Shown here: positions 1-64,000 of the stretch, one piece after another | Layout: each line of letters opens with the position of its first letter | Position numbering within the stretch: position 1 is the stretch's first letter | Assembly (NCBI RefSeq): GCF_003334315.1 | Contig: NZ_QOWR01000013.1 | DNA: 64,000 bases | Reading direction: 5' to 3' (one strand) | Source of the DNA: Escherichia coli | Lineage (GTDB): Bacteria > Pseudomonadota > Gammaproteobacteria > Enterobacterales > Enterobacteriaceae | The notes under the pieces: generated by a model | The model's input: the letters and a program-made list of their open reading frames with translations, nothing else | Databases searched by the model: none | What the model was told of the DNA's origin: nothing | Program-made: the position numbers and the translations under genes

Positions 1-1370
1 GCTTATTCCAGGCCTTCCGACAGGCTGATGCCAGTATTTCCCGCCGTCATGGTGGCACCGGGCTGGGGCTGGTGATTACACAAAAACTGGTTAATGAAAT
101 GGGCGGCGATATTTCGTTCCATAGCCAGCCGAATCGCGGTTCAACTTTCTGGTTCCACATTAATCTCGATCTGAACCCGAACATTATTATCGAAGGGCCA
201 TCCACCCAGTGCCTCGCAGGTAAGCGCCTGGCCTATGTCGAACCAAACTCCGCAGCAGCGCAATGCACGCTGGATATTTTAAGTGAAACGCCGCTGGAAG
301 TGGTTTATAGCCCAACGTTCTCCGCGCTGCCTCCCGCGCATTACGACATGATGTTGTTAGGCATCGCGGTGACCTTCCGCGAGCCGCTAACAATGCAACA
401 TGAGCGATTAGCGAAAGCGGTATCGATGACCGATTTCCTGATGCTGGCACTTCCTTGCCATGCACAAGTCAATGCTGAAAAACTCAAGCAAGATGGTATC
501 GGCGCGTGTCTGCTGAAACCATTAACACCTACACGCCTGTTGCCTGCCCTGACGGAATTTTGTCATCACAAACAAAACACGCTTTTGCCTGTAACCGATG
601 AAAGTAAGCTGGCAATGACAGTCATGGCGGTTGATGACAACCCCGCTAACCTGAAACTTATCGGCGCATTGCTGGAAGATATGGTGCAACATGTGGAACT
701 TTGCGATAGCGGGCATCAGGCGGTTGAACGGGCGAAACAGATGCCGTTCGATTTGATCTTAATGGATATTCAAATGCCGGACATGGATGGCATTCGGGCC
801 TGCGAACTCATCCACCAACTCCCGCATCAGCAACAAACGCCGGTTATCGCGGTAACGGCGCATGCAATGGCCGGGCAAAAAGAGAAGCTGCTTGGCGCAG
901 GGATGAGCGATTATCTGGCGAAACCGATTGAAGAAGAGCGATTGCATAATTTGTTGTTGCGCTACAAGCCTGGCAGCGGTATTTCCTCTCGCGTCGTGAC
1001 GCCCGAAGTCAACGAAATTGTGGTGAACCCGAATGCGACCCTCGACTGGCAACTGGCACTACGCCAGGCAGCAGGAAAAACCGATTTAGCGCGCGATATG
1101 CTGCAAATGTTACTCGATTTCCTGCCTGAAGTTCGCAACAAAGTTGAGGAACAGCTGGTTGGAGAAAACCCGGAAGGCCTGGTTGATTTGATTCATAAAC
1201 TGCATGGCAGTTGCGGCTATAGCGGTGTGCCACGTATGAAGAATCTCTGCCAACTGATCGAACAACAGCTACGTAGCGGTACTAAAGAAGAAGATTTGGA
1301 ACCGGAGCTGCTGGAACTGTTGGACGAGATGGATAATGTCGCGCGCGAAGCCAGCAAAATTCTCGGGTAA
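1..1370 (+). CDS. barA: Hybrid sensor histidine kinase BarA, 3' portion (end of HATPase, receiver and Hpt domains); 5' end lies upstream of the window
   Basis: Frame open from window edge to stop at 1368-1370; translation contains HATPase G-box ([13 protein letters not shown]), receiver motif ([13 protein letters not shown]) and C-terminal Hpt region ([12 protein letters not shown]); recognised from memory as BarA C-terminus. Confidence 0.93.
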
Positions 1371-1443
1371 TGGATGTCTTGTCGAGTAGCAATCGGCTTT
1401 TTATGACGCTGGTTTCAGATTGGTGACAAAGTGCCTGTGTTTA

Positions 1444-1542
1444 TGCCGGATGCGGCGTTAACGCCTTATCCGGCATACAAAACCAATTAAATTCAATAAA
1501 TTAAAAAGCATGTAGGCCTGATAAGCGTAGCGCATCAGGCAA
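1444..1542. repeat. Two REP-like palindromic units (GCCGGATGCGGCG...CGCCTTATCCGGC and GCCTGATAAGCG...CGCATCAGGC)
   Basis: Imperfect GC-rich palindromes of the REP type read directly in the barA-gudD intergenic region. Confidence 0.7.
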
Positions 1543-1565
1543 TTTTGTGTTTGGCATCAGTCTCA

Positions 1566-1598
1566 AACCGGCTCCTGACAGAGCCGGTTTTGGTTTTC
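1566..1598 (+). terminator. Rho-independent terminator downstream of barA
   Basis: 10-bp stem AAACCGGCTC / GAGCCGGTTT with 6-nt loop followed by TTTTGGTTTTC. Confidence 0.75.
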
Positions 1599-1602
1599 TG
1601 TC

Positions 1603-2943
1603 TTAACGCACCATGCACGGGCGCTTGTTATCGAACGTCCAGCCAGGAATCAGATACTGCATTCCCATCGCATCGTCACGCGCGCCAAGCCCGTGTTTCT
1701 GATACAGCTCATGGGCTTTCATCACTTGATCCATATCGATTTCTACACCCAGCCCCGGTTTTTCTGGCACCTGTACCAGCCCGCCTTTGATCTCAAACGG
1801 TTCTTTGGTCAGGCGCTGATTACCTTCCTGCCAGATCCAGTGCGTATCAATAGCAGTAATTTTACCCGGTGCAGCGGCGGCAACATGGGTAAACATCGCC
1901 AGGGAAATATCGAAGTGGTTGTTAGAGTGTGAACCCCAGGTCAGGCCAAATTCATGGCACATTTGCGCCACACGTACCGAACCTTGCATTGTCCAGAAAT
2001 GCGGATCCGCCAGCGGGATATCAACGGATTGCAGGGAGAGCGTATGGCCCATTTGCCGCCAGTCGGTGGCGATCATATTGGTTGCAGTCGGTAGACCTGT
2101 CGCGCGACGGAACTCTGCCATCACTTCACGCCCGGAGAAACCTTGCTCCGCACCACACGGATCTTCTGCATAAGCCAGCGAACCTTTCAGGTATTTACCG
2201 ATTTTAATCGCTTCGTTCAGCGACCAGGCACCGTTAGGATCGAGCGTAATACGCGCCTGCGGGAAGCGTTGCGCCAGTGCCACAATAGACTCGGCCTCTT
2301 CTTCCCCGGCCAGTACACCGCCCTTCAGTTTGAAATCGTTGAAGCCATATTTTTCATATGCCGCTTCCGCCAGGCGCACCACCGCATCCGGCGTCATCGC
2401 TTCTTCATGACGCAGGCGATACCAGTCGCATGAGTCATCCGGCTGGCTTTGATACGGCAGCGGCGTGGCTTTGCGATTACCGACGAAGAACAGATAACCG
2501 AGCATTTCGACTTCGCTACGCTGTTGACCATCGCCCAGCAGCGATGCCACGTTTACCCCCAGATGCTGCCCCAGCAGATCCAGCATTGCCGCTTCTATCC
2601 CGGTAACTACATGAATAGTGGTACGTAGGTCAAATGTCTGCAAACCGCGCCCACCAGCATCACGATCGGCAAAAGTATTACGCACCAGCGTCAGAACGTT
2701 TTTGTATTCACCCAGCGTTTTACCTACCACCAGCGGAATCGCATCTTCCAGCGTTTTACGGATTTTCTCGCCGCCGGGAATTTCCCCTACGCCAGTGTGA
2801 CCAGAATTATCTTTGATAATCACAATATTACGCGTAAAGAACGGTGCGTGTGCACCACTCAGATTCATCAGCATACTGTCATGACCCGCCACCGGGATAA
2901 CCTGCATTTCAGTAACAACAGGCGTCGTAAATTGAGAACTCAT
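1603..2943 (-). CDS. gudD: Glucarate dehydratase (enolase superfamily), 446 aa
   Basis: ORF 1603..2967; start moved to [22 protein letters not shown] (ATG 2941-2943, AAGGAC RBS); recognised from memory. Confidence 0.95.
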
Positions 2944-2963
2944 ATTTATGTCCTTTTTCAGAA

Positions 2964-4304
2964 TCAATGACGGCCGAAAACGGGACGTTTACGGTCAAAG
3001 GTCCAGCCGGGGATCAGGTACTGCATCGGACCTGCGTCGTTACGCGCACCGCCAGGCAGACGTTTATAGGCCTCATGTGCCTTTTGTACCTGTTCCCAGT
3101 CCAGTTCCACGCCCAGACCGGGCGCATCAGGAACGGCAATTTTTCCGTTTTTAATCTCCAGCGGATTTTGGGTCAGGCGACAATCGCCCTCCTGCCAAAT
3201 CCAGTGGGTATCGATAGCGGTAGGATTACCCGGTGCCGCCGCGCCCACATGGGTAAACATCGCCAGAGAGATATCGAAATGGTTATTAGAATGGCAGCCC
3301 CAGGTCAGCCCCCAGTCGTCGCAAAGCTGCGCCACACGGACTGCACCGGAAAGCGTCCAGAAGTGCGGATCGGCAAGTGGAATATCTACCGCATTGAGCA
3401 TCACCGCATGACCCATTTCGCGCCAGTTGGTGGCGATCATGTTAGTCGCGACGGGCAAGCCGGTCGCCCGTCGAAATTCCGCCATCACTTCACGTCCGGA
3501 GAAGCCCTGTTCTGCGCCGCATGGATCTTCGGCATAGGTAAGAACATCATTCAGCCCTTTGCATAAAGAAATGGCTTCATCAAGCAGCCATGCACCGTTG
3601 GGATCAACGGTAATCCGCGCATCCGGGAAGCGTTTCTTCAATGCACGAACAGTGTCGATTTCTTGCTCGCCAGGTAACACGCCGCCCTTAAGTTTGAAAT
3701 CTTTAAAGCCGTAGCGATCCTGTGAGGCTTCCGCCAGACGCACAACGGCTTCGCTGTTCATTGCTTTCTGATGCCGCAACTGATACCACTCATGGTTGCC
3801 CGGCGTATTTTCCACATAAGGAAGATCGGTTTTGGTCCGATCACCGATATAAAACAGATAACCGAGGACGGTAATAGCCTCGCGTTGCTTGCCTGGCCCT
3901 AACAGTTCGCAGACCGGAACATTCAGCGCCTTACCTAGCAGGTCAAGCAAAGCGGCTTCCAGCGCCGCCACGGCGTTAACGCGTAATTCAAAGGTCCAGG
4001 CACCTTTACCGAAGGTATCAAAATCGGCGGCCTGATTACCTTTATGCACCTGCTGGACCACTTTATTCAGTCGCGCAACTTCCTGGCCCAGAACCATCGG
4101 AATAGCATCGACAAGCGTCTGATAAATCACATCTCCGCCCGGCGCTTCACCAATGCCGGTATGCCCGGCGTTATCGGTGAGTACCACAATATTGCGGGTG
4201 AAATATGCGTTATGTGCCCCACCAATATTAAGCAACATGCTGTCATGCCCGGCCACCGGAATGACTTTCATATCAGTAATAACAGGACTGGATTGTGTCG
4301 CCAT
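2964..4304 (-). CDS. gudX: Glucarate dehydratase-related protein, paralog of GudD, 446 aa
   Basis: ORF 2964..4319; start at [21 protein letters not shown]; high similarity to the adjacent gudD product along the whole length. Confidence 0.93.
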
Positions 4305-4305
4305 C

Positions 4306-5658
4306 TTATTGCCCCGCAACAGGTTTCAACTCGATACGCTTGATATCGCCCACCAGCACCAGGTAGCTCAGTACCGCGATTAAGGCATGAACACCAACAT
4401 AAATCAGCGCCCCATTAAACGAGCCAGTCGTGCCAACGATATAACCAATTGCGATTGGCGTGACGATGCCAGAAATGTTACCGAACATGTTGAACAGGCC
4501 ACCGGAAAGACCGCTGATCTCTTTTGGCGCGGTATCTGCCATTACTGCCCAACCCAGCGCCCCGATGCCCTTACCGAAGAAGGCCAGCGCCATAAAGCCG
4601 ATGATCATCCACTCAACGTTGACGTAGTTGCAGAACACCATCACCATCGACAGCAACATGCCCATTACGATCGGTGTTTTACGCGCAATGTTCAGCGATC
4701 CCGTGCGGCGCATCAGCCAGTCGGAAATAATCCCACCCAGCACACCGCCGATAAAACCGCAAACCGCCGGAACGGAAGCCACAAAGCCCGCTTTCAGAAT
4801 CGACATCCCGCGTGCCTGCACCAGATAAACCGGGAACCAGGTAATAAAGAAGTAAGTCAGGGCGTTGATACAGTACTGACCGATATAAACGCCGATCATC
4901 ATCCGTGCCCCTAGCAGCTGTTTGATCTGCCCCCACTTCACGCTGAACGGCACTTTAACTTTGGTGTTTTGCTGATCCATATTGATCAGCGCACCACCCG
5001 CGGCGATGTACTCCAGCTCTTTCTTATTTACCCCCGGATGTTGATTTGGCTCGTGGATGACTTTCAACCAGATAAAGCTGATGACAATCCCCAGACCGCC
5101 CATAAAGAAGAAGACGTGTGACCAGCCCACTTCATGCGTCAGCCAGCCCATAATCGGCGCGAAGATCACCGTTGCGAAGTATTGAGCGGAGTTAAAAATC
5201 GACACCGCCGTTCCCCTTTCCTGCGCCGGAAACCAGGCCGCAACAATGCGACTGTTGCCGGGGAAAGATGGCGCTTCAGCAAGCCCGACCAGGAAGCGCA
5301 GCGTAAACAGGGCAACGATAATGCCGAATCCACTAAAGATATCGACGAAGCCTTGCAGCAAGGTAAACATCGACCAGATAAAGATCGACCAGAAGTAGAC
5401 GCGTTTTGAACCAAAACGGTCCAGCAACCAGCCACCAGGGATCTGCCCGATAACATAAGCCCATGAGAAAGCAGAGAACACATAGCCCATTCCCACGGGA
5501 TCAAGGCCGATATCTTTGGCCATTTCCGAACCGGCGATAGAGAGCGTAGCGCGGTCGCCGTAGTTGAAGGATGTGACGATAAACAACATCACCACTATCC
5601 AGTAACGAGCATTTGTGCGTTTTTCCACACTGCTCGCAGCCTGACTTAAAGAACTCAT
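4306..5658 (-). CDS. gudP: MFS glucarate/galactarate:H+ transporter, 450 aa
   Basis: 450-aa ORF rich in hydrophobic helices, MFS-like; head of the gudP-gudX-gudD arrangement. Confidence 0.92.
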
Positions 5659-6092
5659 TGTTGCACTCCTGAAAATTCGCGTTAGCCACGCTCACTCTGG
5701 ACTGCGACATCGCCAGGAAATCAGAGGTGACGTAGGGTGTTTTTTGCCGTTTTTATAGGTCGTTCGCCGAATACGGCGCGTGTTTATATCTGGCAATAGC
5801 AGTATAAAAAGCGCGCCATAGCGGCTCACCGTGCAACAACACAACATTAATGCGTTCAATGAGGCCCGATTTTGGCATTAGCCCTGGACGGTGGAATCCA
5901 CTTCACGGAAATGAAAACAAGAACAAGAAAGGAAGGGTTAAAACGAAGAAATAAAGAAGAGTATGAAATGGATCGCTTGACTCCAGGCAAACGCCAGTAA
6001 AAATCCGCGCTATGAAGCAGTTTTTACTGGCATTTGCCTGAAAAGATTCGATTCAGCACCGCTAAAACGACATTTACCGCTCGCTGAACATA

Positions 6093-6542
6093 TCAGGACA
6101 ACAGCGTGCCCCACTGTTCGACCCACGGATTTGATTCCGTTTCCGGTTCCGGGTTCTCACTGGCGTCAATCAACAGCATTTCGCCAACCCGCTGAGCGCT
6201 CTGTTCCTGCAACAAGGCATCGAACTGTTTGCCGCCATTGCAGAAATTCACATAACTACTGTCGCCGAGCGCAATCACGCCATAACGCAGATTCGGCTGG
6301 AAGCCCAGACTATCTTTGATTCCCTGAAAGAGTGGCACAATGCTATCAGGAAGGTCGCCCTGCCCGGTCGTGGACGTAACCACCAGAACATACTTATCCT
6401 GATAGGGCAGCCAGTCGCTTAATTCAGGATCTTCAAATACCGTTGCTTTGTGGCCCTGCGCGGTCAGAATCGCTTCCGCTTCTTCGGCCACTAACAGTGA
6501 ATTCCCGTACATGGTGCCGACAAAAATACCAATTTCCGCCAT
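6093..6542 (-). CDS. yqcA: Flavodoxin-like protein, 149 aa
   Basis: ORF with flavodoxin N-terminal motif [15 protein letters not shown]. Confidence 0.9.
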
Positions 6543-6559
6543 ACCGTTTTCTCCCTGGA

Positions 6560-7342
6560 TTAGGAACTTATCTCTCCATCCTGACCCGATGGCGCACTGA
6601 ACTCAACCCTTTCATTTTCAGGAAGCAGACCGCGCCAGCCAAATTGTGATAACGCCTGCATCCAGGTGTCGTCCAGGCCCGCGTGAATAGTCAGCGGCTC
6701 GCCAGTAAAAGGATGCGTCAATGACAACTGACTGGCATGTAGCATTAACCGCTGGAGGCCAAAATGCTCAGCACCGCTGCGATTCTGGCGTAAATCGCCA
6801 TGTTTGCTATCGCCAATAATCGGATGACGCAAATGGGCAAGATGTCGGCGAAGCTGATGTTTGCGTCCGGTTTTCGGCTCCAGTTCCACCAGGCCGTAGC
6901 GCGTGGTCGGGTAACGTCCGGTCGCTACCGGCATTTCTACGGTCGCCAGACCGCGATAATGCGTCACTGCTGGCTGCGGGCCTTTATCTTCGCGGGCAAA
7001 TTTATCAGCGATTTTGTCCAGTTCTTCCACCAGTGGATAATCCAGCACCGCTTCTTCCATCAACCAGCCGCGCACAATCGCATGGTAACGTTTCTGGATT
7101 TGGTGCTGTTCAAACTGTTGTGCCAGCAGCCGTCCGGCCTCGCTGGATAATCCCATCAACAACACACCAGAAGTGGGTCGGTCCAGACGATGAGCAGTAA
7201 AAACATGCTGGCCTATCTGGTCACGCACGGTTTGCATGACCACTACTTTCTCGTCGCGATCCAGCCAGCTGCGGTGAACCAGCCAGCCGGAGGGTTTATT
7301 TACCGCAACCAGCCATTCATCCTGATAGAGTATTTCCAGCAT
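6560..7342 (-). CDS. truC: tRNA pseudouridine(65) synthase TruC, 260 aa
   Basis: ORF with RluA-family catalytic motif ([12 protein letters not shown]). Confidence 0.92.
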
Positions 7343-7671
7343 TAGCTCGCATCATCCGCAAAAAGAGCATCCAGTTTTTCCAGCTCAGCCAGAATAAGCG
7401 CGCGTTGCGGATGGTCCGTCGCCAGCGCCATTTCATAATAGGGTGCAACGGCAAAAGCGCCCGGTAACGGCTGTTTGTTATCTAACAAATCGTGCATTCG
7501 CGGGATCAGCACCCACTGCAACCACTCCAGTGGTTCCATGGTGTCCATAAAGAACGGTTGGGTACTATTAAATTGATGCGGCTGGGGTTCATCGTTTCGC
7601 CAGTGCTGATGTTCACGCAGTAACGCTTCAAGCGCCTGCAACTGGAGACGAACGCGGTCATGAGTGGTCAT
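7342..7671 (-). CDS. yqcC: DUF446 family protein YqcC, 109 aa
   Basis: 109-aa ORF whose stop region overlaps the truC start by 1 nt; recognised from memory. Confidence 0.88.
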   Translation of the reverse strand: MTTHDRVRLQLQALEALLREHQHWRNDEPQPHQFNSTQPFFMDTMEPLEWLQWVLIPRMHDLLDNKQPLPGAFAVAPYYEMALATDHPQRALILAELEKLDALFADDAS

Positions 7672-7716
7672 AAAGCAACCTCAATAAGAAAAACTGCCGC
7701 GAAGGATAGCAGGAAT

Positions 7717-8082
7717 AAAAAAAGGGAGCACTGTATTCACAGCGCTCCCGGTTCGTTTCGCAGCATTCCAGCTACTTTTGTTGCTCCCTGCTCATCCTTG
7801 ACAACTTTTCCTCTGGCCTTGCGGCCAATCGTTCATCCTGAACTATTGCTTCCTGCTCACACCACCCCGATGTGATACTTCATCCTGAAGTGTCCCTGGC
7901 CTTCCTGACCCACCGAATCATCCTGACCGGTTCTCATTCTCCATCCTGGAGGTGTCCTTTAACGCGTCCTGCGTCATCCTCTTCGCTTCATCCAGAAGCC
8001 TTTCCCTGAAACACCATCCTGGTGTGTCCTGCAGAAGTGTCATCATCCTGATGTTCACTTCGTTGTCTGACTCCCTGTCGAC
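7717..8082 (-). ncRNA. csrB: CsrB small RNA (CsrA-sequestering decoy RNA)
   Basis: Minus-strand transcript begins GTCGACAGGGAGTCAGACAACGAAGTGAAC (plus strand 8053-8082); at least 9 CATCC motifs on the plus strand (AGGAUG / CAGGAUG on the RNA) plus many AGGA variants; ends with GC-rich hairpin 7724-7749 and U-run 7717-7723. Confidence 0.93.
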
Positions 8083-8255
8083 GAAGATAGAATCGTCTTT
8101 TTCGCGAAGTCTTACAAGGCGCTTACAGACAATGCCTTAAGGAAAATTTCATATGAAAGTTAAGAATTAACAATCAACATTTTGATTTTAAATGAAAATA
8201 ACGATTCTTATCTTTTTAAGTATTCGCTTATTTCCTGGCGATCTCCTACAGAGTC

Positions 8256-8273
8256 TGTAAGAGATCTCTCACA
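8256..8273. promoter_or_regulatory. Near-perfect 18-bp palindrome TGTAAGAGATCTCTCACA about 175-190 bp upstream of the csrB start; candidate UvrY (BarA/UvrY) response-regulator site
   Basis: Palindrome read directly; position and sequence match the UvrY-type inverted repeat I recall upstream of csrB. Confidence 0.6.
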
Positions 8274-8292
8274 ACCAGATGGGATATTTGGA

Positions 8293-8838
8293 TTACAGAA
8301 GAGGCTTAAGTTGATTAAGGAATTCCGCAAGATTTGAGGCTAAATGCGTCCGTTTACGTGTTCCCAGCGTCTCTTTGCACACTTCACCGGAGAGATTACA
8401 CACCGAGATGACCTCTAACTCTTCTTCCAGCGTCGCGATAAATAGTGTGGGCGGCAGTTTTAGCCTTTTCTGAGTCACCAGATGACCAATCAGATTTTCC
8501 TGCACCCGACGGAAGTCGTCTTCACTCCAGGTTTGCAGCAATGTCAGTTTGATATCGCCAAACTGCGCGTGCATATCCCCGGCAAACTGAGTCGTATAAA
8601 AGGTATGAATTGTGGGTTGTATCACAATATCAAAAGCGCGTTCAACCGCGTTTACATTTTGTTCCCCGGTAAACGGCTGGGGTTGCCAGTATACGGCATC
8701 TTCGGTAGTTGAAATAATGCACGGTGAAGGAACACCGTACAGTTCCTCACTTAACGGCCAGCTTTTATGCTCTTCATGCCACGCATCGCAGTAGCGTGCA
8801 GTAAAATCTTTCAGGGCTTGTGCGGTCAAATCGTCCAC
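8293..8838 (-). CDS. syd: SecY-interacting protein Syd, 181 aa
   Basis: 181-aa ORF recognised from memory. Confidence 0.9.
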
Positions 8839-8905
8839 TAATTTCTCTCTTCACTTAAACCAGATACACTTGTCGTTTAGTTTATCTGGTTTATGACGGT
8901 GAAAC

Positions 8906-9754
8906 ATGTCTTCTTATGCAAACCATCAGGCACTTGCGGGCCTGACTCTTGGAAAATCAACCGATTACCGGGATACCTATGACGCCAGCCTACTGCAAGG
9001 CGTTCCACGCAGCCTGAATCGCGACCCGCTGGGTCTGAAAGCGGATAACCTGCCTTTTCACGGTACGGATATCTGGACGCTGTATGAACTTTCCTGGCTG
9101 AATGCGAAAGGTTTGCCGCAGGTCGCTGTCGGTCATGTTGAACTTGATTACACCAGCGTAAATCTGATTGAGTCGAAGAGTTTTAAGCTCTATCTCAACA
9201 GTTTTAACCAGACGCGTTTTAATAACTGGGATGAGGTGCGCCAGACGCTGGAGCGCGACTTAAGCACTTGCGCTCAGGGTAAGATTAGCGTGGCGTTATA
9301 TCGTCTTGATGAACTGGAAGGCCAGCCGATAGGTCATTTTAATGGCACTTGCATTGATGACCAGGATATCACTATCGATAACTATGAATTCACTACTGAC
9401 TATCTGGAGAATGCCACCTGTGGTGAAAAAGTAGTGGAAGAGACGCTTGTCAGCCACCTGCTGAAATCAAACTGCCTGATCACCCATCAACCAGATTGGG
9501 GTTCGATCCAAATTCAGTATCGTGGACGCCAAATTGACAGAGAAAAACTGCTGCGTTACCTGGTCTCATTCCGTCATCACAACGAGTTCCACGAACAGTG
9601 CGTGGAACGCATCTTTAATGACCTGTTACGCTTCTGCCAGCCAGAAAAATTGAGCGTTTACGCACGTTATACCCGTCGTGGCGGTCTGGACATTAACCCG
9701 TGGCGCAGTAATAGCGATTTTGTCCCATCGACCACAAGACTGGTTCGGCAATAA
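8906..9754 (+). CDS. queF: NADPH-dependent 7-cyano-7-deazaguanine (preQ0) reductase QueF, 282 aa
   Basis: 282-aa ORF of two-domain QueF type; recognised from memory. Confidence 0.92.
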
Positions 9755-9865
9755 ATTTTTTCTCAATTTTGCGTGCTGGATTCACGCAGAAGGTTGTGAA
9801 AGGTCATCAGGCAGGGCTATTGTAATCAAAGGGAATGACGATATTCGTCCCATAAGGAGTTTTTC

Positions 9866-11230
9866 TTGATTACACATATTAGCCCGCTTGGCTCCATGGA
9901 TATGTTGTCGCAGCTGGAAGTGGATATGCTTAAACGCACCGCCAGCAGCGACCTCTATCAACTGTTTCGCAACTGTTCACTTGCCGTACTGAACTCCGGT
10001 AGTTTGACCGATAACAGCAAAGAATTGCTGTCTCGTTTTGAAAATTTCGATATTAACGTCTTGCGCCGTGAACGCGGCGTAAAGCTGGAACTGATTAATC
10101 CCCCGGAAGAGGCTTTTGTCGATGGGCGAATTATTCGCGCTTTGCAGGCCAACTTGTTCGCGGTCCTGCGTGACATTCTCTTCGTTTACGGGCAAATCCA
10201 TAACACCGTTCGTTTTCCCAACCTGAATCTCGACAACTCCGTCCACATCACTAACCTGGTCTTTTCCATCTTGCGTAACGCTCGCGCGCTGCATGTGGGT
10301 GAAGCGCCAAATATGGTGGTCTGCTGGGGCGGTCACTCAATTAACGAAAACGAGTATTTGTATGCCCGTCGCGTCGGAAACCAGCTGGGCCTGCGTGAGC
10401 TGAATATCTGCACCGGCTGTGGTCCGGGAGCGATGGAAGCGCCGATGAAAGGTGCTGCGGTCGGACACGCGCAGCAGCGTTACAAAGACAGTCGTTTTAT
10501 TGGTATGACAGAGCCGTCGATTATCGCTGCTGAACCGCCTAACCCGCTGGTCAACGAATTGATCATCATGCCAGATATCGAAAAACGTCTGGAAGCGTTT
10601 GTCCGTATCGCTCACGGTATCATTATCTTCCCTGGCGGTGTGGGTACGGCAGAAGAGTTGCTCTATTTGCTGGGAATTTTAATGAACCCGGCCAACAAAG
10701 ATCAGGTTTTACCATTGATCCTCACCGGCCCGAAAGAGAGCGCCGACTACTTCCGCGTACTGGACGAGTTTGTCGTGCATACGCTGGGTGAAAACGCGCG
10801 CCGCCATTACCGCATCATCATTGATGACGCCGCTGAAGTCGCTCGTCAGATGAAAAAATCGATGCCGCTGGTGAAAGAAAATCGCCGTGATACAGGCGAT
10901 GCCTACAGCTTTAACTGGTCAATGCGCATTGCGCCAGATTTGCAAATGCCGTTTGAGCCGTCTCACGAGAATATGGCTAATCTGAAGCTTTACCCGGATC
11001 AACCTGTTGAAGTGCTGGCTGCCGACCTACGCCGTGCGTTCTCCGGTATTGTGGCGGGTAACGTAAAAGAAGTCGGTATTCGCGCCATTGAAGAGTTTGG
11101 TCCTTACAAAATCAACGGCGATAAAGAGATTATGCGTCGTATGGACGACCTGCTACAGGGTTTTGTTGCCCAGCATCGTATGAAGTTGCCAGGCTCAGCC
11201 TACATCCCTTGCTACGAAATCTGCACGTAA
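9866..11230 (+). CDS. ppnN: Nucleotide 5'-monophosphate nucleosidase PpnN (YgdH, LOG family), 454 aa
   Basis: ORF begins with TTG ([14 protein letters not shown]) preceded by AAGGAG RBS; recognised from memory. Confidence 0.9.
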
Positions 11231-11786
11231 TCTCCGCTCCCCCGGTGACGTTTGTTGCCGGGTTTTCTCGTTTTTGGTCACTTACTCATCAACTCATTTC
11301 ATTTGTTATATGAATGTTTCTTACCACCCTCACGCGACAAATATCATCACAGTTAATATGTCATACAATTTATGTTGCAACGCAAACGTTTCCCTATTTT
11401 CATAAACCGTATTTTATCGCTATGAAAAAGAAATTATCGCCATGATTAACTAAAAGTATTGATTTTTTCAGTTCAACCTACATATATTGCGCGCCCCGGA
11501 AGAAGTCAGATGTCGTTTAATGGGCAAATATTGCCCTTAAATTCTCTTTTACTTTTGATTTACAGAGTAAAGCGTTGGGATAATCTATCTTCCAAGTAGA
11601 TTATTGTATTTGAGATCAAGATCACTGATAGATACATAACTTGTGTGTATCTTTCCGCCCTCAAATTATTACGGCGGTAAATGATTAAGCCATCGCCGAT
11701 AGACAGATTTCATTTTTACGGTCAGGCACCTTCCCGGGCTGAACTGGCTAAAAGCTGAATTATTTGCATTCCTCCAGGAGAAATAG

Positions 11787-13076
11787 ATGGAAACGACTCA
11801 AACCAGCACGATTGCGTCGAAAGACTCTCGTAGTGCCTGGCGCAAGACAGACACCATGTGGATGTTGGGCCTTTACGGCACGGCAATCGGCGCGGGCGTG
11901 CTGTTCCTGCCAATCAACGCCGGTGTTGGCGGTATGATCCCGCTGATCATCATGGCTATCCTTGCGTTCCCGATGACATTTTTTGCACACCGCGGCCTGA
12001 CTCGCTTCGTACTGTCTGGTAAAAACCCGGGCGAAGACATCACCGAGGTTGTAGAAGAACACTTTGGTATTGGCGCAGGTAAACTGATTACCCTGCTCTA
12101 TTTCTTCGCTATCTACCCGATCCTGCTGGTTTATAGCGTAGCAATCACCAATACAGTTGAAAGCTTCATGTCTCACCAGCTGGGTATGACACCACCGCCG
12201 CGTGCGATTCTGTCGCTGATCCTGATCGTGGGTATGATGACCATCGTTCGCTTCGGTGAGCAGATGATCGTTAAAGCGATGAGTATTCTGGTATTCCCGT
12301 TTGTTGGCGTACTGATGCTGCTGGCTCTGTACCTGATCCCGCAGTGGAACGGCGCAGCACTGGAAACGCTGTCTCTGGACACTGCATCTGCAACCGGGAA
12401 CGGTCTGTGGATGACCCTGTGGCTGGCAATTCCGGTAATGGTGTTCTCGTTCAACCACTCTCCGATCATCTCTTCTTTCGCCGTTGCGAAGCGTGAAGAG
12501 TACGGCGATATGGCAGAACAGAAATGCTCGAAGATCCTTGCATTCGCACACATCATGATGGTGCTGACCGTAATGTTCTTCGTCTTCAGCTGCGTACTGA
12601 GCCTGACTCCGGCAGACCTGGCTGCGGCTAAAGAGCAGAACATCTCGATTCTGTCTTACCTGGCTAACCACTTTAACGCACCGGTTATCGCGTGGATGGC
12701 TCCGATTATCGCGATTATCGCTATCACCAAATCCTTCCTCGGCCACTACCTGGGCGCACGTGAAGGCTTCAACGGTATGGTGATTAAATCTCTGCGTGGT
12801 AAAGGTAAGTCTATCGAAATCAACAAGCTGAACCGTATCACTGCGCTGTTCATGCTGGTAACGACCTGGATTGTTGCCACCCTGAACCCGAGCATCCTGG
12901 GTATGATTGAAACCCTGGGCGGCCCAATCATCGCGATGATCCTGTTCCTGATGCCGATGTACGCAATTCAGAAAGTACCGGCAATGCGTAAGTACAGCGG
13001 TCACATCAGCAACGTATTCGTTGTCGTGATGGGTCTGATTGCAATCTCCGCAATCTTCTACTCTCTGTTCAGCTAA
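11787..13076 (+). CDS. sdaC: Serine:H+ symporter SdaC (HAAAP family), 429 aa
   Basis: [42 protein letters not shown]; multi-helix membrane protein; GGAG RBS. Confidence 0.95.
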
Positions 13077-13133
13077 GTCCTTTCGCGCCGCTTTCGGGCG
13101 GCGCTTCCTCCGTTTTAACGCGATGTATTTCCT

Positions 13134-14501
13134 ATGATTAGCGTATTCGATATTTTCAAAATCGGCATTGGCCCTTCCAGTTCTCATACCGTTGGACCAA
13201 TGAAAGCGGGTAAACAATTTACCGACGATCTGATTGCCCGTAATCTGCTTAAAGACGTGACCCGCGTGGTGGTTGACGTGTACGGCTCGCTCTCTCTGAC
13301 CGGTAAAGGCCACCACACTGATATCGCCATTATTATGGGCCTGGCGGGTAACCTGCCGGATACCGTGGATATCGATTCCATCCCTGGTTTTATTCAGGAT
13401 GTGAATACTCATGGTCGCCTGATGCTGGCAAACGGTCAGCATGAAGTGGAGTTCCCGGTTGATCAGTGCATGAACTTCCATGCAGACAACCTTTCTCTGC
13501 ATGAAAACGGTATGCGCATTACCGCGCTGGCGGGCGATAAAGTCGTTTACAGCCAGACTTACTACTCTATTGGCGGTGGCTTTATCGTTGATGAAGAGCA
13601 TTTTGGCCAGCAGAATAGCGCACCGGTTGAAGTTCCTTATCCGTACAGTTCAGCAGCCGATCTGCAAAAACATTGTCAGGAAACCGGGCTGTCACTCTCT
13701 GGCCTGATGATGAAAAATGAGCTGGCGCTGCACAGCAAAGAAGAGCTGGAACAGCACCTGGCGAACGTATGGGAAGTCATGCGTGGCGGTATTGAGCGCG
13801 GTATTTCCACCGAAGGCGTGTTGCCTGGCAAACTGCGCGTTCCACGCCGTGCTGCGGCACTACGCCGGATGCTGGTCAGCCAGGATAAAACCACCACTGA
13901 CCCGATGGCGGTTGTTGACTGGATCAACATGTTTGCACTGGCAGTGAACGAAGAGAACGCTGCTGGCGGACGCGTGGTGACTGCGCCGACTAACGGTGCG
14001 TGCGGGATTATCCCGGCAGTGCTGGCGTACTACGACAAGTTTATCCGCGAAGTGAACGCTAACTCACTGGCTCGTTACCTGCTGGTAGCCAGTGCCATTG
14101 GTTCTCTTTATAAGATGAACGCGTCAATTTCTGGTGCTGAAGTCGGCTGCCAGGGTGAAGTTGGTGTGGCGTGCTCAATGGCGGCGGCTGGTCTGGCAGA
14201 ACTGTTAGGTGCAAGCCCGGCGCAGGTGTGCATCGCGGCGGAAATCGCCATGGAGCACAACCTCGGTCTGACGTGTGACCCGGTCGCCGGACAGGTCCAG
14301 GTGCCATGCATCGAGCGTAACGCCATTGCGGCAGTAAAAGCGGTGAACGCCGCACGTATGGCGCTACGCCGTACCAGCGAGCCGCGCGTCTGCCTCGATA
14401 AAGTTATCGAAACCATGTACGAAACAGGTAAAGATATGAACGCCAAGTACCGCGAAACCTCTCGCGGCGGCCTGGCAATGAAGATCGTTGCCTGCGATTA
14501 A
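13134..14501 (+). CDS. sdaB: L-serine deaminase II (Fe-S L-serine dehydratase), 455 aa
   Basis: 455-aa ORF immediately downstream of sdaC; recognised from memory. Confidence 0.95.
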
Positions 14502-15368
<867 letters not shown>

Positions 15369-15374
15369 CGGCGA

Positions 15375-15404
15375 GCCGGATACGCCGCAAACGTCGTATC
15401 CGGC
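15375..15404. repeat. REP-like palindrome between convergent xni and fucO; likely bidirectional terminator
   Basis: GCCGGATACG...CGTATCCGGC inverted repeat read directly. Confidence 0.65.
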
Positions 15405-15422
15405 ATTATCACATCAGCGCAT

Positions 15423-16571
15423 TTACCAGGCGGTATGGTAAAGCTCTACAATATCCTCAAGCGTTGCTTCACGCGGGTTGCCACCGGTACAAACATCATC
15501 CAGTGCCGCCTGCGCCAGTGCCGGAATGTCTTCCTTGCGTACACCAACATCACGCAAATGTGGCGGAATACCGACATCACGGTTGAGAGCAAACACCGCT
15601 TCAACAGCGGCATTACGCGCCTCTTCCAGGCTCATACCTTCCACTTTCACGCCCATAACGCGCGCGATATCGCGGTACTTCTCACCGGTAAAGTCAGCGT
15701 TATAACGCATGACATGCGGTAACAGGATGGCGTTCGCAACACCGTGTGGAGTGTTATAAAACGCGCCCAGTGGATGCGCCATACCATGCACCAACCCTAA
15801 CCCAACATTCGAGAAGCCCATACCCGCAACATACTGCCCGAGCGCCATTTCTTCTCCGGCATCCTTATCACCAGCAACCGATCCTCGCAGCGCCCCAGCA
15901 ATGATTTCAATCGCTTTAATGTGCAGTGCATCGGTTAGCGCCCACGCGCCACGGGTAATATACCCCTCAATAGCATGAGTGAGCGCATCGACACCCGTCG
16001 CAGCTTTCAGCGCTGGAGGCATACCATCCATCATGTCAGCGTCAATAAACGCCACCTGCGGGATATCATGCGGATCAACGCAAACAAACTTGCGCCGTTT
16101 CTCTTCGTCAGTGATCACGTAGTTAATGGTCACTTCTGCCGCAGTACCTGCTGTGGTAGGAATTGCCAGAATCGGTACACTGGGTTTATTGGTCGGGGAA
16201 AGCCCTTCCAGGCTACGCACATCGGCAAACTCCGGGTTGTTGCTGATAATGCCAATCGCTTTACAAGTATCCTGTGGAGAACCACCACCAATAGCGATCA
16301 GGTAATCCGCGCCGCTATTCTGGAATACACCGAGCCCTTCTTTGACGACAGTAATTGTTGGGTTGGGCACTACGCCGTCGTAAATCGCCCATGCCAGCCC
16401 TGCAGCATCCATCTTATCGGTCACTTTCGCCACCACGCCGCATTGCACCAGCGTTTTATCGGTGACGATCAGCGCCTTCTGATAACCACGGCGTTTCACC
16501 TCATCGGTTAAAGCCCCAACAGCACCCCGACCAAACCATGCCGTTTCGTTCAGAATCATTCTGTTAGCCAT
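15423..16571 (-). CDS. fucO: L-1,2-propanediol oxidoreductase (lactaldehyde reductase), iron-containing alcohol dehydrogenase, 382 aa
   Basis: ORF 15423..16574 (MMANRMILNETAWFGRGAVGAL); second Met chosen; Fe-ADH family motifs. Confidence 0.93.
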   Translation of the reverse strand: MANRMILNETAWFGRGAVGALTDEVKRRGYQKALIVTDKTLVQCGVVAKVTDKMDAAGLAWAIYDGVVPNPTITVVKEGLGVFQNSGADYLIAIGGGSPQDTCKAIGIISNNPEFADVRSLEGLSPTNKPSVPILAIPTTAGTAAEVTINYVITDEEKRRKFVCVDPHDIPQVAFIDADMMDGMPPALKAATGVDALTHAIEGYITRGAWALTDALHIKAIEIIAGALRGSVAGDKDAGEEMALGQYVAGMGFSNVGLGLVHGMAHPLGAFYNTPHGVANAILLPHVMRYNADFTGEKYRDIARVMGVKVEGMSLEEARNAAVEAVFALNRDVGIPPHLRDVGVRKEDIPALAQAALDDVCTGGNPREATLEDIVELYHTAW

Positions 16572-16598
16572 CATCCTTCTCCTTGTTGCTTTACGAAA

Positions 16599-17246
16599 TT
16601 ACTCTTCAATTCGTAACCCATAGGTTTTGAATTTCTCCAGCACTACGGCAATCTCTTCATCGCTCAGCACTGGCACCGGGTCCGTAATCGCCAGGGTCGT
16701 CAGGTAAAGTTGCGCCAGCACTTCAACTTCATGCGCCAGCCATAACGCTTTTTCCAGATTCACCTCACAAGCGATAAGCCCATGATGTTGTAACAAAGTT
16801 GCCTTACGATTTTTGAGAGCCAGCGCAACATGTTCAGAAAGTTCGCGTGTTCCAAAGGTCGCATAAGGCGCGCAAGGAATAGAATTACCGCCAGCCGCCG
16901 CAATCATGTAGTGAATAGCGGGGATCGATCGGTTAAGAATGGAAACTGCCGTGCAATGAACGGCATGATTGTGAACAACCGCGTTGGCATCCGGTCTGCT
17001 TTGATAGGCTGCCATATGGAAACGCCATTCGCTTGAGGGGAGCTTTCCTTCCTCATGTTTACCGTTGCCATCAATAAAGACAATATGCGACTCCGTCAGT
17101 TTTTCATATGGAATGCCTGTAGGCGTAATCAGCATCCCATCCTGATAACGTACACTGACGTTCCCCGCTGTCCCCTGGTTCAGTCCCAGGCGGGTCATTT
17201 CCAGGCAAGTGTCAATAATCTGACGAGCAAGTTTATTTCGTTCCAT
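16599..17246 (-). CDS. fucA: L-fuculose-1-phosphate aldolase (class II), 215 aa
   Basis: 215-aa ORF recognised from memory. Confidence 0.95.
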   Translation of the reverse strand: MERNKLARQIIDTCLEMTRLGLNQGTAGNVSVRYQDGMLITPTGIPYEKLTESHIVFIDGNGKHEEGKLPSSEWRFHMAAYQSRPDANAVVHNHAVHCTAVSILNRSIPAIHYMIAAAGGNSIPCAPYATFGTRELSEHVALALKNRKATLLQHHGLIACEVNLEKALWLAHEVEVLAQLYLTTLAITDPVPVLSDEEIAVVLEKFKTYGLRIEE

Positions 17247-17372
17247 TAGCTACCTCTCTCTGATTCAAAACAGGGCAATAATGTTGTTCCTTTCACACTA
17301 TTGAATTAGCCGTTTAATTACCCACCATCTTCTTCCTGATTAACAAGAAAGAAATTCACAAGCTTATATTTT

Positions 17373-17530
17373 GTGACCTGGTTCAACTAATCACAGTAAA
17401 TAACTGCAAGTTCTCTTTTTATAACCCCATTAAAAATGACCGCTCTTAAAAATATTTATCAAAACGGTCATTTTTCTATTCCTCCAAGCCCGGAATGACC
17501 GTTTTCGGCACAAACAATTAATACGGTCAT
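17373..17530. promoter_or_regulatory. Divergent fucAO / fucPIKUR control region: CRP-like half-sites (TGTGA-N6-TCAAC at 17373-17388) and four phased ATGACCG / CGGTCAT heptamers
   Basis: Heptamers at 17436, 17465, 17495 and 17524 in alternating orientation with 29-30 bp spacing, each in an A/T-rich context; read directly. Confidence 0.5.
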
Positions 17531-17792
17531 CTGATTTGTGTTTTTTATGATTTATTTTCTGAAACGGGCATGAAATTTCGATTATTAAAGTGATGGTAGT
17601 CACATAAAGTCACCTTCTAGCTAATAAGTGTGACCGCCGTCATATTACAGAGCGTTTTTTATTTGAAAATGAATCCATGAGTTCATTTCAGACAGGCAAA
17701 TATTCACTGATATGAAGCCCGAACTCGCTGGTTTTGCACTTTTGAAAACATAACCGATTACGTGCTTAAGCTTCTGAACCTAAGAGGATGCT

Positions 17793-19109
17793 ATGGGAAA
17801 CACATCAATACAAACGCAGAGTTACCGTGCGGTAGATAAAGATGCAGGGCAAAGCAGAAGTTACATTATTCCATTCGCGCTGCTGTGCTCACTGTTTTTT
17901 CTTTGGGCGGTAGCCAATAACCTTAACGACATTTTATTACCTCAATTCCAGCAGGCTTTTACGCTGACAAATTTCCAGGCTGGCCTGATCCAATCGGCCT
18001 TTTACTTTGGTTATTTCATTATCCCAATCCCTGCTGGGATATTGATGAAAAAACTCAGTTATAAAGCAGGGATTATTACCGGGTTATTTTTATATGCCTT
18101 GGGTGCTGCATTATTCTGGCCCGCCGCAGAAATAATGAACCACACCTTATTTTTAGTTGGCCTATTTATTATTGCAGCCGGATTAGGTTGTCTGGAAACT
18201 GCCGCAAACCCTTTTGTTACGGTATTAGGGCCGGAAAGTAGTGGTCACTTCCGCTTAAATCTTGCGCAAACATTTAACTCGTTTGGCGCAATTATCGCGG
18301 TTGTCTTTGGGCAAAGTCTTATTTTGTCTAACGTGCCACATCAATCGCAAGACGTTCTCGATAAAATGTCTCCAGAGCAATTGAGTGCGTATAAACACAG
18401 CCTGGTATTATCGGTACAGACACCTTATATGATCATCGTGGCTATCGTGTTACTGGTCGCCCTGCTGATCATGCTGACGAAATTCCCGGCATTGCAGAGT
18501 GATAATCACAGTGACGCCAAACAAGGATCGTTCTCCGCATCGCTTTCTCGCCTGGCGCGTATTCGCCACTGGCGCTGGGCGGTATTAGCGCAATTCTGCT
18601 ATGTCGGCGCACAAACGGCCTGCTGGAGCTATTTGATTCGCTACGCTGTAGAAGAAATTCCAGGTATGACTGCAGGCTTTGCCGCTAACTATTTAACCGG
18701 AACCATGGTGTGCTTCTTTATTGGTCGTTTCACCGGTACCTGGCTCATCAGTCGCTTCGCACCACACAAAGTCCTGGCCGCCTACGCATTAATCGCTATG
18801 GCACTGTGCCTGATCTCAGCCTTCGCTGGCGGTCATGTGGGCTTAATAGCCCTGACTTTATGCAGCGCCTTTATGTCGATTCAGTACCCAACAATCTTCT
18901 CGCTGGGCATTAAGAATCTCGGCCAGGACACCAAATATGGTTCGTCCTTCATCGTTATGACCATTATTGGCGGCGGTATTGTCACTCCGGTCATGGGTTT
19001 TGTCAGTGACGCGGCGGGCAACATCCCCACTGCTGAACTGATCCCCGCACTCTGCTTCGCGGTCATCTTTATCTTTGCCCGTTTCCGTTCTCAAACGGCA
19101 ACTAACTGA
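17793..19109 (+). CDS. fucP: L-fucose:H+ symporter (MFS), 438 aa
   Basis: 438-aa membrane protein ORF; AAGAGGA RBS. Confidence 0.95.
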   Translation: MGNTSIQTQSYRAVDKDAGQSRSYIIPFALLCSLFFLWAVANNLNDILLPQFQQAFTLTNFQAGLIQSAFYFGYFIIPIPAGILMKKLSYKAGIITGLFLYALGAALFWPAAEIMNHTLFLVGLFIIAAGLGCLETAANPFVTVLGPESSGHFRLNLAQTFNSFGAIIAVVFGQSLILSNVPHQSQDVLDKMSPEQLSAYKHSLVLSVQTPYMIIVAIVLLVALLIMLTKFPALQSDNHSDAKQGSFSASLSRLARIRHWRWAVLAQFCYVGAQTACWSYLIRYAVEEIPGMTAGFAANYLTGTMVCFFIGRFTGTWLISRFAPHKVLAAYALIAMALCLISAFAGGHVGLIALTLCSAFMSIQYPTIFSLGIKNLGQDTKYGSSFIVMTIIGGGIVTPVMGFVSDAAGNIPTAELIPALCFAVIFIFARFRSQTATN

Positions 19110-19141
19110 ACATATTTTCCGAATAAAGTGAGGAATCTGTA

Positions 19142-20917
19142 ATGAAAAAAATCAGCTTACCGAAAATTGGTATCCGCCCGGTTATTGACGGTCGTCGCAT
19201 GGGTGTTCGTGAGTCGCTTGAAGAACAAACAATGAATATGGCGAAAGCTACGGCCGCACTGCTGACCGAGAAACTGCGCCATGCCTGCGGAGCTGCCGTC
19301 GAGTGTGTCATTTCCGATACCTGTATCGCGGGTATGGCTGAAGCCGCTGCTTGCGAAGAAAAATTCAGCAGTCAGAATGTAGGCCTCACCATTACGGTAA
19401 CGCCTTGCTGGTGCTATGGCAGTGAAACCATCGACATGGATCCAACCCGCCCGAAAGCCATTTGGGGCTTTAACGGCACTGAACGTCCCGGCGCTGTTTA
19501 CCTGGCAGCGGCTCTGGCAGCTCACAGCCAGAAAGGCATCCCGGCATTCTCCATTTACGGTCATGACGTTCAGGATGCCGATGACACATCGATTCCTGCC
19601 GATGTTGAAGAAAAACTGCTGCGCTTTGCCCGCGCCGGTTTGGCCGTCGCCAGCATGAAAGGTAAAAGCTATCTGTCGCTGGGCGGCGTTTCGATGGGTA
19701 TCGCCGGTTCTATTGTTGATCACAACTTCTTTGAATCCTGGCTGGGAATGAAAGTCCAGGCGGTGGATATGACCGAACTGCGTCGCCGTATCGATCAGCA
19801 GATTTACGACGAAGCCGAACTGGAAATGGCGCTGGCCTGGGCTGATAAAAACTTCCGCTATGGCGAAGATGAAAATAACAAACAGTATCAACGTAATGCC
19901 GAGCAAAGCCGCGCAGTTCTGCGCGAAAGTTTACTGATGGCGATGTGTATCCGCGACATGATGCAAGGCAACAGCAAACTGGCCGATATTGGTCGCGTGG
20001 AAGAATCACTTGGCTACAACGCCATCGCTGCGGGCTTCCAGGGGCAACGTCACTGGACCGATCAATATCCCAATGGTGACACCGCCGAAGCGATCCTCAA
20101 CAGTTCATTTGACTGGAATGGCGTGCGCGAACCCTTTGTCGTGGCGACCGAAAACGACAGTCTTAACGGCGTGGCAATGCTAATGGGTCACCAGCTCACC
20201 GGCACCGCTCAGGTATTTGCCGATGTGCGTACCTACTGGTCACCAGAAGCAATTGAGCGTGTAACGGGGCATAAACTGGATGGACTGGCAGAACACGGCA
20301 TCATCCATTTGATCAACTCCGGTTCTGCTGCGCTGGACGGTTCCTGTAAACAACGCGACAGCGAAGGTAACCCGACGATGAAGCCACACTGGGAAATCTC
20401 TCAGCAAGAGGCTGACGCTTGCCTCGCCGCTACCGAATGGTGCCCGGCGATCCACGAATACTTCCGTGGCGGCGGTTACTCTTCCCGCTTCCTTACCGAA
20501 GGCGGCGTCCCGTTCACCATGACTCGTGTCAACATCATCAAAGGCCTGGGACCGGTACTGCAAATCGCGGAAGGCTGGAGCGTGGAATTGCCGAAGGATG
20601 TGCATGACATCCTCAACAAACGCACCAACTCAACCTGGCCAACCACCTGGTTTGCACCGCGCCTCACCGGTAAAGGGCCGTTTACGGATGTGTACTCGGT
20701 AATGGCGAACTGGGGCGCTAACCATGGGGTTCTGACCATCGGCCACGTTGGCGCAGACTTTATCACTCTCGCCTCCATGCTGCGTATCCCGGTATGTATG
20801 CACAACGTTGAAGAGACCAAAGTGTATCGTCCTTCTGCCTGGGCTGCGCACGGCATGGATATTGAAGGCCAGGATTACCGCGCTTGCCAGAACTACGGTC
20901 CGTTGTACAAGCGTTAA
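19142..20917 (+). CDS. fucI: L-fucose isomerase, 591 aa
   Basis: 591-aa ORF recognised from memory. Confidence 0.96.
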
Positions 20918-21025
20918 TACATTACTCCCTGATGTGATGCCCGGTCGCTCCGGCTACCGGGCCTGAACAAGCAAGAGTGGTTAGCCGGATAAGCAATGTT
21001 ATCCGGCTATATTGCAGGAGCGATT

Positions 21026-22444
21026 ATGAAACAAGAAGTTATCCTGGTACTCGACTGTGGCGCGACCAATGTCAGGGCCATCGCGGTTAATCGGCAGGGC
21101 AAAATTGTTGCCCGCGCCTCAACGCCTAATGCCAGCGATATCGCGATGGAAAACAACACCTGGCACCAGTGGTCTTTAGACGCCATTTTGCAACGCTTTG
21201 CTGATTGCTGTCGGCAAATCAATAGTGAACTGACTGAATGCCACATCCGCGGTATCGCCGTCACCACCTTTGGTGTGGATGGAGCTCTGGTAGATAAGCA
21301 AGGCAATCTGCTCTATCCGATCATTAGCTGGAAATGTCCGCGAACAGCAGCGGTTATGGACAATATTAAACGGTTAATCTCCGCACAGCGGTTGCAGGCT
21401 ATTTCTGGCGTCGGAGCCTTTAGTTTCAATACGTTATATAAGTTGGTGTGGTTGAAAGAAAATCATCCACAACTGCTGGAACGCGCGCACGCCTGGCTCT
21501 TCATTTCGTCGCTGATTAACCACCGTTTAACCGGCGAATTCACTACTGATATCACGATGGCCGGAACCAGCCAGATGCTGGATATCCAGCAACGCGATTT
21601 CAGTCCGCAAATTTTACAAGCCACCGGTATTCCATGCCGACTCTTCCCTCGTCTGGTGGAAGCGGGTGAACAGATTGGTACGCTACAGAACAGCGCCGCA
21701 GCAATGCTCGGCTTACCCGTTGGCATACCGGTGATTTCCGCAGGTCACGATACCCAGTTCGCCCTTTTTGGCGCTGGTGCCGAACAAAATGAACCAGTGC
21801 TCTCCTCCGGTACATGGGAAATTTTAATGGTCCGTAGCGCCCAGATTGATACTTCGCTGTTAAGTCAGTACGCCGGTTCCACCTGCGAACTGGATAGCCA
21901 GGCAGGGTTGTATAACCCAGGTATGCAATGGCTGGCATCCGGCGTGCTGGAATGGGTGAGAAAACTGTTCTGGACGGCTGAAACACCCTGGCAAATGTTG
22001 ATTGAAGAAGCTCGTCTGATCGCACCTGGCGCGGATGGCGTGAAAATGCAGTGTGATTTATTGTCGTGTCAGAACGCTGGCTGGCAAGGAGTGACGCTTA
22101 ATACTACGCGGGGGCATTTCTATCGCGCGGCGCTGGAAGGGTTAACCGCGCAATTACAGCGCAATCTACAGATGCTGGAAAAAATCGGGCACTTTAAAGC
22201 CTCTGAATTATTGTTAGTCGGCGGAGGAAGTCGCAACACATTGTGGAATCAGATTAAAGCCAATATGCTTGATATTCCGGTAAAAGTTCTCGACGATGCC
22301 GAAACGACCGTCGCAGGAGCTGCGCTGTTCGGTTGGTATGGCGTAGGGGAATTTAACAGCCCGGAAGAAGCCCGTGCACAGATTCATTATCAGTACCGTT
22401 ATTTCTACCCGCAAACTGAACCTGAATTTATAGAGGAAGTGTGA
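21026..22444 (+). CDS. fucK: L-fuculokinase (FGGY kinase family)
   Basis: ORF 20996..22444; start placed at ATG 21026 ([19 protein letters not shown]) with GGAG RBS; the upstream in-frame ATG is inside a REP-like hairpin. Confidence 0.9.
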
Positions 22445-22445
22445 A

Positions 22446-22868
22446 ATGCTGAAAACAATTTCGCCGTTAATTTCTCCCGAACTATTGAAAGTGCTGGCAG
22501 AGATGGGACATGGAGATGAAATTATTTTTTCCGATGCTCACTTTCCCGCCCATTCGATGGGACCGCAGGTGATCCGCGCTGATGGCCTGTTGGTGAGCGA
22601 CTTGCTCCAGGCGATTATCCCGTTATTTGAACTGGACAGTTATGCACCGCCGCTGGTGATGATGGCAGCGGTAGAAGGTGATACTCTCGATCCTGAAGTA
22701 GAACGACGTTACCGTAATGCGCTTTCACTACAAGCCCCGTGTCCTGACATCATCCGCATCAATCGTTTTGCGTTTTATGAACGGGCGCAAAAAGCCTTTG
22801 CGATCGTTATCACAGGCGAACGAGCGAAGTACGGGAATATTCTTTTAAAAAAAGGGGTAACACCGTAA
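22446..22868 (+). CDS. fucU: L-fucose mutarotase (RbsD/FucU family), 140 aa
   Basis: 140-aa ORF starting 2 nt after the fucK stop. Confidence 0.93.
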
Positions 22869-22925
22869 TCTCATACCGGTACGCCCGCATGACGCGGGCG
22901 GTTATCGAATGATGGGGTGAAAAAT

Positions 22926-23657
22926 ATGAAAGCGGCACGCCAGCAAGCGATAGTCGACCTGCTGCTGAACCATACCAGCCTGACCACGGAAGCTCTCTCT
23001 GAACAGCTAAAGGTCAGTAAAGAAACCATTCGTCGCGATCTCAATGAATTACAGACGCAGGGTAAAATTCTGCGCAATCATGGACGCGCTAAATATATCC
23101 ACCGTCAAAATCAAGACAGTGGCGATCCCTTTCACATCCGGCTGAAAAGCCATTATGCGCATAAAGCAGATATCGCGCGCGAGGCGCTCGCGTGGATTGA
23201 AGAAGGGATGGTGATAGCCTTAGACGCCAGTTCAACTTGCTGGTATCTGGCACGCCAGTTGCCTGACATCAACATTCAGGTCTTCACCAATAGCCATCCG
23301 ATTTGCCATGAACTCGGTAAACGCGAACGCATTCAACTGATCAGTTCCGGCGGCACACTTGAGCGCAAATATGGCTGTTACGTCAATCCCTCGCTGATTT
23401 CCCAACTTAAATCGCTGGAAATCGATCTGTTTATTTTTTCTTGTGAAGGGATCGATAGCAGCGGCGCACTGTGGGACTCCAATGCCATCAACGCTGATTA
23501 CAAATCGATGCTATTAAAACGTGCCGCGCAATCGTTGTTATTGATTGATAAAAGTAAATTTAATCGTTCAGGGGAAGCCCGCATCGGGCATCTGGATGAG
23601 GTAACGCACATTATTTCTGATGAGCGCCAGGTTGCAACTTCTTTGGTAACAGCCTGA
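22926..23657 (+). CDS. fucR: DeoR-family transcriptional activator of the fuc regulon, 243 aa
   Basis: ORF 22917..23657; start at MKAARQQAIVDLLL; N-terminal HTH and C-terminal sugar-phosphate-binding domain. Confidence 0.92.
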   Translation: MKAARQQAIVDLLLNHTSLTTEALSEQLKVSKETIRRDLNELQTQGKILRNHGRAKYIHRQNQDSGDPFHIRLKSHYAHKADIAREALAWIEEGMVIALDASSTCWYLARQLPDINIQVFTNSHPICHELGKRERIQLISSGGTLERKYGCYVNPSLISQLKSLEIDLFIFSCEGIDSSGALWDSNAINADYKSMLLKRAAQSLLLIDKSKFNRSGEARIGHLDEVTHIISDERQVATSLVTA

Positions 23658-23700
23658 CGGAAAGGGTAGCAGGCCGGAGACGACGCCCCGGCCTTGCCTG

Positions 23701-24801
23701 TTATCGCTCGTCGCGACGACCACCCACCGCAGCCCAGATGCGGCGGACGTGCACTGTCACTTCTTCGCGATCGTGATACAACTGCCGCGCCTGAATCTGA
23801 GCATTTATGCCATGTTCATCAAGCTGTGCCTGAATATACGCCAGATTGTGTGACACTTCTTCGTAGCGTTTTTTCATCGGCAGTTTGAGGTTGAAAATGG
23901 TTTCACGACACCAGCCATTAACCAGCCACTGCGCCATCAATGCCGCAACTTTCGCCGGTTTTTCAACCATATCGCATACCATCCAGGAGATATTGCTGCG
24001 CGTCGGACGGAATTTGAAACCGTCTTCCCGCAGCCACGTCACCTGTCCGGTATCCATCAGACTTTGCGCCATCGGGCCGTTGTCGACGGAATAAACCCAC
24101 ATGTTGCGCTTCACCAGTTGGTAGGTCCAGCCGCCAGGGCAAGCGCCTAAATCCACCGCCCACATCCCGTTCGCCAGGCGTTCATCCCACTCATCCGCAG
24201 GAATAAACACATGAAATGCCTCTTCCAGTTTGAGCGTGGAACGACTCGGCGCATCTGCCGGAAATTTCAGGCGCGGAATGCCCATATAGAACGGCGAATT
24301 ATTGTTGCTGTATGAGTAACCGGTATAGCAGCAGCCTGGTGCAATAAAGAATACATGCACAACCGGACGCTTCGGCGTTTCATAGTTCGCCAGCACCCCG
24401 GCATCGCGCAAGGCAGCGCGTAGCGGAACAGTAAATTTACGGCAGAATTTCAGCAACTCTTTGCTTTCGTTGGTATCGGCAACTTCAACACGCAGTTCAC
24501 CGCCCTTCTCTACTACGCCCTGTAACATGCCGACAATGGGGGTAATACGATCTTCTGGCGGCAAGTGCTGCAGGAGTTCCCCCACCACAAACCACTGGCG
24601 GGCAAAAATTAATGAACTGAACGGCAGCTCACGGATTAACTTATCGCCATCATCAGGTTGATAACATTCATAAATGACATAACCCGCATTCTCTTTCACG
24701 CGGGCAAAACCGAAAATTTCCCGCTGGCCGGCTTTATCGGTAATTTCTGCGGCGCACTCTTTTTCAAAGCCCGGACGGCACAGCAATACAACCTTATTCA
24801 T
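23701..24801 (-). CDS. rlmM: 23S rRNA 2'-O-ribose C2498 methyltransferase RlmM, 366 aa
   Basis: 366-aa ORF recognised from memory. Confidence 0.9.
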
Positions 24802-25189
24802 GACTTACGCCCTTGCGCTTTAAACGGATAGCACCAACTAACATTAACGCCCAGCCCGCGAGGAAGCTCACGCCGCCAACCGGAGTGACAAACGCCCACA
24901 AACGCAGATGGGACAGCGCCAGGCAATAAAGGCTGCCGCTGAACAACACCGTGCCTAACGCGAGGAAAACGCTACTCCAGTAAAACCAGATACTGATGCG
25001 ACGCTGCATTGCCACCGCCAGACCTAAGATCGCCAGCGTATGAAACGCCTGGTATTCGAGGCCGGTCTGGATCCAGCCCATCTCAACGGCCCCCATGGTT
25101 TTACTTAACACATGCGCGCCAAAAGCGCCCAGAGCCACAAAAATGAAGCCGCTAATGGCGGCGAAAATCAGCATAAAACGGCTGGTCAT
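24794..25189 (-). CDS. ygdD: DUF423 inner-membrane protein, 131 aa
   Basis: Hydrophobic 131-aa ORF overlapping the rlmM start by 8 nt. Confidence 0.85.
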
Positions 25190-25207
25190 GGTCGTACCCT
25201 ACGTAAA

Positions 25208-26125
25208 TTATTGTTCATAACGAAAGCGGAATTTTTCTTGTTCAGCAGCGGCTTTCGCCAGGATCCATTGGCGAAAGGCGGCTATTTTACCCAGTTCTGC
25301 CTGGCTGTCATGACAAACCAGATAAAAAGCGTTTTTACTGACCAGAACATCATTAAACGGGCAAACAAGACGTCCGGCCTCGATTTCAGATTGCGCCATC
25401 ACGTTATTTGCCAGCGCCACTCCCTGCCCGTGAATAGCCGCTTGCAGCACCATGGCGCTATGACTAAAAATTGGCCCTTGCTGAACGTTGATATGATTTA
25501 ACCCCAACTGTCGGGTATATGTCTGCCAGTCACGGCGTGACGCATCATGTAATAACGTATGTTTAGCCAGATCTTCCGGGGTCTTCAAGGGTTTTTCGCC
25601 TGTCAGCAGTAGCGGCGAACACACCGGCAATAAATATTCGGCGTACAGTTTTTCCACCCGTAGCCCCGGCCAGTTGCCCCGACCATAAAATATCGCCACA
25701 TCAACATCATCCGCCAGCTTATCTTCCTGACGGTCAACCGCCTGGATTCGAACGTCAATTCCCGGATAAGCTGAATTAAAGCTGGAAAGTCGCGGAACCA
25801 ACCAATGAATGGCGAAACTGGGGAGTAAACTGACCGTCAACGCCCCCTTGGCGCTACGGGCCTGGAGTTTACGCGTCGCTTCGGTTAATTGCGAAAATAT
25901 CTCTTTGATATCGAGGAAATAGCTTTGACCTTCCTCGGTCAGCAGGAGTGAACGATTACGGCGGCGGAACAGTTTTAGCCCCAGAAAATCCTCAAGAGAC
26001 TTGATTTGATGACTTACTGCGGCCTGGGTCACAAAAAGCTCTTCTGCTGCGCGAGTGAAACTTAAATGGCGTGCTGCGGCATCAAAAACTCGTAAGGCAT
26101 TTAGCGGTGGTAATCGTTTAGACAT
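25208..26125 (-). CDS. gcvA: LysR-type regulator of the glycine cleavage system GcvA, 305 aa
   Basis: LysR HTH N-terminus (MSKRLPPLNALRVFDAAARHLSFTRAAEELFVTQAAVSHQIK). Confidence 0.95.
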   Translation of the reverse strand: MSKRLPPLNALRVFDAAARHLSFTRAAEELFVTQAAVSHQIKSLEDFLGLKLFRRRNRSLLLTEEGQSYFLDIKEIFSQLTEATRKLQARSAKGALTVSLLPSFAIHWLVPRLSSFNSAYPGIDVRIQAVDRQEDKLADDVDVAIFYGRGNWPGLRVEKLYAEYLLPVCSPLLLTGEKPLKTPEDLAKHTLLHDASRRDWQTYTRQLGLNHINVQQGPIFSHSAMVLQAAIHGQGVALANNVMAQSEIEAGRLVCPFNDVLVSKNAFYLVCHDSQAELGKIAAFRQWILAKAAAEQEKFRFRYEQ

Positions 26126-26253
26126 GGCTTTTAAACTTTGATGTTAAATGAATTTAACAATTAGATCACACTATGTAACCTATTAGTTTTTTTAATCTGA
26201 GCCATTATAAATTGTCCGTTGAGCTTCTACCAGCAAATACCTATAGTGGCGGC

Positions 26254-26459
26254 ACTTCCTGAGCCGGAACGAAAAGTTTTATCGGAATGCGTGTTCTGGT
26301 GAACTTTTGGCTTACGGTTGTGATGTTGTGTTGTTGTGTTTGCAATTGGTCTGCGATTCAGACCATGGTAGCAAAGCTACCTTTTTTCACTTCCTGTACA
26401 TTTACCCTGTCTGTCCATAGTGATTAATGTAGCACCGCCTAATTGCGGTGCTTTTTTTT
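26254..26459 (+). ncRNA. gcvB: GcvB small RNA (Hfq-dependent regulator of amino-acid and peptide transporters)
   Basis: Starts ACTTCCTGAGCCGGAACG 7 nt after TATAGT; GU-rich tract GTTGTGATGTTGTGTTGTTGTGTTTG; ends with hairpin GCACCGCCTAATTGCGGTGC plus T8; divergent from gcvA. Confidence 0.92.
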
Positions 26460-26475
26460 ACCTTGCGATCGTGAA

Positions 26476-26703
26476 TTACTGATCCAGTTCGACCATCTCT
26501 TTCACGTCAGTACGGTTGATCTGCTGTTTGTTGCCATTAGCGTCTTTATACGAAATCATACCGGTATCGTTATCAGTCTGTGGTTTGCCGTCAGAGACGA
26601 TGGTACGTCCGTCATTGGTGTGCATCACATAGTTCGAACCGGAACAGGCGCTCAGGGCAAAAGTCAGCATACAGGCAGAAATAATTGCGGCAGTCTTTTT
26701 CAT
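26476..26703 (-). CDS. ygdI: DUF903 small lipoprotein, 75 aa
   Basis: Signal peptide with lipobox (LSAC); paralog of ygdR in this window. Confidence 0.85.
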
Positions 26704-26894
26704 CATCTTCTCCTTAAAGCGATTAATAAATCTTAATAGTATTGATTAACAGGCTAAAATTAACGCCTAACACTATTCAGCATATGTTACTTACGCGGCT
26801 TCGCCAGGATATCCAGATAATTCTGATGGTTAGCACTCTCCTTGTATCAAAGTGAATTTTGCGTCACGATCGGTGCATCAAGCCGAGGAGTACC

Positions 26895-28100
26895 ATGAAC
26901 GTTTTTAATCCCGCGCAGTTTCGCGCCCAGTTTCCCGCACTACAGGATGCGGGCGTCTATCTCGACAGCGCCGCGACCGCACTTAAACCTGAAGCCGTGG
27001 TTGAAGCCACCCAACAGTTTTACAGTCTGAGCGCCGGAAACGTCCATCGCAGCCAGTTTGCCGAAGCCCAACGCCTGACCGCGCGTTATGAAGCTGCACG
27101 AGAGAAAGTGGCGCAATTACTGAATGCACCGGATGATAAAACTATCGTCTGGACGCGCGGCACCACTGAATCCATCAACATGGTGGCACAATGCTATGCG
27201 CGTCCGCGTCTGCAACCGGGCGATGAGATTATTGTCAGCGTGGCAGAACACCACGCCAACCTCGTCCCCTGGCTGATGGTCGCCCAACAAACTGGAGCCA
27301 AAGTGGTGAAATTGCCGCTTAATGCGCAGCGACTGCCGGATGTCGATTTGTTGCCAGAACTGATTACTCCCCGTAGTCGGATTCTGGCGTTGGGTCAGAT
27401 GTCGAACGTTACTGGCGGTTGCCCGGATCTGGCGCGAGCGATTACCTTTGCTCATTCAGCCGGGATGGTGGTGATGGTTGATGGTGCTCAGGGGGCAGTG
27501 CATTTCCCCGCGGATGTTCAGCAACTGGATATTGATTTCTATGCTTTTTCAGGTCACAAACTGTATGGCCCGACAGGTATCGGCGTGCTGTATGGTAAAT
27601 CAGAACTGCTGGAGGCGATGTCGCCCTGGCTGGGCGGCGGCAAAATGGTTCACGAAGTGAGTTTTGACGGCTTCACGACTCAATCTGCGCCGTGGAAACT
27701 GGAAGCTGGAACGCCAAATATCGCTGGTGTCATAGGATTAAGCGCGGCGCTGGAATGGCTGGCAGATTACGATATCAACCAGGCCGAAAGCTGGAGCCGT
27801 AGCTTAGCAACGCTGGCGGAAGATGCGCTGGCGAAACGTCCCGGCTTTCGTTCATTCCGCTGCCAGGATTCCAGCCTGCTGGCCTTTGATTTTGCTGGCG
27901 TTCATCATAGCGATATGGTGACGCTGCTGGCGGAGTACGGTATTGCCCTGCGGGCCGGGCAGCATTGCGCTCAGCCGCTACTGGCAGAATTAGGCGTAAC
28001 CGGCACACTGCGCGCCTCTTTTGCGCCATATAATACAAAGAGTGATGTGGATGCGCTGGTGAATGCCGTTGACCGCGCGCTGGAATTATTGGTGGATTAA
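26895..28100 (+). CDS. csdA: Cysteine sulfinate desulfinase / cysteine desulfurase CsdA, 401 aa
   Basis: ORF 26859..28100; start at [16 protein letters not shown] with GAGGAG RBS; class-V aminotransferase fold. Confidence 0.93.
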
Positions 28101-28543
28101 TGACAAACCCGCAATTCGCCGGACATCCGTTCGGCACAACCGTAACCGCAGAAACGTTACGCAATACCTTCGCACCGTTGACGCAATGGGAAGATAAATA
28201 TCGCCAGTTGATCATGCTGGGGAAACAGCTTCCGGCATTGCCAGACGAGTTAAAAGCGCAGGCTAAAGAGATTGCCGGATGCGAAAACCGCGTCTGGCTG
28301 GGATATACAGTGGCTGAAAACGGCAAAATGCATTTCTTTGGCGACAGCGAAGGGCGCATTGTGCGCGGCCTGCTGGCGGTGTTGTTGACTGCCGTTGAGG
28401 GGAAAACCGCCGCCGAGTTGCAGGCACAGTCACCACTGGCATTGTTTGATGAGCTGGGATTACGTGCGCAGCTTAGCGCCTCACGCAGCCAGGGGTTAAA
28501 TGCGTTAAGCGAGGCGATTATCGCTGCGACGAAGCAGGTTTAA
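28100..28543 (+). CDS. csdE: Sulfur acceptor protein CsdE (SufE-like), 147 aa
   Basis: 147-aa ORF overlapping the csdA stop (ATGA). Confidence 0.92.
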
Positions 28544-28593
28544 GCACAGAACCGGGTCGGATAAGACGTTCGCGTCTCATCCGACCTGATTGT

Positions 28594-29400
28594 TTAACCC
28601 TGACGCGCCGCTTTCGCCATCATCTTCTTCAGCGCATGAGAAACCGCAACAAACCCAAAGGTGGCGGTCACCATCGTTGCCGCGCCAAATCCAGATGCAC
28701 AATCCATCCGCTTCGGCCCTTCTGCCGTGGCTTTCATCGCACACACCGTACCGTCTGACTGCGGGTACACCAGCGCTTCAGTAGAAAACACGCAATCCAC
28801 GCCGAGCTTACCTTTACTGTTTTTCACTACGCCAAAATCGCTTTTCAGGCGCTCGCGCAACTTCGCCGCCAGCGGGTCCTGAATCGTTTTCGCCAGATCG
28901 GTAACCTGAATCTGCGTCGGTTCAATCTGCCCACCCGCGCCACCGGTTGTGACCAGTGGGATTTTATTGCGCCGACAATAAGCAATCAGCGCCGCTTTGG
29001 GCCGTACACTATCAATGGCATCAATCACGTACGAATAACCCACGCTCATATACTGCGCTACGTTATCCGGCGTCACGAAATCATCCACCACCGTTACACG
29101 GCACTCCGGGTTAATCTGGCGAATACGCTCCGCCATAACTTCCGCTTTTGCCAGCCCAACGTTATCGCGCAGGGCATGAATTTGCCGATTGGTATTGGTG
29201 ACGCACACATCATCCATATCGATAAGCGTGATTGCGCCAATCCCCGTGCGCGCCAGCGCTTCCGCCGCCCAGGAACCGACACCACCGATACCAACCACAC
29301 AAATATGCGCGTCAGCAAACAGTTGCAACGCTTTTTCACCATACAGACGCGCTGTGCCACCAAAACGCTGACGCCATGCATCACTAATTACCACAGACAT
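28594..29400 (-). CDS. tcdA: tRNA threonylcarbamoyladenosine dehydratase TcdA (CsdL), E1-like ThiF/MoeB fold, 268 aa
   Basis: 268-aa ORF with Rossmann motif VVGIGGVGSWAAEALAR. Confidence 0.92.
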   Translation of the reverse strand: MSVVISDAWRQRFGGTARLYGEKALQLFADAHICVVGIGGVGSWAAEALARTGIGAITLIDMDDVCVTNTNRQIHALRDNVGLAKAEVMAERIRQINPECRVTVVDDFVTPDNVAQYMSVGYSYVIDAIDSVRPKAALIAYCRRNKIPLVTTGGAGGQIEPTQIQVTDLAKTIQDPLAAKLRERLKSDFGVVKNSKGKLGVDCVFSTEALVYPQSDGTVCAMKATAEGPKRMDCASGFGAATMVTATFGFVAVSHALKKMMAKAARQG

Positions 29401-29420
29401 AGCACCTCAGAATTAAAAAG

Positions 29421-29608
29421 GGCGAGGTTATCCCTCACCCTAAACGCATAAATGCCTGATGCGCTACGCTTATCAGGCCTACATAACTCCTGCAATATTT
29501 TGGATTTGCATGATTTGTAGGCCGGATAAGGCGTTCACGCCGCATCCGGCATGAACAACGCGCACTTAGTCAATAATCAGGATGTGAGGTTACCCCTCAC
29601 CCTGTCAT
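29421..29608. repeat. REP/BIME-type palindromic units flanked by an 18-bp direct repeat
   Basis: REP units at about 29453-29481 and 29518-29551; GAGGTTATCCCTCACCCT (29424-29441) and GAGGTTACCCCTCACCCT (29586-29603) flank them, 17/18 identical. Confidence 0.7.
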
Positions 29609-29638
29609 ATCCGTAAAAACGGCATACAGAATATCACA

Positions 29639-30736
29639 TCAGCCGCTAAAGACGTTACCTGCGCCCGGGGCGGTTTTCAGCACCCAGACACGTCCATAGT
29701 GGTTGTACCAACCTGCGCGGTGTCCGGCTTCCGGCCCGATCCCTTGATAGATATCGAAGTGTTGGCCTTTGATTGCACCACCGACATCCAGCGCCACCAT
29801 CAGACGCAGTTCGTACTGACCATTAAATTTGCCGTTATTATCCAGCAACGGCACTTCTGCCAGCAAGGTAGTACCTGGCGGAATAATGGAACGATCAGAG
29901 GCAACTGACGCGCGACCAACCAGCGGCACCGCACTTGCCCCTTTCACCGGTGCAAAAGATTGCGGTTTAAAGAAAACGAAAGACGGGTTCTGTTCCAGCA
30001 GCTCGCGAACCTCCGCTTCACTGTGTGTTTCGCCCCAGTGACGAATCGCCTGCATCGACATATCTTCTTTTTTCACTTCGCCACGGTCGATCAACACCTT
30101 ACCGATGCTGCGATAGGCATGACCGTTTTTCCCTGCATAGCTGAAAAAGTTAAGCGGACTGCCATCACCAAAGTCGATATACCCACTACCCTGCACATCC
30201 ATAATGAAGTTATCCATCAGGGAGTTACTGTAAGCGAGAATATATTTATCACTCAATGCCCCCGCGTAGATCTCCGCACGAGACGGCAGACGACCACGTT
30301 TTGGCGGCATACGGTAAATAGGATACTGGAACTCGCCCTGGCGGGTATGGCGCGCCTGAATTACCGGCGTGTAATAGCCTGTAAACTGCACGTTACCATA
30401 GTTGTCGGCACCTTCCATCTGCCAGGCATCAATGCCGAACTGGCGCATATTGCGGGTATCACCGCCTGCGCGCAGCCACTCTTGCACCGCGTTATAAACA
30501 TTACTCTGGTTGCCATACAGACGCGGTGACGAATTACGGATATGGTTAATTTGCTCGGCAAAATCACCGGCGTTAATCGGCGCGCCAACGGCATCTGGCT
30601 GGTTCACCAGAGAGAAAGGCTGGGTAAATTTCCCGTCTTTATATTGCTGTCCGCGATCGGTTGGTTTGGAAGAGCAGGCGGCAAGCATTGCCACAACCGT
30701 GCCCATAAGAAGGTACTTTACCCAACGTCCTTTCAT
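29639..30736 (-). CDS. mltA: Membrane-bound lytic murein transglycosylase A (lipoprotein), 365 aa
   Basis: ORF 29639..31165 is an over-extension; true start at MKGRWVKYLLMGTVVAMLAACSS (lipoprotein signal, ATG 30734-30736). Confidence 0.93.
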   Translation of the reverse strand: MKGRWVKYLLMGTVVAMLAACSSKPTDRGQQYKDGKFTQPFSLVNQPDAVGAPINAGDFAEQINHIRNSSPRLYGNQSNVYNAVQEWLRAGGDTRNMRQFGIDAWQMEGADNYGNVQFTGYYTPVIQARHTRQGEFQYPIYRMPPKRGRLPSRAEIYAGALSDKYILAYSNSLMDNFIMDVQGSGYIDFGDGSPLNFFSYAGKNGHAYRSIGKVLIDRGEVKKEDMSMQAIRHWGETHSEAEVRELLEQNPSFVFFKPQSFAPVKGASAVPLVGRASVASDRSIIPPGTTLLAEVPLLDNNGKFNGQYELRLMVALDVGGAIKGQHFDIYQGIGPEAGHRAGWYNHYGRVWVLKTAPGAGNVFSG

Positions 30737-30903
30737 TGTTCTCTTCTTCAGGTTAAAAAATAAGGCGCAACGAAGATAACAAACCGCCGCGTTTAATGAA
30801 ATGAGCAGCCTCTCCCTGACGCAAATTTTGCACAAAAAATAGGCTTTAGTGATTTGTTTTTGTTCAAAATCATGCCAAATCCGTGATCGGGGTAAAAAAA
30901 AGG

Positions 30904-30931
30904 TTGCATGAAAACGCGAGCGGAGTATAGT
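30904..30931 (+). promoter_or_regulatory. Sigma70-type promoter for the initiator tRNA gene (TTGCAT -35, 16-bp spacer, TATAGT -10)
   Basis: Hexamers read directly about 14 bp upstream of the mature tRNA 5' end. Confidence 0.7.
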
Positions 30932-30944
30932 GCGCATCCACGGA

Positions 30945-31021
<77 letters not shown>

Positions 31022-31028
31022 ATTATTG

Positions 31029-31051
31029 AACACCCTAACGGGTGTTTTTTT
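31029..31051 (+). terminator. Rho-independent terminator of the tRNA gene
   Basis: Hairpin ACACCCTAACGGGTGT followed by T7. Confidence 0.8.
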
Positions 31052-31094
31052 GTTTCTGGTCTCCCATAAAAAAGCGCCATTCAGCGCCTTTTTA

Positions 31095-32348
31095 TCATCC
31101 CCTTCTCGCCAGCGTCGCCCCATCGGCAAAATACGCTTTAATTCCCGCAAGAATAGACTCCGCAACTTCCTGCTGGAAAGTCGCCGTTTTCAGTTTACGC
31201 TCTTCCTCAACGTTACTGATAAACGCCGTTTCGACCAGAATGGAGGGAATATCTGGTGCCTTTAGTACGGCAAACCCGGCCTGTTCAACCTGATTTTTAT
31301 GCAGCTTGTTGATTTTACCGAGCTTATTCAGTACCGCTTTACCAAACTTAAGGCTGTCAGCAATGGTCAGCGACTGCACCATATCGAACATGGTGTGGTC
31401 GACATAGCGGTCACCGCTTTTGCTCACGCCACCAATCAAGTCCGAGGCGTTCTGGGTTTGTGCCAGATATTTTGCCGCAGTACTGGTTGCACCTTTGGTT
31501 GAGAGCGCAAACACAGAGGAACCGCTCGGCTGACGACTGGTAAAGGCGTCGGCATGGATAGAGACAAACAGGTCAGCACGCTGTTTCTGGGCTTTTGCTA
31601 CGCGCACTTGCAACGGAATGAAGATGTCTTCATTGCGCGTCATGTACACCTTCATATTGCCCTCTTTCTCGATCAGAGAGCGCAGACGGCGAGCTATTTG
31701 CAATACCACGTCTTTTTCGCGCGTTTTGTATTTCCCCACCGCACCGGAGTCTTCGCCACCGTGGCCAGGGTCAAGCATAATGACAATCGGACGATCGCGC
31801 CCTGCTTTACCTGGTTGTGGACCACTTTGCGCTGGCGGCACCTGCTTTTCGAGGTCGCCTTTGTTGTAATCCTCCAGCAGCGCCAGCAGCGGGTCCTGCA
31901 TATCCTGTGCATTGGCCGGATAGAGGTCCATCACCAGACGCTCTTTAAACCCGGCGACCGGCGCAAGGGCAAACAGCTGCGGTTTTACGTTTTGCTTTAA
32001 TTCAAAAACCATCCGTACGGTTTGCGGGTCAAATTGCCCGACGCGCGCCGACTTGATGAACGGGTCGTCTGCACGAATTTGTGCCGCCATCCCCTTGAGT
32101 ACCGAGTTCAGGTTTACATCTTCGATATCCACCACCACGCGTTCCGGGTTACTCAACGCGAACTGCTTATATTTCAGCTGACGATTTGATTCTACCGTCA
32201 CGCGGGTGTAGCTGGACGCAGGCCAGACGCGCACCGCCACGACCTGGCTGACCGCAGCCAGACTGACCTGACTTACGCTCAATAGCCACATGGCACCCGC
32301 GCCTTGCAGTAAACGACGACGGCTGATTGCAGTGTTGGATCCTGACAT
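31095..32348 (-). CDS. amiC: N-acetylmuramoyl-L-alanine amidase AmiC (Tat-exported), 417 aa
   Basis: ORF 31095..32438; start at [23 protein letters not shown] (twin-arginine signal). Confidence 0.93.
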
Positions 32349-32579
32349 GCCTCTCCCGAGCAAAAGAAATCTAAGCTGTGTAACAAGTAAACGACTAATT
32401 TGACCGGAAACTTTAGCGAAAGACGCATAATCTGTCATCTAATAAACGGTAAACATTCTTTTTATATTCACGGCATTACTGATAAAAAAGTCGCTCTCGC
32501 ATAAAATTTACACTTGCACCCTGCGAAAAAACAGAATAAAAATACAATAATTTCGAATAATCATGCAAAGAGGTGTGCC

Positions 32580-33911
32580 GTGGTAAAGGAACGTAAAACC
32601 GAGCTGGTCGAGGGATTCCGCCATTCGGTTCCCTATATCAATACCCACCGGGGAAAAACGTTTGTCATCATGCTCGGCGGTGAAGCCATTGAGCATGAGA
32701 ATTTCTCCAGTATCGTTAATGATATCGGGTTGTTGCACAGCCTCGGCATCCGTCTGGTGGTGGTCTATGGCGCACGTCCGCAGATCGACGCAAATCTGGC
32801 TGCGCATCACCACGAACCGCTGTATCACAAGAATATACGTGTGACCGACGCCAAAACACTGGAACTGGTGAAGCAGGCTGCGGGAACATTGCAACTGGAT
32901 ATTACTGCTCGCCTGTCGATGAGTCTCAATAACACGCCGCTGCAGGGCGCGCATATCAACGTCGTCAGTGGCAATTTTATTATTGCCCAGCCGCTGGGCG
33001 TCGATGACGGCGTGGATTACTGCCATAGCGGGCGTATCCGGCGGATTGATGAAGACGCGATCCATCGTCAACTGGACAGCGGTGCAATAGTGCTAATGGG
33101 GCCGGTCGCTGTTTCAGTCACTGGCGAGAGCTTTAACCTGACCTCGGAAGAGATTGCCACTCAACTGGCCATCAAACTGAAAGCTGAAAAGATGATTGGT
33201 TTTTGCTCTTCCCAGGGCGTCACTAATGACGACGGTGATATTGTCTCAGAACTTTTCCCTAACGAAGCGCAAGCGCGGGTAGAAGCCCAGGAAGAGAAAG
33301 GCGATTACAACTCCGGTACGGTGCGCTTTTTGCGTGGCGCAGTGAAAGCCTGCCGCAGCGGCGTGCGTCGCTGTCATTTAATCAGTTATCAGGAAGATGG
33401 CGCGCTGTTGCAAGAGTTGTTCTCACGCGACGGTATCGGTACGCAGATTGTGATGGAAAGCGCCGAGCAGATTCGTCGCGCAACAATCAACGATATCGGC
33501 GGTATTCTGGAGTTGATTCGCCCGCTGGAGCAGCAAGGTATTCTGGTGCGCCGTTCTCGCGAGCAGCTGGAGATGGAAATCGACAAATTCACCATTATTC
33601 AGCGCGATAACACGACTATTGCCTGCGCCGCGCTCTATCCGTTCCCGGAAGAGAAGATTGGGGAAATGGCCTGTGTGGCAGTTCACCCGGATTACCGCAG
33701 TTCATCACGGGGCGAGGTTCTGCTTGAACGCATTGCCGCTCAGGCGAAGCAGAGCGGCTTAAGCAAATTGTTTGTGCTGACCACGCGCAGTATTCACTGG
33801 TTCCAGGAACGTGGATTTACCCCGGTGGATATTGATTTACTGCCCGAGAGCAAAAAGCAGTTGTACAACTACCAGCGTAAATCCAAAGTGTTGATGGCGG
33901 ATTTAGGGTAA
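32580..33911 (+). CDS. argA: N-acetylglutamate synthase ArgA, 443 aa, GTG start
   Basis: ORF 32514..33911; start placed at GTG 32580 ([34 protein letters not shown]); kinase-like N-domain and GNAT C-domain. Confidence 0.92.
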
Positions 33912-33923
33912 GCGACGAAAATC

Positions 33924-33964
33924 GCCGGATGCGACATGCGTAACACTCGTGCGTCGCATCCGGC
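33924..33964. repeat. REP-like palindrome between convergent argA and recD
   Basis: GCCGGATGCGAC...GTCGCATCCGGC inverted repeat. Confidence 0.7.
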
Positions 33965-33972
33965 AATTACGT

Positions 33973-35799
33973 TTATTCCCGCGAACTAAACAACGCCGCC
34001 AGACCACTGCGCCGCTCAGTACGAGTGGCGATTGCCGCACTTAATATACGCTCATCGGCATACAGCGACAGACGGCGACGCGCGCGGGTCACCGCGGTGT
34101 ATACCAGCTCTCGCGTTACTACCGGCGTGCGTTGGCTCGGTAAAATCAACGCCGCATGGTCGAACTCCGATCCCTGCGATTTATGTACCGTCATCGCCCA
34201 CGTAGTTTCGTGCTCTGGCAAGCGACTCGGTTGCACAGACTTAATATTGCCGTCCGGCATCGCAAACCAGACGCGCGTCCCCTGCCCGCGATCCAGCGCA
34301 ATACCGATATCGCCATTAAACAACCCAAGCGCGCTGTCATTACGGGCAATCATCACCGGTCGGCCTTCGTACCAACGAGAGTGCGGATGACGATGAATTT
34401 TGCGCTTCTGTTGCATAAACTGCTCAATTCGCTCATTCAGTCCAGCCACGCCAAACGGCCCTTCCCGCAGGGCGCACAAAAGCTGGTACTCATTGAACGC
34501 CTGAATGATTAAATCCGGCTCGGCACGCGCTTGCAGCAGATCCAGATAACGTCCGTAACCCGCAAGAGCTTCCTCAAGCATCGCAATATAATCTTCGCCG
34601 CTCTGTAAAAGTCGTTTTTCGATATCAGTAAAATCCTGCTGAAAAACGGTTTTCACTGACGTTTTATCACCACGATTGATCGCCGCAGCTAACTGACCAA
34701 TGCCAGAATCGCTGCCGAAACGATAGCTTTTTTGCAGCAGGCAGAGACTGTCGCGCAAAGATGCCGCTTCTGTGCCGGTTCCTGCCGGAACGTGAGTCCC
34801 CGTCAGGCGGCTTAGCTGCCTGGCACGCTCGGCGGTAAAGCCCGCGTTGGCATAAGCGCAGATATCGCCCAGCACAGCCCCAGCCTCAACCGAGGCCAGT
34901 TGATCACGATCGCCGAGAAAGATCACTCGCGCATGATCTGGCAAGGCGTCGATCAGTCTCGACATCATAGGCAGATCGATCATTGACGCTTCATCTACCA
35001 CCAGCACATCAAGATGCAGCGGGTTACCGGCATGATGACGTAAACGCTGGCTACCCGGCTGCGCACCCAGCAATCGGTGCAAAGTGCTGGCATCTTCCGG
35101 AATGCGTTTCTTTTGTTCATCGCTCAGCGGTAACTGTCGCAAAGCCTTGCCGAGAGATTCGGTTAAGCGCGCGGCAGCTTTACCCGTTGGTGCAGCCAGA
35201 CGGATACGGCAGCGTTCGCCGTCGGCCATTTGAATTAACGCTGCCAGCAACTTCGCCACGGTGGTCGTTTTACCGGTGCCTGGGCCGCCGGAAATCACCG
35301 AGATCCGCCGCGTCAGCGCCACTGCCGCCGCAACTTTTTGCCAGTTAATTTCATCGCTTACTGGAAAAAGTTTGTCCAGGGTTTGCGCCAGTAGAGCTTC
35401 ATCAACCTCAATGGCATGATTCACCTCATTGAAGAAGCGCGCTACCGTCCGCTCGTTACACCACATGCGATTCAAATAAAGACGATCGCCACAGAGGATC
35501 ATCGGCGTGGGTTCATCTCCCCGGCTGACCGCTTGTGAAGCCAGCAAGCATTCTTCCCAATTTTGTAGCTCACCGATTTCACTGACACAGGTCGCCAACA
35601 GCGGATGCGACGCCTCGTTATTTTCCAGTCGTGAAAGCGGTAAACAGACATGCCCTTCCCCGGCGTCGTGGCTTAACAGGGCTGCCGCGAGGGTGACGGC
35701 AGGATGTTCATCTCCCGCCACGGTCAGGGCAAATTGCACATCCAGCGGGCGTAGCTGTTTGTGCTCCACAGCTTCCAGTAATTGCTTTTGCAATTTCAT
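33973..35799 (-). CDS. recD: RecBCD exonuclease V alpha subunit RecD (SF1 5'-3' helicase), 608 aa
   Basis: Walker A GPGTGKTT in a 608-aa ORF. Confidence 0.95.
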
Positions 35800-47699: not shown

Positions 47700-48494
47700 T
47701 TAGATAGCCACCGGCGCTTTAATGCCCGGATGTGGATCGTAGCCTTCAATCTCAAAGTCTTCGAAACGGTAGTCGAAGATGGATTCGGGTTTACGTTTGA
47801 TAATCAACTTCGGCAGCGGACGCGGTTCGCGGCTTAATTGCAGATGAGTTTGATCCATATGATTGCTGTACAGGTGCGTGTCGCCCCCCGTCCAGACAAA
47901 ATCGCCCACTTCCAGATCACACTGCTGCGCCATCATATGCACCAGTAACGCGTAGCTGGCAATGTTAAACGGCAGGCCGAGGAAAACGTCACAGGAGCGC
48001 TGATAAAGCTGGCAAGAGAGTTTGCCGTCTGCCACATAGAACTGGAAGAACGCATGGCACGGTGCCAGCGCCATTTTATCCAGTTCGCCTACGTTCCACG
48101 CTGAAACAATAATGCGGCGCGAATCCGGGTCGTTTTTCAGCTGGTTCAGTACCGTAGTGATCTGGTCAATATGACGACCATCCGGCGTTGGCCAGGCGCG
48201 CCACTGTTTACCATACACTGGCCCGAGGTCGCCGTTTTCATCGGCCCATTCGTCCCAGATGGTGACATTGTTTTCGTGTAGATAAGCAATGTTAGTGTCG
48301 CCCTGCAGAAACCACAGCAGTTCATGGATGATGGAACGCAGGTGGCAACGTTTAGTTGTCACCAGCGGGAATCCATCCTGCAGGTTAAAACGCATCTGAT
48401 GACCAAAAATGGAAAGCGTTCCGGTTCCGGTACGGTCGTTTTTCTGTGTGCCTTCGTCGAGCACTTTTTGCATCAGTTCTAAATACTGTTTCAT
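47700..48494 (-). CDS. thyA: Thymidylate synthase, 264 aa
   Basis: [31 protein letters not shown]; catalytic Cys region present. Confidence 0.97.
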
Positions 48495-48500
48495 GGTTCC

Positions 48501-49376
48501 TCAGGAAACGTGTTGCTGTGGGCTGCGACGATATGCCCAGACCATCATGATCACACCCGCGACAATCATCGGGATGGAAAGAATTTGTCCCATGCTGATG
48601 TACTGCACCCAGGCACCAGTAAACTGCGCGTCGGGCTGGCGGAAAAACTCAACAATGATGCGAAACGCGCCGTAACCAATCAGGAACAAACCTGAGACAG
48701 CTCCCATTGGGCGCGGTTTACGAATATACAGGTTGAGGATAATAAACAGCACTACACCTTCCAGCAACAGCTCGTAAAGCTGTGATGGGTGGCGCGGCAG
48801 CACACCGTAAGTATCGAAAATGGATTGCCACTGCGGGTTGGTTTGCAGCAGCAAAATATCTTCTGTACGGGAGCCAGGGAACAGCATGGCAAACGGGAAG
48901 TTCGGGTCAACGCGGCCCCACAATTCACCGTTAATAAAGTTGCCCAGACGCCCGGCACCAAGACCAAACGGAATGAGTGGTGCGATAAAATCAGAGACCT
49001 GGAAGAAGGAACGTTTAGTACGGCGGGCGAAGATAATCATCACCACGATAACGCCAATCAGGCCGCCGTGGAAAGACATGCCGCCGTCCCAGACACGGAA
49101 CAGATACAGCGGATCGGCCATAAACTGCGGGAAATTGTAGAACAGAACATAACCAATACGTCCCCCGAGGAAGACGCCGAGGAAGCCCGCATAGAGTAAG
49201 TTTTCAACTTCATTTTTGGTCCAGCCGCTGCCCGGACGATTCGCCCGTCGTGTTGCCAGCCACATTGCAAAAATGAAACCCACCAGATACATCAGGCCGT
49301 ACCAGTGAAGCGCCACGGGTCCTATTGAGAAAATGACCGGATCAAACTCCGGAAAATGCAGATAGCTACTGGTCAT
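48501..49376 (-). CDS. lgt: Prolipoprotein diacylglyceryl transferase, 291 aa
   Basis: Polytopic membrane ORF recognised from memory. Confidence 0.95.
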
Positions 49377-49526
49377 CTGTCACCACAAGTTCTTGTTATT
49401 TCGCTGAAAGAGAACAGCGATTGAAATGCGCGCCGCAGGTTTCAGGCGCTCCAAAGGTGCGAATAATAGCACAAGGGGACCTGGCTGGTTGCCGGATACC
49501 GTTAAAAGATATGTATATGATCCGCG

Positions 49527-51773
49527 CTATAACCCTCCGCGAATCAGCCCGCCCATGCCGCGACGCTCCATAAAGGCTGCAACCTGATGGCGAACTTCGG
49601 TCGCCAGTTGCGCTTCCAGACTACGCTGCGCAAGATTTTCTGCTTCGGCATAATCAATGCGCCGCAGCAGGTATTTTACCCGCGCTACAGAACGTCCGTT
49701 CATAGACAGATGGCGATACCCAAGCCCAATGAGGATTGCCACGCACATGGGATCGCCCGCCATTTCACCGCACAAACGGAGATCGATTCCATGTATTTCC
49801 GCTTCCCGGGCGATCATCGCCAGAGCTCGTAACATTGCAGGATGAAGACTGTCATAAATGTTCGCCACCCGGGTATTGTTGCGATCAACGGCCAGAATGT
49901 ATTGAGTCAGATCGTTGGTGCCAACAGAGATGAAATCGACCCGCTTTGCCAGATGCGGCAGCATAAATACCATTGACGGCACTTCCAGCATGATGCCGAT
50001 ACGTGGTTTGGGAATTTCGTAACCGATCATCTCCTCGACTTCACGTCCGGCACGTTCAATCAGGCGGCGTGCTTCATCAACTTCATCGAGGCTTGTGACC
50101 ATCGGCAACAGAATATTCAGGTTGCCCGTAGCGGCATTAGCACGCAGCATCGCCCGCACCTGGATCAAGAAGATCTCCGGCTGATCGAGCGTAATGCGAA
50201 TCCCACGCCAACCCAGGCATGGATTCTCTTCGCTGATCGGCATGTAAGGCAGCTGCTTATCTGCTCCGACATCCAGCGTACGCAAGGTGACGGGTTTATC
50301 ATTGAACATTTGCAGCATCCCCTGATACTGCGCCACCTGTTCTTCTTCCGACGGGAAACCACTTTGCAGCATGAATGGGATTTCAGTGCGATAAAGACCG
50401 ATGCCATCAATACGGCTGCCCAGTTTTTCTTCATGTTCCGGGCTTAAACCAGCATTGAGCATGACTTTTATACGCTCACCGCTTTTTAACTGCGCGGGTA
50501 AATTGACGTCATCTTCCGCCAGACGGCTAAGCTCAATCTCTTCACTAATTAGCCGCTGATATTCTTGCAGCAGTACCGGCTCCGGATCGACCAGCAATTC
50601 ACCGCGATAGCCATCAACGATCAGCGTCCTACGATGCAGCACCGAAGGCTGAATATCCGCGCCCATCACGGTAGGGATCCCCAGCGCACGTACCATGATC
50701 GCAGCATGGGAGTTGGCTGCGCCATCTCGCACGACAACACCGACTAAGCGATCCTGGGGCAGCTCAGCAAGAGTTGTCGCTGACAGTTCATCTGCCACCA
50801 GAATGAAACGTTCCGGCCAGGCGTTCGGCCCTTGATTAGCGTCATCAAGATGAAACAGCAATCGCTGACCCAGCGCACGTAAATCGCCAGCCCGCTCTTT
50901 GAGATAGTTATCGCTTAGCGCGGCAAACTGTTCGGCAAATTTTTCAATGACCGTTTTTACCGCCCACTCTGCCACCGAGCCTTTATCAACCTCGGCAAAC
51001 AATTCGCGACGCAGCCGGGTGTCCGAAAGCAGGTGCGAGTAAAGATCGAAAATAGCCGCCGTTTCTTTTTGTGCACCGGCGGCAAAGCGTTTGCTGTAGC
51101 GGCGAAACTCGTTTGCCGCTTCTTCCAGCGCCCCGGTCAGTCGTTCGCGTTCCAGAGCCGGATCCAGCGTTGATGCCTGATACACCTGTTCCATTAAAGG
51201 TAACGTGGCATCCTGCCAGCCTTCGGCAATCGCCACACCAGGTGCTGCCGGTAATGCGCGGATTCGCGTCTGGCGATATTGCCCAAACAAGGCAGTCAAC
51301 TGCGACTGAGAAAGAATAGCTGCCATCTGGGTGGCAAGCGTCACCAGGAAGGATTCTTCACTTTCGTCATACTGGCGCAACTCTCGTTGCTGTACCACCA
51401 GTACACCAAGCAACTGGCGACGTTGAATAATTGGTACGCCTAAAAACGCGCGGAAACGTTCTTCTTTTACGGAGGGGATGTATTTGAAGCTAGGGTGCTT
51501 TTGCGCATCTGCAAGGTTTATCGGTTCCGCCAGCCTGCCAACCAGGCCGACGATCCCTTCATCAAACGCGAGCGTTACAGTGCGACCGCGTGGTTTTTTC
51601 AGCCCCCGGGTCGCCATCAGGTAGTAACAACGTCGATCATGATCGGCCAGGTAGACCGAACAGACCTCGGTATCCATCGCAAGACAGATGTCGGTAACCA
51701 GAATATTTAACGCCTCATTCAGGCGTGGTGCGCTGGCTACCTTTTCGACTATTTCGCGCAGGCGAGTGAGCAT
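49527..51773 (-). CDS. ptsP: PEP-protein phosphotransferase enzyme I-Ntr (GAF domain plus EI domain), 748 aa
   Basis: 748-aa ORF with N-terminal GAF region and C-terminal PEP-utilising enzyme domain. Confidence 0.95.
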   Translation of the reverse strand: MLTRLREIVEKVASAPRLNEALNILVTDICLAMDTEVCSVYLADHDRRCYYLMATRGLKKPRGRTVTLAFDEGIVGLVGRLAEPINLADAQKHPSFKYIPSVKEERFRAFLGVPIIQRRQLLGVLVVQQRELRQYDESEESFLVTLATQMAAILSQSQLTALFGQYRQTRIRALPAAPGVAIAEGWQDATLPLMEQVYQASTLDPALERERLTGALEEAANEFRRYSKRFAAGAQKETAAIFDLYSHLLSDTRLRRELFAEVDKGSVAEWAVKTVIEKFAEQFAALSDNYLKERAGDLRALGQRLLFHLDDANQGPNAWPERFILVADELSATTLAELPQDRLVGVVVRDGAANSHAAIMVRALGIPTVMGADIQPSVLHRRTLIVDGYRGELLVDPEPVLLQEYQRLISEEIELSRLAEDDVNLPAQLKSGERIKVMLNAGLSPEHEEKLGSRIDGIGLYRTEIPFMLQSGFPSEEEQVAQYQGMLQMFNDKPVTLRTLDVGADKQLPYMPISEENPCLGWRGIRITLDQPEIFLIQVRAMLRANAATGNLNILLPMVTSLDEVDEARRLIERAGREVEEMIGYEIPKPRIGIMLEVPSMVFMLPHLAKRVDFISVGTNDLTQYILAVDRNNTRVANIYDSLHPAMLRALAMIAREAEIHGIDLRLCGEMAGDPMCVAILIGLGYRHLSMNGRSVARVKYLLRRIDYAEAENLAQRSLEAQLATEVRHQVAAFMERRGMGGLIRGGL

Positions 51774-51785
51774 AATTGGCGTGAC

Positions 51786-52316
51786 TTAACCTCTTTTACG
51801 TCGATAAGCAGATGCGTTTTGTGGTTTTGGCGTATTTTCCTGCAGTGACATCACCACACTCGCGAACTCTTTCATTACCCTACGGTAGACATCACGTTTA
51901 AATGACACCACCTGTCTGACCGGATACCAGTAACTTACCCATCGCCAGCCGTCAAACTCTGGTGTACTGCTGGTTTGCATATTGATTTCTGCATCGCCGC
52001 TCACCAGCTGCAAGAGAAACCATTTTTGTTTTTGGCCGATACAAACCGGCTTCGTGTCCCAACGCACCAAACGTTTCGGTAATTTGTAGCGCAACCAGTT
52101 ACGCGTTGAAGCAAGGATTCGAACGTCTTTGCGGCTTAATCCTACTTCTTCAAACAATTCACGGTACATCGCCTGCTCTGCGGATTCTCCGGGGTTGATT
52201 CCGCCTTGCGGAAATTGCCAGGAGTGCTGACCAAATCGCCGGGCCCACATTACCTGCCCCTGGCGATTACAAATCACGATACCTACGTTTGGGCGGTAGC
52301 CATCGTCATCAATCAC
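51786..52316 (-). CDS. rppH: RNA pyrophosphohydrolase RppH (Nudix), 176 aa
   Basis: Nudix box [23 protein letters not shown]. Confidence 0.95.
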
Positions 52317-52454
52317 CGGACTACCTCAATATAAAGCTTTATATATGAATGATTGTTTCATACTCCAGGAAGACGGTAAACCACTCTCTGCAGGGCATTA
52401 CACACTAATAACAATTGAATAACTCACAGTTATGTGCAGAGTTATAAACAGAGG

Positions 52455-52815
52455 AAGGGGTGGATAGCCGTTTTTATTCACCTTTTCTGTGGATAGAGTT
52501 GTGAAGAACTACGGAATTACTACGGGAAAACCCGGAGCATTCTGAATAAGCCCGATATAGACATTTTAAAATATTCATTATCAGTCAATGCATTACATGT
52601 AATTTTAGTAATGAAAAAGAGTAATTCGTGACCCAGGTCACACCTCTCATTTACGGGTTGGCGAAAGATCAACCAATGCCGTATTTATCCACAGAATGTG
52701 CCACTAAGTTAAGCACTGAACCACTAAAAACTGGAGTTTCGTCGCACGTCAAGGCTGTAAATGGAAACAGTAGTGGAGGTTTTTCACAGTTATCCCAGCT
52801 TTCTGTGGATAACAT
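52455..52815. promoter_or_regulatory. DnaA-box cluster in the rppH-mutH intergenic region (DARS2-like DnaA-reactivating sequence)
   Basis: Perfect DnaA 9-mers TTATCCACA (52685-52693) and TGTGGATAA (52804-52812) plus degenerate boxes at 52461-52469 and 52488-52496, in an AT-rich spacer; location matches my recollection of DARS2. Confidence 0.6.
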
Positions 52816-52822
52816 GGTGTAA
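52676..52822 (+). CDS. ygdT: Small hypothetical protein, 48 aa (ygdT-like), overlapping the DnaA-box cluster
   Basis: ATG 52676 to stop 52822 (MPYLSTECATKLSTEPLKTGVSS...); the ORF track extends it to a GTG at 52628; coding status uncertain. Confidence 0.4.
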   Translation: MPYLSTECATKLSTEPLKTGVSSHVKAVNGNSSGGFSQLSQLSVDNMV

Positions 52823-53000
52823 GATCCTGTTTATTTTCAGTGACCAGATTTGGAAAACCCGTTGCAGTGTTGCGCAACTCGATTACCGGCAACCTAAAAA
52901 GCAATATAAATCAGAGAATTGAACAACGCATGTGGAAAAAGTTACACTGCGAATATTCGGCACATAATTGCTGTTTGTTTTTTAATCAAGGTATCATGAC

Positions 53001-53690
53001 ATGTCCCAACCTCGCCCACTGCTCTCTCCTCCCGAAACTGAAGAACAGTTGTTAGCGCAAGCACAGCAACTTTCTGGTTATACATTGGGAGAACTGGCGG
53101 CACTTGTCGGGCTGGTTACGCCAGAGAATTTAAAACGCGATAAAGGCTGGATTGGCGTGTTACTGGAGATCTGGCTAGGTGCCAGCGCAGGGAGTAAACC
53201 TGAGCAAGATTTTGCTGCTCTGGGCGTGGAACTTAAAACTATCCCTGTGGATAGTCTTGGTCGTCCGCTGGAAACAACATTCGTTTGTGTTGCCCCGTTA
53301 ACGGGCAATAGCGGGGTGACCTGGGAAACCAGCCACGTGCGCCACAAACTCAAACGCGTACTGTGGATACCGGTTGAAGGCGAGCGCAGCATCCCGCTGG
53401 CGCAGCGTCGCGTTGGATCACCGTTGCTGTGGAGCCCGAATGAAGAGGAAGACCGGCAGCTACGCGAAGACTGGGAAGAATTAATGGATATGATTGTTCT
53501 CGGTCAGGTTGAGCGGATTACCGCTCGTCACGGGGAGTATTTACAGATACGACCGAAAGCAGCGAATGCGAAAGCGCTTACCGAAGCCATTGGTGCCCGG
53601 GGCGAACGGATTCTGACGCTGCCACGCGGCTTTTATTTGAAGAAGAATTTCACCAGTGCACTACTGGCCCGTCATTTTCTGATCCAGTAG
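53001..53690 (+). CDS. mutH: Methyl-directed mismatch repair endonuclease MutH, 229 aa
   Basis: 229-aa ORF recognised from memory. Confidence 0.96.
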
Positions 53691-53758
53691 CCATCGCTTT
53701 GACCTGCCGCTTTCCGGGCATATAATTACCGCTTCATTTTTTTGGCAGGGCTTTTTAG

Positions 53759-54472
53759 ATGTTATTTGCATGGATAACCGATCCTAACGCCTGGCTTGCG
53801 CTCGGTACGCTGACGCTGCTGGAGATCGTTCTTGGGATCGACAATATTATTTTCCTTTCTCTGGTGGTGGCAAAGCTTCCCACAGCACAACGTGCTCATG
53901 CGCGCCGTCTGGGGTTGGCGGGAGCCATGGTTATGCGTCTGGCGCTGCTGGCATCAATCGCCTGGGTTACGCGCCTGACAAATCCGCTTTTTACAATATT
54001 CAGTCAGGAAATTTCTGCCCGTGACTTGATTCTGCTTCTGGGTGGCTTGTTCCTTATCTGGAAAGCCAGCAAGGAAATCCACGAATCCATTGAAGGTGAA
54101 GAAGAAGGGCTGAAAACACGCGTTTCATCATTCCTCGGCGCTATCGTGCAGATTATGCTGCTGGATATTATCTTCAGCCTCGACTCGGTGATTACCGCTG
54201 TGGGTCTGTCAGATCACCTGTTTATTATGATGGCAGCCGTGGTGATTGCCGTAGGCGTGATGATGTTCGCCGCGCGCTCGATTGGTGATTTTGTCGAACG
54301 CCATCCTTCGGTAAAAATGCTGGCGCTCTCTTTCCTGATTCTGGTGGGCTTTACCCTGATTCTGGAAAGTTTCGACATCCACGTACCGAAAGGTTACATC
54401 TACTTCGCGATGTTCTTCTCTATTGCGGTTGAAAGCCTCAACCTGATTCGCAACAAAAAGAACCCGCTCTGA
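53759..54472 (+). CDS. ygdQ: TerC-family integral membrane protein, 237 aa
   Basis: Multi-helix membrane ORF recognised from memory. Confidence 0.88.
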
Positions 54473-54609
54473 TACTCCGTACGCTCTCCTGCGGGAGGGC
54501 GTACTCACTCCTGTTACCCTCACAGTTTAAGATTTTCCTGCTTTCAAGATATATAACGTCAGTTTATAAACAGACTATTATCATAGGTGGGCCAAATGAG
54601 GATAACCGG

Positions 54610-54828
54610 ATGAAAAAATGGGCAGTAATAATTTCTGCAGTCGGACTGGCGTTTGCTGTTTCCGGGTGTTCCAGTGATTACGTCATGGCGACCAAAGATG
54701 GCCGTATGATTTTGACCGATGGAAAACCTGAAATTGATGATGATACCGGGCTGGTGAGTTATCACGATCAGCAAGGTAACGCGATGCAAATTAACCGTGA
54801 TGATGTTTCGCAAATTATTGAACGTTAA
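54610..54828 (+). CDS. ygdR: DUF903 small lipoprotein, 72 aa
   Basis: Signal peptide with lipobox (VSGC); clear paralog of ygdI. Confidence 0.87.
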
Positions 54829-54935
54829 CAAATAAGGTCAGCATCCGGCTGGCCTTAAGATTTTTCTCTTTCCCTTTTCCCTTCCCTCTGCCATTTTTAT
54901 ATTCCTTATGTCGTGATTATAAAAAGGAAACGGCT

Positions 54936-55976
54936 ATGCAATATCACCGTATACCCCACAGTTCGCTGGAAGTCAGCACGCTGGGGCTTGGCACGATGAC
55001 GTTTGGTGAACAGAACAGCGAAGCCGACGCCCACGCACAACTCGACTATGCCGTCGCTCAGGGCATTAACCTTATCGACGTTGCCGAAATGTACCCAGTA
55101 CCTCCGCGCCCCGAAACGCAAGGGTTAACCGAAACCTACGTCGGCAACTGGCTGGCGAAACATGGCAGCCGCGAAAAGTTAATTATCGCCTCCAAAGTGA
55201 GCGGACCGTCGCGCAATAATGACAAGGGCATCCGCCCGGATCAGGCGCTGGATCGGAAGAATATCCGCGAAGCGTTGCATGACAGCCTCAAGCGTCTGCA
55301 GACTGATTACCTCGATCTTTATCAGGTGCACTGGCCGCAGCGCCCAACCAACTGCTTCGGCAAACTCGGTTATAGCTGGACAGATTCTGCGCCTGCGGTT
55401 TCGCTGCTGGATACGCTGGACGCACTGGCAGAGTACCAACGAGCGGGAAAAATTCGTTATATCGGCGTGTCGAACGAAACTGCATTTGGCGTAATGCGCT
55501 ACCTGCATCTGGCGGACAAACACGATCTGCCGCGCATTGTCACCATTCAGAACCCTTACAGTCTGTTAAACCGCAGTTTTGAAGTAGGTCTGGCAGAAGT
55601 CAGCCAGTATGAAGGGATCGAACTGCTGGCCTATTCGTGCCTGGGTTTCGGCACGCTGACCGGGAAATATCTCAACGGTGCAAAACCCGCTGGCGCACGT
55701 AATACGCTCTTTAGTCGGTTCACCCGCTATAGCGGTGAGCAAACGCAAAAAGCCGTCGCGGCGTATGTTGATATCGCCAGACGTCATGGACTGGATCCTG
55801 CTCAGATGGCGCTCGCTTTTGTACGTCGTCAACCGTTTGTTGCCAGCACTCTGCTGGGCGCAACCACGATGGAGCAGCTGAAAACTAACGTCGAAAGTTT
55901 GCATCTGGAGTTGAGCGAAGACGTATTAGCTGAAATTGAAGCGGTGCATCAGGTTTATACGTATCCTGCACCATAA
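54936..55976 (+). CDS. tas: NADP(H)-dependent aldo-keto reductase Tas, 346 aa
   Basis: 346-aa ORF of aldo-keto reductase type. Confidence 0.93.
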   Translation: MQYHRIPHSSLEVSTLGLGTMTFGEQNSEADAHAQLDYAVAQGINLIDVAEMYPVPPRPETQGLTETYVGNWLAKHGSREKLIIASKVSGPSRNNDKGIRPDQALDRKNIREALHDSLKRLQTDYLDLYQVHWPQRPTNCFGKLGYSWTDSAPAVSLLDTLDALAEYQRAGKIRYIGVSNETAFGVMRYLHLADKHDLPRIVTIQNPYSLLNRSFEVGLAEVSQYEGIELLAYSCLGFGTLTGKYLNGAKPAGARNTLFSRFTRYSGEQTQKAVAAYVDIARRHGLDPAQMALAFVRRQPFVASTLLGATTMEQLKTNVESLHLELSEDVLAEIEAVHQVYTYPAP

Positions 55977-56007
55977 GATTAACGCCGGTTAAAACCGGCG
56001 TTAAATA

Positions 56008-59374
<3,367 letters not shown>

Positions 59375-59440
59375 TCAGTAAAAGCGAATGGAGGGAGATT
59401 ACACGAGATAAAGAACGCGAGCGACAGTAAATTAGGTGCG

Positions 59441-59528
59441 AAAAAAAACCTGCGCATCCGCGCAGGTTGGTGCAAGAGACAGGGTACGAAGAGCGTACCG
59501 AATAATCTCACCAATCAATACCTCTGGG
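59441..59528 (-). ncRNA. omrA: OmrA small RNA (OmpR-regulated, Hfq-dependent)
   Basis: Minus strand reads CCCAGAGGTATTGATTGGTGAGATTATTCGGTACGCTCTTCGTACCCTGTCTCTTGCACCAACCTGCGCGGATGCGCAGG plus T8. Confidence 0.92.
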
Positions 59529-59642
59529 ATCTTGATTGTGGTCTGCACGACGACTCTTCGCCAGCGAGAAAACGCAAAGGAATGAAGGGAAATGCAACGA
59601 GGTGTGTAAATTGTCGGTTACTGTTACAGATTGATGACCGGC

Positions 59643-59724
59643 AAAAAAAACCTGCGCATCTGCGCAGGCTGGTGTAATTCATGTGCTCAACCCGAAGTTG
59701 ACTTCACCTATCAATACCTCTGGG
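59643..59724 (-). ncRNA. omrB: OmrB small RNA (paralog of OmrA)
   Basis: Minus strand reads CCCAGAGGTATTGATAGGTGAAGTCAACTTCGGGTTGAGCACATGAATTACACCAGCCTGCGCAGATGCGCAGG plus T8; shares 5' seed and 3' terminator with OmrA. Confidence 0.92.
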
Positions 59725-59937
59725 ATCACCACTTTAGCAACCTGAAGCCAAACGCCACCAGCGGTCAATCGCAACAGCGTTTCGCAAAGTGTAACCAAAG
59801 GTTTGCAATCTCTTTTTTTGTCTTACTTATTTGCGTTTGGCTCACATTCCCACGATGAAAACACGCCACCCCTTGAACCAACGGGCGTTTTCCGTAACAC
59901 TGAAAGAATGTAAGCGTTTACCCACTAAGGTATTTTC

Positions 59938-60969
59938 ATGGCGACCATAAAGGATGTAGCCCGACTGGCAGGCGTTTCAGTCGCCACCGTTTCCCGCGTC
60001 ATTAATAATTCACCCAAAGCCAGCGAAGCTTCCCGGCTGGCTGTGCATAGTGCAATGGAGTCTCTTAGCTATCACCCGAACGCCAACGCCCGTGCGCTGG
60101 CGCAGCAGACCACTGAAACGGTCGGTCTGGTCGTTGGTGATGTTTCCGATCCGTTTTTCGGTGCAATGGTGAAAGCGGTCGAACAGGTGGCTTATCACAC
60201 CGGTAATTTTTTATTGATTGGCAACGGTTACCACAACGAACAAAAAGAGCGTCAGGCCATTGAGCAACTGATCCGCCATCGCTGTGCTGCGTTGGTCGTC
60301 CATGCCAAAATGATCCCGGATGCTGATTTAGCCTCATTAATGAAACAAATGCCCGGTATGGTGCTGATCAACCGTATCCTGCCTGGCTTTGAAAACCGTT
60401 GTATTGCTCTGGACGATCGTTACGGTGCCTGGCTGGCAACGCGTCATTTAATTCAGCAAGGTCATACCCGCATTGGTTATCTGTGCTCTAACCACTCTAT
60501 TTCTGACGCCGAAGATCGTCTGCAAGGGTATTACGATGCCCTTGCTGAAAGTGGTATTGCGGCCAATGACCGGCTGGTGACATTTGGCGAACCAGACGAA
60601 AGCGGCGGCGAACAGGCAATGACCGAGCTTTTGGGACGAGGAAGAAATTTCACTGCGGTAGCCTGTTATAACGATTCAATGGCGGCGGGTGCGATGGGCG
60701 TTCTCAATGATAATGGTATTGATGTACCGGGTGAGATTTCGTTAATTGGCTTTGATGATGTGCTGGTGTCACGCTATGTGCGTCCGCGCCTGACCACCGT
60801 GCGTTACCCAATCGTGACGATGGCGACCCAGGCTGCCGAACTGGCTTTGGCGCTGGCGGATAATCGCCCTCTCCCGGAAATCACTAATGTCTTTAGTCCG
60901 ACGCTGGTACGTCGTCATTCAGTGTCAACTCCGTCGCTGGAGGCAAGTCATCATGCAACCAGCGACTAA
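59938..60969 (+). CDS. galR: Galactose operon repressor GalR (LacI family), 343 aa
   Basis: MATIKDVARLAGVSVATVSRVINNSPKASEASR HTH. Confidence 0.95.
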   Translation: MATIKDVARLAGVSVATVSRVINNSPKASEASRLAVHSAMESLSYHPNANARALAQQTTETVGLVVGDVSDPFFGAMVKAVEQVAYHTGNFLLIGNGYHNEQKERQAIEQLIRHRCAALVVHAKMIPDADLASLMKQMPGMVLINRILPGFENRCIALDDRYGAWLATRHLIQQGHTRIGYLCSNHSISDAEDRLQGYYDALAESGIAANDRLVTFGEPDESGGEQAMTELLGRGRNFTAVACYNDSMAAGAMGVLNDNGIDVPGEISLIGFDDVLVSRYVRPRLTTVRYPIVTMATQAAELALALADNRPLPEITNVFSPTLVRRHSVSTPSLEASHHATSD

Positions 60970-60975
60970 CCGCAG

Positions 60976-64000: not shown

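Follow-up and report, generated by a model that had tools for sequence, protein, structure and literature searches.

Tandem gudX and gudD genes of Escherichia coli: an old paralogue pair with shared catalytic residues and divergent lid loops

The window, a stretch of 64,000 nt of Escherichia coli DNA analysed here as a whole, contains the adjacent genes gudD, for D-glucarate dehydratase (GlucD), and gudX, for the glucarate dehydratase-related protein (GlucDRP); these identities were confirmed, and the pair is already well known. Our best guess, to which we give a probability of roughly 0.85, is that GudD is the D-glucarate dehydratase of the pair and that GudX, an ancient paralogue with an altered lid, is a partner subunit still capable of catalysis. 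GudX and GudD are a documented case of a retained paralogue of an enolase-superfamily enzyme, named in 1998 and represented by solved structures since 2012-2013. The finding is therefore correct but ordinary, the identity of the pair being known already, and what is added here is modest detail: an ancient duplication, constraint on GudX like that on GudD, lid-loop divergence that spares the catalytic residues, and occasional collapse of the pair into a hybrid gene.

Organisation of the gudPXD operon

The locus lies on the E. coli chromosome in a 4.4-kb region shared at 100% identity with a number of other E. coli strains (CP53, W5-6, HS30-1 and others), in whose chromosomes it is annotated as gudP, gudX and gudD. 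The first operon gene, gudP (4306..5658, minus strand), encodes an MFS glucarate/galactarate/glycerate transporter according to its open reading frame, a TIGR00893 score of 538 bits and the RefSeq annotation, and its stop codon ends 1 nt before the ATG of gudX. gudX (2964..4304, minus strand) runs from this ATG at 4304 to a TGA at 2966-2964, and gudD (1603..2943, minus strand) from an ATG at 2943 to a TAA at 1605-1603. The 20-nt spacer between them (2944..2963, minus strand) carries a Shine-Dalgarno sequence, AAGGA, at 2955..2951, 7 nt ahead of the gudD ATG. The two adjacent reading frames of 446 aa reported by the first-pass annotation were thus recovered at the same limits. Its description of gudX as the second copy is true of plus-strand coordinates only, since gudX precedes gudD in the order of transcription. 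There is no additional pathway gene within the operon.

Downstream of gudD, a GC-rich hairpin at 1565..1590 (13-38 nt after the stop codon, no strand assigned) lies between the convergent genes barA and gudD and may act as the gudD terminator. It was scored on the plus strand only, where a T-rich tail is present, and the number of terminator-like sites in the region was not above that in shuffled sequence. In a promoter scan, sigma-70-like sites were less numerous in the operon than in shuffled sequence, and the correct strand ahead of gudP had none. Of the plus-strand open reading frames, 2967-3566 runs antisense to gudX and 4387-4914 to gudP; both were taken to be mechanical by-products.

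Identity of GudD and GudX

GudD matched the sequence of PDB entry 1EC7 from residues 1-446 to 1-446 with 1033.7 bits; the same sequence is present in 1EC8, 1EC9, 1ECQ and 4GYP. Over the aligned residues, GudX showed 100% identity with 4IL0 and with chain D of 4GYP, which are titled GlucDRP from E. coli K-12. A structure model of GudX superposed on 4IL0/4GYP with a TM-score of 0.97 and an rmsd of about 1 Å, and TM-scores on the solved GlucD and GlucDRP structures ranged from 0.93 to 0.98. Both proteins carry the enolase-superfamily domains, as the first-pass annotation had proposed, and the Pfam domains MR_MLE_C (E = 1.5e-50) and MR_MLE_N (E = 3.4e-8) were found directly on GudX, which is named 'enolase C-terminal domain-like protein' in RefSeq.

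The high similarity claimed for the two proteins along their whole length was borne out by BLASTP, which aligned them end to end with 282/448 identities (63%), 78% positives, 570 bits and E = 0. Three small gaps interrupt the alignment, each of them in the stretch from residue 4 to residue 111. Both shared strings quoted at that time, one of 11 and one of 25 residues, occur in GudX and in GudD. The 25-aa block corresponds to GudX residues 260-284 (3453..3527, minus strand) and GudD residues 261-285 (2089..2163, minus strand), in the latter case after the conserved AEDP motif with E260.

The two proteins were separated by TIGR03247, the glucarate dehydratase equivalog model, whose curated whole-protein cut-off is 828.7 bits. 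GudD scored 898.7 bits, and GudD orthologues of Cricetibacter, Lucifera and Acinetobacter 856-882 bits, whereas GudX reached 748.1 bits, other proteins of the GudX clade 708-741 bits, and a hybrid protein of Pantoea stewartii 764 bits. With a score below the cut-off, GudX does not qualify as a glucarate dehydratase equivalog. It has the residue states of the GlucDRP orthologous group (I27, G28, A33, H87, W103, E106, N110, N293 and C337) and the position of that group between gudP and gudD. The gene names given in the first-pass annotation are accordingly right, as judged from the RefSeq annotation, the identity to GlucDRP in the PDB and the TIGR03247 scores.

Catalytic residues are invariant in both clades

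K205, K207, N237 and H339 are listed as catalytic residues of 1ECQ in the Catalytic Site Atlas (CSA) (PMC4922564, Table 3), and the list for 1EC9 adds D313 and D366 (PMC3581254, Table 3). These six positions (GudD numbering) were invariant in 41 GudX and 75 GudD sequences, as were N27, H32, T103, Y150, F152, D235, E260, E266, N289, S340, N341, H368 and R422, i.e. 19/19 of the checked catalytic, metal and ligand positions. Both proteins therefore have the signature of the glucarate dehydratase subgroup: the KxK motif (K205, K207), the His-Asp dyad (H339, D313), N237 and D366. GudD residues D235, E260, E266 and N289 correspond to D234, E259, E265 and N288 of GudX, and the Mg2+-ligand set is thus present in both. 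We take D235, E260 and N289, at the ends of barrel strands 3, 4 and 5, to be the Mg2+ ligands of GlucD. The residues contacting glucarate in GlucD are presumably N27, H32, T103, Y150, N237, N341, H368 and R422; for H32, T103, Y150, H368 and R422 we assume the roles described in the structure papers and in UniProt.

With the complete set invariant, loss of catalytic residues was ruled out as the cause of the reportedly low activity of GudX. The first-pass annotation had suggested aligning the pair and looking for divergence among these residues; the sets turned out to be identical, and the pair diverges in the lid loops and at dispersed sites in the rest of the sequence.

Divergence is concentrated in the lid loops

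Seventeen clade-fixed columns separate GudX from GudD, and most of them fall in two loops of the capping domain, the 20s loop and the 100s loop. In the GudX 20s loop (residues 26-33 with N26, I27, G28, H31 and A33; 4206..4229, minus strand), which sits between strands in the structure model, the fixed changes from GudD to GudX are L28I, S29G and P34A (GudD numbering). The second region comprises the 100s loop and the start of the next helix (GudX residues 87-113; 3966..4046, minus strand), with the changes Q102W, D105E and H111N and an inserted GN (G89-N90). Here H87, the G89-N90 insertion, W103, E106, V109, N110 and A113 are fixed states of the GudX clade that GudD does not share. Segment 102-123 (GudD numbering) is 98-99% conserved inside each clade, and the two clade consensus sequences are 55% identical to each other in this segment. 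In the model, residues 98-102 of GudX, immediately before W103-T104, have pLDDT values below 50, which is consistent with a flexible lid. Clade-fixed differences outside the lid are D294N, S322A, S338C and G418P.

Two of the 20s-loop changes have been introduced into GlucD itself: PDB entries 3PWI and 3PWG are the P34A and S29G.P34A mutants, and both were crystallised with product bound. The same lid positions are altered in an upstream paralogue of Lucifera butyrica that appears to be independent, a hint that the paired arrangement can arise more than once.

The duplication is old

At the nucleotide level gudX and gudD are 64% identical, with 41% identity at third positions, and the longest exact match is 20 nt. 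dN was 0.30 and dS 2.25, i.e. saturated, and megablast with gudX produced no cross-match to gudD. In a 30-codon window over the 25-aa block only 9/29 identical residues share the same codon; the block was therefore kept by selection on the protein and not by gene conversion. Gene conversion was rejected for the long identical blocks in general on the grounds of these codons, the 20-nt longest match and the saturated dS.

Neighbour-joining trees, which cannot separate an ancient duplication from a later one with a burst of change in GudX, recovered a monophyletic GudX clade in 79% of bootstraps (87% for the core set) and placed it outside all GudD sequences, those of Firmicutes included. GudD was monophyletic in 16% of bootstraps, and midpoint and outgroup rooting left unsettled whether GudX branched off before all GudD. 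For the outgroup, a search of 50%-identity representatives, mostly fragments, supplied five full-length sequences and one GlucD-family sequence with 56% identity. GudX thus probably arose by tandem duplication, and the sequence comparisons indicate that this event is old, with no finer date.

GudX is maintained next to GudD

The GudX clade covers Enterobacterales, Orbales and Pasteurellaceae, and with few exceptions its loci are arranged as gudP-gudX-gudD. This order was conserved in 38 loci, in which the spacer between gudX and gudD has a median length of 20 nt and AAGGA is conserved; another 36 loci, in other phyla, have GudD only. GudX is almost always accompanied by an adjacent GudD, while GudD often stands alone.

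In 13 comparisons, dN/dS was 0.018-0.051 for gudX versus 0.011-0.050 for gudD. Across 38 matched genomes, mean pairwise identity was 83.3% for GudX and 86.2% for GudD, and 218 of 443 columns were invariant in GudX versus 245 in GudD. By these measures, purifying selection acts on GudX as strongly as on GudD. Among complete E. coli genomes, gudX was present and intact in 5409 of 5426 (99.7%). Duplication followed by divergence, as proposed initially, therefore holds for the pair, although the event is not a recent one in E. coli and the copy is not degenerating: it is ancient and constrained like GudD.

A single hybrid gene replaces gudX and gudD in eight genomes of E. coli and in Pantoea stewartii. 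Such hybrid genes are products of rare unequal recombination that collapses the tandem pair. GudX is dispensable for viability, because these genomes lack a separate gudX. Among the natural E. coli lineages without gudX is ST540; like the hybrid of Pantoea stewartii, these lineages could help to address the role of GudX.

A partner subunit as the likely role of GudX

gudX and gudD close the gudPXD operon, which serves glucarate utilisation. GudD takes the proton alpha to the carboxylate via K207 or the H339/D313 pair, giving an enediolate stabilised by Mg2+, and elimination of water then yields 5-keto-4-deoxy-glucarate. gudX encodes an ancient paralogue and, throughout Enterobacterales, Orbales and Pasteurellaceae, has stayed directly ahead of gudD and been inherited with it. 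Both proteins would be translated from a single mRNA on which their start sites lie close together, and they may assemble into a mixed tetramer. Most turnover of glucarate and idarate in this tetramer would fall to GudD. Its partner GudX would have remained catalytic but be slow on D-glucarate alone owing to its altered lid (G28, A33, W103, E106), and selection could have kept it either as a modulator or stabiliser of the complex or as an enzyme for a closely related diacid sugar. PDB entry 4GYP, titled 'heterotetrameric complex of GlucD and GlucDRP', holds both sequences; judging from this co-crystal a GudD-GudX heteromer is able to form, and it may be the physiological species. In the 1998 study by Hubbard et al., isolated GlucDRP reportedly had low activity, and proteins of its group are expected to be strongly impaired relative to GlucD in dehydration and epimerisation of D-glucarate and L-idarate. 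The literature searched had no mention of GlucDRP or glucarate dehydratase-related protein, and that mentioning gudX held no functional data.

A stricter version, which we regard as less likely than not, makes GudX an obligate, still-catalytic partner of GudD, whose lid gives the complex a property that GudD alone is without. This property would be a second substrate, an altered partitioning between epimerase and dehydratase activity, or regulation. Such an obligate role would explain why GudX has stayed beside gudD under GudD-like constraint since before the split of Enterobacterales, Pasteurellales and Orbales; GudD itself works without any GudX in many bacteria.

It is rather doubtful that GudX has become a dehydratase/epimerase for a different, related acid sugar imported by GudP, i.e. 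a case of neofunctionalisation with residual, promiscuous glucarate activity. The clade-fixed changes S29G, P34A, Q102W, D105E and H111N and the GN insertion do fall in the loops that set specificity in the superfamily, segment 102-123 is near-invariant inside the clades and different between them, and GudX stays below the TIGR03247 cut-off. The fully conserved catalytic machinery, which implies that the chemistry is still under selection, also fits. However, the presumed glucarate-contacting residues are all invariant in GudX, as would be expected for a ligand resembling glucarate; no extra pathway gene is present in the operon, and no alternative substrate was reported in the literature searched.

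That GudX is an essentially non-catalytic, structural or regulatory subunit of the GudD complex, i.e. a pseudoenzyme, seems improbable. The crystallised heterotetramer, the nearly constant company of GudD and the low intrinsic activity said to have been reported would all agree with it. Pseudoenzymes normally lose catalytic or metal residues, and the invariance of 19/19 positions in 41 orthologues from several orders would be difficult to account for unless selection acts on catalysis or at least on ligand binding.

Finally, the idea that gudX is redundant, a copy of gudD decaying into a pseudogene, prompted by its supposedly poor activity and by the rare lineages that lost it through recombination, is already refuted by dN/dS values of 0.02-0.05, equal to those of gudD, by the invariant columns (218/443) across 38 genera-level orthologues, by intact genes in 99.7% of complete E. 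coli genomes, and by saturated synonymous sites that make the duplication too old for a neutral copy to have survived.

Comparison with known systems

GlucDRP of E. coli K-12 (GudX, formerly YgcY, b2788; 4IL0, 4GYP chains C/D) is the same protein in the same genomic position with the same RefSeq name, and nothing of substance is different. Likewise, the gudD product is the same protein as E. coli GlucD (PDB 1EC7, 1EC8, 1EC9, 1ECQ). GudX resembles this GlucD in fold, length, 63% of its residues and the full set of catalytic, metal and ligand residues, but it differs in the 17 clade-fixed columns and in falling short of the TIGR03247 cut-off, and its activity is reportedly much lower.

Low-efficiency paralogues occur in other subgroups of the enolase superfamily as well, e.g. 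in the D-mannonate dehydratase subgroup, where the catalytic residues are conserved, the kinetics are poor and the physiological role is unclear. Those are usually unlinked genes and not tandem, co-transcribed partners crystallised as a heteromer. The protein of Actinobacillus succinogenes 130Z (PDB 3N6H, 3N6J, 3PFR) is a GudX-type orthologue from Pasteurellaceae, a bacterial family different from that of E. coli; Foldseek aligned it to GudX with 71-74% identity, and its score is 788 bits against GudX and 624 bits against GudD. Together with a Cricetibacter locus, this protein indicates that the GudX lineage reaches beyond Enterobacterales.

Organization of the gud operon and identity of its products

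Three tightly packed ORFs on the minus strand within 1603-5658 make up an operon with tight spacing. The gudP ORF (5658..4306) is followed by gudX (4304..2964, 446 aa), whose ATG lies 1 nt past the gudP stop codon, and, after a 20-nt spacer, by gudD (2943..1603, 446 aa); an AAGGA motif is located inside this spacer, 7 nt ahead of the gudD ATG. Across the loci compared, the gudX-gudD spacer had a median length of 20 nt with AAGGA conserved, and in most of them gudP and gudX were separated by -4 to +13 nt. ORF calls and alignment reproduced the coordinates, lengths and peptides with which the first-pass annotation had described gudD and gudX as tandem paralogues at 1603-4304. The two tandem genes thus stand, but both lie on the minus strand and therefore gudX, regarded there as the second copy, comes first in transcription order. 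Two plus-strand ORFs, one antisense to gudX (2967-3566, 199 aa) and one antisense to gudP (4387-4914, 175 aa), are taken to be mechanical by-products of coding-strand composition.

The 4.4-kb region matched several E. coli chromosomes at 100% identity and was found in 5426/5426 complete E. coli genomes, where the annotation reads gudP, gudX ('enolase C-terminal domain-like protein') and gudD ('glucarate dehydratase'). End-to-end alignment of GudX and GudD gave 282/448 identities (63%) and 78% positives (570 bits, E = 0), with three small gaps, all within residues 4-111. Against the glucarate dehydratase equivalog TIGR03247 (cut-off 828.7 bits), GudD scored 898.7 bits, above the cut-off, and GudX 748.1 bits, below it; Pfam assigned MR_MLE_N and MR_MLE_C to GudX. 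Over its full length GudD matched PDB 1EC7, 1EC8, 1EC9 and 1ECQ, and GudX matched 4IL0 and 4GYP, where the molecule is named 'Glucarate dehydratase-related protein'. The AlphaFold model of GudX (pLDDT 90) superimposed on 4GYP chain D with a TM-score of 0.97 and 100% identity. Foldseek returned the titles 'Crystal structure of GlucDRP from E. coli K-12 MG1655' for 4IL0 and 'Crystal structure of the heterotetrameric complex of GlucD and GlucDRP from E. coli K-12 MG1655' for 4GYP; a heterotetramer of the two proteins has accordingly been crystallised.

Two elements were seen at 1511-1590, between the convergent genes barA and gudD: a palindrome, gcctgatgcgctacgcttatcaggc, at about 1516-1540, which we take to be REP-like, and a 10-bp GC-rich hairpin at 1565-1590, which a terminator scan scored as terminator-like on the plus strand but not on the minus strand. 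Farther away, the minus strand carries the small RNA CsrB, a known E. coli gene, at 7714-8073 between yqcC and syd (Rfam RF00018, 380 bits, full length).

Conserved active site and altered lid

For E. coli GlucD, the product of gudD, the Catalytic Site Atlas gives K205, K207, N237 and H339 from structure 1ECQ (PMC4922564, Table 3) and K205, K207, D313, H339 and D366 from 1EC9 (PMC3581254, Table 3). All of these residues are identical in GudX, whose catalytic machinery is intact. Identity also extends to E266, to the metal ligands, which we take to be D235, E260 and N289, and to the presumed substrate contacts N27, H32, T103, Y150, F152, S340, N341, H368 and R422. Every catalytic, metal and substrate position checked was invariant in 41 GudX-clade and 75 GudD-clade sequences. 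The duplication and divergence proposed in the first-pass annotation are supported, with the caveat that the comparison of catalytic residues it had called for revealed zero divergence in that set.

Divergence fixed between the clades is centred on the lid. In the enolase superfamily, loops of the capping domain shut over the substrate and determine specificity. When columns at least 90% conserved inside each clade but different between the clades were collected, 17 discriminated GudX from GudD. Written from GudD to GudX in GudD numbering, they comprise L28I, S29G and P34A in the 20s loop; G78A; R88H, a G-N insertion after 88, Q102W, D105E, I110V, H111N and T114A in the 100s loop and adjoining helix; Q140K; and D294N, S322A, S338C and G418P in the barrel and C-terminal region, S338C adjoining the catalytic H339. 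Segment 102-123 was 98-99% conserved per clade, yet the clade consensus sequences were only 55% identical. In the model, GudX residues 98-102, right before W103-T104, had pLDDT below 50, as a mobile lid would be expected to have.

In two product-bound crystal structures of E. coli GlucD mutants, 3PWI (P34A) and 3PWG (S29G.P34A), the substituted 20s-loop residues are exactly those that the GudX clade has fixed. Positions 29 and 34 had evidently drawn the depositors' attention before; no paper describing these mutants was found in the literature searched. The product-bound crystals suggest that S29G and P34A alone do not abolish GlucD turnover.

Age, spread and retention of the duplicate

At the nucleotide level gudX and gudD were 64% identical, and 41% at third codon positions; the Nei-Gojobori estimates were dN 0.30 and dS 2.25, so that synonymous sites have reached saturation. 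Exact matches ran to 20 nt at most, and in a 30-codon window over a 25-residue identical block only 9/29 identical residues used the same codon. It follows that the two genes resemble each other through selection at the protein level, and not through gene conversion or a recent duplication.

Scanning a single genome for each species yielded 80 loci, whose ORFs were parsed. In 38/80 a GudX-type gene was directly followed by a GudD-type gene (Enterobacterales from Citrobacter to Budvicia, Orbales, and Pasteurellaceae represented by Cricetibacter), usually with gudP ahead, the exceptions being loci L007, L033, L038 and L044. A GudD-type gene alone was present at 36 loci (Pseudomonas, Bradyrhizobium, Variovorax, Bacillus, Paenibacillus, Acinetobacter and others). 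In Acerihabitans gudD lies upstream in divergent orientation, and in Paludibacterium the GudD-type gene is located ~5.5 kb upstream.

Neighbour-joining recovered GudX as a single clade (bootstrap 79%; 87% without three outliers) falling outside all GudD sequences, Firmicutes GudD included. E. coli GudD was 73-77% identical to Pseudomonas or Bacillus GlucD, compared with 63% to GudX, encoded next to it. Two histories would explain this, a very old duplication or rapid early change in GudX that later froze, and the trees fit both. Deep-branching GudX-like genes were seen in Halomonas eurihalina (L041:6001-7338), where neither gudP nor gudD lies within 6 kb, and in the Proteobacteria MAG ZJ4.bin29 (L038:6001-8704), there followed by a divergent GudD-like gene whose product scored 810 bits with TIGR03247, slightly below the cut-off. 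Both GudX-like proteins were 67-68% identical to GudX and contained W103, E106 and N110.

Constraint on both genes is strong: against 13 relatives, dN/dS was 0.018-0.051 for gudX and 0.011-0.050 for gudD. Among 38 genomes with both genes, mean pairwise identity was 83.3% for GudX and 86.2% for GudD, with 218/443 and 245/443 invariant columns, respectively. Of the 5426 complete E. coli genomes, 5409 contained gudX at a coverage of at least 80%. GudX is a constrained, functional gene.

Hybrid genes and a possible parallel pair

E. coli 23CRST022 (NZ_AP045781.1, L082:2755-4092) possesses one 445-aa hybrid gene abutting gudP, the first ~45 nt of which are gudX and the remainder gudD. Informative sites were in the gudX state before the junction (18/18) and in the gudD state after it (459/459), the crossover lying inside an 11-residue block common to both proteins. 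The identical junction occurred in 8/5426 E. coli genomes, the other seven being ST540 (three), Ecol_AZ147, 22F46, B18271 and CM148361; these strains are natural gudX-less lineages.

Likewise, Pantoea stewartii subsp. stewartii (NZ_VZPF01000011.1, L032:6001-7335) has one chimeric gene after gudP, at a locus ~1351 bp shorter than in other Pantoea. Its N-terminal ~260 residues were GudX-like (70-98% identical to Pantoea GudX per 40-residue window, mostly at least 80%), and the C-terminal ~180, from ~265 on, GudD-like: 95-100% up to ~360 and then 70-85%, still nearer GudD than GudX. The switch from one part to the other falls close to the 25-aa identical block. The protein, on record in several assemblies including DC283, scored 763.7 bits with TIGR03247, below the cut-off. 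Both hybrids arose when the tandem paralogues recombined unequally, with the crossovers falling at the two blocks where the pair is best conserved. Some GudX homologues in the database, each from a single assembly of Salmonella, E. coli or Phytobacter (P0001-P0005, P0007, P0010), are over-long at 583-690 aa; they probably stem from gene calls that read through from gudX into gudD or contain a frameshift, or else from additional fusions.

In Lucifera butyrica (Negativicutes), gudP is followed by a divergent GlucD-like gene (L059:4584-5951) and a canonical gudD (L059:6001-7323), with TIGR03247 scores of 772.7 bits (below the cut-off) and 856 bits. The divergent copy grouped with Firmicutes GlucD, not with the GudX clade, and was altered at lid positions 29, 102, 105, 110 and 111. 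This may represent parallel evolution of the same arrangement, a GudX-like partner having arisen independently.

Proposed role of GudX

We propose that GudX is translated together with GudD and that the two form a mixed tetramer, in which GudD would carry most dehydration of D-glucarate and L-idarate. GudX would be a still-catalytic subunit that, owing to its altered lid, is slow on glucarate by itself; such slowness was reportedly observed by Hubbard and colleagues. Hubbard et al. 1998 (Biochemistry 37:14369) is among the references of PMC3877842. GudX may be kept for altering the properties of the complex or for acting on a closely related diacid.

Neofunctionalisation towards a distinct substrate is plausible, but it is weakened in that every presumed glucarate contact is invariant in GudX. 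The invariant catalytic residues likewise weaken the case for GudX as a regulatory subunit devoid of catalysis, and a decaying copy is refuted. No account of the physiological role of GudX was found in the literature searched. The pair is E. coli gudX/gudD itself, already known and ordinary, having been named in 1998 and characterised structurally in 2000-2013.

Follow-up and report, generated by a model that had tools for sequence, protein, structure and literature searches.

A long inverted repeat downstream of yqcA in Escherichia coli as a probable protective hairpin at the 3′ end of the yqcA message

The yqcA-gudP spacer

The DNA analysed here is a stretch of 64,000 nt from Escherichia coli, referred to as the window. 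All positions are those of the window unless stated otherwise, and the corresponding MG1655 coordinates (NC_000913.3) are obtained by adding 2,916,442. According to the open reading frames and the MG1655 annotation, the chromosomal locus consists of gudD, gudX, gudP, yqcA, truC, yqcC and csrB, all of which are on the minus strand. Three of these serve for orientation:

4306-5658, minus strand: gudP coding sequence (ORF list and MG1655 annotation)
6093-6542, minus strand: coding sequence of yqcA, which encodes a flavodoxin and closes the yqcC-truC-yqcA run (ORF list and MG1655 annotation)
7714-8073, minus strand: csrB

A long inverted repeat is located within the 437-bp spacer between yqcA and gudP, at a distance of 53 nt from the stop codon of yqcA and of about 325 bp or more from the start codon of gudP. 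A first-pass annotation, made from the DNA letters, had already placed it with yqcA upstream and gudP downstream, which proved correct, both genes being encoded on the minus strand.

The inverted repeat and its RNA fold

The annotation had described the element as a long imperfect inverted repeat with a stem of about 20 bp, and 19 of 20 positions are indeed complementary. When read from the sequence, the left arm CAGGCAAACGCCAGTAAAAA is found at 5984-6003, one base off the position originally assigned (5985-6004), while the right arm TTTTTACTGGCATTTGCCTG is at 6021-6040 as annotated. The loop has 17 nt (6004-6020) and not the 16 nt first assumed. The sole non-complementary position on the plus strand, C5992/A6032, is a G·U wobble on the minus strand; the 20-bp stem comprises 8 G-C, 11 A-U and 1 G·U pairs. 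Upon folding, the helix is lengthened by three pairs to 5981-6043, and a 4-bp inner stem (CUGC/GCGG) with a bulged A closes the loop. The helix is thus continuous over 20 bp and extends to 23-26 bp when the extensions and one bulge are counted. In the sense of yqcA, the following elements can be distinguished:

6021-6040, minus strand: 5′ arm of the RNA hairpin, CAGGCAAAUGCCAGUAAAAA (sequence, folds)
6004-6020, minus strand: loop region, in which an inner stem, CUGC (6017-6020) paired to GCGG (6005-6008), encloses an 8-nt loop; A6004 bulges out (fold)
5984-6003, minus strand: 3′ arm of the RNA hairpin, UUUUUACUGGCGUUUGCCUG, with a run of five U (U5, 5999-6003) buried in the stem (sequence, folds)
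5981-6043, minus strand: whole helix including the 3-pair extension, U6041-6043 with G5983, A5982 and G5981 (folds)
6045-6094, minus strand: first, weaker hairpin of the 118-nt yqcA 3′UTR, overlapping the stop codon (fold of 5976-6095)

RNA folding of both strands, which the annotation had proposed as a check, gave -46.3 kcal/mol for the minus-strand RNA, which is that in yqcA sense (z -7.1, with 0 of 200 shuffles as good), and -38.3 kcal/mol for the plus-strand, antisense RNA (z -5.4, equalled by no shuffle). The 65-nt hairpin segment which contains the helix 5981-6043 has a dG of -40.3 kcal/mol. Among the inverted repeats of the whole 64-kb window this one ranks first. An arm pair with at least 19 of 20 complementary positions and a loop of at most 40 nt is expected by chance about 1.3e-4 times in 64 kb, and the inverted repeat is real, far beyond chance. 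The next-best inverted repeats in the window are REP-like palindromes of the GCCGGATGCG... type at 1442-1477, 28550-28591 and 33920-33968.

Conservation among E. coli strains

Each of the 5426 complete E. coli genomes carries the spacer as a single copy, and the 69 nt of the hairpin are identical in 4848 of them. Three sampled strains with a single difference share one loop substitution. The most divergent sampled strain has two changes in the loop, a change at the bulge, one at the very base of the hairpin and one C-to-U change in the stem that retains a G·U pair in yqcA sense.

Two strains carry larger rearrangements close to the hairpin. In strain 2014C-4135 an IS66-family element has inserted beside it, at window position ~5975/5976, which coincides with the mapped RNA 3′ end described below. 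In strain EC6563 gudPXD has been lost and barA is found next to yqcA; the deletion ends about 45 bp past the retained hairpin (~5936).

An RNA 3′ end just past the hairpin

The TRS study, which is based on RNAtag-seq (PMC10687069), reports an RNA 3′ terminus on the minus strand with its peak at MG1655 2922415-2922428. The dominant position is 2922417, 2922418 or 2922420 in different data tables (window 5975-5978 equals 2922417-2922420). The terminus is labelled 'distant primary' for yqcA, with a 3′UTR of 118 nt and a longest U run of 3. As the sequence windows printed in these tables disagree with the legend, the offsets were deduced from the thrL entry and checked against the listed coordinate.

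5973-5986, minus strand: mapped yqcA RNA 3′ terminus (PMC10687069 supplementary data); dominant base in LB RNAtag-seq G5976, RNA end ...GCCUGGAGUCAAG-3′

The terminus at 5976 is 8 nt past the 20-bp stem and 5 nt past the extended helix. When the 3′UTR is folded, UCAAG alone is left single-stranded after the helix, consistent with the mapped end. In the same data, yqcA is weakly expressed (about 0.14 read starts per nt), and read starts are 2-3 times denser in its 3′UTR than in its coding region.

Other data sets were also searched. The Term-seq data of PMC7815308 list no 3′ end anywhere in 2914915-2924161, and the bicyclomycin data of that study list no Rho-termination region in the same interval, which includes yqcA and gudP and in which expression is low. 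Low expression of yqcA may be the reason why the terminus is missing there. The SMRT-Cappable-seq supplements have no entry for the locus, and literature searches pairing yqcA with gudP, or gudP with CdaR, returned nothing relevant. The yqcA terminus is already present in a public table, but the hairpin itself has, as far as could be found, no earlier description.

The region beyond the terminus

Two further elements lie immediately past or across the terminus:

5886-5975, minus strand: pyrimidine-rich, G-poor tract just past the terminus in yqcA sense, a candidate rut (Rho-loading) region (composition scan)
5962-5980, minus strand: conserved motif TCAAGCGA-N5-TTCATA (TCAAGNGA-N5-WTCANA across genera), a separate element with the mapped 3′ end inside it (locus comparison)

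When read in the sense of yqcA, 60-nt windows between 5990 and 5901 have C/G ratios of 2.3-4.0, and the ratio is about 2-4 as far as 5886. One 60-nt window of the tract has 49 C or U and 4 G; the tract contains more U than C. A comparable C/U-rich stretch follows in other genera after the conserved module described in the next section.

The motif TCAAGNGA-N5-WTCANA is invariant in all loci which bear this module, and is also found, once per locus, in several genera without the long hairpin (Leclercia, Franconibacter). On the plus strand it resembles, in most genera, a CRP site with one good half (TGTGAaacaggTCGCT), which is weaker in Escherichia (TATGA...), and it overlaps a TTGAC hexamer that resembles a -35 element, likewise on the plus strand. 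A scan proposed a plus-strand promoter at 5977-6004 (TTGACT, 16-nt spacer, AAAAAT); this candidate was rejected, as other genera do not, by reading of the alignments, retain the -10-like hexamer. No plus-strand terminus or transcript is reported at 5977-6004. Motifs of sigma-54 and other sigma factors were compared by eye and none fits E. coli. Closer to gudP, at ~5830-5915, the blocks TTTCATTTCCGTGAAG...TTCCAC and GTTGTGTTGTTGCACGGTGAG are conserved across genera upstream of this gene and are likely to be its promoter or activator sites. Neither CCGTGAA nor GCACGGTGAG occurs in the garP-garD spacer.

Comparison across Enterobacteriaceae

We compared 80 yqcA loci of other species, in most of which gudP follows yqcA. 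A homologous module of about 120 nt, which extends beyond the hairpin, is recognisable in 28 of the 80 loci. Its carriers are Escherichia species, the Citrobacter koseri/amalonaticus/sedlakii group, Salmonella, Silvania, Superficieibacter, Kosakonia, Phytobacter, Raoultella and some MAGs. The module is composed, in this order, of ACTGAATCGAGTTAGC, GGCAAATGCC-nGTAAAA, a short variable stem-loop, TTTTnCnGGCATTT and GTCAAGCGA-N5-TTTCACAC. The long near-perfect stem (-27 to -40 kcal/mol) is restricted to Escherichia and, to a lesser degree, one Citrobacter. In other genera the homologous site holds a shorter hairpin, built from A-tract, GC stem and U-tract, and all of these are weak by score. The loci from Enterobacter and the C. 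freundii group are without the module, and there yqcA is followed by REP-type or other GC-rich hairpins. REP-type and other GC-rich hairpins at the same position in other lineages fit a generic, replaceable role in protecting the end.

An extra GC-rich hairpin, GCCCTCC...GGAGGGC, often without a U run, occurs in many genera (loci L019, L022, L023, L046, L057 and others) some 5-35 nt after the yqcA stop and upstream of the module. E. coli has lost it; in the genera that have it, the module lies about 100-190 nt past the stop codon.

Across genera, 66.8% of the alignment cells can pair, compared with 29-48% for slid partners, and alignment pair 46-78 clearly covaries (CG 9, AU 7, UA 3, UG 2). 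Within Escherichia the pair cells comprise 129 Watson-Crick pairs, 20 G·U pairs (yqcA sense) and 2 A·C; these sequences are related and the counts do not represent independent events. In every Escherichia relative the fold in yqcA sense is 4-12 kcal/mol stronger than the antisense fold. The pairing statistics together with the conservation pattern point to a helix which has been selected as RNA in yqcA sense rather than as a DNA dyad. The first-pass annotation had tied its reading to transcript 3′ ends at this position and to conservation of the dyad; a 3′ end is mapped here, and the dyad is conserved.

A protective hairpin at the end of the yqcC-truC-yqcA transcript

Dar and Sorek (PMC6061677) described that Rho-terminated transcripts are trimmed by PNPase and RNase II, so that steady-state ends are found just after stable stem-loops without a U-tract, with C over G in the downstream sequence. 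As the features of the hairpin match this class, we read it as the 3′-terminal protective hairpin of the yqcA message. We consider it probable that the repeat acts as RNA in yqcA sense and marks the end of the yqcC-truC-yqcA transcript in this way.

The likeness is as follows. A stable stem-loop (-40 to -46 kcal/mol) is located directly upstream of a precise steady-state 3′ end which has no U-rich tail, C exceeds G downstream of the terminus in a tract that is mostly U, and the position is that of an operon end. Where an exonuclease stalls at a stable stem, a tail of 5-8 nt is expected. There are also differences: the stem at yqcA is of unusual length (20-26 bp), is rich in AU and contains internal A5/U5 tracts; moreover, we infer Rho dependence and trimming at yqcA, and one bicyclomycin data set (PMC7815308) lists nothing there. 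Protective stem-loops at Rho-type 3′ ends are nonetheless the closest class.

The events may be envisaged as follows. RNA polymerase would read through the repeat, because the stem is not followed by a U-tract. Termination would occur somewhere in the pyrimidine-rich, G-poor tract beyond it, most likely via Rho. The 3′-to-5′ exonucleases PNPase and RNase II would then trim the tail until halted by the 23-26-bp helix, leaving 5-8 nt that end at window position 5976. The hairpin would thereby fix and protect the 3′ end of the yqcA mRNA, and the whole unit would separate the yqcA transcript from the regulated promoter of gudPXD downstream. The long near-perfect helix may serve in addition as an entry point for RNase III. 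Established here are the hairpin's structure, its bias towards the yqcA strand, the way in which it is conserved and where the RNA ends; a part for Rho, trimming by exonucleases, stabilisation of the mRNA and cleavage by RNase III are deduced from these.

Read like this, the hairpin shows where the yqcA transcript, with its 118-nt 3′UTR, really ends, and would explain how a constitutive operon is kept apart from the glucarate-inducible gudPXD, which follows on the same strand; this is of modest importance. The same site is occupied by a short hairpin with A-tract, GC stem and U-tract in some genera, by REP hairpins in others and by a long AU-rich perfect stem in Escherichia. It offers one concrete example in line with the published proposal that terminators can shift between the intrinsic type and Rho-type or processed forms, the example being a comparison across genera and not a demonstrated switch.

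Intrinsic termination

The hairpin could itself be a working intrinsic (Rho-independent) terminator, possibly a bidirectional one, in which the A5 tract, the short inner stem and the U5 run stop transcription directly while the outer arms are a mere extension. The centre of the hairpin does show the layout of A-tract, stem and U-tract (AAAAA-CUGC...GCGG-A-UUUUUAC) that is known from intrinsic terminators, which are often bidirectional. Homologous hairpins of other genera look more terminator-like, and those from Citrobacter, Superficieibacter and Raoultella resemble weak intrinsic terminators. The homologue of Citrobacter sp. MGH106 passes a simple terminator scan on both strands, and that of C. 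koseri has a 7-bp stem (CCCUUUC/GAAAGGG) which is followed by UUUU. It has to be considered that the simple scan misses homologues in which the A-tract pairs with the U-tract, and that for such homologues the label terminator-like reflects our reading of the sequences and a home-made score of the d'Aubenton-Carafa type, by which all were rated weak.

In E. coli, however, the GC stem that abuts the U5 run is cut to 4 bp, with a dG of only -2.8 kcal/mol and a d'Aubenton-Carafa-type score of d = -28. The single U5 run (5999-6003) is enclosed in the helix, where it is paired with the A5 run, and the homologues from Kosakonia and Phytobacter are entirely without a U run. A U-tract, which in an intrinsic terminator is about 7-8 nt long, is absent after the completed stem on either strand (the sequence past the stem in yqcA sense is GAGUCAAGCGAUCC, with a maximal U run of 3), and with 8 G-C among its 20 pairs the stem is not GC-rich. 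A consensus terminator scan found nothing at the repeat on either strand. The mapped 3′ end is about 25 nt beyond the U5 run, in non-U sequence past the full stem, and the tables of PMC10687069 list no terminus at the inner U run (5997-6003). Both where the RNA ends and how weak the inner stem is count against intrinsic termination, and we regard it as unlikely.

The proposal in the first-pass annotation that the repeat is a terminator insulating gudP from read-through is right in substance. The yqcA 3′ end does lie 8 nt downstream of the hairpin and upstream of the gudP promoter region, but a canonical intrinsic terminator is not found, as there is no U-tract after the stem.

A possible role of RNase III

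Alternatively, the main role of the helix of about 23 bp might be that of an RNase III processing or decay site, where cleavage controls the decay of the yqcA/truC mRNA or severs read-through transcripts before gudP. E. coli RNase III acts on intramolecular helices of about two turns (20 bp or more), a length which the hairpin reaches with 20 bp, or 23-26 bp when extended, and the in vivo rules for this enzyme (PMC6212723) include stems within one molecule that are cut twice. PMC5371410 lists a putative site for RNase III at 2922422 (window 5980, the stem base), with 48 reads in Δrnc and 0 and 1 in the two wild-type replicates. That the perfect long stem is a derived feature of Escherichia also suggests selection beyond a simple end hairpin. 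On the other hand, RNA in which the hairpin is intact and the 3′ end lies just past it can be detected in wild-type cells, so that cleavage is at most partial. The Δrnc signal at 2922422 is a low-count, unstranded coverage ratio and one among many flagged loci of low expression, and the authors of PMC5371410 saw no in vitro cleavage of some of the candidates which they tested. These data weakly suggest that RNase III also acts on the stem; to make this its main role seems to us improbable. Cleavage by RNase III is, at the same time, compatible with the protective hairpin at the 3′ end which we favour.

Table S1 of PMC5371410 also shows that the coding regions of gudP (2921482), garP (3274632) and cdaR (182886) are more covered in Δrnc than in the wild type. 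This suggests higher expression of the glucarate/galactarate regulon when rnc is deleted, and the Δrnc coverage peak could reflect induction of the regulon instead of cleavage.

The RNase III reading resembles the sib/tI retroregulator of phage lambda, a terminator nested within a longer stem which is sensitive to RNase III. Likewise, the yqcA hairpin has a terminator-like core inside a longer helix that is fully formed only on read-through RNA; this helix has the length that RNase III needs, and Δrnc coverage adds a hint. It differs from sib, where a subset of the transcripts stops at the inner terminator and escapes RNase III, in that no yqcA transcript end is reported at the inner U run, that cleavage at the yqcA hairpin is putative, and that no antitermination system is known for the operon. 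One might go further and propose that Escherichia has remodelled an ancestral weak intrinsic terminator into a two-turn double-stranded RNA helix which is near-perfect and acts as an RNase III-gated switch, so that cleavage of read-through RNA from the constitutive yqcC-truC-yqcA operon would destabilise this message for tRNA modification and flavodoxin and sever it from the inducible gudPXD operon, as a chromosomal analogue of lambda sib. We consider this extended scenario quite unlikely. If RNase III does cut the helix, the locus would be a simple chromosomal model of 3′-end retroregulation.

A small RNA, an operator or a mobile element

The 118-nt 3′UTR might give rise to a regulatory small RNA, with the hairpin as its terminal stem and the conserved ACUGAAUCGAGUUAGC block upstream as its pairing region. 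It would fit that the module of about 120 nt is conserved beyond the hairpin in 28 of the 80 loci and over several genera, and that read starts are denser in the 3′UTR than in the coding sequence. However, the authors of PMC10687069 did not flag yqcA as a 3′UTR outlier (FALSE flags), the hairpin does not have the U-rich 3′ tail which is typical of Hfq-dependent sRNAs, and the upstream block is partly diverged in E. coli (GCUGAAUCGAAUC). No Rfam family matches the element even at E-values up to 10: for E. coli, Rfam 15 returned only chance matches of at most 25.5 bits, far short of the gathering scores and all to eukaryotic families (miRNA precursors for the most part, and a snoRNA), and the search with the Salmonella locus likewise returned chance matches only. 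We thus judge a small RNA to be very unlikely.

An operator-like dyad for the glucarate regulon had been offered in the first-pass annotation as the alternative to a terminator. The repeat would then act at the level of DNA, as an operator bound by CdaR or by some other regulator of the glucarate regulon. It is located upstream of gudP, each arm has a near-palindromic GGCANNTGCC core, the adjoining TCAAGNGA-N5-WTCANA motif behaves in the locus comparison as a protein-binding site would, and the 8-mer GCAAATGC is common to the repeat and the garP-garD intergenic region. Yet this 8-mer is at chance level (E-values 0.4-1.9). None of the tested motifs is found in the gar region, where motif and blastn comparison with the garP-garD spacer gave nothing above chance. 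Arms of 20 bp that are 17 bp apart are unlike a regulator dyad, and the start codon of gudP is about 325 bp or more away. Loci from Enterobacter and the C. freundii group do not have the element although yqcA-gudP and the proximal blocks upstream of gudP are kept. Finally, an RNA end maps to the repeat, the G·U pairs of the helix are asymmetric between the strands, and variation is in the loop or preserves pairing. With this strand bias, this pattern of variation, the lack of a significant gar motif and the absence of the element in many genera with yqcA-gudP, the operator proposal is not supported, and we rate it as highly improbable. We take the hairpin to be an ordinary transcript-end structure and not a DNA operator.

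That the repeat is the remnant of a mobile or repeated element (a MITE, a repeat of the REP/BIME type, or a phage or plasmid fragment) is scarcely credible: it is an intergenic palindrome which is long and resembles terminal inverted repeats, and an IS66-family insertion abuts it in one strain, but there is exactly one copy in each of the 5426 E. coli genomes, its position is syntenic across genera, it has no resemblance to the REP-type palindromes elsewhere in the window, phage matches are absent, and matches in a plasmid collection are restricted to records of 4.8-4.9 Mb, which are evidently chromosomes.

REP/BIME elements which stabilise 3′ ends may also be compared with the yqcA hairpin. 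They too are intergenic palindromes downstream of an operon that are able to stall exonucleases, and hairpins of the REP type occupy the same position in loci from Enterobacter and the C. freundii group. The yqcA hairpin differs from them in being single-copy, in having a much longer stem and a different base composition, and in not conforming to the REP consensus.

Two small ORFs overlap the repeat, a 42-aa ORF on the plus strand (5872-6000), which is annotated by PGAP in some genomes (WP_001296328.1), and a 44-aa ORF on the minus strand (5856-5990). A coding function was considered and rejected. Both are open only within near-identical Escherichia sequences and are not conserved in Citrobacter, Salmonella and Superficieibacter, and the plus-strand ORF has a stop codon in one Escherichia lineage (L005). 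The 42-aa 'hypothetical protein' WP_001296328.1 is probably spurious; its ORF ends in the left arm of the repeat, and it is rich in K, E and R owing to the purine tract.

Follow-up and report, generated by a model that had tools for sequence, protein, structure and literature searches.

Introduction

Within a 64-kb stretch of Escherichia coli DNA (hereafter the window, which denotes the whole stretch that was analyzed), the tail of a sensor kinase gene lies a few kilobases from a CATCC-rich interval with a palindrome beside it, and this arrangement raises the question of whether the interval is the small RNA gene csrB, whether the palindrome is the site at which the response regulator UvrY acts on it, and whether the closeness of the kinase gene carries any meaning. 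CsrB sequesters dimers of CsrA by means of GGA motifs and antagonizes CsrA control of translation and mRNA stability. An earlier note, made from the letters alone, had read the interval as csrB, the palindrome as the reported UvrY site and the kinase as BarA, and had called the system well characterized. These readings are examined below by covariance-model search, motif counts, folding and the comparison of orthologous loci.

Identity and Extent of csrB

An Rfam scan of the whole window returned a CsrB (RF00018) match on the minus strand at 7714–8073 with a score of 380.4 bits (E = 1.2e-110), against a gathering score of 71, and the match extends over the full length of the model (positions 1–356 of 356), which supports the csrB assignment of the earlier note. 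In the K-12 MG1655 record, csrB (b4408) is a gene of 369 nt whose start lies 211 bp from the syd stop codon; by offset from the corresponding stop at 8293 in the window, +1 is placed at 8082, the RNA begins with GUCGACAGGGAG, and the start of the Rfam model (8073) falls 9 nt inside the RNA. The 369-nt CsrA-sequestering sRNA is thus assigned to 7714–8082 on the minus strand from the Rfam match, the K-12 annotation offset, the GGA count and the fold. Its neighbors on the same strand, both identified as open reading frames and by annotation, are syd (SecY-interacting protein) upstream at 8293–8838 and yqcC downstream at 7342–7671.

The motif content of the RNA is far from that expected by chance, with 22 GGA motifs (4.5 expected), 14 AGGA motifs (0.8 expected) and 8 AGGAUG motifs (0.1 expected). 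At least nine CATCC motifs had been counted on the plus strand, and there are exactly nine, at 7793, 7834, 7881, 7919, 7942, 7975, 7989, 8015 and 8044; their reading as AGGAUG on the RNA holds for eight, six of which are CAGGAUG, and fails for the ninth, which is UGGAUG. The window-wide rate of CATCC (about 134 per 128,000 strand-bases) would give about 0.3 over the span of these motifs (7793–8048), and the twelve 369-nt segments richest in GGATG anywhere in the 64 kb all fall on csrB.

The predicted fold of the RNA is more stable than those of shuffled sequences (z = −3.85), and in the minimum-free-energy and centroid folds 9–11 of the GGA motifs are placed at hairpin apices and 6–7 more are unpaired. 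The Rfam alignment displays 11 GGA-presenting hairpins and a terminator, the hairpins being free of any flagged non-canonical pair. The intrinsic terminator (7714–7749, minus strand) consists of an 11-bp GC-rich stem (7724–7749) followed by U7, and was recovered by the terminator scan, as an inverted repeat and as the last helix of the Rfam model. Taken as a whole, the explanation that 7714–8082 on the minus strand is ordinary E. coli csrB with its known upstream UvrY site is held with near certainty, and none of the observations made here speaks against it. Binding and sequestration of CsrA are established for the K-12 RNA (PMC4682653), and the gene in the window is the same.

The Palindrome as the UvrY-P Operator

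The plus-strand palindrome TGTAAGAGATCTCTCACA at 8256–8273 is self-complementary at 16 of its 18 positions and lies at −174 to −191 relative to +1 = 8082, with its centre at −183/−182, in agreement with the near-perfect 18-bp palindrome described earlier at about 175–190 bp upstream of csrB; reckoned from the start of the Rfam model (8073) instead, it lies at −183 to −200. At up to three mismatches it is the sole match in the 64 kb (0.03 expected) and also the sole match to TGTRAGN6CTYACA, no further UvrY box being found in the window either at up to three mismatches to the 18-mer or at up to one mismatch to TGTRAGN6CTYACA. The GATC sequence, a Dam site, occurs at the centre of the palindrome (8262–8265), and another occurs in a neighboring third half-site (8240–8243).

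Read on the csrB-sense strand, the inverted repeat is TGTGAGAGATCTCTTACA, the reverse complement of the above, and it equals letter for letter the 18-nt repeat of Zere et al. 2015 (PMC4682653). In that study, the repeat is centered at −183/−182 and lies in the middle of the upstream UvrY ChIP-exo peak, and in DNase I footprints phosphorylated UvrY (UvrY-P) protects only this 18-nt inverted repeat region; moreover, binding of UvrY at csrB in vivo requires BarA and, for optimal binding, IHF, and csrB and csrC clearly exceed all other UvrY targets in strength (PMC4682653). The segment 8256–8273 is therefore the UvrY-P operator already mapped in K-12, and by this identity it would be bound by UvrY-P in the present strain, as the attribution to UvrY had anticipated.

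The Third Half-Site, the IHF-Like Site and the Core Promoter

A third UvrY half-site, TGTAGGAGATCGCC (8237–8250, minus strand), is located 5 bp from the palindrome on its downstream side and has the orientation of the palindrome's promoter-distal half. The repeat search reported a second inverted repeat here (8240–8252 with 8254–8266), which corresponds to the extra TGTAGGAGA half-site that is described 5 bp downstream of the csrB inverted repeat in PMC4682653. Closer to the promoter, an IHF-like site, AATCAAAATGTTG (consensus WATCAANNNNTTR), is placed at 8175–8187 on the minus strand (−105 to −93) on the basis of its sequence and its conserved TCA and TT columns; published work places a putative IHF site between the two regions of UvrY crosslinking and reports that csrB activation depends on IHF (PMC4682653).

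The core promoter would be of a weak sigma-70 type, with TTGTAA (8112–8117) as the −35 hexamer, a 17-bp spacer and GATTCT (8089–8094) as the −10 hexamer (8089–8117 overall, minus strand). A simple promoter scan of 7600–8400 did not find a consensus sigma-70 promoter, so that these hexamers were assigned only by position and conservation; the absence of the consensus is what would be expected of a weak, activator-dependent promoter. On the plus strand, the terminator scan also marked a terminator-like hairpin with a T-run at 8080–8097, overlapping the −10 hexamer and +1, which is probably a chance consensus match, since no plus-strand gene reads into it.

The −35 hexamer is embedded in TTGTAAGAC (8109–8117, minus strand), which resembles the UvrY half-site TGTAAGA, and a second TGTAAG is located at −45 to −40 (8122–8127, minus strand). 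The TTGTAAGAC element is exact in 13 of 16 Enterobacteriaceae representatives and present with at most one mismatch in all 16; it is close in both csrB copies of an uncultured Enterobacteriaceae metagenome-assembled genome (MAG; locus L047) and absent from Erwinia and Pantoea. Of the promoter-proximal UvrY ChIP-exo signal, the published work says only that the inverted repeat is not kept there in full (PMC4682653), and the resemblance of the −35 region to a half-site might have some relation to that signal.

Conservation across Enterobacterales

Orthologous loci were collected from one-genome-per-species contigs by anchoring on the neighboring Syd protein, so that the search was unbiased towards sequences that bear the palindrome. 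Among the 46 loci obtained, Rfam placed csrB directly downstream of syd in 44, with 45 copies in total; the other two are L021, where the contig stops 290 bp past syd, and L050, a Pseudoalteromonas locus whose Syd is 34% identical and which yielded no CsrB match, no box and no GGA-rich stretch, meaning that the syd–csrB linkage does not reach Pseudoalteromonas. The csrB-bearing loci span two further lineages and 15 named genera (Escherichia, Citrobacter, Enterobacter, Yokenella, Huaxiibacter, Pluralibacter, Kosakonia, Silvania, Leclercia, Atlantibacter, Cedecea, Siccibacter, Entomohabitans, Erwinia and Pantoea), and the gene order syd-csrB-yqcC-truC is kept in all 44, with yqcA next wherever the fetched flank reaches.

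The conservation of the palindrome, for which the earlier note had suggested a check, held in every copy: the 18-mer occurs within 300 nt upstream of all 45 csrB copies, exactly in 31 of them and with one, two or three mismatches in 9, 3 and 2, respectively. Its start lies 198–201 nt before the start of the Rfam model in 40 of the 45, and the third half-site is kept in every copy. Column conservation, averaged within each block as the frequency of the most common base over 22 aligned representatives, reaches 0.96 for the 18-bp inverted repeat, 0.88 for both the third half-site TGTRRGAGATCGCC and the −35 block TTGTAAGAC, 0.80 for the −10 block GATTCTAT and 0.65 for the region of the IHF-like AATCAAAATGTTG, where the TCA and TT columns hardly vary; the corresponding value is 0.59 for the final 40 nt of the syd coding region together with its trailer and 0.43–0.50 for the remaining intergenic segments. 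Intergenic conservation therefore peaks on five elements only (inverted repeat, third half-site, IHF-like site, −35 and −10), and the value of 0.96 against a background of 0.43–0.50 indicates that the palindrome is under strong sequence-level constraint.

In two Atlantibacter species (L036 and L037) and in copy b of L047, GAGATC is replaced by GATATC in both the left half of the palindrome and the third half-site, so that two sites have changed in parallel. The MAG locus L047 carries two tandem csrB copies, at 3259–3618 and 3945–4305; their RNA sequences are near-identical and their upstream regions diverged, and each copy is preceded by a palindrome, a third half-site, an IHF-like site and a −35/−10 of its own.

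Comparison with Known Systems

Compared with K-12 csrB (b4408), the gene in the window occupies the same syd–yqcC locus and has, by offset, the same length of 369 nt, and the inverted repeat TGTGAGAGATCTCTTACA, the extra TGTAGGAGA half-site and the IHF-like site are identical to those of PMC4682653; no difference of substance separates the two, which belong to different E. coli strains. The best match to the 801-bp csrB region comes from strain RCAD0514, at 100% identity.

Within E. coli, csrC (RF00084) is grouped with csrB in a clan of CsrA-sequestering sRNAs (CL00106), and it was found by Rfam in locus L003 at 2037–2290. It is shorter than csrB (246 nt annotated) and is likewise activated by UvrY-P, through an upstream inverted repeat and, some two helical turns from it, an extra TGTAAG half-site. 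The csrC repeat TGTGAGACATTGCCGATA matches that of csrB at 12 of 18 positions, its right half being degenerate, and the extra TGTAAG stands 16 bp upstream of the repeat, whereas that of csrB stands downstream, in agreement with PMC4682653; in addition, csrC lacks an apparent IHF site, and IHF is dispensable for it (PMC4682653).

The RsmB of Erwinia and Pectobacterium and the csrB of Pantoea (L043, L045, L046, L048 and L049) share the Rfam family, the position after syd, and the inverted repeat and third half-site upstream. However, they score lower against the model (176–219 bits), the distance from repeat to RNA is 167–210 nt rather than about 200, and the −35 region lacks the TGTAAGAC motif. 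Further afield, the Pseudomonas proteins GacS and GacA are the orthologues of BarA and UvrY, and they activate the GGA-rich decoy sRNAs RsmY and RsmZ by way of an upstream palindrome, the GacA box (TGTAAGN6CTTACA), whose outer half-sites are those of the csrB palindrome. Regulation of rsmZ also involves IHF, although both RNAs belong to different and much shorter families than csrB.

Genome Context and Annotation

The 801 bases at 7600–8400 are present between syd and yqcC in all 5426 complete E. coli genomes searched, at 95–100% identity, which identifies the window as E. coli chromosome; in 22 of these genomes, no one match spans 80% or more of this region. In E. coli 1919D62 (NZ_CP046009), a swine isolate, an IS3-family element lies within csrB (L002 1751–2928, at about window position 7989); natural disruptions of csrB therefore exist, as the 22 genomes and this insertion together indicate. 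The csrB interval carries no feature in RefSeq PGAP records, such as NZ_CP034106 (L001 9073–9693), and is annotated in the K-12 record only, so that surveys based on PGAP annotation would miss the gene.

Other RNA genes recognized by Rfam in the window are GcvB (26254–26459, plus strand, 199 bits), the OmrA/OmrB pair (59441–59528 and 59643–59724, minus strand, 96.6 and 86.1 bits) and ES036 (29475–29517, minus strand, 46.5 bits). A single tRNA-Met (CAT) gene is located at 30945–31021 on the plus strand; K-12 presumably carries the tandem metZWV triplet at this locus and, if so, the present strain has fewer copies.

Linkage of barA and csrB

The window opens inside barA, whose 3' part (1–1370, plus strand; codons 463–918 of 918) is recognized from the open frame, Pfam domains and annotation offset, as the earlier note had it. 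The open frame 3–1370 comprises 455 codons and ends at a stop, which coincides by offset with the annotated barA end in both K-12 and NZ_CP034106, a genome whose csrB region is 100% identical to window positions 7600–8400. Pfam finds, in order, HATPase_c (PF02518, 2e-10), Response_reg (PF00072, 1.9e-30) and Hpt (PF01627, 4.1e-15), the first of these matches covering only the C-terminal part of the domain because the window edge, at codon 463, cuts it; the N-terminal membrane sensor, HAMP and HisKA domains fall outside the window. After barA come the convergent genes gudD-gudX-gudP and then yqcA-truC-yqcC-csrB-syd, and 6.3 kb separate the barA stop (1370) from the 3' end of csrB (7714), close to the 6 kb given before, the distance to the csrB start being 6.7 kb.

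Alternative Explanations

Three other readings of these features were weighed, of which one takes the CATCC-rich stretch for a product of chance or coding-related composition rather than an sRNA gene. Apart from the fact that the interval is unannotated by RefSeq PGAP, nothing favors it; no ORF of at least 80 aa was found in 7672–8292, the covariance model matches from end to end (E = 1e-110), the same RNA stands at the syntenic position in 44 loci of 15 named genera, and the K-12 record annotates the stretch as csrB. Its probability is accordingly negligible, a chance compositional feature being excluded by the Rfam match and the 44 syntenic loci. Somewhat less remote, yet still very improbable, is the idea that the palindrome acts as an RNA hairpin (terminator or stabilizer) in the syd 3' UTR, for it starts only 20 bp past the syd stop codon (8293) on the same strand and, as RNA, might fold into a 7-bp stem capped by a GAUC loop. 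It is not followed by a U tract, however, and was not called by the terminator scan; its primary sequence stays nearly identical across genera and shows no compensatory changes of paired bases, which is the pattern of a protein-binding site and not of a structure. Neither the conserved third half-site nor the constant spacing to csrB +1 is accounted for by a hairpin. In L047, the second csrB copy (3945–4305) has its own palindrome with no preceding syd, and phosphorylated UvrY footprints the palindrome DNA directly (PMC4682653). On the missing U tract, the conservation of sequence rather than structure, the L047 copy and the published footprint, the syd-terminator reading was rejected, and the palindrome is retained as the UvrY-P operator.

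A different kind of proposal concerns the closeness of barA and csrB, which could reflect a co-inherited regulatory module and not an accident of gene order. In its favor, the barA 3' end stands directly after yqcA in E. albertii (L007 5350–5541), Yokenella (L025 5260–5523) and Pluralibacter (L029 5279–5527), where barA is about 1.7 kb from csrB and gudPXD are absent between them; the linkage is thus not confined to Escherichia, and in E. coli the gud genes do no more than interrupt it. Against it, these three loci are the only ones that could be scored with fetched flanks of 2.5 kb, most genera being unscorable, and csrC, at a distant locus, lies outside the window, as do uvrY and csrA. BarA, moreover, works in trans by way of a diffusible protein, and hence no mechanism calls for proximity. 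A functionally meaningful linkage is considered unlikely.

Proposed Mechanism

In the circuit envisaged for this locus, BarA, a tripartite sensor kinase, would supply the phosphate of UvrY, and phosphorylated UvrY would bind the inverted repeat at −174 to −191 together with the adjacent third half-site; binding of UvrY to the repeat is known to need BarA-dependent phosphorylation (PMC4682653). The weak sigma-70 promoter of csrB would depend on this activator, and bending by IHF at about −100 may bring UvrY-P, about 180 bp upstream, to RNA polymerase. The resulting transcript displays approximately 22 GGA motifs, of which many cap short hairpins and each mimics the CsrA site of an mRNA leader; by this mimicry, one CsrB ties up many CsrA dimers and relieves CsrA control of its targets.

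A more specific conjecture is that the csrB operator is not a simple dimer site but a fixed array of three half-sites, comprising the inverted repeat, a 5-bp spacer and the third TGTRRGAGATC half-site, which are kept together from Escherichia to Pantoea. This is put forward tentatively and as rather doubtful, and any function of the rigidity of the three half-sites, of the −35 half-site or of the operator GATC sites is speculative.

Significance

The csrB gene, its operator and the barA tail in the window are all already known, and the verdict of the earlier note that the system is well characterized and not new stands; UvrY ChIP-exo, DNase I footprinting and the analysis of barA and ihf mutants are published for K-12 (PMC4682653). 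The BarA–UvrY–CsrB–CsrA circuit is among the best-studied post-transcriptional circuits of E. coli, with an operator mapped at nucleotide resolution, and the call of csrB and its operator from sequence was accurate to within a few bases. What the cross-genus alignment documents is the rigid upkeep of the layout of operator, third half-site, IHF site and promoter in Enterobacterales. If the conjectures above were true, the three-half-site array would be compatible with a higher-order oligomer as the active form of UvrY-P, IHF-bent DNA would put one UvrY-P subunit on the −35 and explain the promoter-proximal ChIP-exo signal, and the conserved operator GATC sites would leave room for Dam methylation to modulate UvrY-P binding.

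Follow-up and report, generated by a model that had tools for sequence, protein, structure and literature searches.

What does the long DNA between ppnN and sdaC in Escherichia coli do? An earlier note on this region described it as long and AT-rich, drew attention to two dyads and a 29-codon ORF, and proposed complex control through multiple regulator sites or a leader peptide. The spacer is indeed 556 bp long (ppnN ends at position 11230 and sdaC starts at 11787), and it has a G+C content of 37.9%, or roughly 38%, versus 51.7% for the whole window. All positions given here refer to the window, i.e. the entire 64,000-nucleotide stretch of DNA that was analyzed, unless MG1655 coordinates are stated.

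We conclude that the spacer is probably a region of transcriptional and post-transcriptional control for sdaCB (serine uptake and deamination) that receives multiple inputs, and that the ORF within it is a chance reading frame. Control by multiple inputs is already published and is not new. YieP, CRP, Lrp, a distal promoter and the sRNA ArcZ are all in the literature, in agreement with the complex control and multiple regulator sites that had been proposed.

The spacer and its conservation

The local gene order is queF, ppnN (9866-11230), sdaC (11787-13076), sdaB and xni. Positions 11200-11800 match E. coli K-12 MG1655 base for base (100% identity), and MG1655 coordinates are obtained by adding 2,916,442 to those of the window. 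The spacer occurs, with an identity of at least 95%, in every one of the 5426 complete E. coli genomes. RefSeq has no annotation inside it.

The same DNA is the published sdaCB promoter of K-12 (Shao, Lin and Newman 1994; Freddolino lab 2021; Frendorf, Heyde and Norholm 2024). The accessible papers on sdaCB contain no division of this DNA into a distal promoter and a proximal class II CRP promoter, no PurR-type box and no mini-ORF. We suggest two modest refinements. One is a proximal CRP promoter that would be distinct from the distal promoter, and the other is a PurR-type box that, if real, links serine catabolism to purines. Neither alters the general picture of bacterial gene control.

Our proposed order of elements, from 5′ to 3′, starts with the ppnN terminator, followed by two YieP sites, a predicted PurR operator and a predicted distal promoter (P1). 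These would be followed by a conserved block containing a CRP site, a putative proximal promoter (P2) and the ribosome-binding site, where ArcZ pairs. The features, together with the mini-ORF and the dyads, are as follows.

11241..11275, plus strand: intrinsic terminator of ppnN, consisting of a 9-bp G+C-rich hairpin (11241-11262) and then a T tract; from a terminator scan
11301..11315, plus strand: YieP site 1, ATTTGTTATATGAAT; sequence from Freddolino et al. 2021, located in the window
11356..11370, plus strand: YieP site 2, ATATGTCATACAATT, at the in vivo occupancy peak; sequence from Freddolino et al. 2021, located in the window
11380..11395, plus strand: predicted PurR-type (LacI-family) operator, ACGCAAACGTTTCCCT; from a consensus match and conservation
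11459..11488, plus strand: predicted distal sigma-70 promoter P1; from a consensus scan (9/12) and sdaC-activating insertions
11510..11599, plus strand: mini-ORF of 29 codons (ATG at 11510, TAG at 11597-11599) with the peptide MSFNGQILPLNSLLLLIYRVKRWDNLSSK; judged to be a chance ORF in the P1 leader
11580..11604, no strand: dyad 1, ATAATCTA-N9-TAGATTAT, with arms at 11580-11587 and 11597-11604 that are complementary at 8/8 positions
11608..11629, no strand: CRP site with the core TGAGATCAAGATCACT (11611-11626) and its center at 11618.5; from ChIP-seq and conservation
11626..11641, no strand: weaker, second CRP-like sequence, TGATAGATACATAACT, which shares bases with the left arm of dyad 2; from ETEC ChIP-seq
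11627..11655, no strand: dyad 2, AGATACA/TGTATCT, with arms at 11630-11636 and 11646-11652 (7/7)
11648..11660, plus strand: predicted class II CRP-dependent promoter P2, with a -10-like TATCTT (11648-53) and a predicted start at about 11660; from geometry and conservation
11771..11786, plus strand: ribosome-binding region of sdaC, with CCTCC, then GGAG, then the ATG at 11787

The ppnN terminator is the sole terminator-like site in a scan of positions 11100-11900, and its RNA folds at -14.9 kcal/mol (z = -3.8). Published Term-seq data place a 3′ end at MG1655 2927709 (window 11267), which fits the hairpin at 11241-62. The same data list no 3′ end between 11267 and the sdaC start, i.e. in the sdaC leader. 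Two further 3′ ends lie downstream. One is 121 nt into sdaC (window 11908, MG1655 2928350), and the other falls in the gap between sdaC and sdaB, 25 nt upstream of the latter (window 13109, MG1655 2929551). These two ends suggest partial termination or processing inside the operon.

To compare the spacer among species, we collected 80 sdaC loci, one genome per species, with ppnN-sdaC synteny in 76. The counts below refer to 77 Enterobacteriaceae ppnN-sdaC spacers, while column conservation refers to 53 non-redundant Enterobacteriaceae sequences. Directly after ppnN (about 11260-11375), the spacer is poorly conserved and variable in length. From about 11380 to sdaC, its length is constant and its conservation is better. 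Identity reaches its maximum of 0.8 over 11596-11690 and is 0.37-0.53 in the region of the ORF (77 spacers). In the 53 sequences, the bases of the CRP half-sites (TTTG.GATC...TCACTG) are invariant, TGTATCTTTCCG is invariant or nearly so, and the TTCCTCCAGGAGA motif in the ribosome-binding region is conserved.

This last region is the target of an sRNA. According to papers that cite Papenfort 2009, ArcZ pairs with positions -13 to -2 of sdaC (window 11774-11785) and thereby represses the gene. Pairing at the ribosome-binding site would repress translation.

CRP site and two predicted promoters

The literature describes induction of sdaC by cAMP and cites the gene as regulated by CRP. The sequence that CRP ChIP-seq in ETEC lists for sdaC, AGTGATCTTGATCTCA, corresponds in reverse complement to window positions 11611-11626. 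The core matches TGTGA-N6-TCACA at 8/10 core positions. Such a match is, by itself, at chance level, given that the window contains 25 CRP consensus matches versus 25.3 expected. Binding of CRP here has been established by others. The ETEC table also lists AGTTATGTATCTATCA at sdaC, the reverse complement of 11626-41, which is the weaker CRP-like sequence.

A -10-like hexamer starts 29.5 nt from the center of the CRP site in 77/77 genomes (TATCTT in 69, TACATT in 5 and TATCGT in 3). This spacing would put CRP at -41.5 and the transcription start near 11660, which is the geometry of a class II promoter. The predicted +1 nucleotide in K-12 is a pyrimidine. On the basis of this geometry and its conservation, we infer a proximal CRP-dependent promoter, P2, that is separate from the distal promoter hit by insertions (see below).

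In class II CRP promoters such as galP1, CRP is centered at -41.5 and replaces the -35 element. The sdaC region resembles these promoters in having a site bound by CRP in vivo, a conserved spacing to the -10 and no good -35. It differs from them in that the -10 sequence TATCTT is only a 4/6 match, a second CRP-like sequence abuts the first, and the start is a prediction only.

The predicted distal promoter P1 has a -35 TTGATT (11459-64), an 18-nt spacer, a -10 TATATT (11483-88) and a G+C-rich discriminator, and transcription would start at about 11495. Insertions that increase sdaC expression and lead to growth on serine were obtained in cya mutants, first by Heyde and colleagues and then by Frendorf and colleagues, and the -10 box of this promoter is a hotspot for them. 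The insertions that they describe, with effects on reporters, are +A at MG1655 2927924 and +ATT at 2927928. These map to window positions 11482 and 11486, respectively, inside the -10 TATATT of P1. The case for P1 comes mainly from this genetic evidence, because promoter-like hexamer pairs occur in the region at chance frequency (2 versus 1.8 in shuffles, no excess). We did not adopt other promoter-like hexamers, e.g. TTGATT-18-GATAAT at 11555-11584, given this chance frequency. The supplements of Kim 2012 contain no transcription start at spacer coordinates.

Of the 77 spacers, only those of Escherichia and Salmonella contain a match comparable to P1, while the geometry of the CRP site and -10 is kept in 77/77. 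It is this difference that leads us to a reading with two promoters. P2 would be the ancestral, cAMP-CRP-dependent promoter throughout Enterobacteriaceae, with a 5′ UTR of about 127 nt. P1 would be an additional promoter in Escherichia and Salmonella only, with a leader of about 290 nt. The insertions in its -10 would strengthen P1, such that it takes over when CRP is inactive, as in cells without cAMP.

One strain has lost much of this arrangement. In E. coli 23AR0151, IS903B is inserted in the sdaC regulatory region (L085:2838-3900, from window position ~11566 on). The insertion cost this strain the CRP site, the proximal promoter and the N-terminal part of sdaC, and the gene has been annotated as a pseudogene. 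Since both the N-terminus and regulatory elements are gone, this clinical isolate has lost SdaC.

Dyads, leader RNA and the 29-codon ORF

Both dyads that the earlier note had placed at 11581-11608 and 11627-11650 are real, although their coordinates were off by 1-3 bases. Dyad 2 extends to 10 nt per arm at 90% complementarity (11627-36 and 11646-55). The spacer has 2 perfect 8-bp inverted repeats with loops of 3-20 nt, versus 0.22 expected from dinucleotide shuffles (P ~0.05), and 5 7-bp inverted repeats, some of them overlapping, versus 0.89 expected (P ~0.015). Since both counts exceed those of the shuffles, dyads are mildly enriched.

This enrichment could reflect an operator. One or both dyads might bind a dimeric factor that is new to sdaC, for example a repressor that covers the -35/-10 region of P2 at dyad 2. 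In most genera, dyad 2 takes the form GATACAT-N11-ATGTATC, in which the arms are nearly invariant and the 11-nt spacer varies freely, a pattern that fits the site of a dimeric regulator. Dyad 2 also covers the position where RNA polymerase would sit at P2. Moreover, the authors of the IPOD-HR study (Freddolino et al. 2021) inferred that, while sdaC is off, further factors occupy DNA downstream of the YieP sites.

However, the left arm of dyad 2 coincides with sequence that flanks the CRP site on its 3′ side and with the second CRP-like sequence, and its right arm coincides with the -10-like TATCTT. In K-12 and many genera, the conserved register of dyad 2 contains a G-G mismatch (GATAGAT) without compensation, and no known protein is a candidate for binding such an operator. 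Dyad 1 also overlaps other sequences: its left arm overlaps the -10-like GATAAT, and its right arm lies in the conserved GTGGATTATTGCATTTG block directly upstream of the CRP site. The left arm is weakly conserved, with 3 to 8 of the 9 pairs retained outside K-12. An A at position 11582, as in K-12 and some other E. coli, makes dyad 1 perfect, while EcPF7 and three other Escherichia lineages have a T.

An operator for an additional regulator at dyad 2 is the main rival to our interpretation, and we regard it as rather unlikely. The dyads are better explained as overlaps with other elements, and regulators dedicated to binding them, or RNA switches, are less likely. Dyad 2 would be the flank of the CRP site juxtaposed with the -10 region of P2. 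Dyad 1 would be a conserved block of a protein-binding type, beside the CRP site, that is paired with a poorly conserved upstream arm. Thus explained, the dyads need no new mechanism.

The dyads could also act as RNA. The long leader might be a structured cis-regulatory RNA, either similar to a riboswitch or serving as a platform for a protein or sRNA, with the dyads as its hairpins. The distance from the aligned P1 position to the sdaC ATG is nearly constant across genera (288-317 nt). Individual hairpins are more stable than shuffled sequences: dyad 2 folds at -9.9 kcal/mol (z = -4.2), and a GGGCAA/UUGCCC hairpin has z = -2.4. Additionally, the inner pairs of dyad 1 are TCTA/TAGA in E. coli and CCAC/GTGG in many genera.

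By contrast, taken whole, neither leader exceeds shuffled sequences in stability (z = -1.2 for that of P1, +0.4 for that of P2), and RNAalifold on the 53 sequences yielded no consensus structure (-0.57 kcal/mol, 3 pairs). A scan of Rfam families with E-values up to 10 yielded no family in the spacer, and its only hit was a chance snoRNA fragment inside sdaC. We also tried explicit helices, namely dyad 1, dyad 2 and a CCGCC/GGCGG hairpin, and found that their pairing registers differ between genera. Because of these differing registers, and because the arms of dyad 2 do not vary, covariation is uninformative. The best-conserved bases coincide with sites that function in DNA (the CRP site and the -10), and most genera lack P1, without which the dyads would not be transcribed. 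A structured regulatory RNA is thus very unlikely, and we retain the explanation that the dyads are overlapping elements.

A separate pairing region lies at 11655-11698, where TTACGG(CGG) can pair on its upstream side with CCGCC (11655-59) or on its downstream side with CGCCG or CCGTAA (11692-98). Its partners vary by genus (CGCCCG/CGGGCG or TTACGG/CCGTAA), and the pairing registers are inconsistent across the alignment. This region could be a 5′-proximal hairpin of the proximal transcript.

The remaining question in the leader is that of the mini-ORF. The 29-codon ORF noted earlier at about 11510-11599 is present in the sequence, nested in a 46-codon ORF with a TTG start (11459-11599). If it were a leader peptide, then, for example, ribosome pausing at its Ser-Ser pair in the loop of dyad 1 could control sdaC via attenuation or remodeling of the leader RNA. 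Several properties are compatible with this idea. The ORF starts approximately 15 nt downstream of the predicted P1 start and has a weak GGAAG sequence resembling a Shine-Dalgarno. It ends with TCT TCC AAG TAG, codons that fall within the loop and right arm of dyad 1; this dyad could form a hairpin of -8.3 kcal/mol, and a U-rich stretch comes after it. Among the K-12-like E. coli that we examined, the frame is uninterrupted. In the trpL, hisL, thrL and ilvL attenuators, too, a long leader carries a short ORF close to its 5′ end, and a hairpin covers the stop codon of the ORF.

Unlike these attenuators, however, the sdaC leader lacks a run of cognate codons, an intrinsic terminator and covarying alternative hairpins, and its ORF is not conserved. 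Only 4/29 codons encode serine (positions 2, 12, 27 and 28), among them one adjacent pair. Neither a terminator-like site nor a Term-seq 3′ end occurs in the leader. The stem of dyad 1 is perfect only with the A at 11582, where EcPF7 and other Escherichia lineages have T. If P2 exists, CRP-dependent transcripts begin downstream of the ORF, which would be transcribed from P1 only.

Conservation, which the earlier note had itself suggested as a check, also argues against a leader peptide. The ATG is kept in 25/77 Enterobacteriaceae, and beyond Escherichia a stop ends the homologous frame after 13 codons. Substitutions in the region show no codon periodicity, in that variability is not concentrated at third positions. 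Premature stops occur within Escherichia: a TGA at codon 3 in the Escherichia locus L004 and Q6* in E. coli 23AR0151 (L085). The other changes within Escherichia, including those in EcPF7, are only non-synonymous. The length of the ORF is that expected by chance, since the spacer contains 3 ATG-initiated ORFs of at least 29 codons versus 2.3 in dinucleotide shuffles (P = 0.41). Gene callers have called the peptide once among ~15 billion predicted proteins, and no NCBIfam family matches it.

The frame is not conserved and is rarely called, and the leader lacks a serine run, a terminator and alternative hairpins. For these reasons, we reject the leader peptide that had been proposed, which is extremely improbable. 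We judge the mini-ORF to be a chance reading frame without a conserved product, although transcripts from P1 may permit translation at a low level. It should stay off lists of small proteins and leader peptides.

A strongly conserved 25-nt block, (A/G)TGnTAGCCTTCGCGCCC(A/G)TAAAT, aligns to window positions 11513-11543 in Citrobacter, Enterobacter, Klebsiella, Salmonella, Kluyvera and other genera. It is at L012:2206-2260 and at the same place in most non-Escherichia loci. Escherichia has the palindrome GGGCAAATATTGCCC instead. The block is non-coding. A 13-codon ORF in non-Escherichia genera, MSLMVAFAPVNSL, was rejected as a coding sequence, given that TAGCCTTCGCGCCCnTAAAT is conserved with or without a start codon and that variability is not at third positions. 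A sigma-54 promoter was also rejected for the block TAGCCTTCGCGCCCnTAAAT, whose GG is not conserved. As a guess, the 25-nt block could provide a sigma-32-type -10 (CCCnTAAAT).

YieP sites and a predicted PurR operator

The spacer has been studied by Freddolino et al. (2021) using IPOD-HR. Their "sdaC promoter" is the whole spacer (MG1655 2927672-2928228). They observed an occupancy peak at sdaC that is specific to rich medium and is lost in minimal medium, and they identified YieP by pull-down. Two sites at which YieP acts as an activator were established by gel shift, agreement with ChIP-exo and effects on lacZ reporters. The same study reports an Lrp site approximately 200 bp downstream from this peak in occupancy.

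Only 10 bp downstream of YieP site 2, and approximately 407 nt upstream of sdaC, we found a box that resembles PurR operators. Our search used the consensus ACGCAAACGTTTGCGT, a 16-bp palindrome with a central CG, which we checked on MG1655. There, it recovered sites upstream of purR, cvpA-purF, purEK, purC, purMN, glyA, purL and purHD with 1-3 mismatches, as well as one extra match inside hda that does not have the central motif. In the 64-kb window, the sdaC box (14/16 consensus positions) is the sole match with at most 3 mismatches.

The box is found in 49/77 spacers, with at most 3 mismatches in 33, and lies at a fixed distance of 386-410 nt from the sdaC ATG. Shuffled spacers contain it in only 1.5/77. 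Like established PurR operators (purR O1 and that of glyA, ACGCAAACGATTACCT), it consists of 16 bp that form an imperfect palindrome around a central CG, in this case with 2 mismatches. In many Citrobacter, Enterobacter and Lelliottia genomes, the box upstream of sdaC is identical to the E. coli glyA operator. Unlike the operators of the purine regulon, the box does not lie over a promoter, but rather approximately 70 bp upstream of the P1 -35.

We tentatively propose that the distal half of the spacer could be an unrecognized purine-responsive module around this predicted PurR operator. An occupancy peak that is present in rich medium, which contains purines, and lost in minimal medium is compatible with PurR, but the authors of that study assigned the peak to YieP. 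In the part of the searchable literature that was covered, we found no link between PurR and sdaC, no binding and no purine-dependent regulation. If PurR does bind, the uptake and degradation of serine would be coupled to purine and one-carbon status, in parallel to the control of glyA by PurR, and a part of the rich-medium peak attributed to YieP would be due to PurR.

Between the PurR-type box and P1, the spacer contains its second perfect 8-bp dyad, TTTTCATA-N16-TATGAAAA (11397-11428). The direct repeats TTATCGCTATGA and TTATCGCCATGA, spaced by 20 bp (11414-11445), overlap this dyad. Dyad and repeats are about 50-100 bp upstream of the predicted distal start (~11495), and the surrounding ACCGT..TTTATC is moderately conserved.

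What the first reader, a model, noticed from the sequence alone, without database searches (positions are those of the whole stretch)
17373..17640. Four ATGACCG heptamers phased about 30 bp apart in alternating orientation in the fucAO / fucPIKUR divergent control region
ATGACCG at 17436 and 17495 and its complement CGGTCAT at 17465 and 17524 are spaced 29, 30 and 29 bp apart, each within an A/T-rich context resembling AATGACCGTTTT. This looks like two tandem operators, each an inverted pair of half-sites, of the kind bound by an oligomeric DeoR-type regulator such as FucR. A weak CRP-like site (TGTGA-N6-TCAAC at 17373) lies nearby and a fifth degenerate copy at about 17630.
Basis: seen in the sequence. 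Interest (0 to 1): 0.45.

Follow-up and report, generated by a model that had tools for sequence, protein, structure and literature searches.

The report
Known FucR operator boxes, fuc region
The four ATGACCG repeats are real, conserved docking sites for FucR, the fucose activator of E. coli, and they have already been published, so the finding is correct but not new.

Summary
ATGACCG lies at 17436 and 17495 and CGGTCAT at 17465 and 17524, in the 546-bp E. coli fucA/fucP intergenic region. About 0.035 heptamers are expected there by chance.

It is already known. The heptamer is the core of the published FucR DAP-seq motif (CGG[T/G]CA). Box 1 (OFucR3) and box 3 (OFucR2) were validated by mutagenesis in 2024. 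A 2025 paper speaks of four FucR operators. The "fifth copy" at 17630 is the CRP site OCrp0, not a FucR box.

Comparison of 46 orthologous Enterobacterales regions adds three points:
- Convergent pairs keep a 29-30 bp spacing in 71 of 74 cases, while the box 2 to box 3 gap varies from 19 to 52 bp (85 in one locus). The regular ~30-bp array is therefore an E. coli coincidence.
- There are two rigid modules: OCrp2, box 1 and box 2 for fucAO; boxes 3, 4 and 5 with OCrp1 and OCrp0 for fucPIKUR.

Published truncations show that box 1 alone gives about 70% of fucAO induction, so the pairs are not strictly obligatory. Interest is low to moderate.

The parts
16599..17246 (-). fucA CDS (L-fuculose-phosphate aldolase), first gene of fucAO
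   Evidence: ORF list; RefSeq annotation of an identical E. coli locus
17279..17300 (-). OCrp3, a CRP site in the fucAO 5' UTR (tagTGTGAaaggaacaACAtta on the minus strand)
   Evidence: Sequence given in PMC11011485, mapped onto. The paper reports about 30% loss of activity when it is mutated.
17309..17309 (-). [quoted passage not shown]
   Evidence: PMC11011485. The minus-strand base at 17309 is C, as the paper reports.
17369..17390 (.). OCrp2, the CRP site (tttTGTGAcctggtTCAActaa), centred about -70.5 from the PfucAO start.
   Evidence: Sequence and mutagenesis (14-fold and 350-fold loss) in PMC11011485. TGTGA and TCA are conserved in 31 aligned genomes. It lies a fixed 63/64 bp from box 1.
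17436..17442 (+). FucR box 1 (ATGACCG), the core of published OFucR3 (15-mer 17435-17449); left half of operator A
   Evidence: Mutation lowers fucose induction of PfucAO more than 50-fold (PMC11011485). Conserved as TG[A/C/T]CCG.
17465..17471 (-). FucR box 2 (CGGTCAT on the + strand); right half of operator A; best motif match in the window
   Evidence: Top PWM score in 64 kb. Conserved as CGG[T/G]CA (mean column identity 0.90). Lies 29/30 bp from box 1 in all genera that have box 1. No published test was found.
17495..17501 (+). FucR box 3 (ATGACCG), the core of published OFucR2 (15-mer 17494-17508); left half of operator B
   Evidence: Site proposed from DAP-seq; mutation gives about 30% loss of fucAO induction (PMC11011485). 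It is ATGCCCG in other Escherichia.
17524..17530 (-). FucR box 4 (CGGTCAT on the + strand); right half of operator B
   Evidence: Lies 29 bp from box 3 in 41 of the 42 regions in which both boxes were located (30 bp in the other), and a fixed 66/67 bp from OCrp1. Dispensable for fucAO, since the -270 truncation keeps full activity.
17536..17542 (+). Box X: a degenerate position (TTGTGTT; cTGTGGGtttt in most Enterobacteriaceae) 29 bp upstream of box 5; possible vestigial left half of operator C
   Evidence: Conserved block in the alignment. Canonical ATGACCG at this position only in the Photorhabdus luminescens group. Its function is not established.
17565..17571 (-).
   Evidence: The most conserved box (0.91). 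Fixed 25/26 bp from OCrp1 and 41/42 bp from box 4. Fits the published motif, which allows T or G at this position.
17589..17604 (.). OCrp1, a CRP site (aGTGAtggtagTCACA) of the fucPIKUR promoter
   Evidence: Inferred: PMC11894529 places the IS5 target between OCrp0 and OCrp1 without giving this site's sequence, and this is the only CRP-like sequence on the fucA side of the CTAG. Strongly conserved.
17617..17620 (.). CTAG, the IS5 target of propanediol-positive mutants (-374 to -371 from the fucA ATG)
   Evidence: PMC11894529; the coordinates match the sequence.
17629..17644 (.). OCrp0, a CRP site (TGTGAccgccgTCATA).
   Evidence: Inferred from position: PMC11894529 puts OCrp0 upstream of the IS5 insertion, centred at -61.5 of the fusion promoter, which maps to 17636.5. 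Conserved as TGTGACC....ATCATATTA in other genera.
17793..19109 (+). fucP CDS, first gene of fucPIKUR
22926..23657 (+). fucR CDS; the DeoR-family activator that reads the boxes
   Evidence: RefSeq annotation. Pfam HTH_DeoR (1.3e-21) and DeoRC (2.5e-45).

Best explanation
The heptamers are the cores of recognition boxes (consensus AAA-CGG-[T/G]-CA-T, which is A-TG-[A/C]-CCG-TTT on the other strand) for FucR. FucR is the DeoR-family activator of the L-fucose regulon and is activated by fuculose-1-phosphate. The boxes sit in the control region shared by the divergent fucAO and fucPIKUR operons.

Shown in the literature:
- the FucR motif from DAP-seq;
- loss of fucose induction of PfucAO when box 1 (more than 50-fold) or box 3 (about 30%) is mutated;
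- dependence of PfucAO on the CRP site OCrp2.

Shown here:
- E. coli has five canonical boxes (17436>, 17465<, 17495>, 17524<, 17565<), all conserved across Enterobacterales.
- Convergent boxes form 36-bp units with a near-invariant 29-bp spacing. Operator A is boxes 1 and 2, operator B is boxes 3 and 4, and operator C is a degenerate box X plus box 5.
- These units are locked at fixed distances to CRP sites in two modules. The first is PfucAO, OCrp2, 63/64 bp, operator A. The second is operator B, operator C, 25 bp, OCrp1, 40 bp, OCrp0, PfucPIKUR. A linker of variable length joins the two modules.

Inferred:
- Each 36-bp unit is occupied by a FucR dimer, or by half of a tetramer, with one winged-helix head per box.
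- In E. coli the dyad centres of operator B, operator C, OCrp1 and OCrp0 are 41, 43 and 40 bp apart (about 4 helical turns). Operator A is 74 bp (about 7 turns) from OCrp2. FucR and CRP would therefore lie on one face of the DNA.
- FucR, which binds far upstream (about -130 to -160 from the PfucAO start), would act by helping CRP and RNA polymerase rather than by touching the polymerase at the core promoter.
For: Identity of the region.

The boxes match the published FucR consensus, and OFucR2 and OFucR3 are boxes 3 and 1.

FucR has HTH_DeoR and DeoRC domains.

Chance is excluded.

Conservation. Box columns show 0.85-0.91 identity against 0.65 for the unannotated remainder of 17346-17665 and 0.47 for the box 2-box 3 spacer.

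Pair spacing. Among adjacent convergent pairs, 67 are 29 bp apart and 4 are 30 bp apart, out of 74. Adjacent divergent pairs range from 11 to 156 bp.

Fixed distances to the CRP sites across genera.

Specificity.
- Every TGMCCG-N22-CGGKCA match in 81 loci (about 0.5 Mb) lies 150-360 bp upstream of fucA.
- The pattern is present in 42 of 46 loci with divergent fucP and in 4 of 35 loci without it.
- The five boxes are among the seven best PWM hits in the 64-kb window.

PMC11894529 refers to four FucR operators, OR0 to OR3, all on the fucA side of the IS5 site.
Against: No per-box FucR footprint or gel shift was found in the papers I could read. Binding to boxes 2, 4 and 5 is inferred from the motif and from conservation.

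Against obligatory pairing:
- The published -206 construct ends at 17452. It keeps box 1 but lacks boxes 2 and 3, and it retains about 70% of induction. That is the same loss as mutating box 3 alone.
- The -270 construct lacks box 4 and is fully active.
- The published motif is an asymmetric 15-mer, not a palindrome.
- Operator C has no canonical left half in Enterobacteriaceae.

The genomes compared are related, so the counts of conserved spacings are not independent events.

The same-face argument depends on an assumed 10.5 bp per turn. It is derived from E. coli coordinates plus conserved distances, not from any measurement. A 29-bp half-site spacing is 2.76 turns, which is not an integral number.
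Confidence: 0.85

Rival explanations
1. The boxes are independent single sites that work in one orientation only. Each roughly 15-bp asymmetric box binds FucR on its own. Boxes whose CGGTCAT reads towards fucA (1 and 3) serve PfucAO, and boxes reading towards fucP (2, 4 and 5) serve PfucPIKUR. The alternating pattern would then be two interleaved sets, not dyad-symmetric operators.
For: The published motif is asymmetric. The two boxes validated for fucAO share one orientation. The -206 truncation, with box 1 only, keeps about 70% of activity, and the -270 truncation, without box 4, keeps full activity. Box 5 has no canonical partner in most genera. The literature splits the operators into OR0/OR1 for fucPIKR and OR2/OR3 for fucAO.
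Against: Independent sites give no reason for box 1-box 2 and box 3-box 4 to keep 29-30 bp in 71 of 74 cases while the neighbouring box 2-box 3 gap drifts from 19 to 52 bp. Nor do they explain why the spacers within a pair are better conserved (0.71-0.78) than the spacer between pairs (0.47). In the Photorhabdus luminescens group the third unit is also a full 29-bp convergent pair.
Confidence: 0.3
2. The repeats are a chance or compositional feature of an A/T-rich intergenic region and have no function.
For: The bare heptamer is somewhat over-represented in the whole window (21 found against 8.2 expected), including an unconserved cluster inside fucP and fucI. Isolated heptamers therefore do occur without function.
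Against: Four copies in 546 bp has P of about 6e-8. The paired pattern has an expectation of 0.01. The boxes are conserved across orders of divergence at which the flanking sequence is scrambled. Published mutagenesis shows that two of them are needed.
Confidence: 0.01
3. The boxes are read by a regulator other than FucR, for example CRP, the LysR-type SrsR that binds this intergenic region, or a nucleoid protein.
For: SrsR gives a gSELEX peak in the fucA/fucP spacer. Four CRP sites lie in the same region. The TGACCG at 17631 really is part of a CRP site.
Against: The SrsR box assigned to this spacer (gCtGgTTTTGC) maps to 17727-17737, about 160 bp from the nearest box. SrsR was reported not to regulate fucAO directly. 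The boxes lack the TGTGA-N6-TCACA pattern. The box mutations affect only fucose-induced (FucR-dependent) activity, not basal activity. The motif came from FucR DAP-seq.
Confidence: 0.02

Closest known systems
Published E. coli FucR operators OFucR2/OFucR3 (OR0-OR3) and the FucR DAP-seq motif (Baumgart et al. 2021; Zhang et al. 2024, PMC11011485; Zhang et al. 2025, PMC11894529)
   Same: It is the same locus and the same sequences. Box 3 is OFucR2 (CCGAAAACGGTCATT) and box 1 is OFucR3 (TTAAGAGCGGTCATT). The CGG[T/G]CA core is the same, and so are the CRP partners OCrp0 to OCrp3.
   Different: The papers treat the sites as single 15-mers and name four operators. In the text I could read, they give no sequences for OR0 and OR1. 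Five canonical boxes are conserved, so at least one (most likely box 2 or box 5) lies outside the published set. The 29-bp pairing, the degenerate sixth position and the two-module geometry are not mentioned in the parts I read (the terms 'inverted', 'palindrom' and 'DeoR' have 0 occurrences).
Multi-operator control regions of other E. coli DeoR-family regulators: GlpR at glpTQ/glpACB, UlaR at ulaG/ulaA, AgaR, and DeoR with three operators and looping (from general knowledge, not checked here)
   Same: An oligomeric HTH_DeoR + DeoRC protein that senses a sugar phosphate. Several operators are spread over 100-150 bp of a control region, often one with divergent promoters, and they work together with CRP.
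   Different: Those proteins are repressors released by their effector, whereas FucR is an effector-dependent activator. Their operators are usually described as compact palindromes or tandem repeats of 16-24 bp, not half-sites 29 bp apart. No DNA-bound structure of a close relative is available for comparison: phmmer against the PDB gave no hit at E<=1e-3, and the only family member found was a DeoR C-terminal domain at E=0.2.
Sugar promoters that depend on CRP plus a co-activator: AraC at araBAD, MelR at melAB, MalT at malK/malE, RhaS/RhaR (from general knowledge)
   Same: A sugar-specific activator is bound upstream of, and in a fixed helical register with, one or two CRP sites. Both proteins are needed for full activity. 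PMC11011485 likewise suggests that FucR mainly helps CRP.
   Different: The activator family differs (DeoR, not AraC/XylS or MalT). The FucR boxes lie unusually far upstream (about -130 or more from the PfucAO start), with CRP between them and the promoter.

Membership tests
FucR operator (E. coli fucose regulon) | Matches the experimentally derived FucR motif (R-Y-S-M-R-H-W-CGG-K-CA-W-B) | tested here: met
   All four heptamers and the box at 17565 carry CGG[T/G]CA with an A-rich 5' flank. Box 2 fits every position of the published consensus.
FucR operator (E. coli fucose regulon) | Lies in the control region of FucR-regulated operons | tested here: met
   The boxes lie between fucA and fucP, and fucR lies downstream in fucPIKUR.
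FucR operator (E. coli fucose regulon) | Required for fucose/FucR-dependent activation | not testable with these tools
   The literature shows this for box 1 (more than 50-fold) and box 3 (about 30%) at PfucAO. No published test of boxes 2, 4 or 5 was found. The truncations suggest that boxes 2, 4 and 5 are largely dispensable for fucAO. No fucP-reporter data were available.
FucR operator (E. coli fucose regulon) | Direct binding of FucR to each box (footprint, EMSA or ChIP) | not testable with these tools
   Only the DAP-seq-derived motif and site, as quoted by PMC11011485, could be consulted. The Baumgart paper is not held.
FucR operator (E. coli fucose regulon) | Conserved in orthologous control regions | tested here: met
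   46 Enterobacterales loci were compared. The boxes are conserved as TGMCCG/CGGKCA at fixed relative positions and are absent from 31 of 35 fucA-like loci that lack fucP.
Dyad-symmetric (inverted-pair) operator | Two half-sites in inverted orientation at a fixed spacing | tested here: met
   Convergent orientation; the spacing is 29 bp in 67 and 30 bp in 4 of 74 adjacent convergent pairs. Operator C has only one canonical half in most genera.
Dyad-symmetric (inverted-pair) operator | Both halves needed for binding or function | tested here: inconclusive
   Published truncations show about 70% of activity with box 1 alone, which argues against a strict requirement. No binding data are available.
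DeoR-family regulator (FucR protein) | N-terminal HTH_DeoR domain plus C-terminal DeoRC sensor domain | tested here: met
   Pfam PF08220 (1.3e-21, residues 5-60) and PF00455 (2.5e-45, residues 76-233).
CRP site (for 17372-17387 and 17629-17644) | TGTGA-N6-TCACA-like dyad, conserved, and CRP-dependent in function | tested here: met
   The sequences are TGTGAcctggtTCAAC and TGTGAccgccgTCATA. Both are conserved. Function is published: mutating OCrp2 gives 14-fold and 350-fold loss, and OCrp0 is required for the IS5 fusion promoter.

The most novel reading that the evidence does not exclude
FucR may not read isolated 15-mers. It may read 36-bp split palindromes whose half-sites are held exactly 29 bp apart. 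Three such units would stand in helical register with three CRP sites and form two rigid promoter modules joined by a flexible linker. That would be an unusually long-span DNA-binding geometry for a DeoR-family protein, a family for which no DNA-bound structure of a close relative was found. It would also mean that at least one conserved FucR box (box 2 or box 5), and a vestigial sixth position, are missing from the published four-operator scheme.
Probability: 0.5. Interest if true: 0.4.

Novelty: already known. Interest (0 to 1): 0.2.

Why it matters
The fuc control region is a classic system for dual activation by a sugar-specific regulator and CRP, for IS5-mediated promoter activation, and for E. 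coli fitness in the gut. The boxes themselves are already published, so the finding mainly shows that the first-stage reader recovered a real operator array from raw sequence.

The comparative layer added here gives a concrete and cheap hypothesis for how a DeoR-type activator is positioned on DNA. It comprises the invariant 29-bp pairs, a conserved fifth box, fixed distances to the CRP sites, and a variable linker between a fucAO module and a fucPIKUR module. It also identifies which boxes should be mutated to explain fucPIKUR activation, which has not been dissected at the level of individual boxes in the papers I could read.

Tried and rejected
- Exact-heptamer conservation. A search for ATGACCG/CGGTCAT alone in orthologous regions looked patchy, because position 4 varies (A, C or T). 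I replaced it with the core TGMCCG/CGGKCA.
- The fifth copy at 17630 as a FucR box. Rejected: it is the CRP site OCrp0.
- A regular ~30-bp phased array of four boxes. Rejected as a conserved feature: the middle gap varies from 19 to 52 bp.
- The five extra heptamers inside fucP and fucI (18830-19769) as intragenic FucR sites. Rejected: their flanks are poor and they are not conserved, apart from one that is fixed by the protein sequence.
- SrsR as the protein that reads the boxes. Rejected: its box maps to 17727-17737.
- A structural template for FucR on DNA. None was found in the PDB by sequence.
- Identifying which boxes are the published OR0 and OR1. I could not: the figures are not held, the supplements contain nothing relevant, and Baumgart 2021, Podolny 1999 and Zhang 2010 are not in the library.
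- A literature search for DeoR-family operators with widely spaced half-sites returned nothing relevant.

Full report
**What is there**

The window is E. coli K-12-type DNA. The stretch 17247-17792 is 100% identical to many E. coli chromosomes and is present in 5,025 of 5,426 complete genomes. It is the 546-bp region between fucA (16599-17246, minus strand) and fucP (17793-19109, plus strand). fucI, fucK, fucU and fucR lie downstream.

ATGACCG occurs at 17436 and 17495, and its complement CGGTCAT at 17465 and 17524.

It is not chance:
- About 0.035 heptamers are expected in this A/T-rich region (Poisson P(>=4) about 6e-8), and none of 200,000 shuffles gave four.
- The paired pattern TGMCCG-N22-CGGKCA occurs twice in the 64-kb window, both times here, against 0.01 expected.

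**What is already published**

PMC11011485 (Int J Mol Sci 2024) quotes a FucR motif from a high-throughput in vitro binding assay (Baumgart et al. 2021) whose invariant core is CGG[T/G]CA. It names two sites:
- OFucR2 (CCGAAAACGGTCATT) is the reverse complement of 17494-17508, which is box 3.
- OFucR3 (TTAAGAGCGGTCATT) is the reverse complement of 17435-17449, which is box 1.

Mutating OFucR3 lowered fucose-induced PfucAO activity more than 50-fold, and mutating OFucR2 lowered it by about 30%. Neither mutation changed basal activity.

[quoted passage not shown] It also validates the CRP site OCrp2 (ttagtTGAaccaggTCACAaaa, 17369-17390), with 14-fold and 350-fold losses on mutation. It is real and essential, and it is centred about -70.5 from the start site.

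[quoted passage not shown] It states that "all four known binding sites" lie on the fucA side of the IS5 target CTAG (-374 to -371, which is 17617-17620), and that this target sits between the CRP sites OCrp0 and OCrp1.
- By position, OCrp0 is therefore TGTGAccgccgTCATA at 17629-17644.
- By the same reasoning, OCrp1 is aGTGAtggtagTCACA at 17589-17604.

FucR itself has HTH_DeoR and DeoRC domains, so "DeoR-type regulator" is correct.

A protein-anchored scan with FucA returned 80 loci from one genome per species. In 46 of them, fucP (at least 75% identical) is divergent from fucA across 419-665 bp. They span Escherichia, Salmonella, Citrobacter, Klebsiella, Raoultella, Kluyvera, Enterobacter, Yokenella, Kosakonia, Mangrovibacter, Buttiauxella, Hafnia, Rahnella, Yersinia and Photorhabdus.

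Exact heptamers look patchy because the fourth base varies. With the core TGMCCG/CGGKCA the picture is sharp:
- All four boxes are conserved.
It is CGGGCAT at 17565-17571 in E. coli and CGGTCAT in most other genera, and it is the best conserved of all.
- In a 31-genome alignment the box columns are 0.85-0.91 identical. The unannotated remainder of 17346-17665 is 0.65 identical, and the spacer between boxes 2 and 3 is 0.47.
- A weight matrix built from one genome per genus gives AAA-CGG-K-CA-T. It ranks the five E. coli boxes among the seven best hits in the whole 64-kb window.
- Every occurrence of the paired pattern in the 81 loci held (about 0.5 Mb) lies 150-360 bp upstream of fucA. It is present in 42 of 46 loci with divergent fucP and in 4 of 35 fucA-like loci without it. 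Three of those four are Edwardsiella loci with a distant fucP-like gene.

**Architecture**

| Interval | Spacing across genera |
|---|---|
| Adjacent convergent boxes (> <) | 29 bp in 67 and 30 bp in 4 of 74 cases |
| Adjacent divergent boxes (< >) | 11 to 156 bp |
| OCrp2 (TGTGA start) to box 1 | 63/64 bp |
| Box 1 to box 2 | 29/30 bp |
| Box 2 to box 3 | 19-52 bp, and 85 bp in one Photorhabdus locus |
| Box 3 to box 4 | 29 bp (30 bp once) |
| Box 4 to OCrp1 | 66/67 bp |
| Box 5 to OCrp1 | 25/26 bp |

The even ~30-bp phasing of all four boxes in E. coli is therefore a coincidence. The conserved units are 36-bp convergent pairs that belong to two rigid modules:
- the fucAO module: PfucAO, OCrp2 and operator A (boxes 1 and 2);
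- the fucPIKUR module: operator B (boxes 3 and 4), box 5, OCrp1 and OCrp0.

A linker of free length joins the two modules.

Twenty-nine bp upstream of box 5 there is a conserved block, cTGTGGGtttt (TTGTGTT at 17536-17542 in E. coli). It is a canonical ATGACCG only in the Photorhabdus luminescens group. I read it as a possibly vestigial left half of a third operator C, but this is not established.

In E. coli the dyad centres of operator B (17512.5), operator C (17553.5), OCrp1 (17596.5) and OCrp0 (17636.5) are 41, 43 and 40 bp apart, which is about four helical turns. Operator A (17453.5) is 74 bp, about seven turns, from OCrp2 (17379.5). This arithmetic comes from the coordinates. The same-face interpretation is an inference.

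**Mechanism**

The best-supported reading is as follows. FucR carrying fuculose-1-phosphate occupies these boxes far upstream of both promoters (box 1 is about -130 from the PfucAO start). It activates through, or together with, the CRP molecules that lie between it and RNA polymerase. The authors of PMC11011485 also propose this.

That FucR binds each 36-bp unit as a dimer, or as half of a tetramer, is inferred only from the spacing invariance. There is published evidence against strict pairing:
- The -270 construct ends at 17516 and lacks boxes 4 and 5, yet it has full fucAO activity.
- The -206 construct ends at 17452 and keeps only box 1, yet it retains about 70% of activity. That is the same loss as mutating box 3 alone.
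- The -166 construct has no box and loses induction.

The main rival is that the boxes are independent sites that work in one orientation only. Boxes 1 and 3 would face fucA, and boxes 2, 4 and 5 would face fucP. That reading does not explain the 29-bp invariance.

No solved structure of a close relative exists to judge the geometry.

**Other rivals**

Chance is excluded by the statistics and the conservation described above. SrsR, which also binds this spacer, has its assigned box (gCtGgTTTTGC) at 17727-17737, far from the heptamers.

**Verdict**

It is wrong about the fifth copy, and it over-reads the regular phasing.

The element is already known: the motif was published in 2021, two boxes were validated in 2024, and four operators were named in 2025. 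Three things appear not to be in the text I could read: that five canonical boxes, not four, are conserved; the invariant 29-bp pairing; and the two-module geometry. I could not see the figures that would show which boxes are OR0 and OR1.

Interest is low to moderate.

Noticed in passing
It is CGGTCAT in most other Enterobacterales and is the most conserved box. It always lies 25/26 bp from the CRP site OCrp1 and 41/42 bp from box 4.
   Followed up: yes
window 17536-17546: A conserved block (TTGTGTTtttt here; cTGTGGGtttt in most Enterobacteriaceae) lies exactly 29 bp upstream of box 5. At the same position the Photorhabdus luminescens group has a canonical ATGACCG. It may be a decayed half-site, or a site for something else.
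   Followed up: partly
window 18830-19769 (fucP 3' end and fucI 5' part): Five more ATGACCG/CGGTCAT heptamers fall within about 940 bp of coding sequence. The heptamer is also over-represented in the whole window (21 found against 8.2 expected). Their flanks do not fit the FucR matrix, and only the one at 19769 (in frame, Asp-Met-Thr-Glu) is conserved in other genera, so the cluster is probably chance or codon usage.
   Followed up: yes
L082 (E. coli EC25, NZ_CM169476.1); equivalent to window 17726-17734: A human-gut isolate carries an IS1A element in the fucA/fucP spacer, with a 9-bp target duplication CGCTGGTTT. The insertion is about 60 bp upstream of the fucP ATG, inside the sequence assigned as the SrsR box, and well away from the FucR boxes and from the classic IS5 site (17617-17620).
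   Followed up: partly
window 17337-17361: PMC11011485 gives the PfucAO -35 element as TTGtgA at -96 to -91 from the fucA ATG. The minus-strand sequence at those coordinates (17337-17342) reads TAATCA. TTGTGA occurs at -115 to -110 (17356-17361), which is 36 bp from the stated -10 element (17314-17319). The published -35 assignment and its coordinates do not agree with each other. The transcription start and the -10 element do match the sequence.
   Followed up: no
window 17498 (fourth base of box 3): Box 3 is polymorphic within Escherichia. It is ATGACCG in this K-12-type sequence but ATGCCCG in another E. coli, an unnamed Escherichia species and E. albertii (L002-L004). Both forms fit the TGMCCG core.
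   Followed up: partly
L043, L048, L053 (Edwardsiella) and L058 (Serratia sp. DD3), about 160-310 bp upstream of fucA: One TGMCCG-N22-CGGKCA unit is present upstream of fucA even where the divergent neighbour is not an orthologous fucP. In Edwardsiella the neighbour is a gene about 40% identical to fucP that lies farther away, and in Serratia sp. DD3 there is no fucP-like gene. In contrast, 31 other fucA-like loci without fucP have no such unit.
   Followed up: no

Follow-up and report, generated by a model that had tools for sequence, protein, structure and literature searches.

The question raised by this locus is what the plus-strand unit at positions 26254-26459 of the window (the whole stretch of 64,000 nucleotides analyzed here) encodes, and whether it is the gcvB small RNA that a preliminary description, made from the letters, had proposed. 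A covariance-model scan of the whole window against Rfam 15 at the gathering threshold placed the GcvB family, RF00022, at 26254-26459 (+) exactly, with 199 bits against a gathering score of 42 (E = 1.1e-46), and the match spans model positions 1-204 of 204 and is untruncated. The RNA is also identical at 206 of 206 positions to gcvB (b4443) of Escherichia coli K-12 MG1655, which is annotated there as a 206-nt ncRNA, "small regulatory RNA GcvB," and lies between gcvA (b2808) and ygdI (b2809), both on the opposite strand. The 206-nt unit of the preliminary description therefore equals the Rfam match and the K-12 gene to the base, and its reading as the gcvB sRNA is borne out by both, showing that this sRNA was recognizable from the raw sequence. 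We consider it practically certain that the unit at 26254-26459 (+) is gcvB and specifies a small regulatory RNA of E. coli that acts in trans and depends on Hfq. The identity, anatomy, synteny, and conservation of gcvB are computed here, and nothing that contradicts the GcvB explanation was found in these analyses.

Alignment of positions 26100-26480 (381 bases) with the corresponding K-12 MG1655 stretch revealed only two differences, both in the flanks: at 26130, 5 nt upstream of the gcvA start codon, the window has T and K-12 has A, and at 26472, between the gcvB terminator and the ygdI stop codon, the window has T and K-12 has C. These differences show that the source of the window is an E. 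coli strain other than K-12. A GcvB match was found in all 5426 of 5426 complete E. coli genomes, at least 99% identical in 5390 of them, with a median of one copy per genome. The gene described here is a canonical, fully characterized E. coli gene that was already known and holds no new biology, and its presence confirms that the window is ordinary E. coli chromosome, matching about 2.92-2.98 Mb of K-12.

A few of the 5426 genomes depart from this pattern. The best match is just 80-90% identical in two of them, in three others no match spans 80% of the query or more, at least one genome has two gcvB places, and one place is on a record labelled plasmid. The idea of a plasmid-borne gcvB was considered and rejected: nine "plasmid" records matched, yet those listed are 0.57-5.4 Mb long, and we take the "plasmid" records with gcvB to be chromosomes or chromosome-sized replicons filed as plasmids, with no mobility implied.

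The genes on either side are those expected from K-12. Upstream, on the minus strand at 25208-26125 and at the position of K-12 b2808, lies the 305-aa LysR-type transcriptional regulator gene gcvA, whose product matches NCBIfam NF008352, "transcriptional regulator GcvA," with 512.8 bits (cut-off 288) over residues 1-304. It is divergent from gcvB, as the preliminary description had stated and as published (PMC1557403), and lies 128 bp upstream of the gcvB +1. Of the matches listed, 105 loci had 400 nt or more of upstream DNA, and gcvA was divergent in every one of these 105, starting 78-289 bp (median, 129) from the gcvB +1. Downstream, at 26476-26706 (-), the DUF903 lipoprotein gene ygdI (K-12 b2809; NF033216, YgdI/YgdR lipoprotein, 113.2 bits versus a cut-off of 42) converges on gcvB and forms the downstream boundary, outside the sRNA unit.

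A sigma-70 promoter for gcvB was found by consensus scan at 26219-26247 (+), with 9 of 12 matches to the consensus. Its -35 hexamer TTGAGC (26219-26224) is separated by a 17-nt spacer from the -10 hexamer TATAGT (26242-26247), and the six bases GGCGGC separate the -10 from 26254, which is the seventh base past it, exactly where the preliminary description had put the start. Both hexamers are conserved across Enterobacterales in the upstream sequences of loci among the matches listed. The promoter belongs to a conserved gcvB control region at 26182-26253 (+), from -72 to -1, in which most columns are at least 95% conserved in 102 distinct upstream sequences among the matches listed; beyond -72, the same 102 listed sequences are poorly conserved. 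The dyad ATTAGTTTTTTTAAT at 26182-26196 opens the conserved block, is centred near -65, and has the form ATTA-N7-TAAT, a T-N11-A box. T-N11-A is the typical form of sites for LysR-type regulators, and because of this usual LysR-box layout we assign the dyad to GcvA as a putative recognition site. Putative GcvA sites for gcvB activation have been placed within -90 to +1 (PMC1557403).

The RNA itself folds more stably than shuffled sequence: the 206-nt RNA has a minimum free energy of -62.1 kcal/mol, whereas shuffles give -47.1 ± 4.1 (z = -3.63), and of 200 shuffles not one folds as stably. Five structural elements are common to the Rfam consensus and the single-sequence fold, with the regions R1 and R2 lying between helices. 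Stem-loop 1 (SL1; RNA nt 9-59, 26262-26312 [+]), seen in the Rfam structure and in the MFE and centroid folds, has a conserved base and a variable apical part. Stem-loop 2 (SL2; nt 94-112, 26347-26365 [+]), from the Rfam structure and the MFE fold, has a stem that changes on both sides together, as judged by eye in alignment A2, a sequence-only MAFFT alignment of 32 diverse homologues (GTCTGG/CCAGAC, GTCCGG/CCGGAC, and GTCTAG/CTAGAC). Stem-loop 3 (SL3; nt 114-128) is followed by six U residues and forms the internal terminator t1 at 26367-26387 (+), and stem-loop 4 (SL4; nt 145-177, 26398-26430 [+]), from the Rfam structure, precedes the terminator t2 (nt 178-199 plus the U tail, 26431-26459 [+]). 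In the segment from R1 to R2, exactly two hairpins were found in 120 of 120 sequences folded, namely, the window and 119 R1-anchored loci among the matches listed, with 91 of these segments distinct in sequence.

RNAalifold, run on alignment A2, recovered the base of SL1 (its basal 9 pairs), SL3, SL4, and the terminator in the 32 species and missed SL2 and apical SL1. For t2, 7 pairs were recovered, with one compensatory change from G-C to A-U. Compensatory change was seen at 4 pairs only in the whole RNA, with a covariation term of -0.32 kcal/mol, and as independent support for the structure this is weak because the aligned species are close relatives and their alignment takes no account of structure; the structure therefore rests mainly on the Rfam model score and the per-sequence folds.

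Both terminators were found by terminator scan. In the hairpin of t2 (26431-26452), a stem of 8 bp, 6 of them G-C, closes a 6-nt loop, and the T run extends to 26459; this is the strong terminator with which the unit had been said to end, and it may also serve as a putative 3' Hfq-binding module. The terminator-like hairpin at 26367-26381, with 6 pairs followed by TTTTTT, went unmentioned in the preliminary description and agrees with the published t1 site that gives the short form of ~130 nt (PMC1557403); from the coordinates, termination at t1 gives a short form of ~134 nt, 26254-26387. According to the same study, t1 and t2 produce RNAs of ~130 nt and 206 nt, neither of which is translated, about 90% of E. 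coli gcvB transcripts are reported to stop at t1, and repression of oppA and dppA requires the 206-nt form (PMC1557403).

Three conserved seed regions have been described in GcvB, of which the G/U-rich R1 pairs with most targets (PMC9299463). In the window, R1 (RNA nt 64-89) is the 26-nt tract GTTGTGATGTTGTGTTGTTGTGTTTG, an exact and unique match that occurs only once, at 26317-26342 (+). It lies between SL1 and SL2, where the Rfam consensus leaves it free of pairs and the centroid fold leaves most of it so. The GU-rich tract of the preliminary description is this one, and the role given to it there, that of the target-pairing region, agrees with the published R1 seed (PMC9299463). R2 (RNA nt 135-150, 26388-26403 [+]), defined from Rfam conserved positions, is the conserved single-stranded block CACUUCCUGUACAUUU, which is invariant among the matches listed, a circular result, since part of the block was the search seed. 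In the literature, R2 is highly conserved and may serve cycA only (PMC9299463). The R3 seed region, at about nt 154-171 within SL4 (26407-26424 [+]), takes its positions (nt 154-158, 156, 160, 162, and 159-171) from PMC9299463; there, R3 in SL4 regulates phoP, lrp, and others, and the SroC sponge binds to it (PMC9299463). The stretch holding R2 and R3 (26388-26430) is identical to K-12 and consists of highly conserved positions in the Rfam consensus.

How far these parts are conserved beyond E. coli was followed with the seed pattern CACTTCCTGT-N8-20-CTGTCNATAGTG, an exact R2/SL4 match searched in one genome per species. The pattern comes from the 3' half only, and the test of GU-tract conservation is therefore not circular. 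The scan gave at least 120 loci, essentially all from Enterobacterales, and the genera listed include Citrobacter, Enterobacter, Klebsiella, Salmonella, Serratia, Yersinia, Photorhabdus, Xenorhabdus, Proteus, Providencia, Morganella, Edwardsiella, Hafnia, and Plesiomonas; the cross-species set is confined to Enterobacterales and excludes the more distant GcvB of Vibrio and Pasteurella. Among the matches listed, all but one of the 120 loci (119) have TTGTGTTTG upstream of the seed, and 117 have GTTGTGATG; the GU tract is thus conserved in these Enterobacterales loci. The covariance-model search and the alignment to enterobacterial gcvB, the two checks suggested in the preliminary description, both came out in its favor. 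R1 comes in two main arrangements among these listed matches: the E. coli type GGTTGTGATGTTGTGTTGTTGTGTTTG in 70 loci and a shorter one, TTTGTGGTTGTGATGTTGTGTTTG, in 38, while in 9 further loci it falls short of the latter by one or two bases. Among the matches listed, the columns have a mean identity to the window of 0.89 for R1, 0.79 for SL1, and 0.76 for SL2, and identity falls to 0.37 in the 30 nt past the terminator, marking the 3' boundary of the unit. Two homologues stand out by their length: L099:5575-5805 is unusually long at 231 nt, and L030:4621-4831 has 211 nt, of which 13 are an insertion repeating some of the apical SL1 sequence (TTGTTACAGTA...). The length of the SL1 tip is evidently free to vary.

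Several other readings of the locus have to be weighed against GcvB. The unit might encode a small protein, so that the RNA would be an mRNA or have a dual function, and a mechanical list of open reading frames does place a 46-aa ATG ORF (46 codons, 26287-26427 [+]) and a 37-aa TTG ORF inside gcvB. However, the ATG of the former sits in the variable apical loop of SL1 and is missing in alignment A2 from sequences of the Yersinia, Photorhabdus, Serratia, and Proteus type, the 7-nt indel between the R1 arrangements and indels of 1-4 nt in SL2 and SL3 would shift the frame, and homologues differ widely in their longest ATG ORF, which measures 0 to 60 aa (median, 30). We thus hold the small protein to be highly improbable. 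Still harder to credit is control of a downstream gene in cis, by a leader or attenuator instead of a trans-acting RNA, even though two successive terminator hairpins on one transcript superficially resemble an attenuator. This reading is excluded, short of an extremely small probability, because ygdI, the next gene, is on the opposite strand and converges on the terminator, leaving no same-strand gene for read-through control; moreover, the GcvB family and its trans targets are established.

It could also be argued that the GU-rich tract is functionless, a simple-sequence run that came about by chance in the spacer between genes, since it is of low complexity, (GTT/GTG)n-like, and such runs can arise by slippage, and since R1 exists in two length arrangements among species. 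Against this, no match to GTTGTGATGTTGTGTTGTTGTGTTTG with up to 3 mismatches was found in 100 dinucleotide-preserving shuffles, among the matches listed, 119 of the 120 loci, from many genera of Enterobacterales, preserve the core TTGTGTTTG although the adjacent stem-loop tips vary, and deletion of R1 abolishes or relieves the repression of many targets (PMC9299463). The probability that we would leave to a chance run is vanishingly small, and the tract is best read as the R1 seed of GcvB.

How GcvB would act in this strain can be outlined from published work on E. coli K-12, whose gcvB is identical in sequence, and from which the regulation by glycine, GcvA, and GcvR, the Hfq dependence, the targets, and the seed regions are taken and to which they should correspond here. 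In K-12, GcvA activates the 206-nt gcvB sRNA at high glycine, GcvA and GcvR repress it at limiting glycine, and Hfq is needed for regulation of the known GcvB targets (PMC3658693), of which there are more than 50 direct mRNA targets, repressed with Hfq via R1 or R3 (PMC9299463). Transcription of gcvB in the window would start at 26254 from the sigma-70 promoter in the gcvA-gcvB intergenic region and end either at the internal t1 (~134-nt form) or at t2 (206-nt form). Abundant glycine would lead to its activation by GcvA, the LysR-type product of the divergent gene, and limiting glycine to its repression by GcvA with GcvR. The RNA would form five stem-loops, with R1 (nt 64-89) and R2 (nt 135-150) remaining single-stranded and stem-loop 4 exposing R3. 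Assisted by Hfq, R1, or R3 for other targets, would then form imperfect duplexes with mRNAs for amino acid and peptide transporters and amino acid biosynthetic enzymes, for example, dppA, oppA, cycA, sstT, and gdhA. These duplexes would lie at the ribosome-binding site or just upstream of it and would block translation. The SroC RNA would in turn sponge GcvB via R3.

The t1 short form (26254-26387) contains SL1, R1, SL2, and SL3 and is without R2 and R3, hence without the SroC sponge site. It is conceivable, if unlikely, that this form is a regulator of its own that escapes SroC and not a mere by-product of termination. Such an independent role, if true, would concern GcvB generally, as the RNA of the window is that of K-12; the finding on the short form is not specific to this locus because nothing in the window RNA differs from K-12.

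In the window itself, neither a scan of R1 RNA duplexes against -70 to +30 of 73 long ORFs nor a scan for the C/A motif yielded a plausible GcvB target site. The best R1 duplex, with -27 kcal/mol near 15975, belongs to a spurious ORF antisense to fucO, and the genes next to a C/A-rich site at 5836-5847 (+), gudP on one side and yqcA on the other, both run on the minus strand; both candidates were rejected. Of the window genes, six were looked up in the GcvB regulon paper (sdaC, argA, lysA, thyA, csdA, and ygdI), and none of them is mentioned there.

The window contains other RNA genes in addition to gcvB. CsrB RNA is present at full length at 7714-8073 (-) (RF00018, 380.4 bits, model positions 1-356 of 356), with many GGA hairpin loops, and a short match to the ES036 (CssrF) sRNA at 29475-29517 (-) (RF02751, 46.5 bits against a gathering score of 37.6, barely above it) falls between tcdA and mltA, as judged by offset from K-12. 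A single initiator-type tRNA-Met (CAU) gene is found in the window at 30945-31021 (+), at a place between mltA and amiC where K-12 MG1655 carries three tandem tRNA copies, metZ, metW, and metV; this difference from K-12 MG1655 is one of copy number in a tandem tRNA array. Two tandem sRNAs of the OmrA/OmrB family lie at 59441-59528 (-) and 59643-59724 (-) (RF00079, 96.6 and 86.1 bits).

OmrA and OmrB resemble GcvB in general design, being short, Hfq-dependent RNAs directed at multiple targets that have an unpaired seed and end in a Rho-independent terminator with a U tail, but family, seed, regulator, and regulon are different, and the sequences are unrelated. Much closer are the GcvB RNAs of Yersinia, Photorhabdus, Serratia, Proteus, and genera related to them, which share with the window the 5' end, the base of SL1, the R1 core GTTGTGATGTTGTGTTTG, R2, SL4 with R3, the terminator, and the divergent gcvA, and which differ in the sequence of apical SL1, SL2, and SL3. 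In alignment A2, their R1 is shorter, (T)TTGTGGTTGTGATGTTGTGTTTG, whereas the E. coli type is GGTTGTGATGTTGTGTTGTTGTGTTTG, a difference of 7 nt. Y. pestis gcvB has likewise been reported to have t1 and t2 and to give RNAs of ~130 nt and 206 nt (PMC1557403). Closest of all is gcvB of K-12 MG1655, in which the RNA, the flanking gene order, the promoter, and both terminators are the same as in the window.

Follow-up and report, generated by a model that had tools for sequence, protein, structure and literature searches.

A copy-number-variable BIME-1 between two copies of a terminator-like hairpin in the mltA-tcdA spacer of Escherichia

The mltA-tcdA spacer and its features

Analysis of a 64,000-nt stretch of Escherichia coli DNA (hereafter the window) located a repeat-bearing spacer between two genes of the minus strand. 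Open reading frames and the RefSeq annotation of matching records place tcdA from 29400 down to 28594, with its start codon at 29398-29400, and the stop codon of mltA at 29639-29641. Since both genes lie on the minus strand they are arranged in tandem (mltA, then tcdA) rather than convergently, and the spacer at 29401-29638 is at once the 3′ region of mltA and the 5′ region of tcdA. It measures 238 bp in the filled allele, which carries a repeat cassette, and 75-76 bp in empty alleles. The features of the spacer are as follows.

29401-29638, no strand: mltA-tcdA intergenic spacer (open reading frames and RefSeq annotation of identical or near-identical records)
29410-29418, minus strand: T-rich tail after hairpin copy 1 (TTTTAATTC on the minus strand), a putative terminator-type U-tract (sequence, terminator scan)
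29419-29441, minus strand: hairpin copy 1, tcdA-proximal, AGGGCGAGG-TTATC-CCTCACCCT (sequence, RNA fold, terminator scan)
29424-29585, no strand: copy-number-variable unit of 162 bp, consisting of the hairpin 18-mer, BIME-1 and filler (comparison of alleles)
29442-29581, no strand: BIME-1 without the first 12 nt of the family consensus (alignment to BIME-1 paralogues)
29442-29451, no strand: BIME-1 left flank motif (alignment to BIME-1 paralogues)
~29452-29483, no strand: Z1 REP (inverted REP arms, alignment to BIME-1 copies)
29484-29515, no strand: L linker (homology to other L linkers)
29493-29505, minus strand: IHF-like site in the L linker (ATCCAAAATATTG; 11 of 13 positions of WATCAANNNNTTR)
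~29516-29552, no strand: Y REP (inverted REP arms, alignment to BIME-1 copies)
29553-29581, no strand: BIME-1 right flank motif (alignment to BIME-1 paralogues)
29582-29585, no strand: 4-nt filler ATGT from the BIME-1 right end to direct-repeat copy 2 (sequence)
29579-29603, minus strand: hairpin copy 2, mltA-proximal, AGGATGTGAGG-TTACC-CCTCACCCT (sequence, inverted-repeat search, fold)

A preliminary description of this DNA had reported an 18-bp direct repeat around two REP palindromes, and the arrangement is present as described. Copy 1 (GAGGTTATCCCTCACCCT, 29424-29441) and copy 2 (GAGGTTACCCCTCACCCT, 29586-29603) are identical at 17 of 18 positions, start 162 nt apart and enclose the two palindromes in inverted orientation (~29452-29483 and ~29516-29552). 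They are the only matches to the 18-mer with up to three mismatches in the 64-kb window, against a chance expectation of 0.03, and none of 100 shuffles contained two or more matches; the direct repeat is real and non-random. A promoter scan found no sigma-70-like site in the spacer, so a tcdA promoter within the BIME is unsupported, and an Rfam scan of the spacer returned REP-derived families only (ES036 over threshold and naRNA4 under it), with no independent RNA gene.

Two observations concern the surroundings. A single REP-like palindrome lies at 28555-28589, in the 50-bp gap between csdE (ending at 28543) and tcdA (ending at 28594); these two genes are convergent, and their gap is a sensible place for a bidirectional terminator. 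Around the spacer (29250-29800) the window is 100% identical to K-12 derivatives, while around barA-gudD (1230-1750) its identity to MG1655 is 96.9%, and therefore the source strain is not K-12 or the region is mosaic.

A conserved, terminator-like hairpin carries the direct repeat

Each 18-mer forms the last 18 nt of a hairpin. Hairpin copy 1, 23 nt in all, folds on minus-strand RNA into a GC-rich 9-bp stem with a 5-nt loop (predicted at -17.2 kcal/mol, z = -2.5), and is followed directly on the transcribed strand by TTTTAATT, a combination of hairpin and T-run that a terminator scan flagged as terminator-like. Hairpin copy 2 has an interrupted left arm and no T-run on the minus strand, and the GC-rich stem-loop plus U-run of an intrinsic terminator was found on the transcribed strand at copy 1 only. 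Judged by its sequence, copy 1 looks like an intrinsic terminator or attenuator of mltA. Its stem, loop and subsequent T-run are those of rho-independent terminators; unlike these, it ends just 10 nt ahead of the ribosome-binding site of the next gene (the tcdA Shine-Dalgarno sequence GAGGTG, 29403-29408), and so it may be an intra-operon attenuator. Just before the 18-mer, a C/T polymorphism gives either U·G (as in copy 1) or U-A on minus-strand RNA and a C·A mismatch on the plus strand; a variant that pairs on minus-strand RNA only points to a function on the transcribed strand.

These observations leave the idea of a bidirectional terminator between convergent genes, put forward in the preliminary description, hardly credible: the REP palindromes and hairpins are symmetric enough to fold on either strand, but tcdA and mltA are co-directional on the minus strand, the sole terminator-like site is the tcdA-proximal hairpin copy, whose T-run serves that strand only, and the C/T variant mismatches on plus-strand RNA.

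An exact scan for the 18-mer in one genome per species (100,044 species genomes) found it in only 20 stretches, and every enterobacterial match was the tcdA-mltA spacer. Enterobacter asburiae, Enterobacter soli and Citrobacter sedlakii each carry one hairpin and no REP in a spacer of 76-77 nt; the hairpin stands there without a BIME, and is therefore old host sequence and not a BIME motif. The 18-mer core is identical across three genera, and the 23 nt of the hairpin vary at one stem position (C/T, pairing either way in RNA), a conservation that is, as far as these genomes indicate, unusually strong for a terminator. The same scan leaves next to no credence for the 18-mer as an integral flanking motif of a composite BIME cassette, also proposed earlier: the 18-mers do bracket the element symmetrically, but exact enterobacterial copies are confined to this locus rather than recurring with the BIME type elsewhere, they occur here without a BIME in three other species, and paralogous BIME-1 copies differ in their flanks and share a common left consensus end, GAGACTGATGMC, that is absent at mltA-tcdA.

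Because only the tcdA-proximal copy keeps the T-run in the filled allele, mltA transcripts would bear the BIME in their 3′ region, ahead of the terminator. REP structures in 3′ regions affect mRNA stability and termination (PMC3333891). The cassette changes how far mltA lies from the tRNA-modification gene tcdA and how the RNA between them is structured, and could conceivably affect tcdA expression and shift the relative expression of the two genes. In 21 filled genomes (for example O157:H7 TR01, 88-3493 and XJ34), hairpin copy 1 carries the loop C of copy 2 and the two 18-mers are identical, apparently the result of gene conversion from one copy to the other or of a base change in parallel.

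The element between the repeats

The sequence at 29442-29578 aligns at ~80-89%, non-REP flanks included, with elements at entD-fepA, at an accessory locus and at barA-gudD; the last lies in the same window (aligned part 1418-1552, minus strand), and the best paralogue is only ~89% identical. The element is extragenic, about 140 bp long and single in the window, has conserved non-REP flanks, and contains two palindromic units in inverted orientation, which we take to be one Z1 and one Y from their consensus sequences as well as from the published layout. These are properties of BIME-1 (also RIP or RIB), a class with Y and Z1 units and a long L linker containing an IHF site. BIME-1 elements have been described as a Z1 REP, an L linker and a Y REP occurring in single copies (PMC3333891) and as roughly 140 bp in size (PMC1187871), and their presence or absence among isolates is noted in passages of PMC3333891 and of PMC1187871, the latter citing Bachellier 1997. 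On alignment evidence, the Z1-L-Y doublet at mltA-tcdA is a BIME-1, equivalent to a REPIN: the REP doublet and the hairpin structure are present, and RAYT mobilisation is a candidate only.

The mltA-tcdA copy shares with BIME-1 the inverted Z1-L-Y layout, the conserved flanks, the size of ~140 bp, the extragenic position and the variable presence among isolates. It differs in lacking the first 12 nt of the consensus, in being flanked by a duplicated host hairpin, in its weakened IHF core and in the two to at least five tandem units held by some genomes. Its right end is complete, and consensus position 13-14 is where every Escherichia copy at this locus starts. Between the right end and repeat copy 2, the filler of 4-5 variable bases differs among Escherichia lineages (GAGGT, GAGAT, GATAT). 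The 32-nt L linker is homologous to other L linkers and of the K-12 type, with changes that weaken the core of the predicted IHF site. On the minus strand at 29475-29517 it matches the Rfam family ES036/CssrF with 46.5 bits (gathering score 37.6), so what this sRNA family models appears to be the linker of a repeat element. As the non-REP ends of BIME-1 are inverted repeats of each other (about AGAYTGWTGACAAAG; window 1418-1564, and 1489-1640 in the record of another copy), the element as a whole forms a long imperfect palindrome of some 150 bp.

Copy number across genomes

The comparison of strains for presence or absence of the cassette, suggested in the preliminary description, was run on 5426 complete E. 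coli genomes, and the full cassette region was found in 2752. In 19 sampled genomes without the cassette the match is 388-389 bp instead of 551, that is, 162-163 bp shorter. Nine of them were read in detail, and eight of these are clean empties with a single 18-mer and a spacer of 75-76 nt, in which the one hairpin has on its left the sequence that adjoins copy 1 and on its right the sequence that adjoins copy 2. SCU-171, the remaining genome, carries a complex rearrangement. In this genome (record 430-988) and in JNE120442 (480-1043), hairpin 1 is followed by a second, 225-bp copy of the 3′ end of mltA, then by the right half of the BIME, hairpin 2 and mltA; this allele looks like a two-step template switch using the hairpin repeats. 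The 225-bp duplicate is annotated as a partial '3D domain' pseudogene, and the downstream mltA is intact.

The window itself has one unit plus the extra 18-mer. Two units, in a spacer of 400 bp, were found in three E. coli genomes, O157:H7 OK1, N921 and 2021CK-01361; the alleles of OK1 and N921 were read, and that of 2021CK-01361 was assigned from the same single-piece junction match. Only single-piece rows were used for this array junction query, the coverage summary being confounded by joined separate pieces. In Escherichia sp. MOD1-EC7003, a member of a cryptic species of the genus, units of 162 bp are repeated in tandem at two contig ends (4.8 and 2.3 units); there are at least five of them, differing from one another by 5-8 bases. 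The copy-number series is therefore 0, 1 or 2 in E. coli and at least 5 in MOD1-EC7003; MOD1-EC7003, OK1 and N921 have the head-to-tail arrangement with a 162-bp period of tandem REPIN-plus-flank clusters, and the single copy per locus that is typical of BIME-1 is exceeded in the three E. coli genomes and in MOD1-EC7003. All five non-coli Escherichia lineages sampled are filled.

Some of these alleles have peculiarities of their own. In MOD1-EC7003 (record 364-622) the array ends in a truncated hairpin (GAGGTTATCCCTCACC), which some 240 bp of AT-rich DNA, absent from E. coli, separate from the mltA stop. The E. albertii cassette (record 3285-3482) is without 13 nt (TCAATAATCAGGA) at the right end of the BIME, and five positions distinguish its hairpin copy 2 from copy 1 with all nine pairs kept, two compensatory G-C to A-U double changes giving a full 9-bp stem.

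Direction of change

E. coli, E. albertii, E69, E1V33, SCPM-O-B-8794 and MOD1-EC7003 all share the same hairpin|AAACGC junction and the same 12-nt truncation. Such agreement indicates a single old insertion, and the empty state of the other genera is, from this comparison, ancestral. A single ancestral hairpin, the arrival of a BIME-1 and the duplication of the hairpin can thus be read from the alignments.

Losses and gains of the unit are more recent. Z1323PEC0010 (no unit) and the window (one unit) do not differ at any of 463 left-flank or 475 right-flank positions; other haplotypes differ from Z1323PEC0010 at 18-34 of the 938 flank positions, and N921 (two units) at 4. In Z1323PEC0010 the hairpin has the sequence of copy 1 and adjoins the GTCA flank known from filled alleles, the exact product predicted for deletion between the repeats. 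This junction and the single-hairpin empties, shorter by 162 bp, bear out the earlier suspicion that the repeat is a duplication footprint. The flanks of O157:H7 OK1 (two units) are identical to those of an O157:H7 strain with one unit, apparently a gain of exactly one unit within this clone. Empties of the AZ162 type carry the copy-2 hairpin and the GTCA flank of filled alleles, and so look derived from a filled allele. A query for the deletion product 'C..C..GTCA' retrieved one genome, a derivative of EcN; a single base change from the AZ162 type explains it, and it is not counted as evidence.

Most empty alleles have GTCG adjoining the hairpin, as in outgroup-like sequences, and an outgroup-like loop T, so some of them could be retained ancestral alleles rather than deletions. 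The flank haplotypes are otherwise mosaic between filled and empty alleles, and therefore whole-allele homologous recombination also spreads both states. That all E. coli empties are retained ancestral alleles, with the filled allele spread by recombination or introgression and the direct repeats irrelevant to loss, would account for this loop and flank and for the allele exchange, but we consider it very unlikely given the identity of Z1323PEC0010 to a filled haplotype over 938 bp on both sides of a deletion-type chimeric hairpin, the derived copy-2 hairpin and filled-type flank of AZ162-type empties, the one-unit gains inside the O157:H7 clone and the filled state of all five sampled non-coli lineages.

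A putative mechanism and its parallels

The probable explanation, and the best one for the data as a whole, is that an old terminator-like hairpin was duplicated around a BIME-1 in the Escherichia ancestor and that the resulting repeats drive loss and multiplication of the unit. The starting point was a spacer with one conserved 23-nt hairpin followed by a T-run. A BIME-1 without its first 12 nt then landed on the mltA side of this hairpin, in an event that duplicated, as it appears, the whole hairpin and gave the order hairpin-BIME-hairpin. The two copies, as direct repeats of 18-20 bp around a long inverted repeat, could misalign by replication slippage or unequal exchange, and misalignment would remove the 162-bp unit precisely (1 to 0) or multiply it (1 to 2, and up to at least 5). 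Loss and multiplication are observed as outcomes; the slippage step is suggested by the known behaviour of inverted repeats flanked by direct repeats.

In E. coli, a long inverted repeat with short flanking direct repeats undergoes precise deletion at high frequency and leaves one repeat behind (PMC5576700), and in Pseudomonas fluorescens tandem repeats of a REP doublet plus flanking sequence have been described (PMC3116915). The copy-number series observed here is what these two facts predict. As in the precise excision of Tn5/Tn10 or in the DIRex and MIRAGE engineering methods (PMC5576700), short direct repeats bracket an inverted repeat and one copy is left, and the mltA-tcdA empties have exactly this one-repeat structure; the difference is that the element at mltA-tcdA is a natural one and its repeats comprise 18-20 bp of a host hairpin, whereas those of the other systems are a 9-bp duplication made by a transposase or designed arms of 25 bp. 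As in the REPIN clusters of Pseudomonas fluorescens SBW25 (Bertels and Rainey 2011, PMC3116915), doublet and host flank are repeated head to tail, here in the two-unit E. coli alleles and the MOD1-EC7003 array. Unlike those clusters, the locus belongs to another genus and REP family, its repeated flank is a defined, conserved, terminator-like hairpin, and a series of 0, 1, 2 and many units segregates within a species.

Origin of the hairpin duplication

The duplicated segment appears to be the whole hairpin: copy 2 still has nine pairs in E. albertii, and AGGTGAGG pairs with CCTCACCCT in E1V33. Among explanations for this duplication we prefer, weakly, copy-choice (template switching) during replication or break repair, which is possible though somewhat short of an even chance. 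A nascent strand that stalled at the terminator hairpin would have entered a BIME-1 elsewhere, 12 nt into the element, copied it, returned upstream and copied the hairpin again. The truncation at one end and the untemplated-looking filler at the other are consistent with such an event, and a related two-jump product exists today in SCU-171 and JNE120442. Against it, the junctions have no clear microhomology, no donor locus was found (the best paralogue being only about 89% identical), and a single ancient event is beyond reconstruction from sequence. Neither a search for microhomology where the insertion joins its flanks nor a comparison of the hairpin with the end that the BIME lacks gave anything convincing.

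A true target-site duplication is rather unlikely. A hairpin-specific nuclease, such as the REP-associated Y1 transposase RAYT/TnpA-REP, would have cut both strands of the extruded terminator cruciform at corresponding sites, with a stagger as long as the palindrome, and fill-in after insertion of the BIME would have duplicated the whole hairpin. Such a nuclease would explain why the duplicated segment coincides with a complete hairpin (copy 2 has a full 9-bp stem in E. albertii and the AGGTGAGG...CCTCACCCT stem in E1V33) and why the BIME lies directly against it, as the other BIME-1 of the window (barA-gudD) likewise abuts a terminator hairpin. However, Y1 transposases of the IS200/IS605 type, RAYTs included, make no larger target duplications (PMC2817692), the 12-nt truncation at one end and the variable filler of 4-5 nt at the other are atypical of a precise transposase reaction, and flanking repeats are absent from the three other BIME-1 copies inspected. 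The truncated end, the filler and these repeat-free copies, a small sample, do not fit a transposon-type target-site duplication.

In its broader form, the whole-hairpin duplication would be a preserved footprint of BIME-1/REPIN integration, with entry at extruded terminator hairpins and cuts at the hairpin base on both strands, a proposal that we regard as quite doubtful. If true, it would provide a testable model for REP-doublet insertion, in which the duplication makes young insertions reversible and old ones, with decayed repeats, are fixed. To our knowledge, insertion of a REP doublet has never been directly observed in E. coli.

Significance and other BIME-1 copies

We found no literature combining mltA, tcdA or ygdL with REP or BIME. 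Earlier work has described BIME-1 elements that are present or absent, inverted repeats excised between the direct repeats that flank them, and REPIN-plus-flank units in tandem clusters, so the novelty is modest: the feature is a clean, fairly ordinary example of known repeat-driven variation, not a new kind of element, and no new principle is needed. Its interest is that population data for one locus display every stage in the life of a repeat element: other genera have the ancestral empty site, Escherichia shares one old insertion, precise losses and gains have occurred recently on haplotypes that are otherwise identical, and a sister species has a runaway array. The site is also a natural 162-bp length marker between two conserved genes.

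Other BIME-1 copies behave differently. The barA-gudD copy is present in 5206 and the entD-fepA copy in 5346 of the 5426 genomes, both near-fixed, and no flanking direct repeats were found at three other BIME-1 copies inspected, including these two. Near-fixed, repeat-free copies fit an instability of the mltA-tcdA copy that acts through its direct repeats, the comparison covering very few loci, and the contrast suggests that flanking repeats decide whether a BIME-1 stays polymorphic. One additional 50-kb piece of MG1655 contained no BIME-1.

The barA-gudD copy is a full-length BIME-1 (window 1418-1564, minus strand) that is immediately preceded by a terminator hairpin (AAAACCGGCTCTGTCAGGAGCCGGTTT) and not flanked by direct repeats. 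In Z142-2, a BoxC-like, GC-rich element stands in its place beside a leftover BIME-1 terminal motif. This element (record about 210-390) has AAAGGGCGAGG and CCCTCACCC in common with the mltA-tcdA hairpin (window 29415-29441), perhaps because G-rich and C-rich stems resemble each other by chance or because the two are distantly related.

Follow-up and report, generated by a model that had tools for sequence, protein, structure and literature searches.

[quoted passage not shown] DARS1, in the bioD–uvrB spacer, has the same core architecture, in which a plus-strand DnaA box is followed after 5 bp by a minus-strand box and after a further 3 bp by another minus-strand box, and the two cores are identical at 24 of 35 positions. 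DARS1 is 101 bp long, has higher-affinity boxes I and II and acts independently of IHF and Fis, whereas the core boxes of DARS2 are weak and the element relies on IHF, Fis and negative supercoiling (PMC11724364). Like DARS2, datA consists of clustered DnaA boxes and an IHF site, does not code for protein and alters the nucleotide state of DnaA at set times in the cell cycle, but it works in the opposite direction by promoting ATP hydrolysis on DnaA, arranges its boxes differently and is Fis-independent. The DnaA-oligomerization region of oriC also combines high- and low-affinity boxes with IHF and Fis sites, and the head-to-tail ATP-DnaA oligomer at box V of DARS2 resembles oriC assemblies (PMC8682772). 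In contrast to oriC, however, DARS2 lacks a duplex-unwinding element and does not start replication, and the head-to-head box pair is specific to DARS elements.

Release of ADP from ADP-DnaA has been published for a sequence identical to the one described here (PMC4245941, PMC6868365, PMC11724364). Gln208 mediates a head-to-head contact between the DnaA protomers on boxes I and II, from which ADP is released, with head-to-tail support from box III (PMC6868365); the weak core boxes work only with IHF bound to IBS1-2, Fis bound to FBS2-3 and negatively supercoiled DNA (PMC4245941, PMC11724364); and box V nucleates ATP-DnaA oligomers over FBS2-5 that evict Fis, providing negative feedback (PMC8682772). 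Mapped onto our coordinates, ADP-DnaA would bind the low-affinity core boxes I, II and III (52474-52508), where protomers on the opposed boxes I and II would meet head-to-head via their AAA+ domains and lose ADP while box III stabilized the assembly head-to-tail. IHF at IBS1-2 (52567-95) would bend the DNA so that Fis at FBS2-3 (52664-84) could act on the core complex, and apo-DnaA would then depart and rebind ATP. As ATP-DnaA accumulated, it would oligomerize from box V (52685) over FBS2-5 and displace Fis, switching DARS2 off.

Our locus lies in a 64-kb stretch of E. coli DNA (the window), within the 684-bp spacer (52317-53000) between rppH (ygpD/nudH) and mutH, a location established from the open reading frames and from the K-12 annotation. 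Of the flanking genes, ptsP and rppH are on the minus strand and mutH is on the plus strand. The locus is collinear with that of K-12 MG1655 (subtracting 2,916,661 from an NC_000913.3 coordinate gives the window position); the MG1655 spacer differs from ours at two bases, 52330 and 52346, both outside DARS2, and that of E. coli strain W5-6 is 100% identical. The spacer was found in 5425 of 5426 complete E. coli genomes, with ‘ygdT’ as the sole annotated feature beneath it, and an Rfam scan of the spacer returned no RNA family. About 6.5 kb away, the tandem small-RNA genes OmrA/OmrB (59441-59528 and 59643-59724, both on the minus strand; Rfam RF00079, 96.6 and 86.1 bits) are known genes that confirm a K-12-like gene order downstream of mutH.

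The features of the locus are as follows; positions of individual FBS sites derive from oligonucleotide boundaries and consensus scans rather than from published figures.

52442-52450, plus strand: upstream DnaA-box-like site, TTATAAACA, one mismatch
52451-52905, plus strand: 455-bp DARS2 fragment, bounded by primers MutH-4 and MutH-2
52474-52482, plus strand: core box I, TTATTCACC, one mismatch, low-affinity, head-to-head with box II
52488-52496, minus strand: core box II, CTATCCACA, one mismatch
52500-52508, minus strand: core box III, TTCTTCACA, one mismatch, head-to-tail with box II
52541-52549, minus strand: box IV, TTATTCAGA, one mismatch, flanked by the subDnaAboxIV primers Ksh-30/31
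52567-52579, plus strand: IBS1 (IHF), TAAAATATTCATT, one mismatch to TAANNNNTTGATW
52583-52595, minus strand: IBS2 (IHF), TAATGCATTGACT, one mismatch to TAANNNNTTGATW
within 52611-52641, unstranded: FBS1 (Fis), oligonucleotide FIS-1U, perfect Fis consensus at 52619-52633
52664-52684, unstranded: essential 21-mer with FBS2-3, exactly the bases omitted by the delta-21 primers MutH-24/25
52669-52815, minus strand: ygdT open reading frame, 48 codons, b4610 in K-12, RefSeq CDS
52670-52709, unstranded: FBS4-5 region, oligonucleotide F45U, overlapping box V
52685-52693, plus strand: box V, perfect TTATCCACA, flanked by the subDnaAboxV primers Ksh-32/33
52748-52775, unstranded: block A, GTCAAGGCTGTAAATGGAAACAGTAGTG, in the right half
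52790-52824, plus strand: box VI module, TTATCCCAG, 5 bp, TGTGGATAA (box VI, 52804-12), 3 bp, GGTGTAAGA
52825-52840, unstranded: block B, TCCTGTTTATTTTCAG, directly after the GATC at 52823-52826
52853-52883, unstranded: FBS6 (Fis), oligonucleotide FIS-4U, in a poorly conserved region

Several lines of evidence identify this cluster almost certainly as DARS2, a non-coding nucleoprotein machine that would convert ADP-DnaA to ATP-DnaA before each replication initiation. The oligonucleotides with which DARS2 was delimited and mutated appear in Table S1 of Kasho 2014 (PMC4245941), and all 22 of the native oligonucleotide segments tested (22/22) match the spacer exactly and once. The native part of MutH-4, GAGGAAGGGGTGGATAGCC, lies at 52451-52469 and the reverse complement of MutH-2, CGGCAACCTAAAAAGCAAT, at 52887-52905, so that the two primers are exactly 455 bp apart, the published length of DARS2. 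Primers for the delta-Core, delta-21, box IV, V and VI substitution, IBS1-2 and FBS1-6 constructs also match the window exactly, and oligonucleotide mapping places the right end of minimal DARS2 at 52683. Moreover, an independent laboratory designed deletion primers, MutH-9/10, that flank this same 35-bp core (Frimodt-Moller 2015, PMC4585315). The DARS2 described in K-12 (Fujimitsu 2009; Kasho 2014; Miyoshi 2021; Kasho 2025) is the same 455 bp, without a sequence difference, and shares core boxes I–III, IBS1-2, FBS1-6, boxes IV–VI and the rppH–mutH spacer. None of our results contradicts the identification. DARS2 is already known and well studied; recognizing it from raw sequence was correct and adds nothing new.

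The initial annotation, made from the sequence alone, had called the position ‘DARS2-like’, which understates the case given the exact oligonucleotide matches across the 455-bp fragment. The alignment to the DARS2 core with its IHF and Fis sites that it had proposed as a check bears the assignment out, with published oligonucleotides mapping exactly and consensus sites present, and the 684-bp AT-rich spacer it described is indeed there (52317-53000, 38.9% GC compared with 51.7% for the 64-kb window). Both perfect 9-mers that it placed at 52685 and 52804 are DnaA boxes, namely V (52685-52693, plus strand) and VI (52804-52812, where TGTGGATAA is TTATCCACA on the minus strand), and TTATCCACA occurs nowhere else in the window. 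Its degenerate box at 52488 is real and corresponds to box II. For its other degenerate box, given as 52461, a sequence, GGTGGATAG, does exist at 52459-52467, but it carries two mismatches, is not among the named boxes and falls where conservation is poor (identity 0.475 across 41 species). That annotation lacked core boxes I (52474-82) and III (52500-08) as well as box IV (52541-49).

The internal organization also agrees with published descriptions. Boxes I–III occupy 52474-52508, the 35 bp deleted by the delta-Core primers MutH-14/15, with boxes I and II opposed across the 5-bp gap stated in PMC6868365, and box III in the same orientation as box II after 3 bp. A ‘TTCTTCACAactCTATCCACA’ double box listed in a DnaA ChIP-seq paper (PMC11317965) contains box II. 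Between the core and the Fis sites are two IHF 13-mers separated by 3 bp, the published IBS1–IBS2 spacing (PMC4245941); the subIBS1-2 primers Ksh-16/19 flank 52572-52588, and a PciI site (ACATGT, 52595-600) corresponds to the site described as ‘beside the IBS’ (PMC11724364). The 21-mer, which is required for DARS2 (Kasho 2014, PMC4245941), contains a Fis consensus with one mismatch (52667-81) and is followed directly by consensus box V, and the published FBS2-5 fragment (~52652-52709) additionally contains three low-affinity boxes, V-a, V-b and V-c (PMC8682772). Box IV, FBS1 and FBS6 have each been reported to be dispensable. Within FBS1, a GTGACC-TGG-GTCAC palindrome (52627-52642) scores as terminator-like on the minus strand; this palindrome (GTGACC/GGTCAC) is probably a protein site rather than a terminator because it coincides with a perfect symmetric Fis consensus.

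To compare the locus among species, we anchored loci on RppH rather than on the boxes, which avoids circularity, and collected 80 from Enterobacterales, Vibrionaceae, Shewanella and Ferrimonas (without Salmonella, Shigella or Klebsiella). In 66 of the 80, mutH is the divergent neighbor of rppH. A core template (plus-strand box, 5 bp, minus-strand box, 3 bp, minus-strand box; ≤4 mismatches), which as a positive control recovers the DARS1 core from the K-12 bioD–uvrB spacer, was found ~155-170 bp from rppH in ~60 of these 66 species. The initial annotation had made its reading hang on conservation of the boxes in orthologous spacers, and they are conserved, from the core in ~60/66 species to box V at an identity of 0.997 across the 41 species of our Enterobacterales alignment. 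In that alignment, identity to E. coli is 0.91 for the core, where the mismatches of boxes I and III are themselves conserved, 0.71 for the 21-mer with FBS2-3, 0.55 for the IBS sites, 0.415 for the poorly conserved box IV and 0.31-0.54 for unconstrained stretches.

Spacing is conserved too. Almost no insertions or deletions interrupt the alignment between 52473 and 52860 in the 41 Enterobacterales, and the distances from box I to box V (211 bp) and from box V to box VI (119 bp) are each exact in 38 of 42 Enterobacterales, while the flanks vary (153-228 bp from rppH to box I, 180-365 bp from box VI to mutH). The V–VI distance is also 118-120 bp in Vibrionaceae and Shewanella, and is thus 119 ± 1 bp across three orders; the I–V distance shifts to 216-220 and 231 bp in those two groups. 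Across Enterobacterales, Vibrionaceae and Shewanella, conservation holds for the core, box V and box VI as well as for their spacing. In Morganellaceae (Photorhabdus, Xenorhabdus, Providencia and Arsenophonus; loci L030, L038, L039, L044, L047-L051, L053 and L080), mutH is not beside rppH, and upstream of rppH we found neither a DARS2 core nor a perfect DnaA box, which implies that DARS2 either moved with mutH or was lost. In Candidatus Photodesmus blepharus (L067), a luminous symbiont with a reduced genome, the rppH–mutH spacer is 153 bp and has no recognizable DARS2 core, which looks like loss of DARS2.

The half of the element to the right of the 21-mer is conserved to a similar degree, with its blocks (0.89 for block A, 0.88 for the box VI module and 0.83 for block B across the 41 species) matching the core. 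Block A stands out from its flanks (0.48-0.54), and scanning and inspection gave no good match in it to the DnaA, IHF or Fis consensus; Vibrionaceae have CCCTGTTnATTCAT(C/A)CA at the equivalent position. The box VI module, in which the subDnaAboxVI primers Ksh-34/35 flank 52804-52812, has the DARS-core architecture and constitutes a second triple box. It ranks second in the window for agreement with the DARS-core template (5 mismatches, compared with ≥7 elsewhere), is identical to the DARS1 core at 25 of 35 positions and is conserved in Enterobacterales and Shewanella, whereas Vibrionaceae keep only box VI. Nevertheless, the module is not an autonomous DARS, because a delta-Core plasmid retains it yet is inactive (PMC4245941). 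The spacer has just two GATC sites, one within the essential 21-mer (52667-52670; conserved in 35/41 Enterobacterales) and one directly after the box VI module (52823-52826; 38/41), and most Vibrionaceae have a GATC within ~30 bp of box VI; a link of these sites to Dam or SeqA is possible.

Conservation extends to the left as well. A box-like site with ≤1 mismatch is present exactly 32 bp upstream of box I in 57 of 66 species, five Vibrio species having a perfect box there. In our locus this site (52442-50) falls just beyond the left edge of the 455-bp fragment used in all published plasmid work, is missing from the pOA61 plasmid fragment and could be part of DARS2 or of rppH promoter control. 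A second conserved element, GAATAACTCACAG, lies nearby at 52419-52431.

A scan for promoters and terminators found a single sigma-70-like site in the spacer (GTTACA, 16 bp, CATAAT; 52941-52968, plus strand), ~30 bp before the mutH ATG. This poorly conserved sequence is a plausible candidate for the mutH promoter, well downstream of DARS2. Blocks A and B were also considered as −35/−10 elements, a reading that was dropped after inspection of both strands by eye gave weak matches only.

Could the boxes instead be a chance cluster in an AT-rich spacer? AT-rich DNA does raise the local expectation, and across the 64-kb window as a whole 9-mer counts are at the chance level, with no enrichment of DnaA boxes. 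Counting matches to TTWTNCACA with ≤1 mismatch, however, the cluster has 10 sites in 500 bp where the window rate predicts 0.8 (Poisson P ~1e-8), and composition-matched shuffles of the spacer itself averaged 1.8 sites, with 1 of 2000 reaching 10. A chance origin is also at odds with the conservation of boxes and spacing across three bacterial orders and with three published DnaA ChIP-seq peaks of 78-, 199- and 213-fold at NC_000913.2 positions 2969124, 2969306 and 2969501 (PMC11317965), which correspond to window positions ~52463, ~52645 and ~52840 (approximate, because the NC_000913.3 offset was applied to NC_000913.2 coordinates). IHF and Fis ChIP have been published as well (PMC4245941). 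We regard this explanation, vanishingly improbable in any case, as already refuted by the conservation and binding data. A different challenge comes from ygdT, which could be a genuine small-protein gene under its own selection, with the DnaA boxes tolerated or incidental. In its favor, RefSeq treats ygdT as a CDS in nearly every E. coli genome, and the frame has an ATG, a stop codon and a Shine–Dalgarno-like AGGA 9 nt upstream of the ATG in E. coli and encodes an identical protein in E. albertii. Its frame covers most of the essential 21-mer (FBS2-3), FBS4-5, box V, block A and box VI; whereas one perfect box had initially been placed inside it, both V and VI are inside, with box VI forming codons 2-4. 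When orthologous segments from the 41 Enterobacterales spacers were translated, however, the frame was intact only in Escherichia. In 37 species the segment measures exactly 147 nt; internal stops interrupt it in 25 of them, the ATG survives in 14 and the TGA stop in 4. Citrobacter, Enterobacter, Pseudescherichia and Superficieibacter are among the genera with broken frames. The three codon positions are about equally diverse (0.347/0.358/0.299), without the third-position excess seen for rppH in the same genomes (0.066/0.019/0.481). Even the close match to E. albertii, with 1 of 147 nt differing compared with 18% and 35% of four-fold sites in rppH and mutH, respectively, covers all codon positions, and in the most divergent Escherichia locus (L002) 4 of 6 substitutions within ygdT are non-synonymous (position-by-position counts for L001 and L002 were kept within ygdT, and L003 was excluded because a 1-bp indel shifts its register). 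YgdT has no Pfam or NCBIfam match even at permissive thresholds, and a literature search for its product returned no relevant paper, the hits being the YGDT polymerase motif or a typographical variant of YdgT, the Hha paralogue. Stretches of the peptide that look conserved (LSTE.WD, FTALT and SVDK) are box VI, block A and box V read in frame. An independently selected ygdT gene is thus very improbable. The 147-nt segment almost never gains or loses a base and yet carries no codon signal, which points to constraint on the DNA, as the initial annotation had suspected; the frame is broken in most other genera while motifs and spacing are invariant, and the comparison of synonymous with non-synonymous change across relatives that it had called for reveals no protein-level purifying selection. 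We infer that the open reading frame is incidental or very young and that its conservation within Escherichia is a by-product of selection on DNA. Some translation in Escherichia may nonetheless occur, given the ATG and the AGGA 9 nt upstream.

Accepting the locus as DARS2 leaves the role of its right half to be weighed. Boxes V and VI, with the rest of this half, could serve mainly as a DnaA operator or titration site for mutH (or rppH), with reactivation confined to the left half. The passage of PMC5835720 that cites Roth and Messer 1998 has the locus first isolated as a high-affinity DnaA-binding ‘mutH promoter’ fragment, and box VI is just 46-103 bp from the mutH ATG in Vibrionaceae. The ChIP-seq signal also rises from 78 at the core to 199 near box V and 213 near box VI; the peak near box VI, where the same study lists a ‘CTTACACCAtgTTATCCACA’ box pair, ties with datA, is just under oriC at 218 and is among the strongest listed (PMC11317965). 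Against these observations, box V has a demonstrated role within DARS2 in evicting Fis (PMC8682772), the sole mutH promoter-like site is >125 bp downstream of box VI, and the scan found no convincing promoter in the right half. Moreover, box VI lies at a variable distance from mutH in Enterobacterales but at fixed distances from box V and the core, which ties box VI to the geometry of DARS2 rather than to the start of mutH, and the literature searched contained no published test of DnaA regulating mutH. We therefore consider a mainly operator or titration role unlikely.

The right half has been reported to be dispensable for plasmid-driven over-initiation (PMC4245941), a description based on multicopy-plasmid assays. 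Judged from sequence comparison, the chances seem even that 52685-52840 is instead a second conserved functional module of DARS2, comprising box V, a 119 ± 1 bp spacer with block A, a DARS1-like triple box at box VI and an adjacent GATC. The indel-free geometry maintained from E. coli to Vibrio and Shewanella suggests a phased DnaA–DnaA assembly or a V–VI loop, which would tune DARS2 timing when the element is present in chromosomal single copy. Such tuning might operate through DnaA sequestration, through a reset linked to SeqA/Dam once the fork has passed, or through a connection with transcription of mutH or rppH. The fixed V–VI spacing, the triple box at box VI and the upstream box did not appear in the literature that could be searched (the founding paper, Fujimitsu 2009, was outside its reach), and a full-text search for mentions of box VI in connection with DARS2 was empty. 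With its conserved architecture, the right half offers a modest new lead that leaves the classification of the locus unchanged.

These results bear on how variation at the locus is read. The RefSeq record for this DNA annotates a ‘ygdT’ protein but not DARS2, and because comparison among species argues against ygdT being a conserved gene, mutations recorded as ‘ygdT’ variants should be read as DARS2 variants. More broadly, the deep conservation of the right half leads to specific hypotheses about DARS2, centered on its fixed spacing, block A, the box VI module and the GATC sites.

Follow-up and report, generated by a model that had tools for sequence, protein, structure and literature searches.

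Two small RNA genes, omrA and omrB, lie in tandem on the minus strand between aas (ATG at 59353, minus strand) and galR (ATG at 59938, plus strand) in the 64-kb stretch of Escherichia coli DNA that was analyzed (the window; Table 1). Positions 59300-60000 match positions 2975961-2976661 of NC_000913.3 (E. coli K-12 MG1655) in 701 of 701 bases. The ncRNA features of that record, omrA (b4444; 2976102-2976189, minus strand) and omrB (b4445; 2976304-2976385, minus strand), project exactly and on the same strand onto 59441-59528 and 59643-59724. The span 59441-59724 runs exactly from the 3' end of omrA to the 5' end of omrB, and the transcription starts, taken as the annotated 5' ends at 59528 and 59724, are 196 nt apart. 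The omrA gene has the same orientation as aas, and its 3' end lies 87 nt before the aas ATG. The locus is an already known sRNA pair, among the best characterized in E. coli; OmrA is presumably the RNA also called RygA or SraE, and OmrB the one also called RygB.

Table 1. Features of the omrA-omrB locus, in window positions.
Feature	Position	Strand	Basis or remark
omrA, aas-side copy, 88 nt	59441..59528	-	RF00079 at full length; NC_000913.3 annotation
OmrA 5' conserved block, nt 1-21 (nt 1-9, target-pairing seed)	59508..59528	-	20/21 identical to OmrB
OmrA central hairpin, GGUACG-CUCUU-CGUACC	59483..59499	-	MFE fold; Rfam consensus structure
OmrA intrinsic terminator, 9-bp stem, GGAU loop, U8 tail	59441..59468	-	Terminator scan
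omrA -10 hexamer CACAAT (-12 to -7), C at -12 and -13	59535..59540	-	Position and conservation
omrA candidate boxes, distal: TGTAACA (-100/-94), TTTACAC (-82/-76), GTTGCA (-70/-65)	59561..59628 (overall)	-	Conserved, 20 two-copy loci
omrA candidate boxes, proximal: TTCATTC, TTGCGTTTTC (-49/-40), GCTGG (-37/-33)	within 59561..59628	-	20 two-copy loci
omrB, paralogous galR-side copy, 82 nt	59643..59724	-	RF00079 at full length; NC_000913.3 annotation
OmrB 5' conserved block, nt 1-21, target-pairing seed	59704..59724	-	20/21 identical to OmrA
OmrB central hairpin, CAACUU-CGG-GUUGAG, G-U closing pair	59687..59701	-	MFE fold
OmrB intrinsic terminator, 9-bp stem, AGAU loop, U8 tail	59643..59670	-	Terminator scan
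omrB -10 hexamer TAAAGT (-12 to -7), T at -12	59731..59736	-	Position and conservation
omrB candidate boxes: GGTTACACTTTGCG (-72/-59), CTGTTGCGATTG (-53/-42), GCTGG (-38/-34)	59758..59796	-	Conserved, 19 loci

Both genes are matched by the Rfam covariance model RF00079 (OmrA-B) over its whole length (model 1-87 of 87) and above its gathering score of 40, omrA with 96.6 bits (E-value 6e-18) and omrB with 86.1 bits (E-value 2e-15). An earlier note, made from the DNA letters, had named the two elements as the tandem paralogous sRNAs OmrA and OmrB, and the covariance-model search and the annotation of NC_000913.3 at the same bases bear this out; no data contradicting the identity were found in the present analysis. 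The genes had also been expected to escape ORF-based annotation, as they do in PGAP-annotated RefSeq records of E. coli. In the PGAP-annotated complete genomes compared (H7, H11-H26), nothing is annotated over omrA or omrB, and among the E. coli records compared the two ncRNA features are present only in the curated NC_000913.3. Of 5426 complete E. coli genomes, 5424 contain the 701-nt region (at least 99% identity in 5337), and separate searches of the complete genomes returned omrB with its promoter in 5424 and omrA with its promoter in 5417.

Elsewhere in the window, Rfam gathering scores are exceeded by matches to CsrB (7714-8073, minus strand, 380 bits), to GcvB (26254-26459, plus strand, 199 bits), to ES036/CssrF (a short match at 29475-29517, minus strand, 46.5 bits; gathering score, 37.6) and to a tRNA (30945-31018, plus strand). 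All are expected in this stretch of the K-12 chromosome.

The two genes share their ends and differ in the centre. Within the first 21 nt, 20 positions are identical, the lone difference being nt 16 (U in OmrA, A in OmrB). The 15-nt motif CCCAGAGGTATTGAT is exact in both copies (59514-59528 and 59710-59724, minus strand) and has no other occurrence in the 64-kb window, even when up to two mismatches are allowed. Shuffled sequences contain 0.05 matches on average, and none of 100 shuffles reaches two. The last 35 nt are identical at 32 positions by alignment and by direct counting; the 3' end reads CCTGCGC-G-GATGCGCAGG followed by T8 in omrA (aas-proximal), and CCTGCGC-A-GATGCGCAGG followed by T8 in omrB (galR-proximal). 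The centres, 32 nt in omrA and 26 nt in omrB, are essentially unalignable. Both conserved blocks were also recovered independently by a direct-repeat finder, their copies starting 196 and 202 nt apart. The earlier description of a near-identical minus-strand 5' seed, near-identical terminators with U8 and a single G/A difference in their shared 3' motif, and a differing middle was accurate in each part.

A G+C-rich palindrome, a recurrent type of intergenic sequence, makes up part of this similarity, as it would if the resemblance were due to chance or to a generic intergenic repeat (a REP-like palindrome or a shared terminator motif) with no RNA gene. That reading is ruled out by the RF00079 scores and E-values, by the statistics of the 15-nt 5' motif (two sites in 64 kb against 0.05 expected) and by the same architecture, at full length, in at least 47 loci of other enterobacterial genomes.

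Compared with dinucleotide shuffles, both RNAs have a more stable predicted fold (z = -2.7 and -2.9). In each, this fold has a largely free 5' end, followed by a central stem-loop and by the terminator hairpin. The family 5' end CCCAGAGGUAUUGAU is exact in omrA and omrB, and the predicted probability that nt 1-15 are unpaired is 0.84 for OmrA and 0.52 for OmrB; the mean probability is 0.64 over nt 1-15 against 0.38 in the remainder of the RNA. The centre of OmrB is unlike that of OmrA in sequence, yet it again forms a hairpin. The terminator stems have 9 bp, including six G-C pairs, and are followed by T8. The terminator scan called both on the minus strand only, which fixes the transcribed strand.

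Related loci were collected with a scan for the 15-mer seed in one genome per species. The scan gave at least 120 stretches, 47 of which contain a full seed-plus-terminator unit; these 47 loci are a sample ascertained on the exact seed, not a census. Forty-five of them come from named Enterobacterales and the other two from metagenome bins labelled 'Proteobacteria bacterium'. Full units were found in Escherichia, Citrobacter, Enterobacter, Kosakonia, Kluyvera, Pluralibacter, Mangrovibacter, Serratia, Edwardsiella, Dickeya, Pectobacterium, Pantoea, Erwinia, Tatumella, Rahnella and other genera, and most related loci are adjacent to aas and/or galR. An Rfam check of the ten most divergent loci confirmed 15 of 15 units. 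By our own arithmetic, about 500 chance occurrences of a 15-mer are expected in 298 Gb when both strands are counted, and the remaining 73 stretches are therefore probably mostly chance matches in unrelated phyla.

The alignment of 64 distinct units comprised omrA, omrB and 62 further members from other Enterobacterales. Nucleotides 1-15 are invariant save for a single copy in which nt 8 is A instead of G, an invariance that is partly due to ascertainment because the loci were collected by exact matching to the seed. In each locus, the seed had to be exact in one copy or more; second copies were free to differ, yet match. The terminator helix has standard pairs in 512 of 512 cells, and compensatory changes occur at three pair positions (27 cells), with U-A replaced by C-G in 5 sequences, G-C by A-U in 17 and C-G by U-A in 5. 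The covariation score is higher than in any of 500 shuffles, and no pair is changed on both sides in any slid control. The covariation is not circular, since the extraction pattern allowed uncompensated changes. The centre varies in sequence and length among the 64 units, and its hairpin was judged by per-sequence folding rather than by column-wise covariation because the MAFFT alignment of the divergent centres is unreliable; 56 of the 64 centres fold at -3 kcal/mol or below (median z, -1.9). Between the paralogues of each of the 23 two-copy loci, identity is 90-100% over nt 1-21, 80-97% over the last 35 nt and 34-73% in the centre. The pattern is thus a property of the family and not an accident of E. 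coli.

The RNA character of the elements also follows from the way in which they vary. On both strands, mechanical calling gives ORFs of 20-78 aa that overlap the region, but the chance that the repeats are, or belong to, genes for small proteins is practically nil. The minus-strand ORFs over the 5' block (59432-59548 and 59679-59798) have GTG or TTG starts that lie upstream of the transcription starts. The only ATG ORF (59515-59682) begins inside OmrB and crosses the OmrB terminator, and its ATG is not conserved, the orthologous positions reading ACTAGAA and ACACGAT. Orthologues range in length from 72 to 110 nt in steps of 1-2 nt, with indels in the centre, so that no reading frame is kept, and conservation that peaks in the first 15 nt together with a covarying helix is the pattern of an RNA.

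The GGUG segment (nt 17-20) and its CACC partner show zero changes across the 64 units. This outer stem never varies, so the comparison is evidence neither for that helix nor against it. Next to it, the terminator helix readily takes compensated changes in the same 64 sequences, which is the ground for proposing, as a rather doubtful possibility, that GGUG and CACC may be constrained by sequence beyond pairing, e.g., as a second target-pairing or protein-contact module. A role of this kind has already been raised for the 3' 35 nt (PMC2588501), and interaction mapping, in the form in which it is cited in a review (PMC12692685), hints at one. Such a constraint, if true, would concern a known RNA and be partly new at most.

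Some loci in the sample depart from the E. coli arrangement. RF00079 copies are about 200 nt apart elsewhere and about 2.0-2.1 kb apart in Pantoea and Erwinia (L030, Pantoea stewartii, 2747-4879; L059; L102, Erwinia endophytica; L076 with L077). In P. stewartii (L030), a same-strand ORF of 579 aa (2936-4675) lies between the two Omr copies. It scores 687 bits against the NCBIfam FtsI model NF011685 (cut-off 737), and from this match it looks like an FtsI/PBP3-like paralogue lodged between sibling sRNA genes. The tandem copies of Mangrovibacter yixingensis (L092:1698-1986) are 90% identical, with 73% in the centre, against 75% and 44% in E. coli, and omrA-type promoter boxes are retained by the downstream copy, a combination that suggests that the transcribed part has undergone gene conversion between the two siblings.

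The orientation of omrA towards aas, and an adjacency to aas that is conserved across many genera, are also what would be seen if the aas-proximal element were a cis-acting leader or attenuator of aas, with the terminator controlling read-through, and the upstream element a decayed copy. This is very improbable. The omrA terminator is strong (9 bp, six G-C, U8) and an alternative anti-terminator fold is not evident. The galR-proximal copy of the unit precedes another promoter and not a gene, and in Pantoea and Erwinia one Omr copy is upstream of a different gene. Action in trans on unlinked mRNAs has been shown genetically by compensatory mutations (PMC2588501), and any read-through into aas would be an addition to, not the function of, OmrA.

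The -10 hexamers were located relative to the annotated 5' ends and then checked by conservation. The omrA hexamer is kept as [C/G]ACAAT in most aas-proximal copies, and the upstream, omrB-side copies have TAnAGT-like hexamers, mostly with T at -12. A sigma-70 consensus scan of 59200-60100 found no promoter for omrA or omrB and gave one weak plus-strand match inside galR, as is to be expected where promoters depend on an activator and have a weak -35. The C at -12 of omrA is a sigma-S determinant, and omrB, with T at -12, is sigma-S independent (reviewed in PMC12692685).

Phosphorylated OmpR (OmpR-P) activates both promoters in vitro on -114/+50 templates, and an omrA promoter truncated at -60 is not activated, so that -114 to -60 is needed (PMC5175337). 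In omrB, the changes T-75C and A-68G in box 'B2' lower OmpR activation from 81-fold to 3.3-fold and abolish activation by multicopy RstAB (PMC13425233). Counted from the transcription start at 59724, -75 and -68 are T and A, in and beside the GGTTACA block. The upstream regions, which the earlier note had proposed to inspect for OmpR boxes, contain conserved GTTACA/GTTGCA-type sequences at both genes (-100 to -65 in omrA, -72 to -42 in omrB), within the published OmpR-required regions. They are candidate OmpR boxes, on the ground of conserved hexamers plus published mutagenesis of the required regions.

Pairing of nt 1-21 of each sRNA with ompR, cirA and ompT mRNA regions from NC_000913.3 was predicted with RNAduplex. 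The best predicted duplexes involve nt 1-9 and lie on -19 to -11 of ompR (CCUUUGGG), -19 to -10 of cirA (UACCUCAUGG) and +12 to +20 of ompT (ACUUCUGGG). They coincide with the pairing sites of the sRNA 5' end published from compensatory-mutation experiments, which span -19 to -10 of cirA and +12 to +20 of ompT and, in the ompR leader, overlap the ribosome-binding site (PMC2588501). Duplex energies are modestly better than those of shuffled seeds for ompR and ompT (fraction 0.002-0.033); that for cirA is no better than shuffled seeds (0.23-0.28), and the agreement there is positional, not statistical. With short pairings and modest energies, prediction alone is weak evidence and would not have identified the targets. 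In the published genetics, changing 4 nt of the 5' end removes control of each target that was examined, compensatory changes in the targets restore it, control requires Hfq and RNase E, and repression of ompR is a negative feedback on the activator of both genes (PMC2588501). Discrete RNAs of about 88 and 82 nt have been published for the identical K-12 sequence (PMC2588501; PMC12692685). The region of ompR where OmrA and OmrB pair is also covered by an antisense RNA, AsompR (b4842; NC_000913.3 3536438-3536775; L123:3439-3776), which lies opposite the 5' part and leader of ompR.

Two adjacent, independently transcribed minus-strand genes almost certainly encode the Hfq-dependent RNAs OmrB (59724 to 59643) and OmrA (59528 to 59441), each with its own promoter and terminator and with a seed that acts on mRNAs. 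Gene identity, family, terminators, conservation and covariation, promoters and predicted pairing come from the present analysis; transcription, the dependence on Hfq, RNase E, OmpR and sigma-S, and pairing in vivo come from the literature on the same sequence. In the proposed mechanism, each gene would be switched on at its own promoter by the response regulator OmpR, with a further sigma-S dependence of omrA via -12C and other inputs into omrB, namely RstA-RstB when in multicopy. Each transcript would stop at its own intrinsic terminator, the hairpin and U8 tail of which would serve as the usual Hfq-binding module. The single-stranded 5' end would then base-pair with many mRNAs (ompT, cirA, fecA, fepA, csgD, flhDC, btuB, dgcM, flgM, and ompR) over short complementary segments that lie at their ribosome-binding sites or close to them, and this pairing would block translation and lead to RNase E-dependent decay of the mRNA. 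Since ompR is among the targets, OmrA and OmrB would form a negative feedback loop on their own activator.

The earlier note had further proposed that the duplication was kept for shared target recognition. This holds in so far as the seed is shared, which explains the overlapping regulon, and 5'-end mutations have the effect described above (PMC2588501). The promoters are distinct and separately conserved and the centres are distinct, so the pair has probably been kept for differential regulation and some copy-specific targets, and not only for redundancy. This fits the view now prevailing in the literature, in which each sibling integrates its own signals and has a few targets of its own. 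OmrB responds to RstAB (PMC13425233). OmrA, not OmrB, impairs growth in glucose minimal medium, according to a preprint the title of which puts this down to inhibited translation of phosphoenolpyruvate carboxylase.

The single-copy species sampled mostly have an omrA-like transcript behind an omrB-type promoter (L027, L028, L037, L099, L114), and others have a plain omrB (L068, L113). Single-copy species have been stated always to retain the omrB promoter (PMC13425233), and these seven loci agree with that paper. In Siccibacter colletis (L080:3940-4460), the lone Omr gene between aas and galR (one Rfam match) has an omrA-type promoter, with a TGTAACA box and a CACAAT -10 hexamer, and not the omrB type. 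Judged from these motifs, S. colletis looks like an exception to the rule.

Through OmrA and OmrB, the EnvZ-OmpR envelope sensor is connected to the composition of the outer membrane, the uptake of iron, motility and the formation of biofilms, as is established in the literature. The locus itself offers nothing new and its value is validation only: a pair of sibling sRNAs was recognizable from raw sequence alone, on the right strand and with exact ends, despite the missing automatic annotation. Compared with OmrA and OmrB of E. coli K-12, the pair has the same bases, strand, lengths, seed, terminators, promoters and aas/galR flanks, and there are no differences.

Sibling sRNAs with a shared seed and separate promoters are also known from other bacteria, including Qrr1-4 of Vibrio and PrrF1/2 of Pseudomonas. 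Like OmrA and OmrB, these are local duplicates that depend on Hfq and have a conserved pairing region and overlapping regulons; their sequences are unrelated to those of OmrA and OmrB. OmrA and OmrB differ from them in having the pairing region at the extreme 5' end and promoters that have diverged into distinct sets of boxes. RybB, the regulator of which is sigma-E, MicC and MicF belong to other families with other regulators and other seeds, and they are not tandemly duplicated. What they have in common with OmrA and OmrB is a single-stranded 5' end that pairs with the initiation regions of mRNAs for outer-membrane proteins (PMC2588501).
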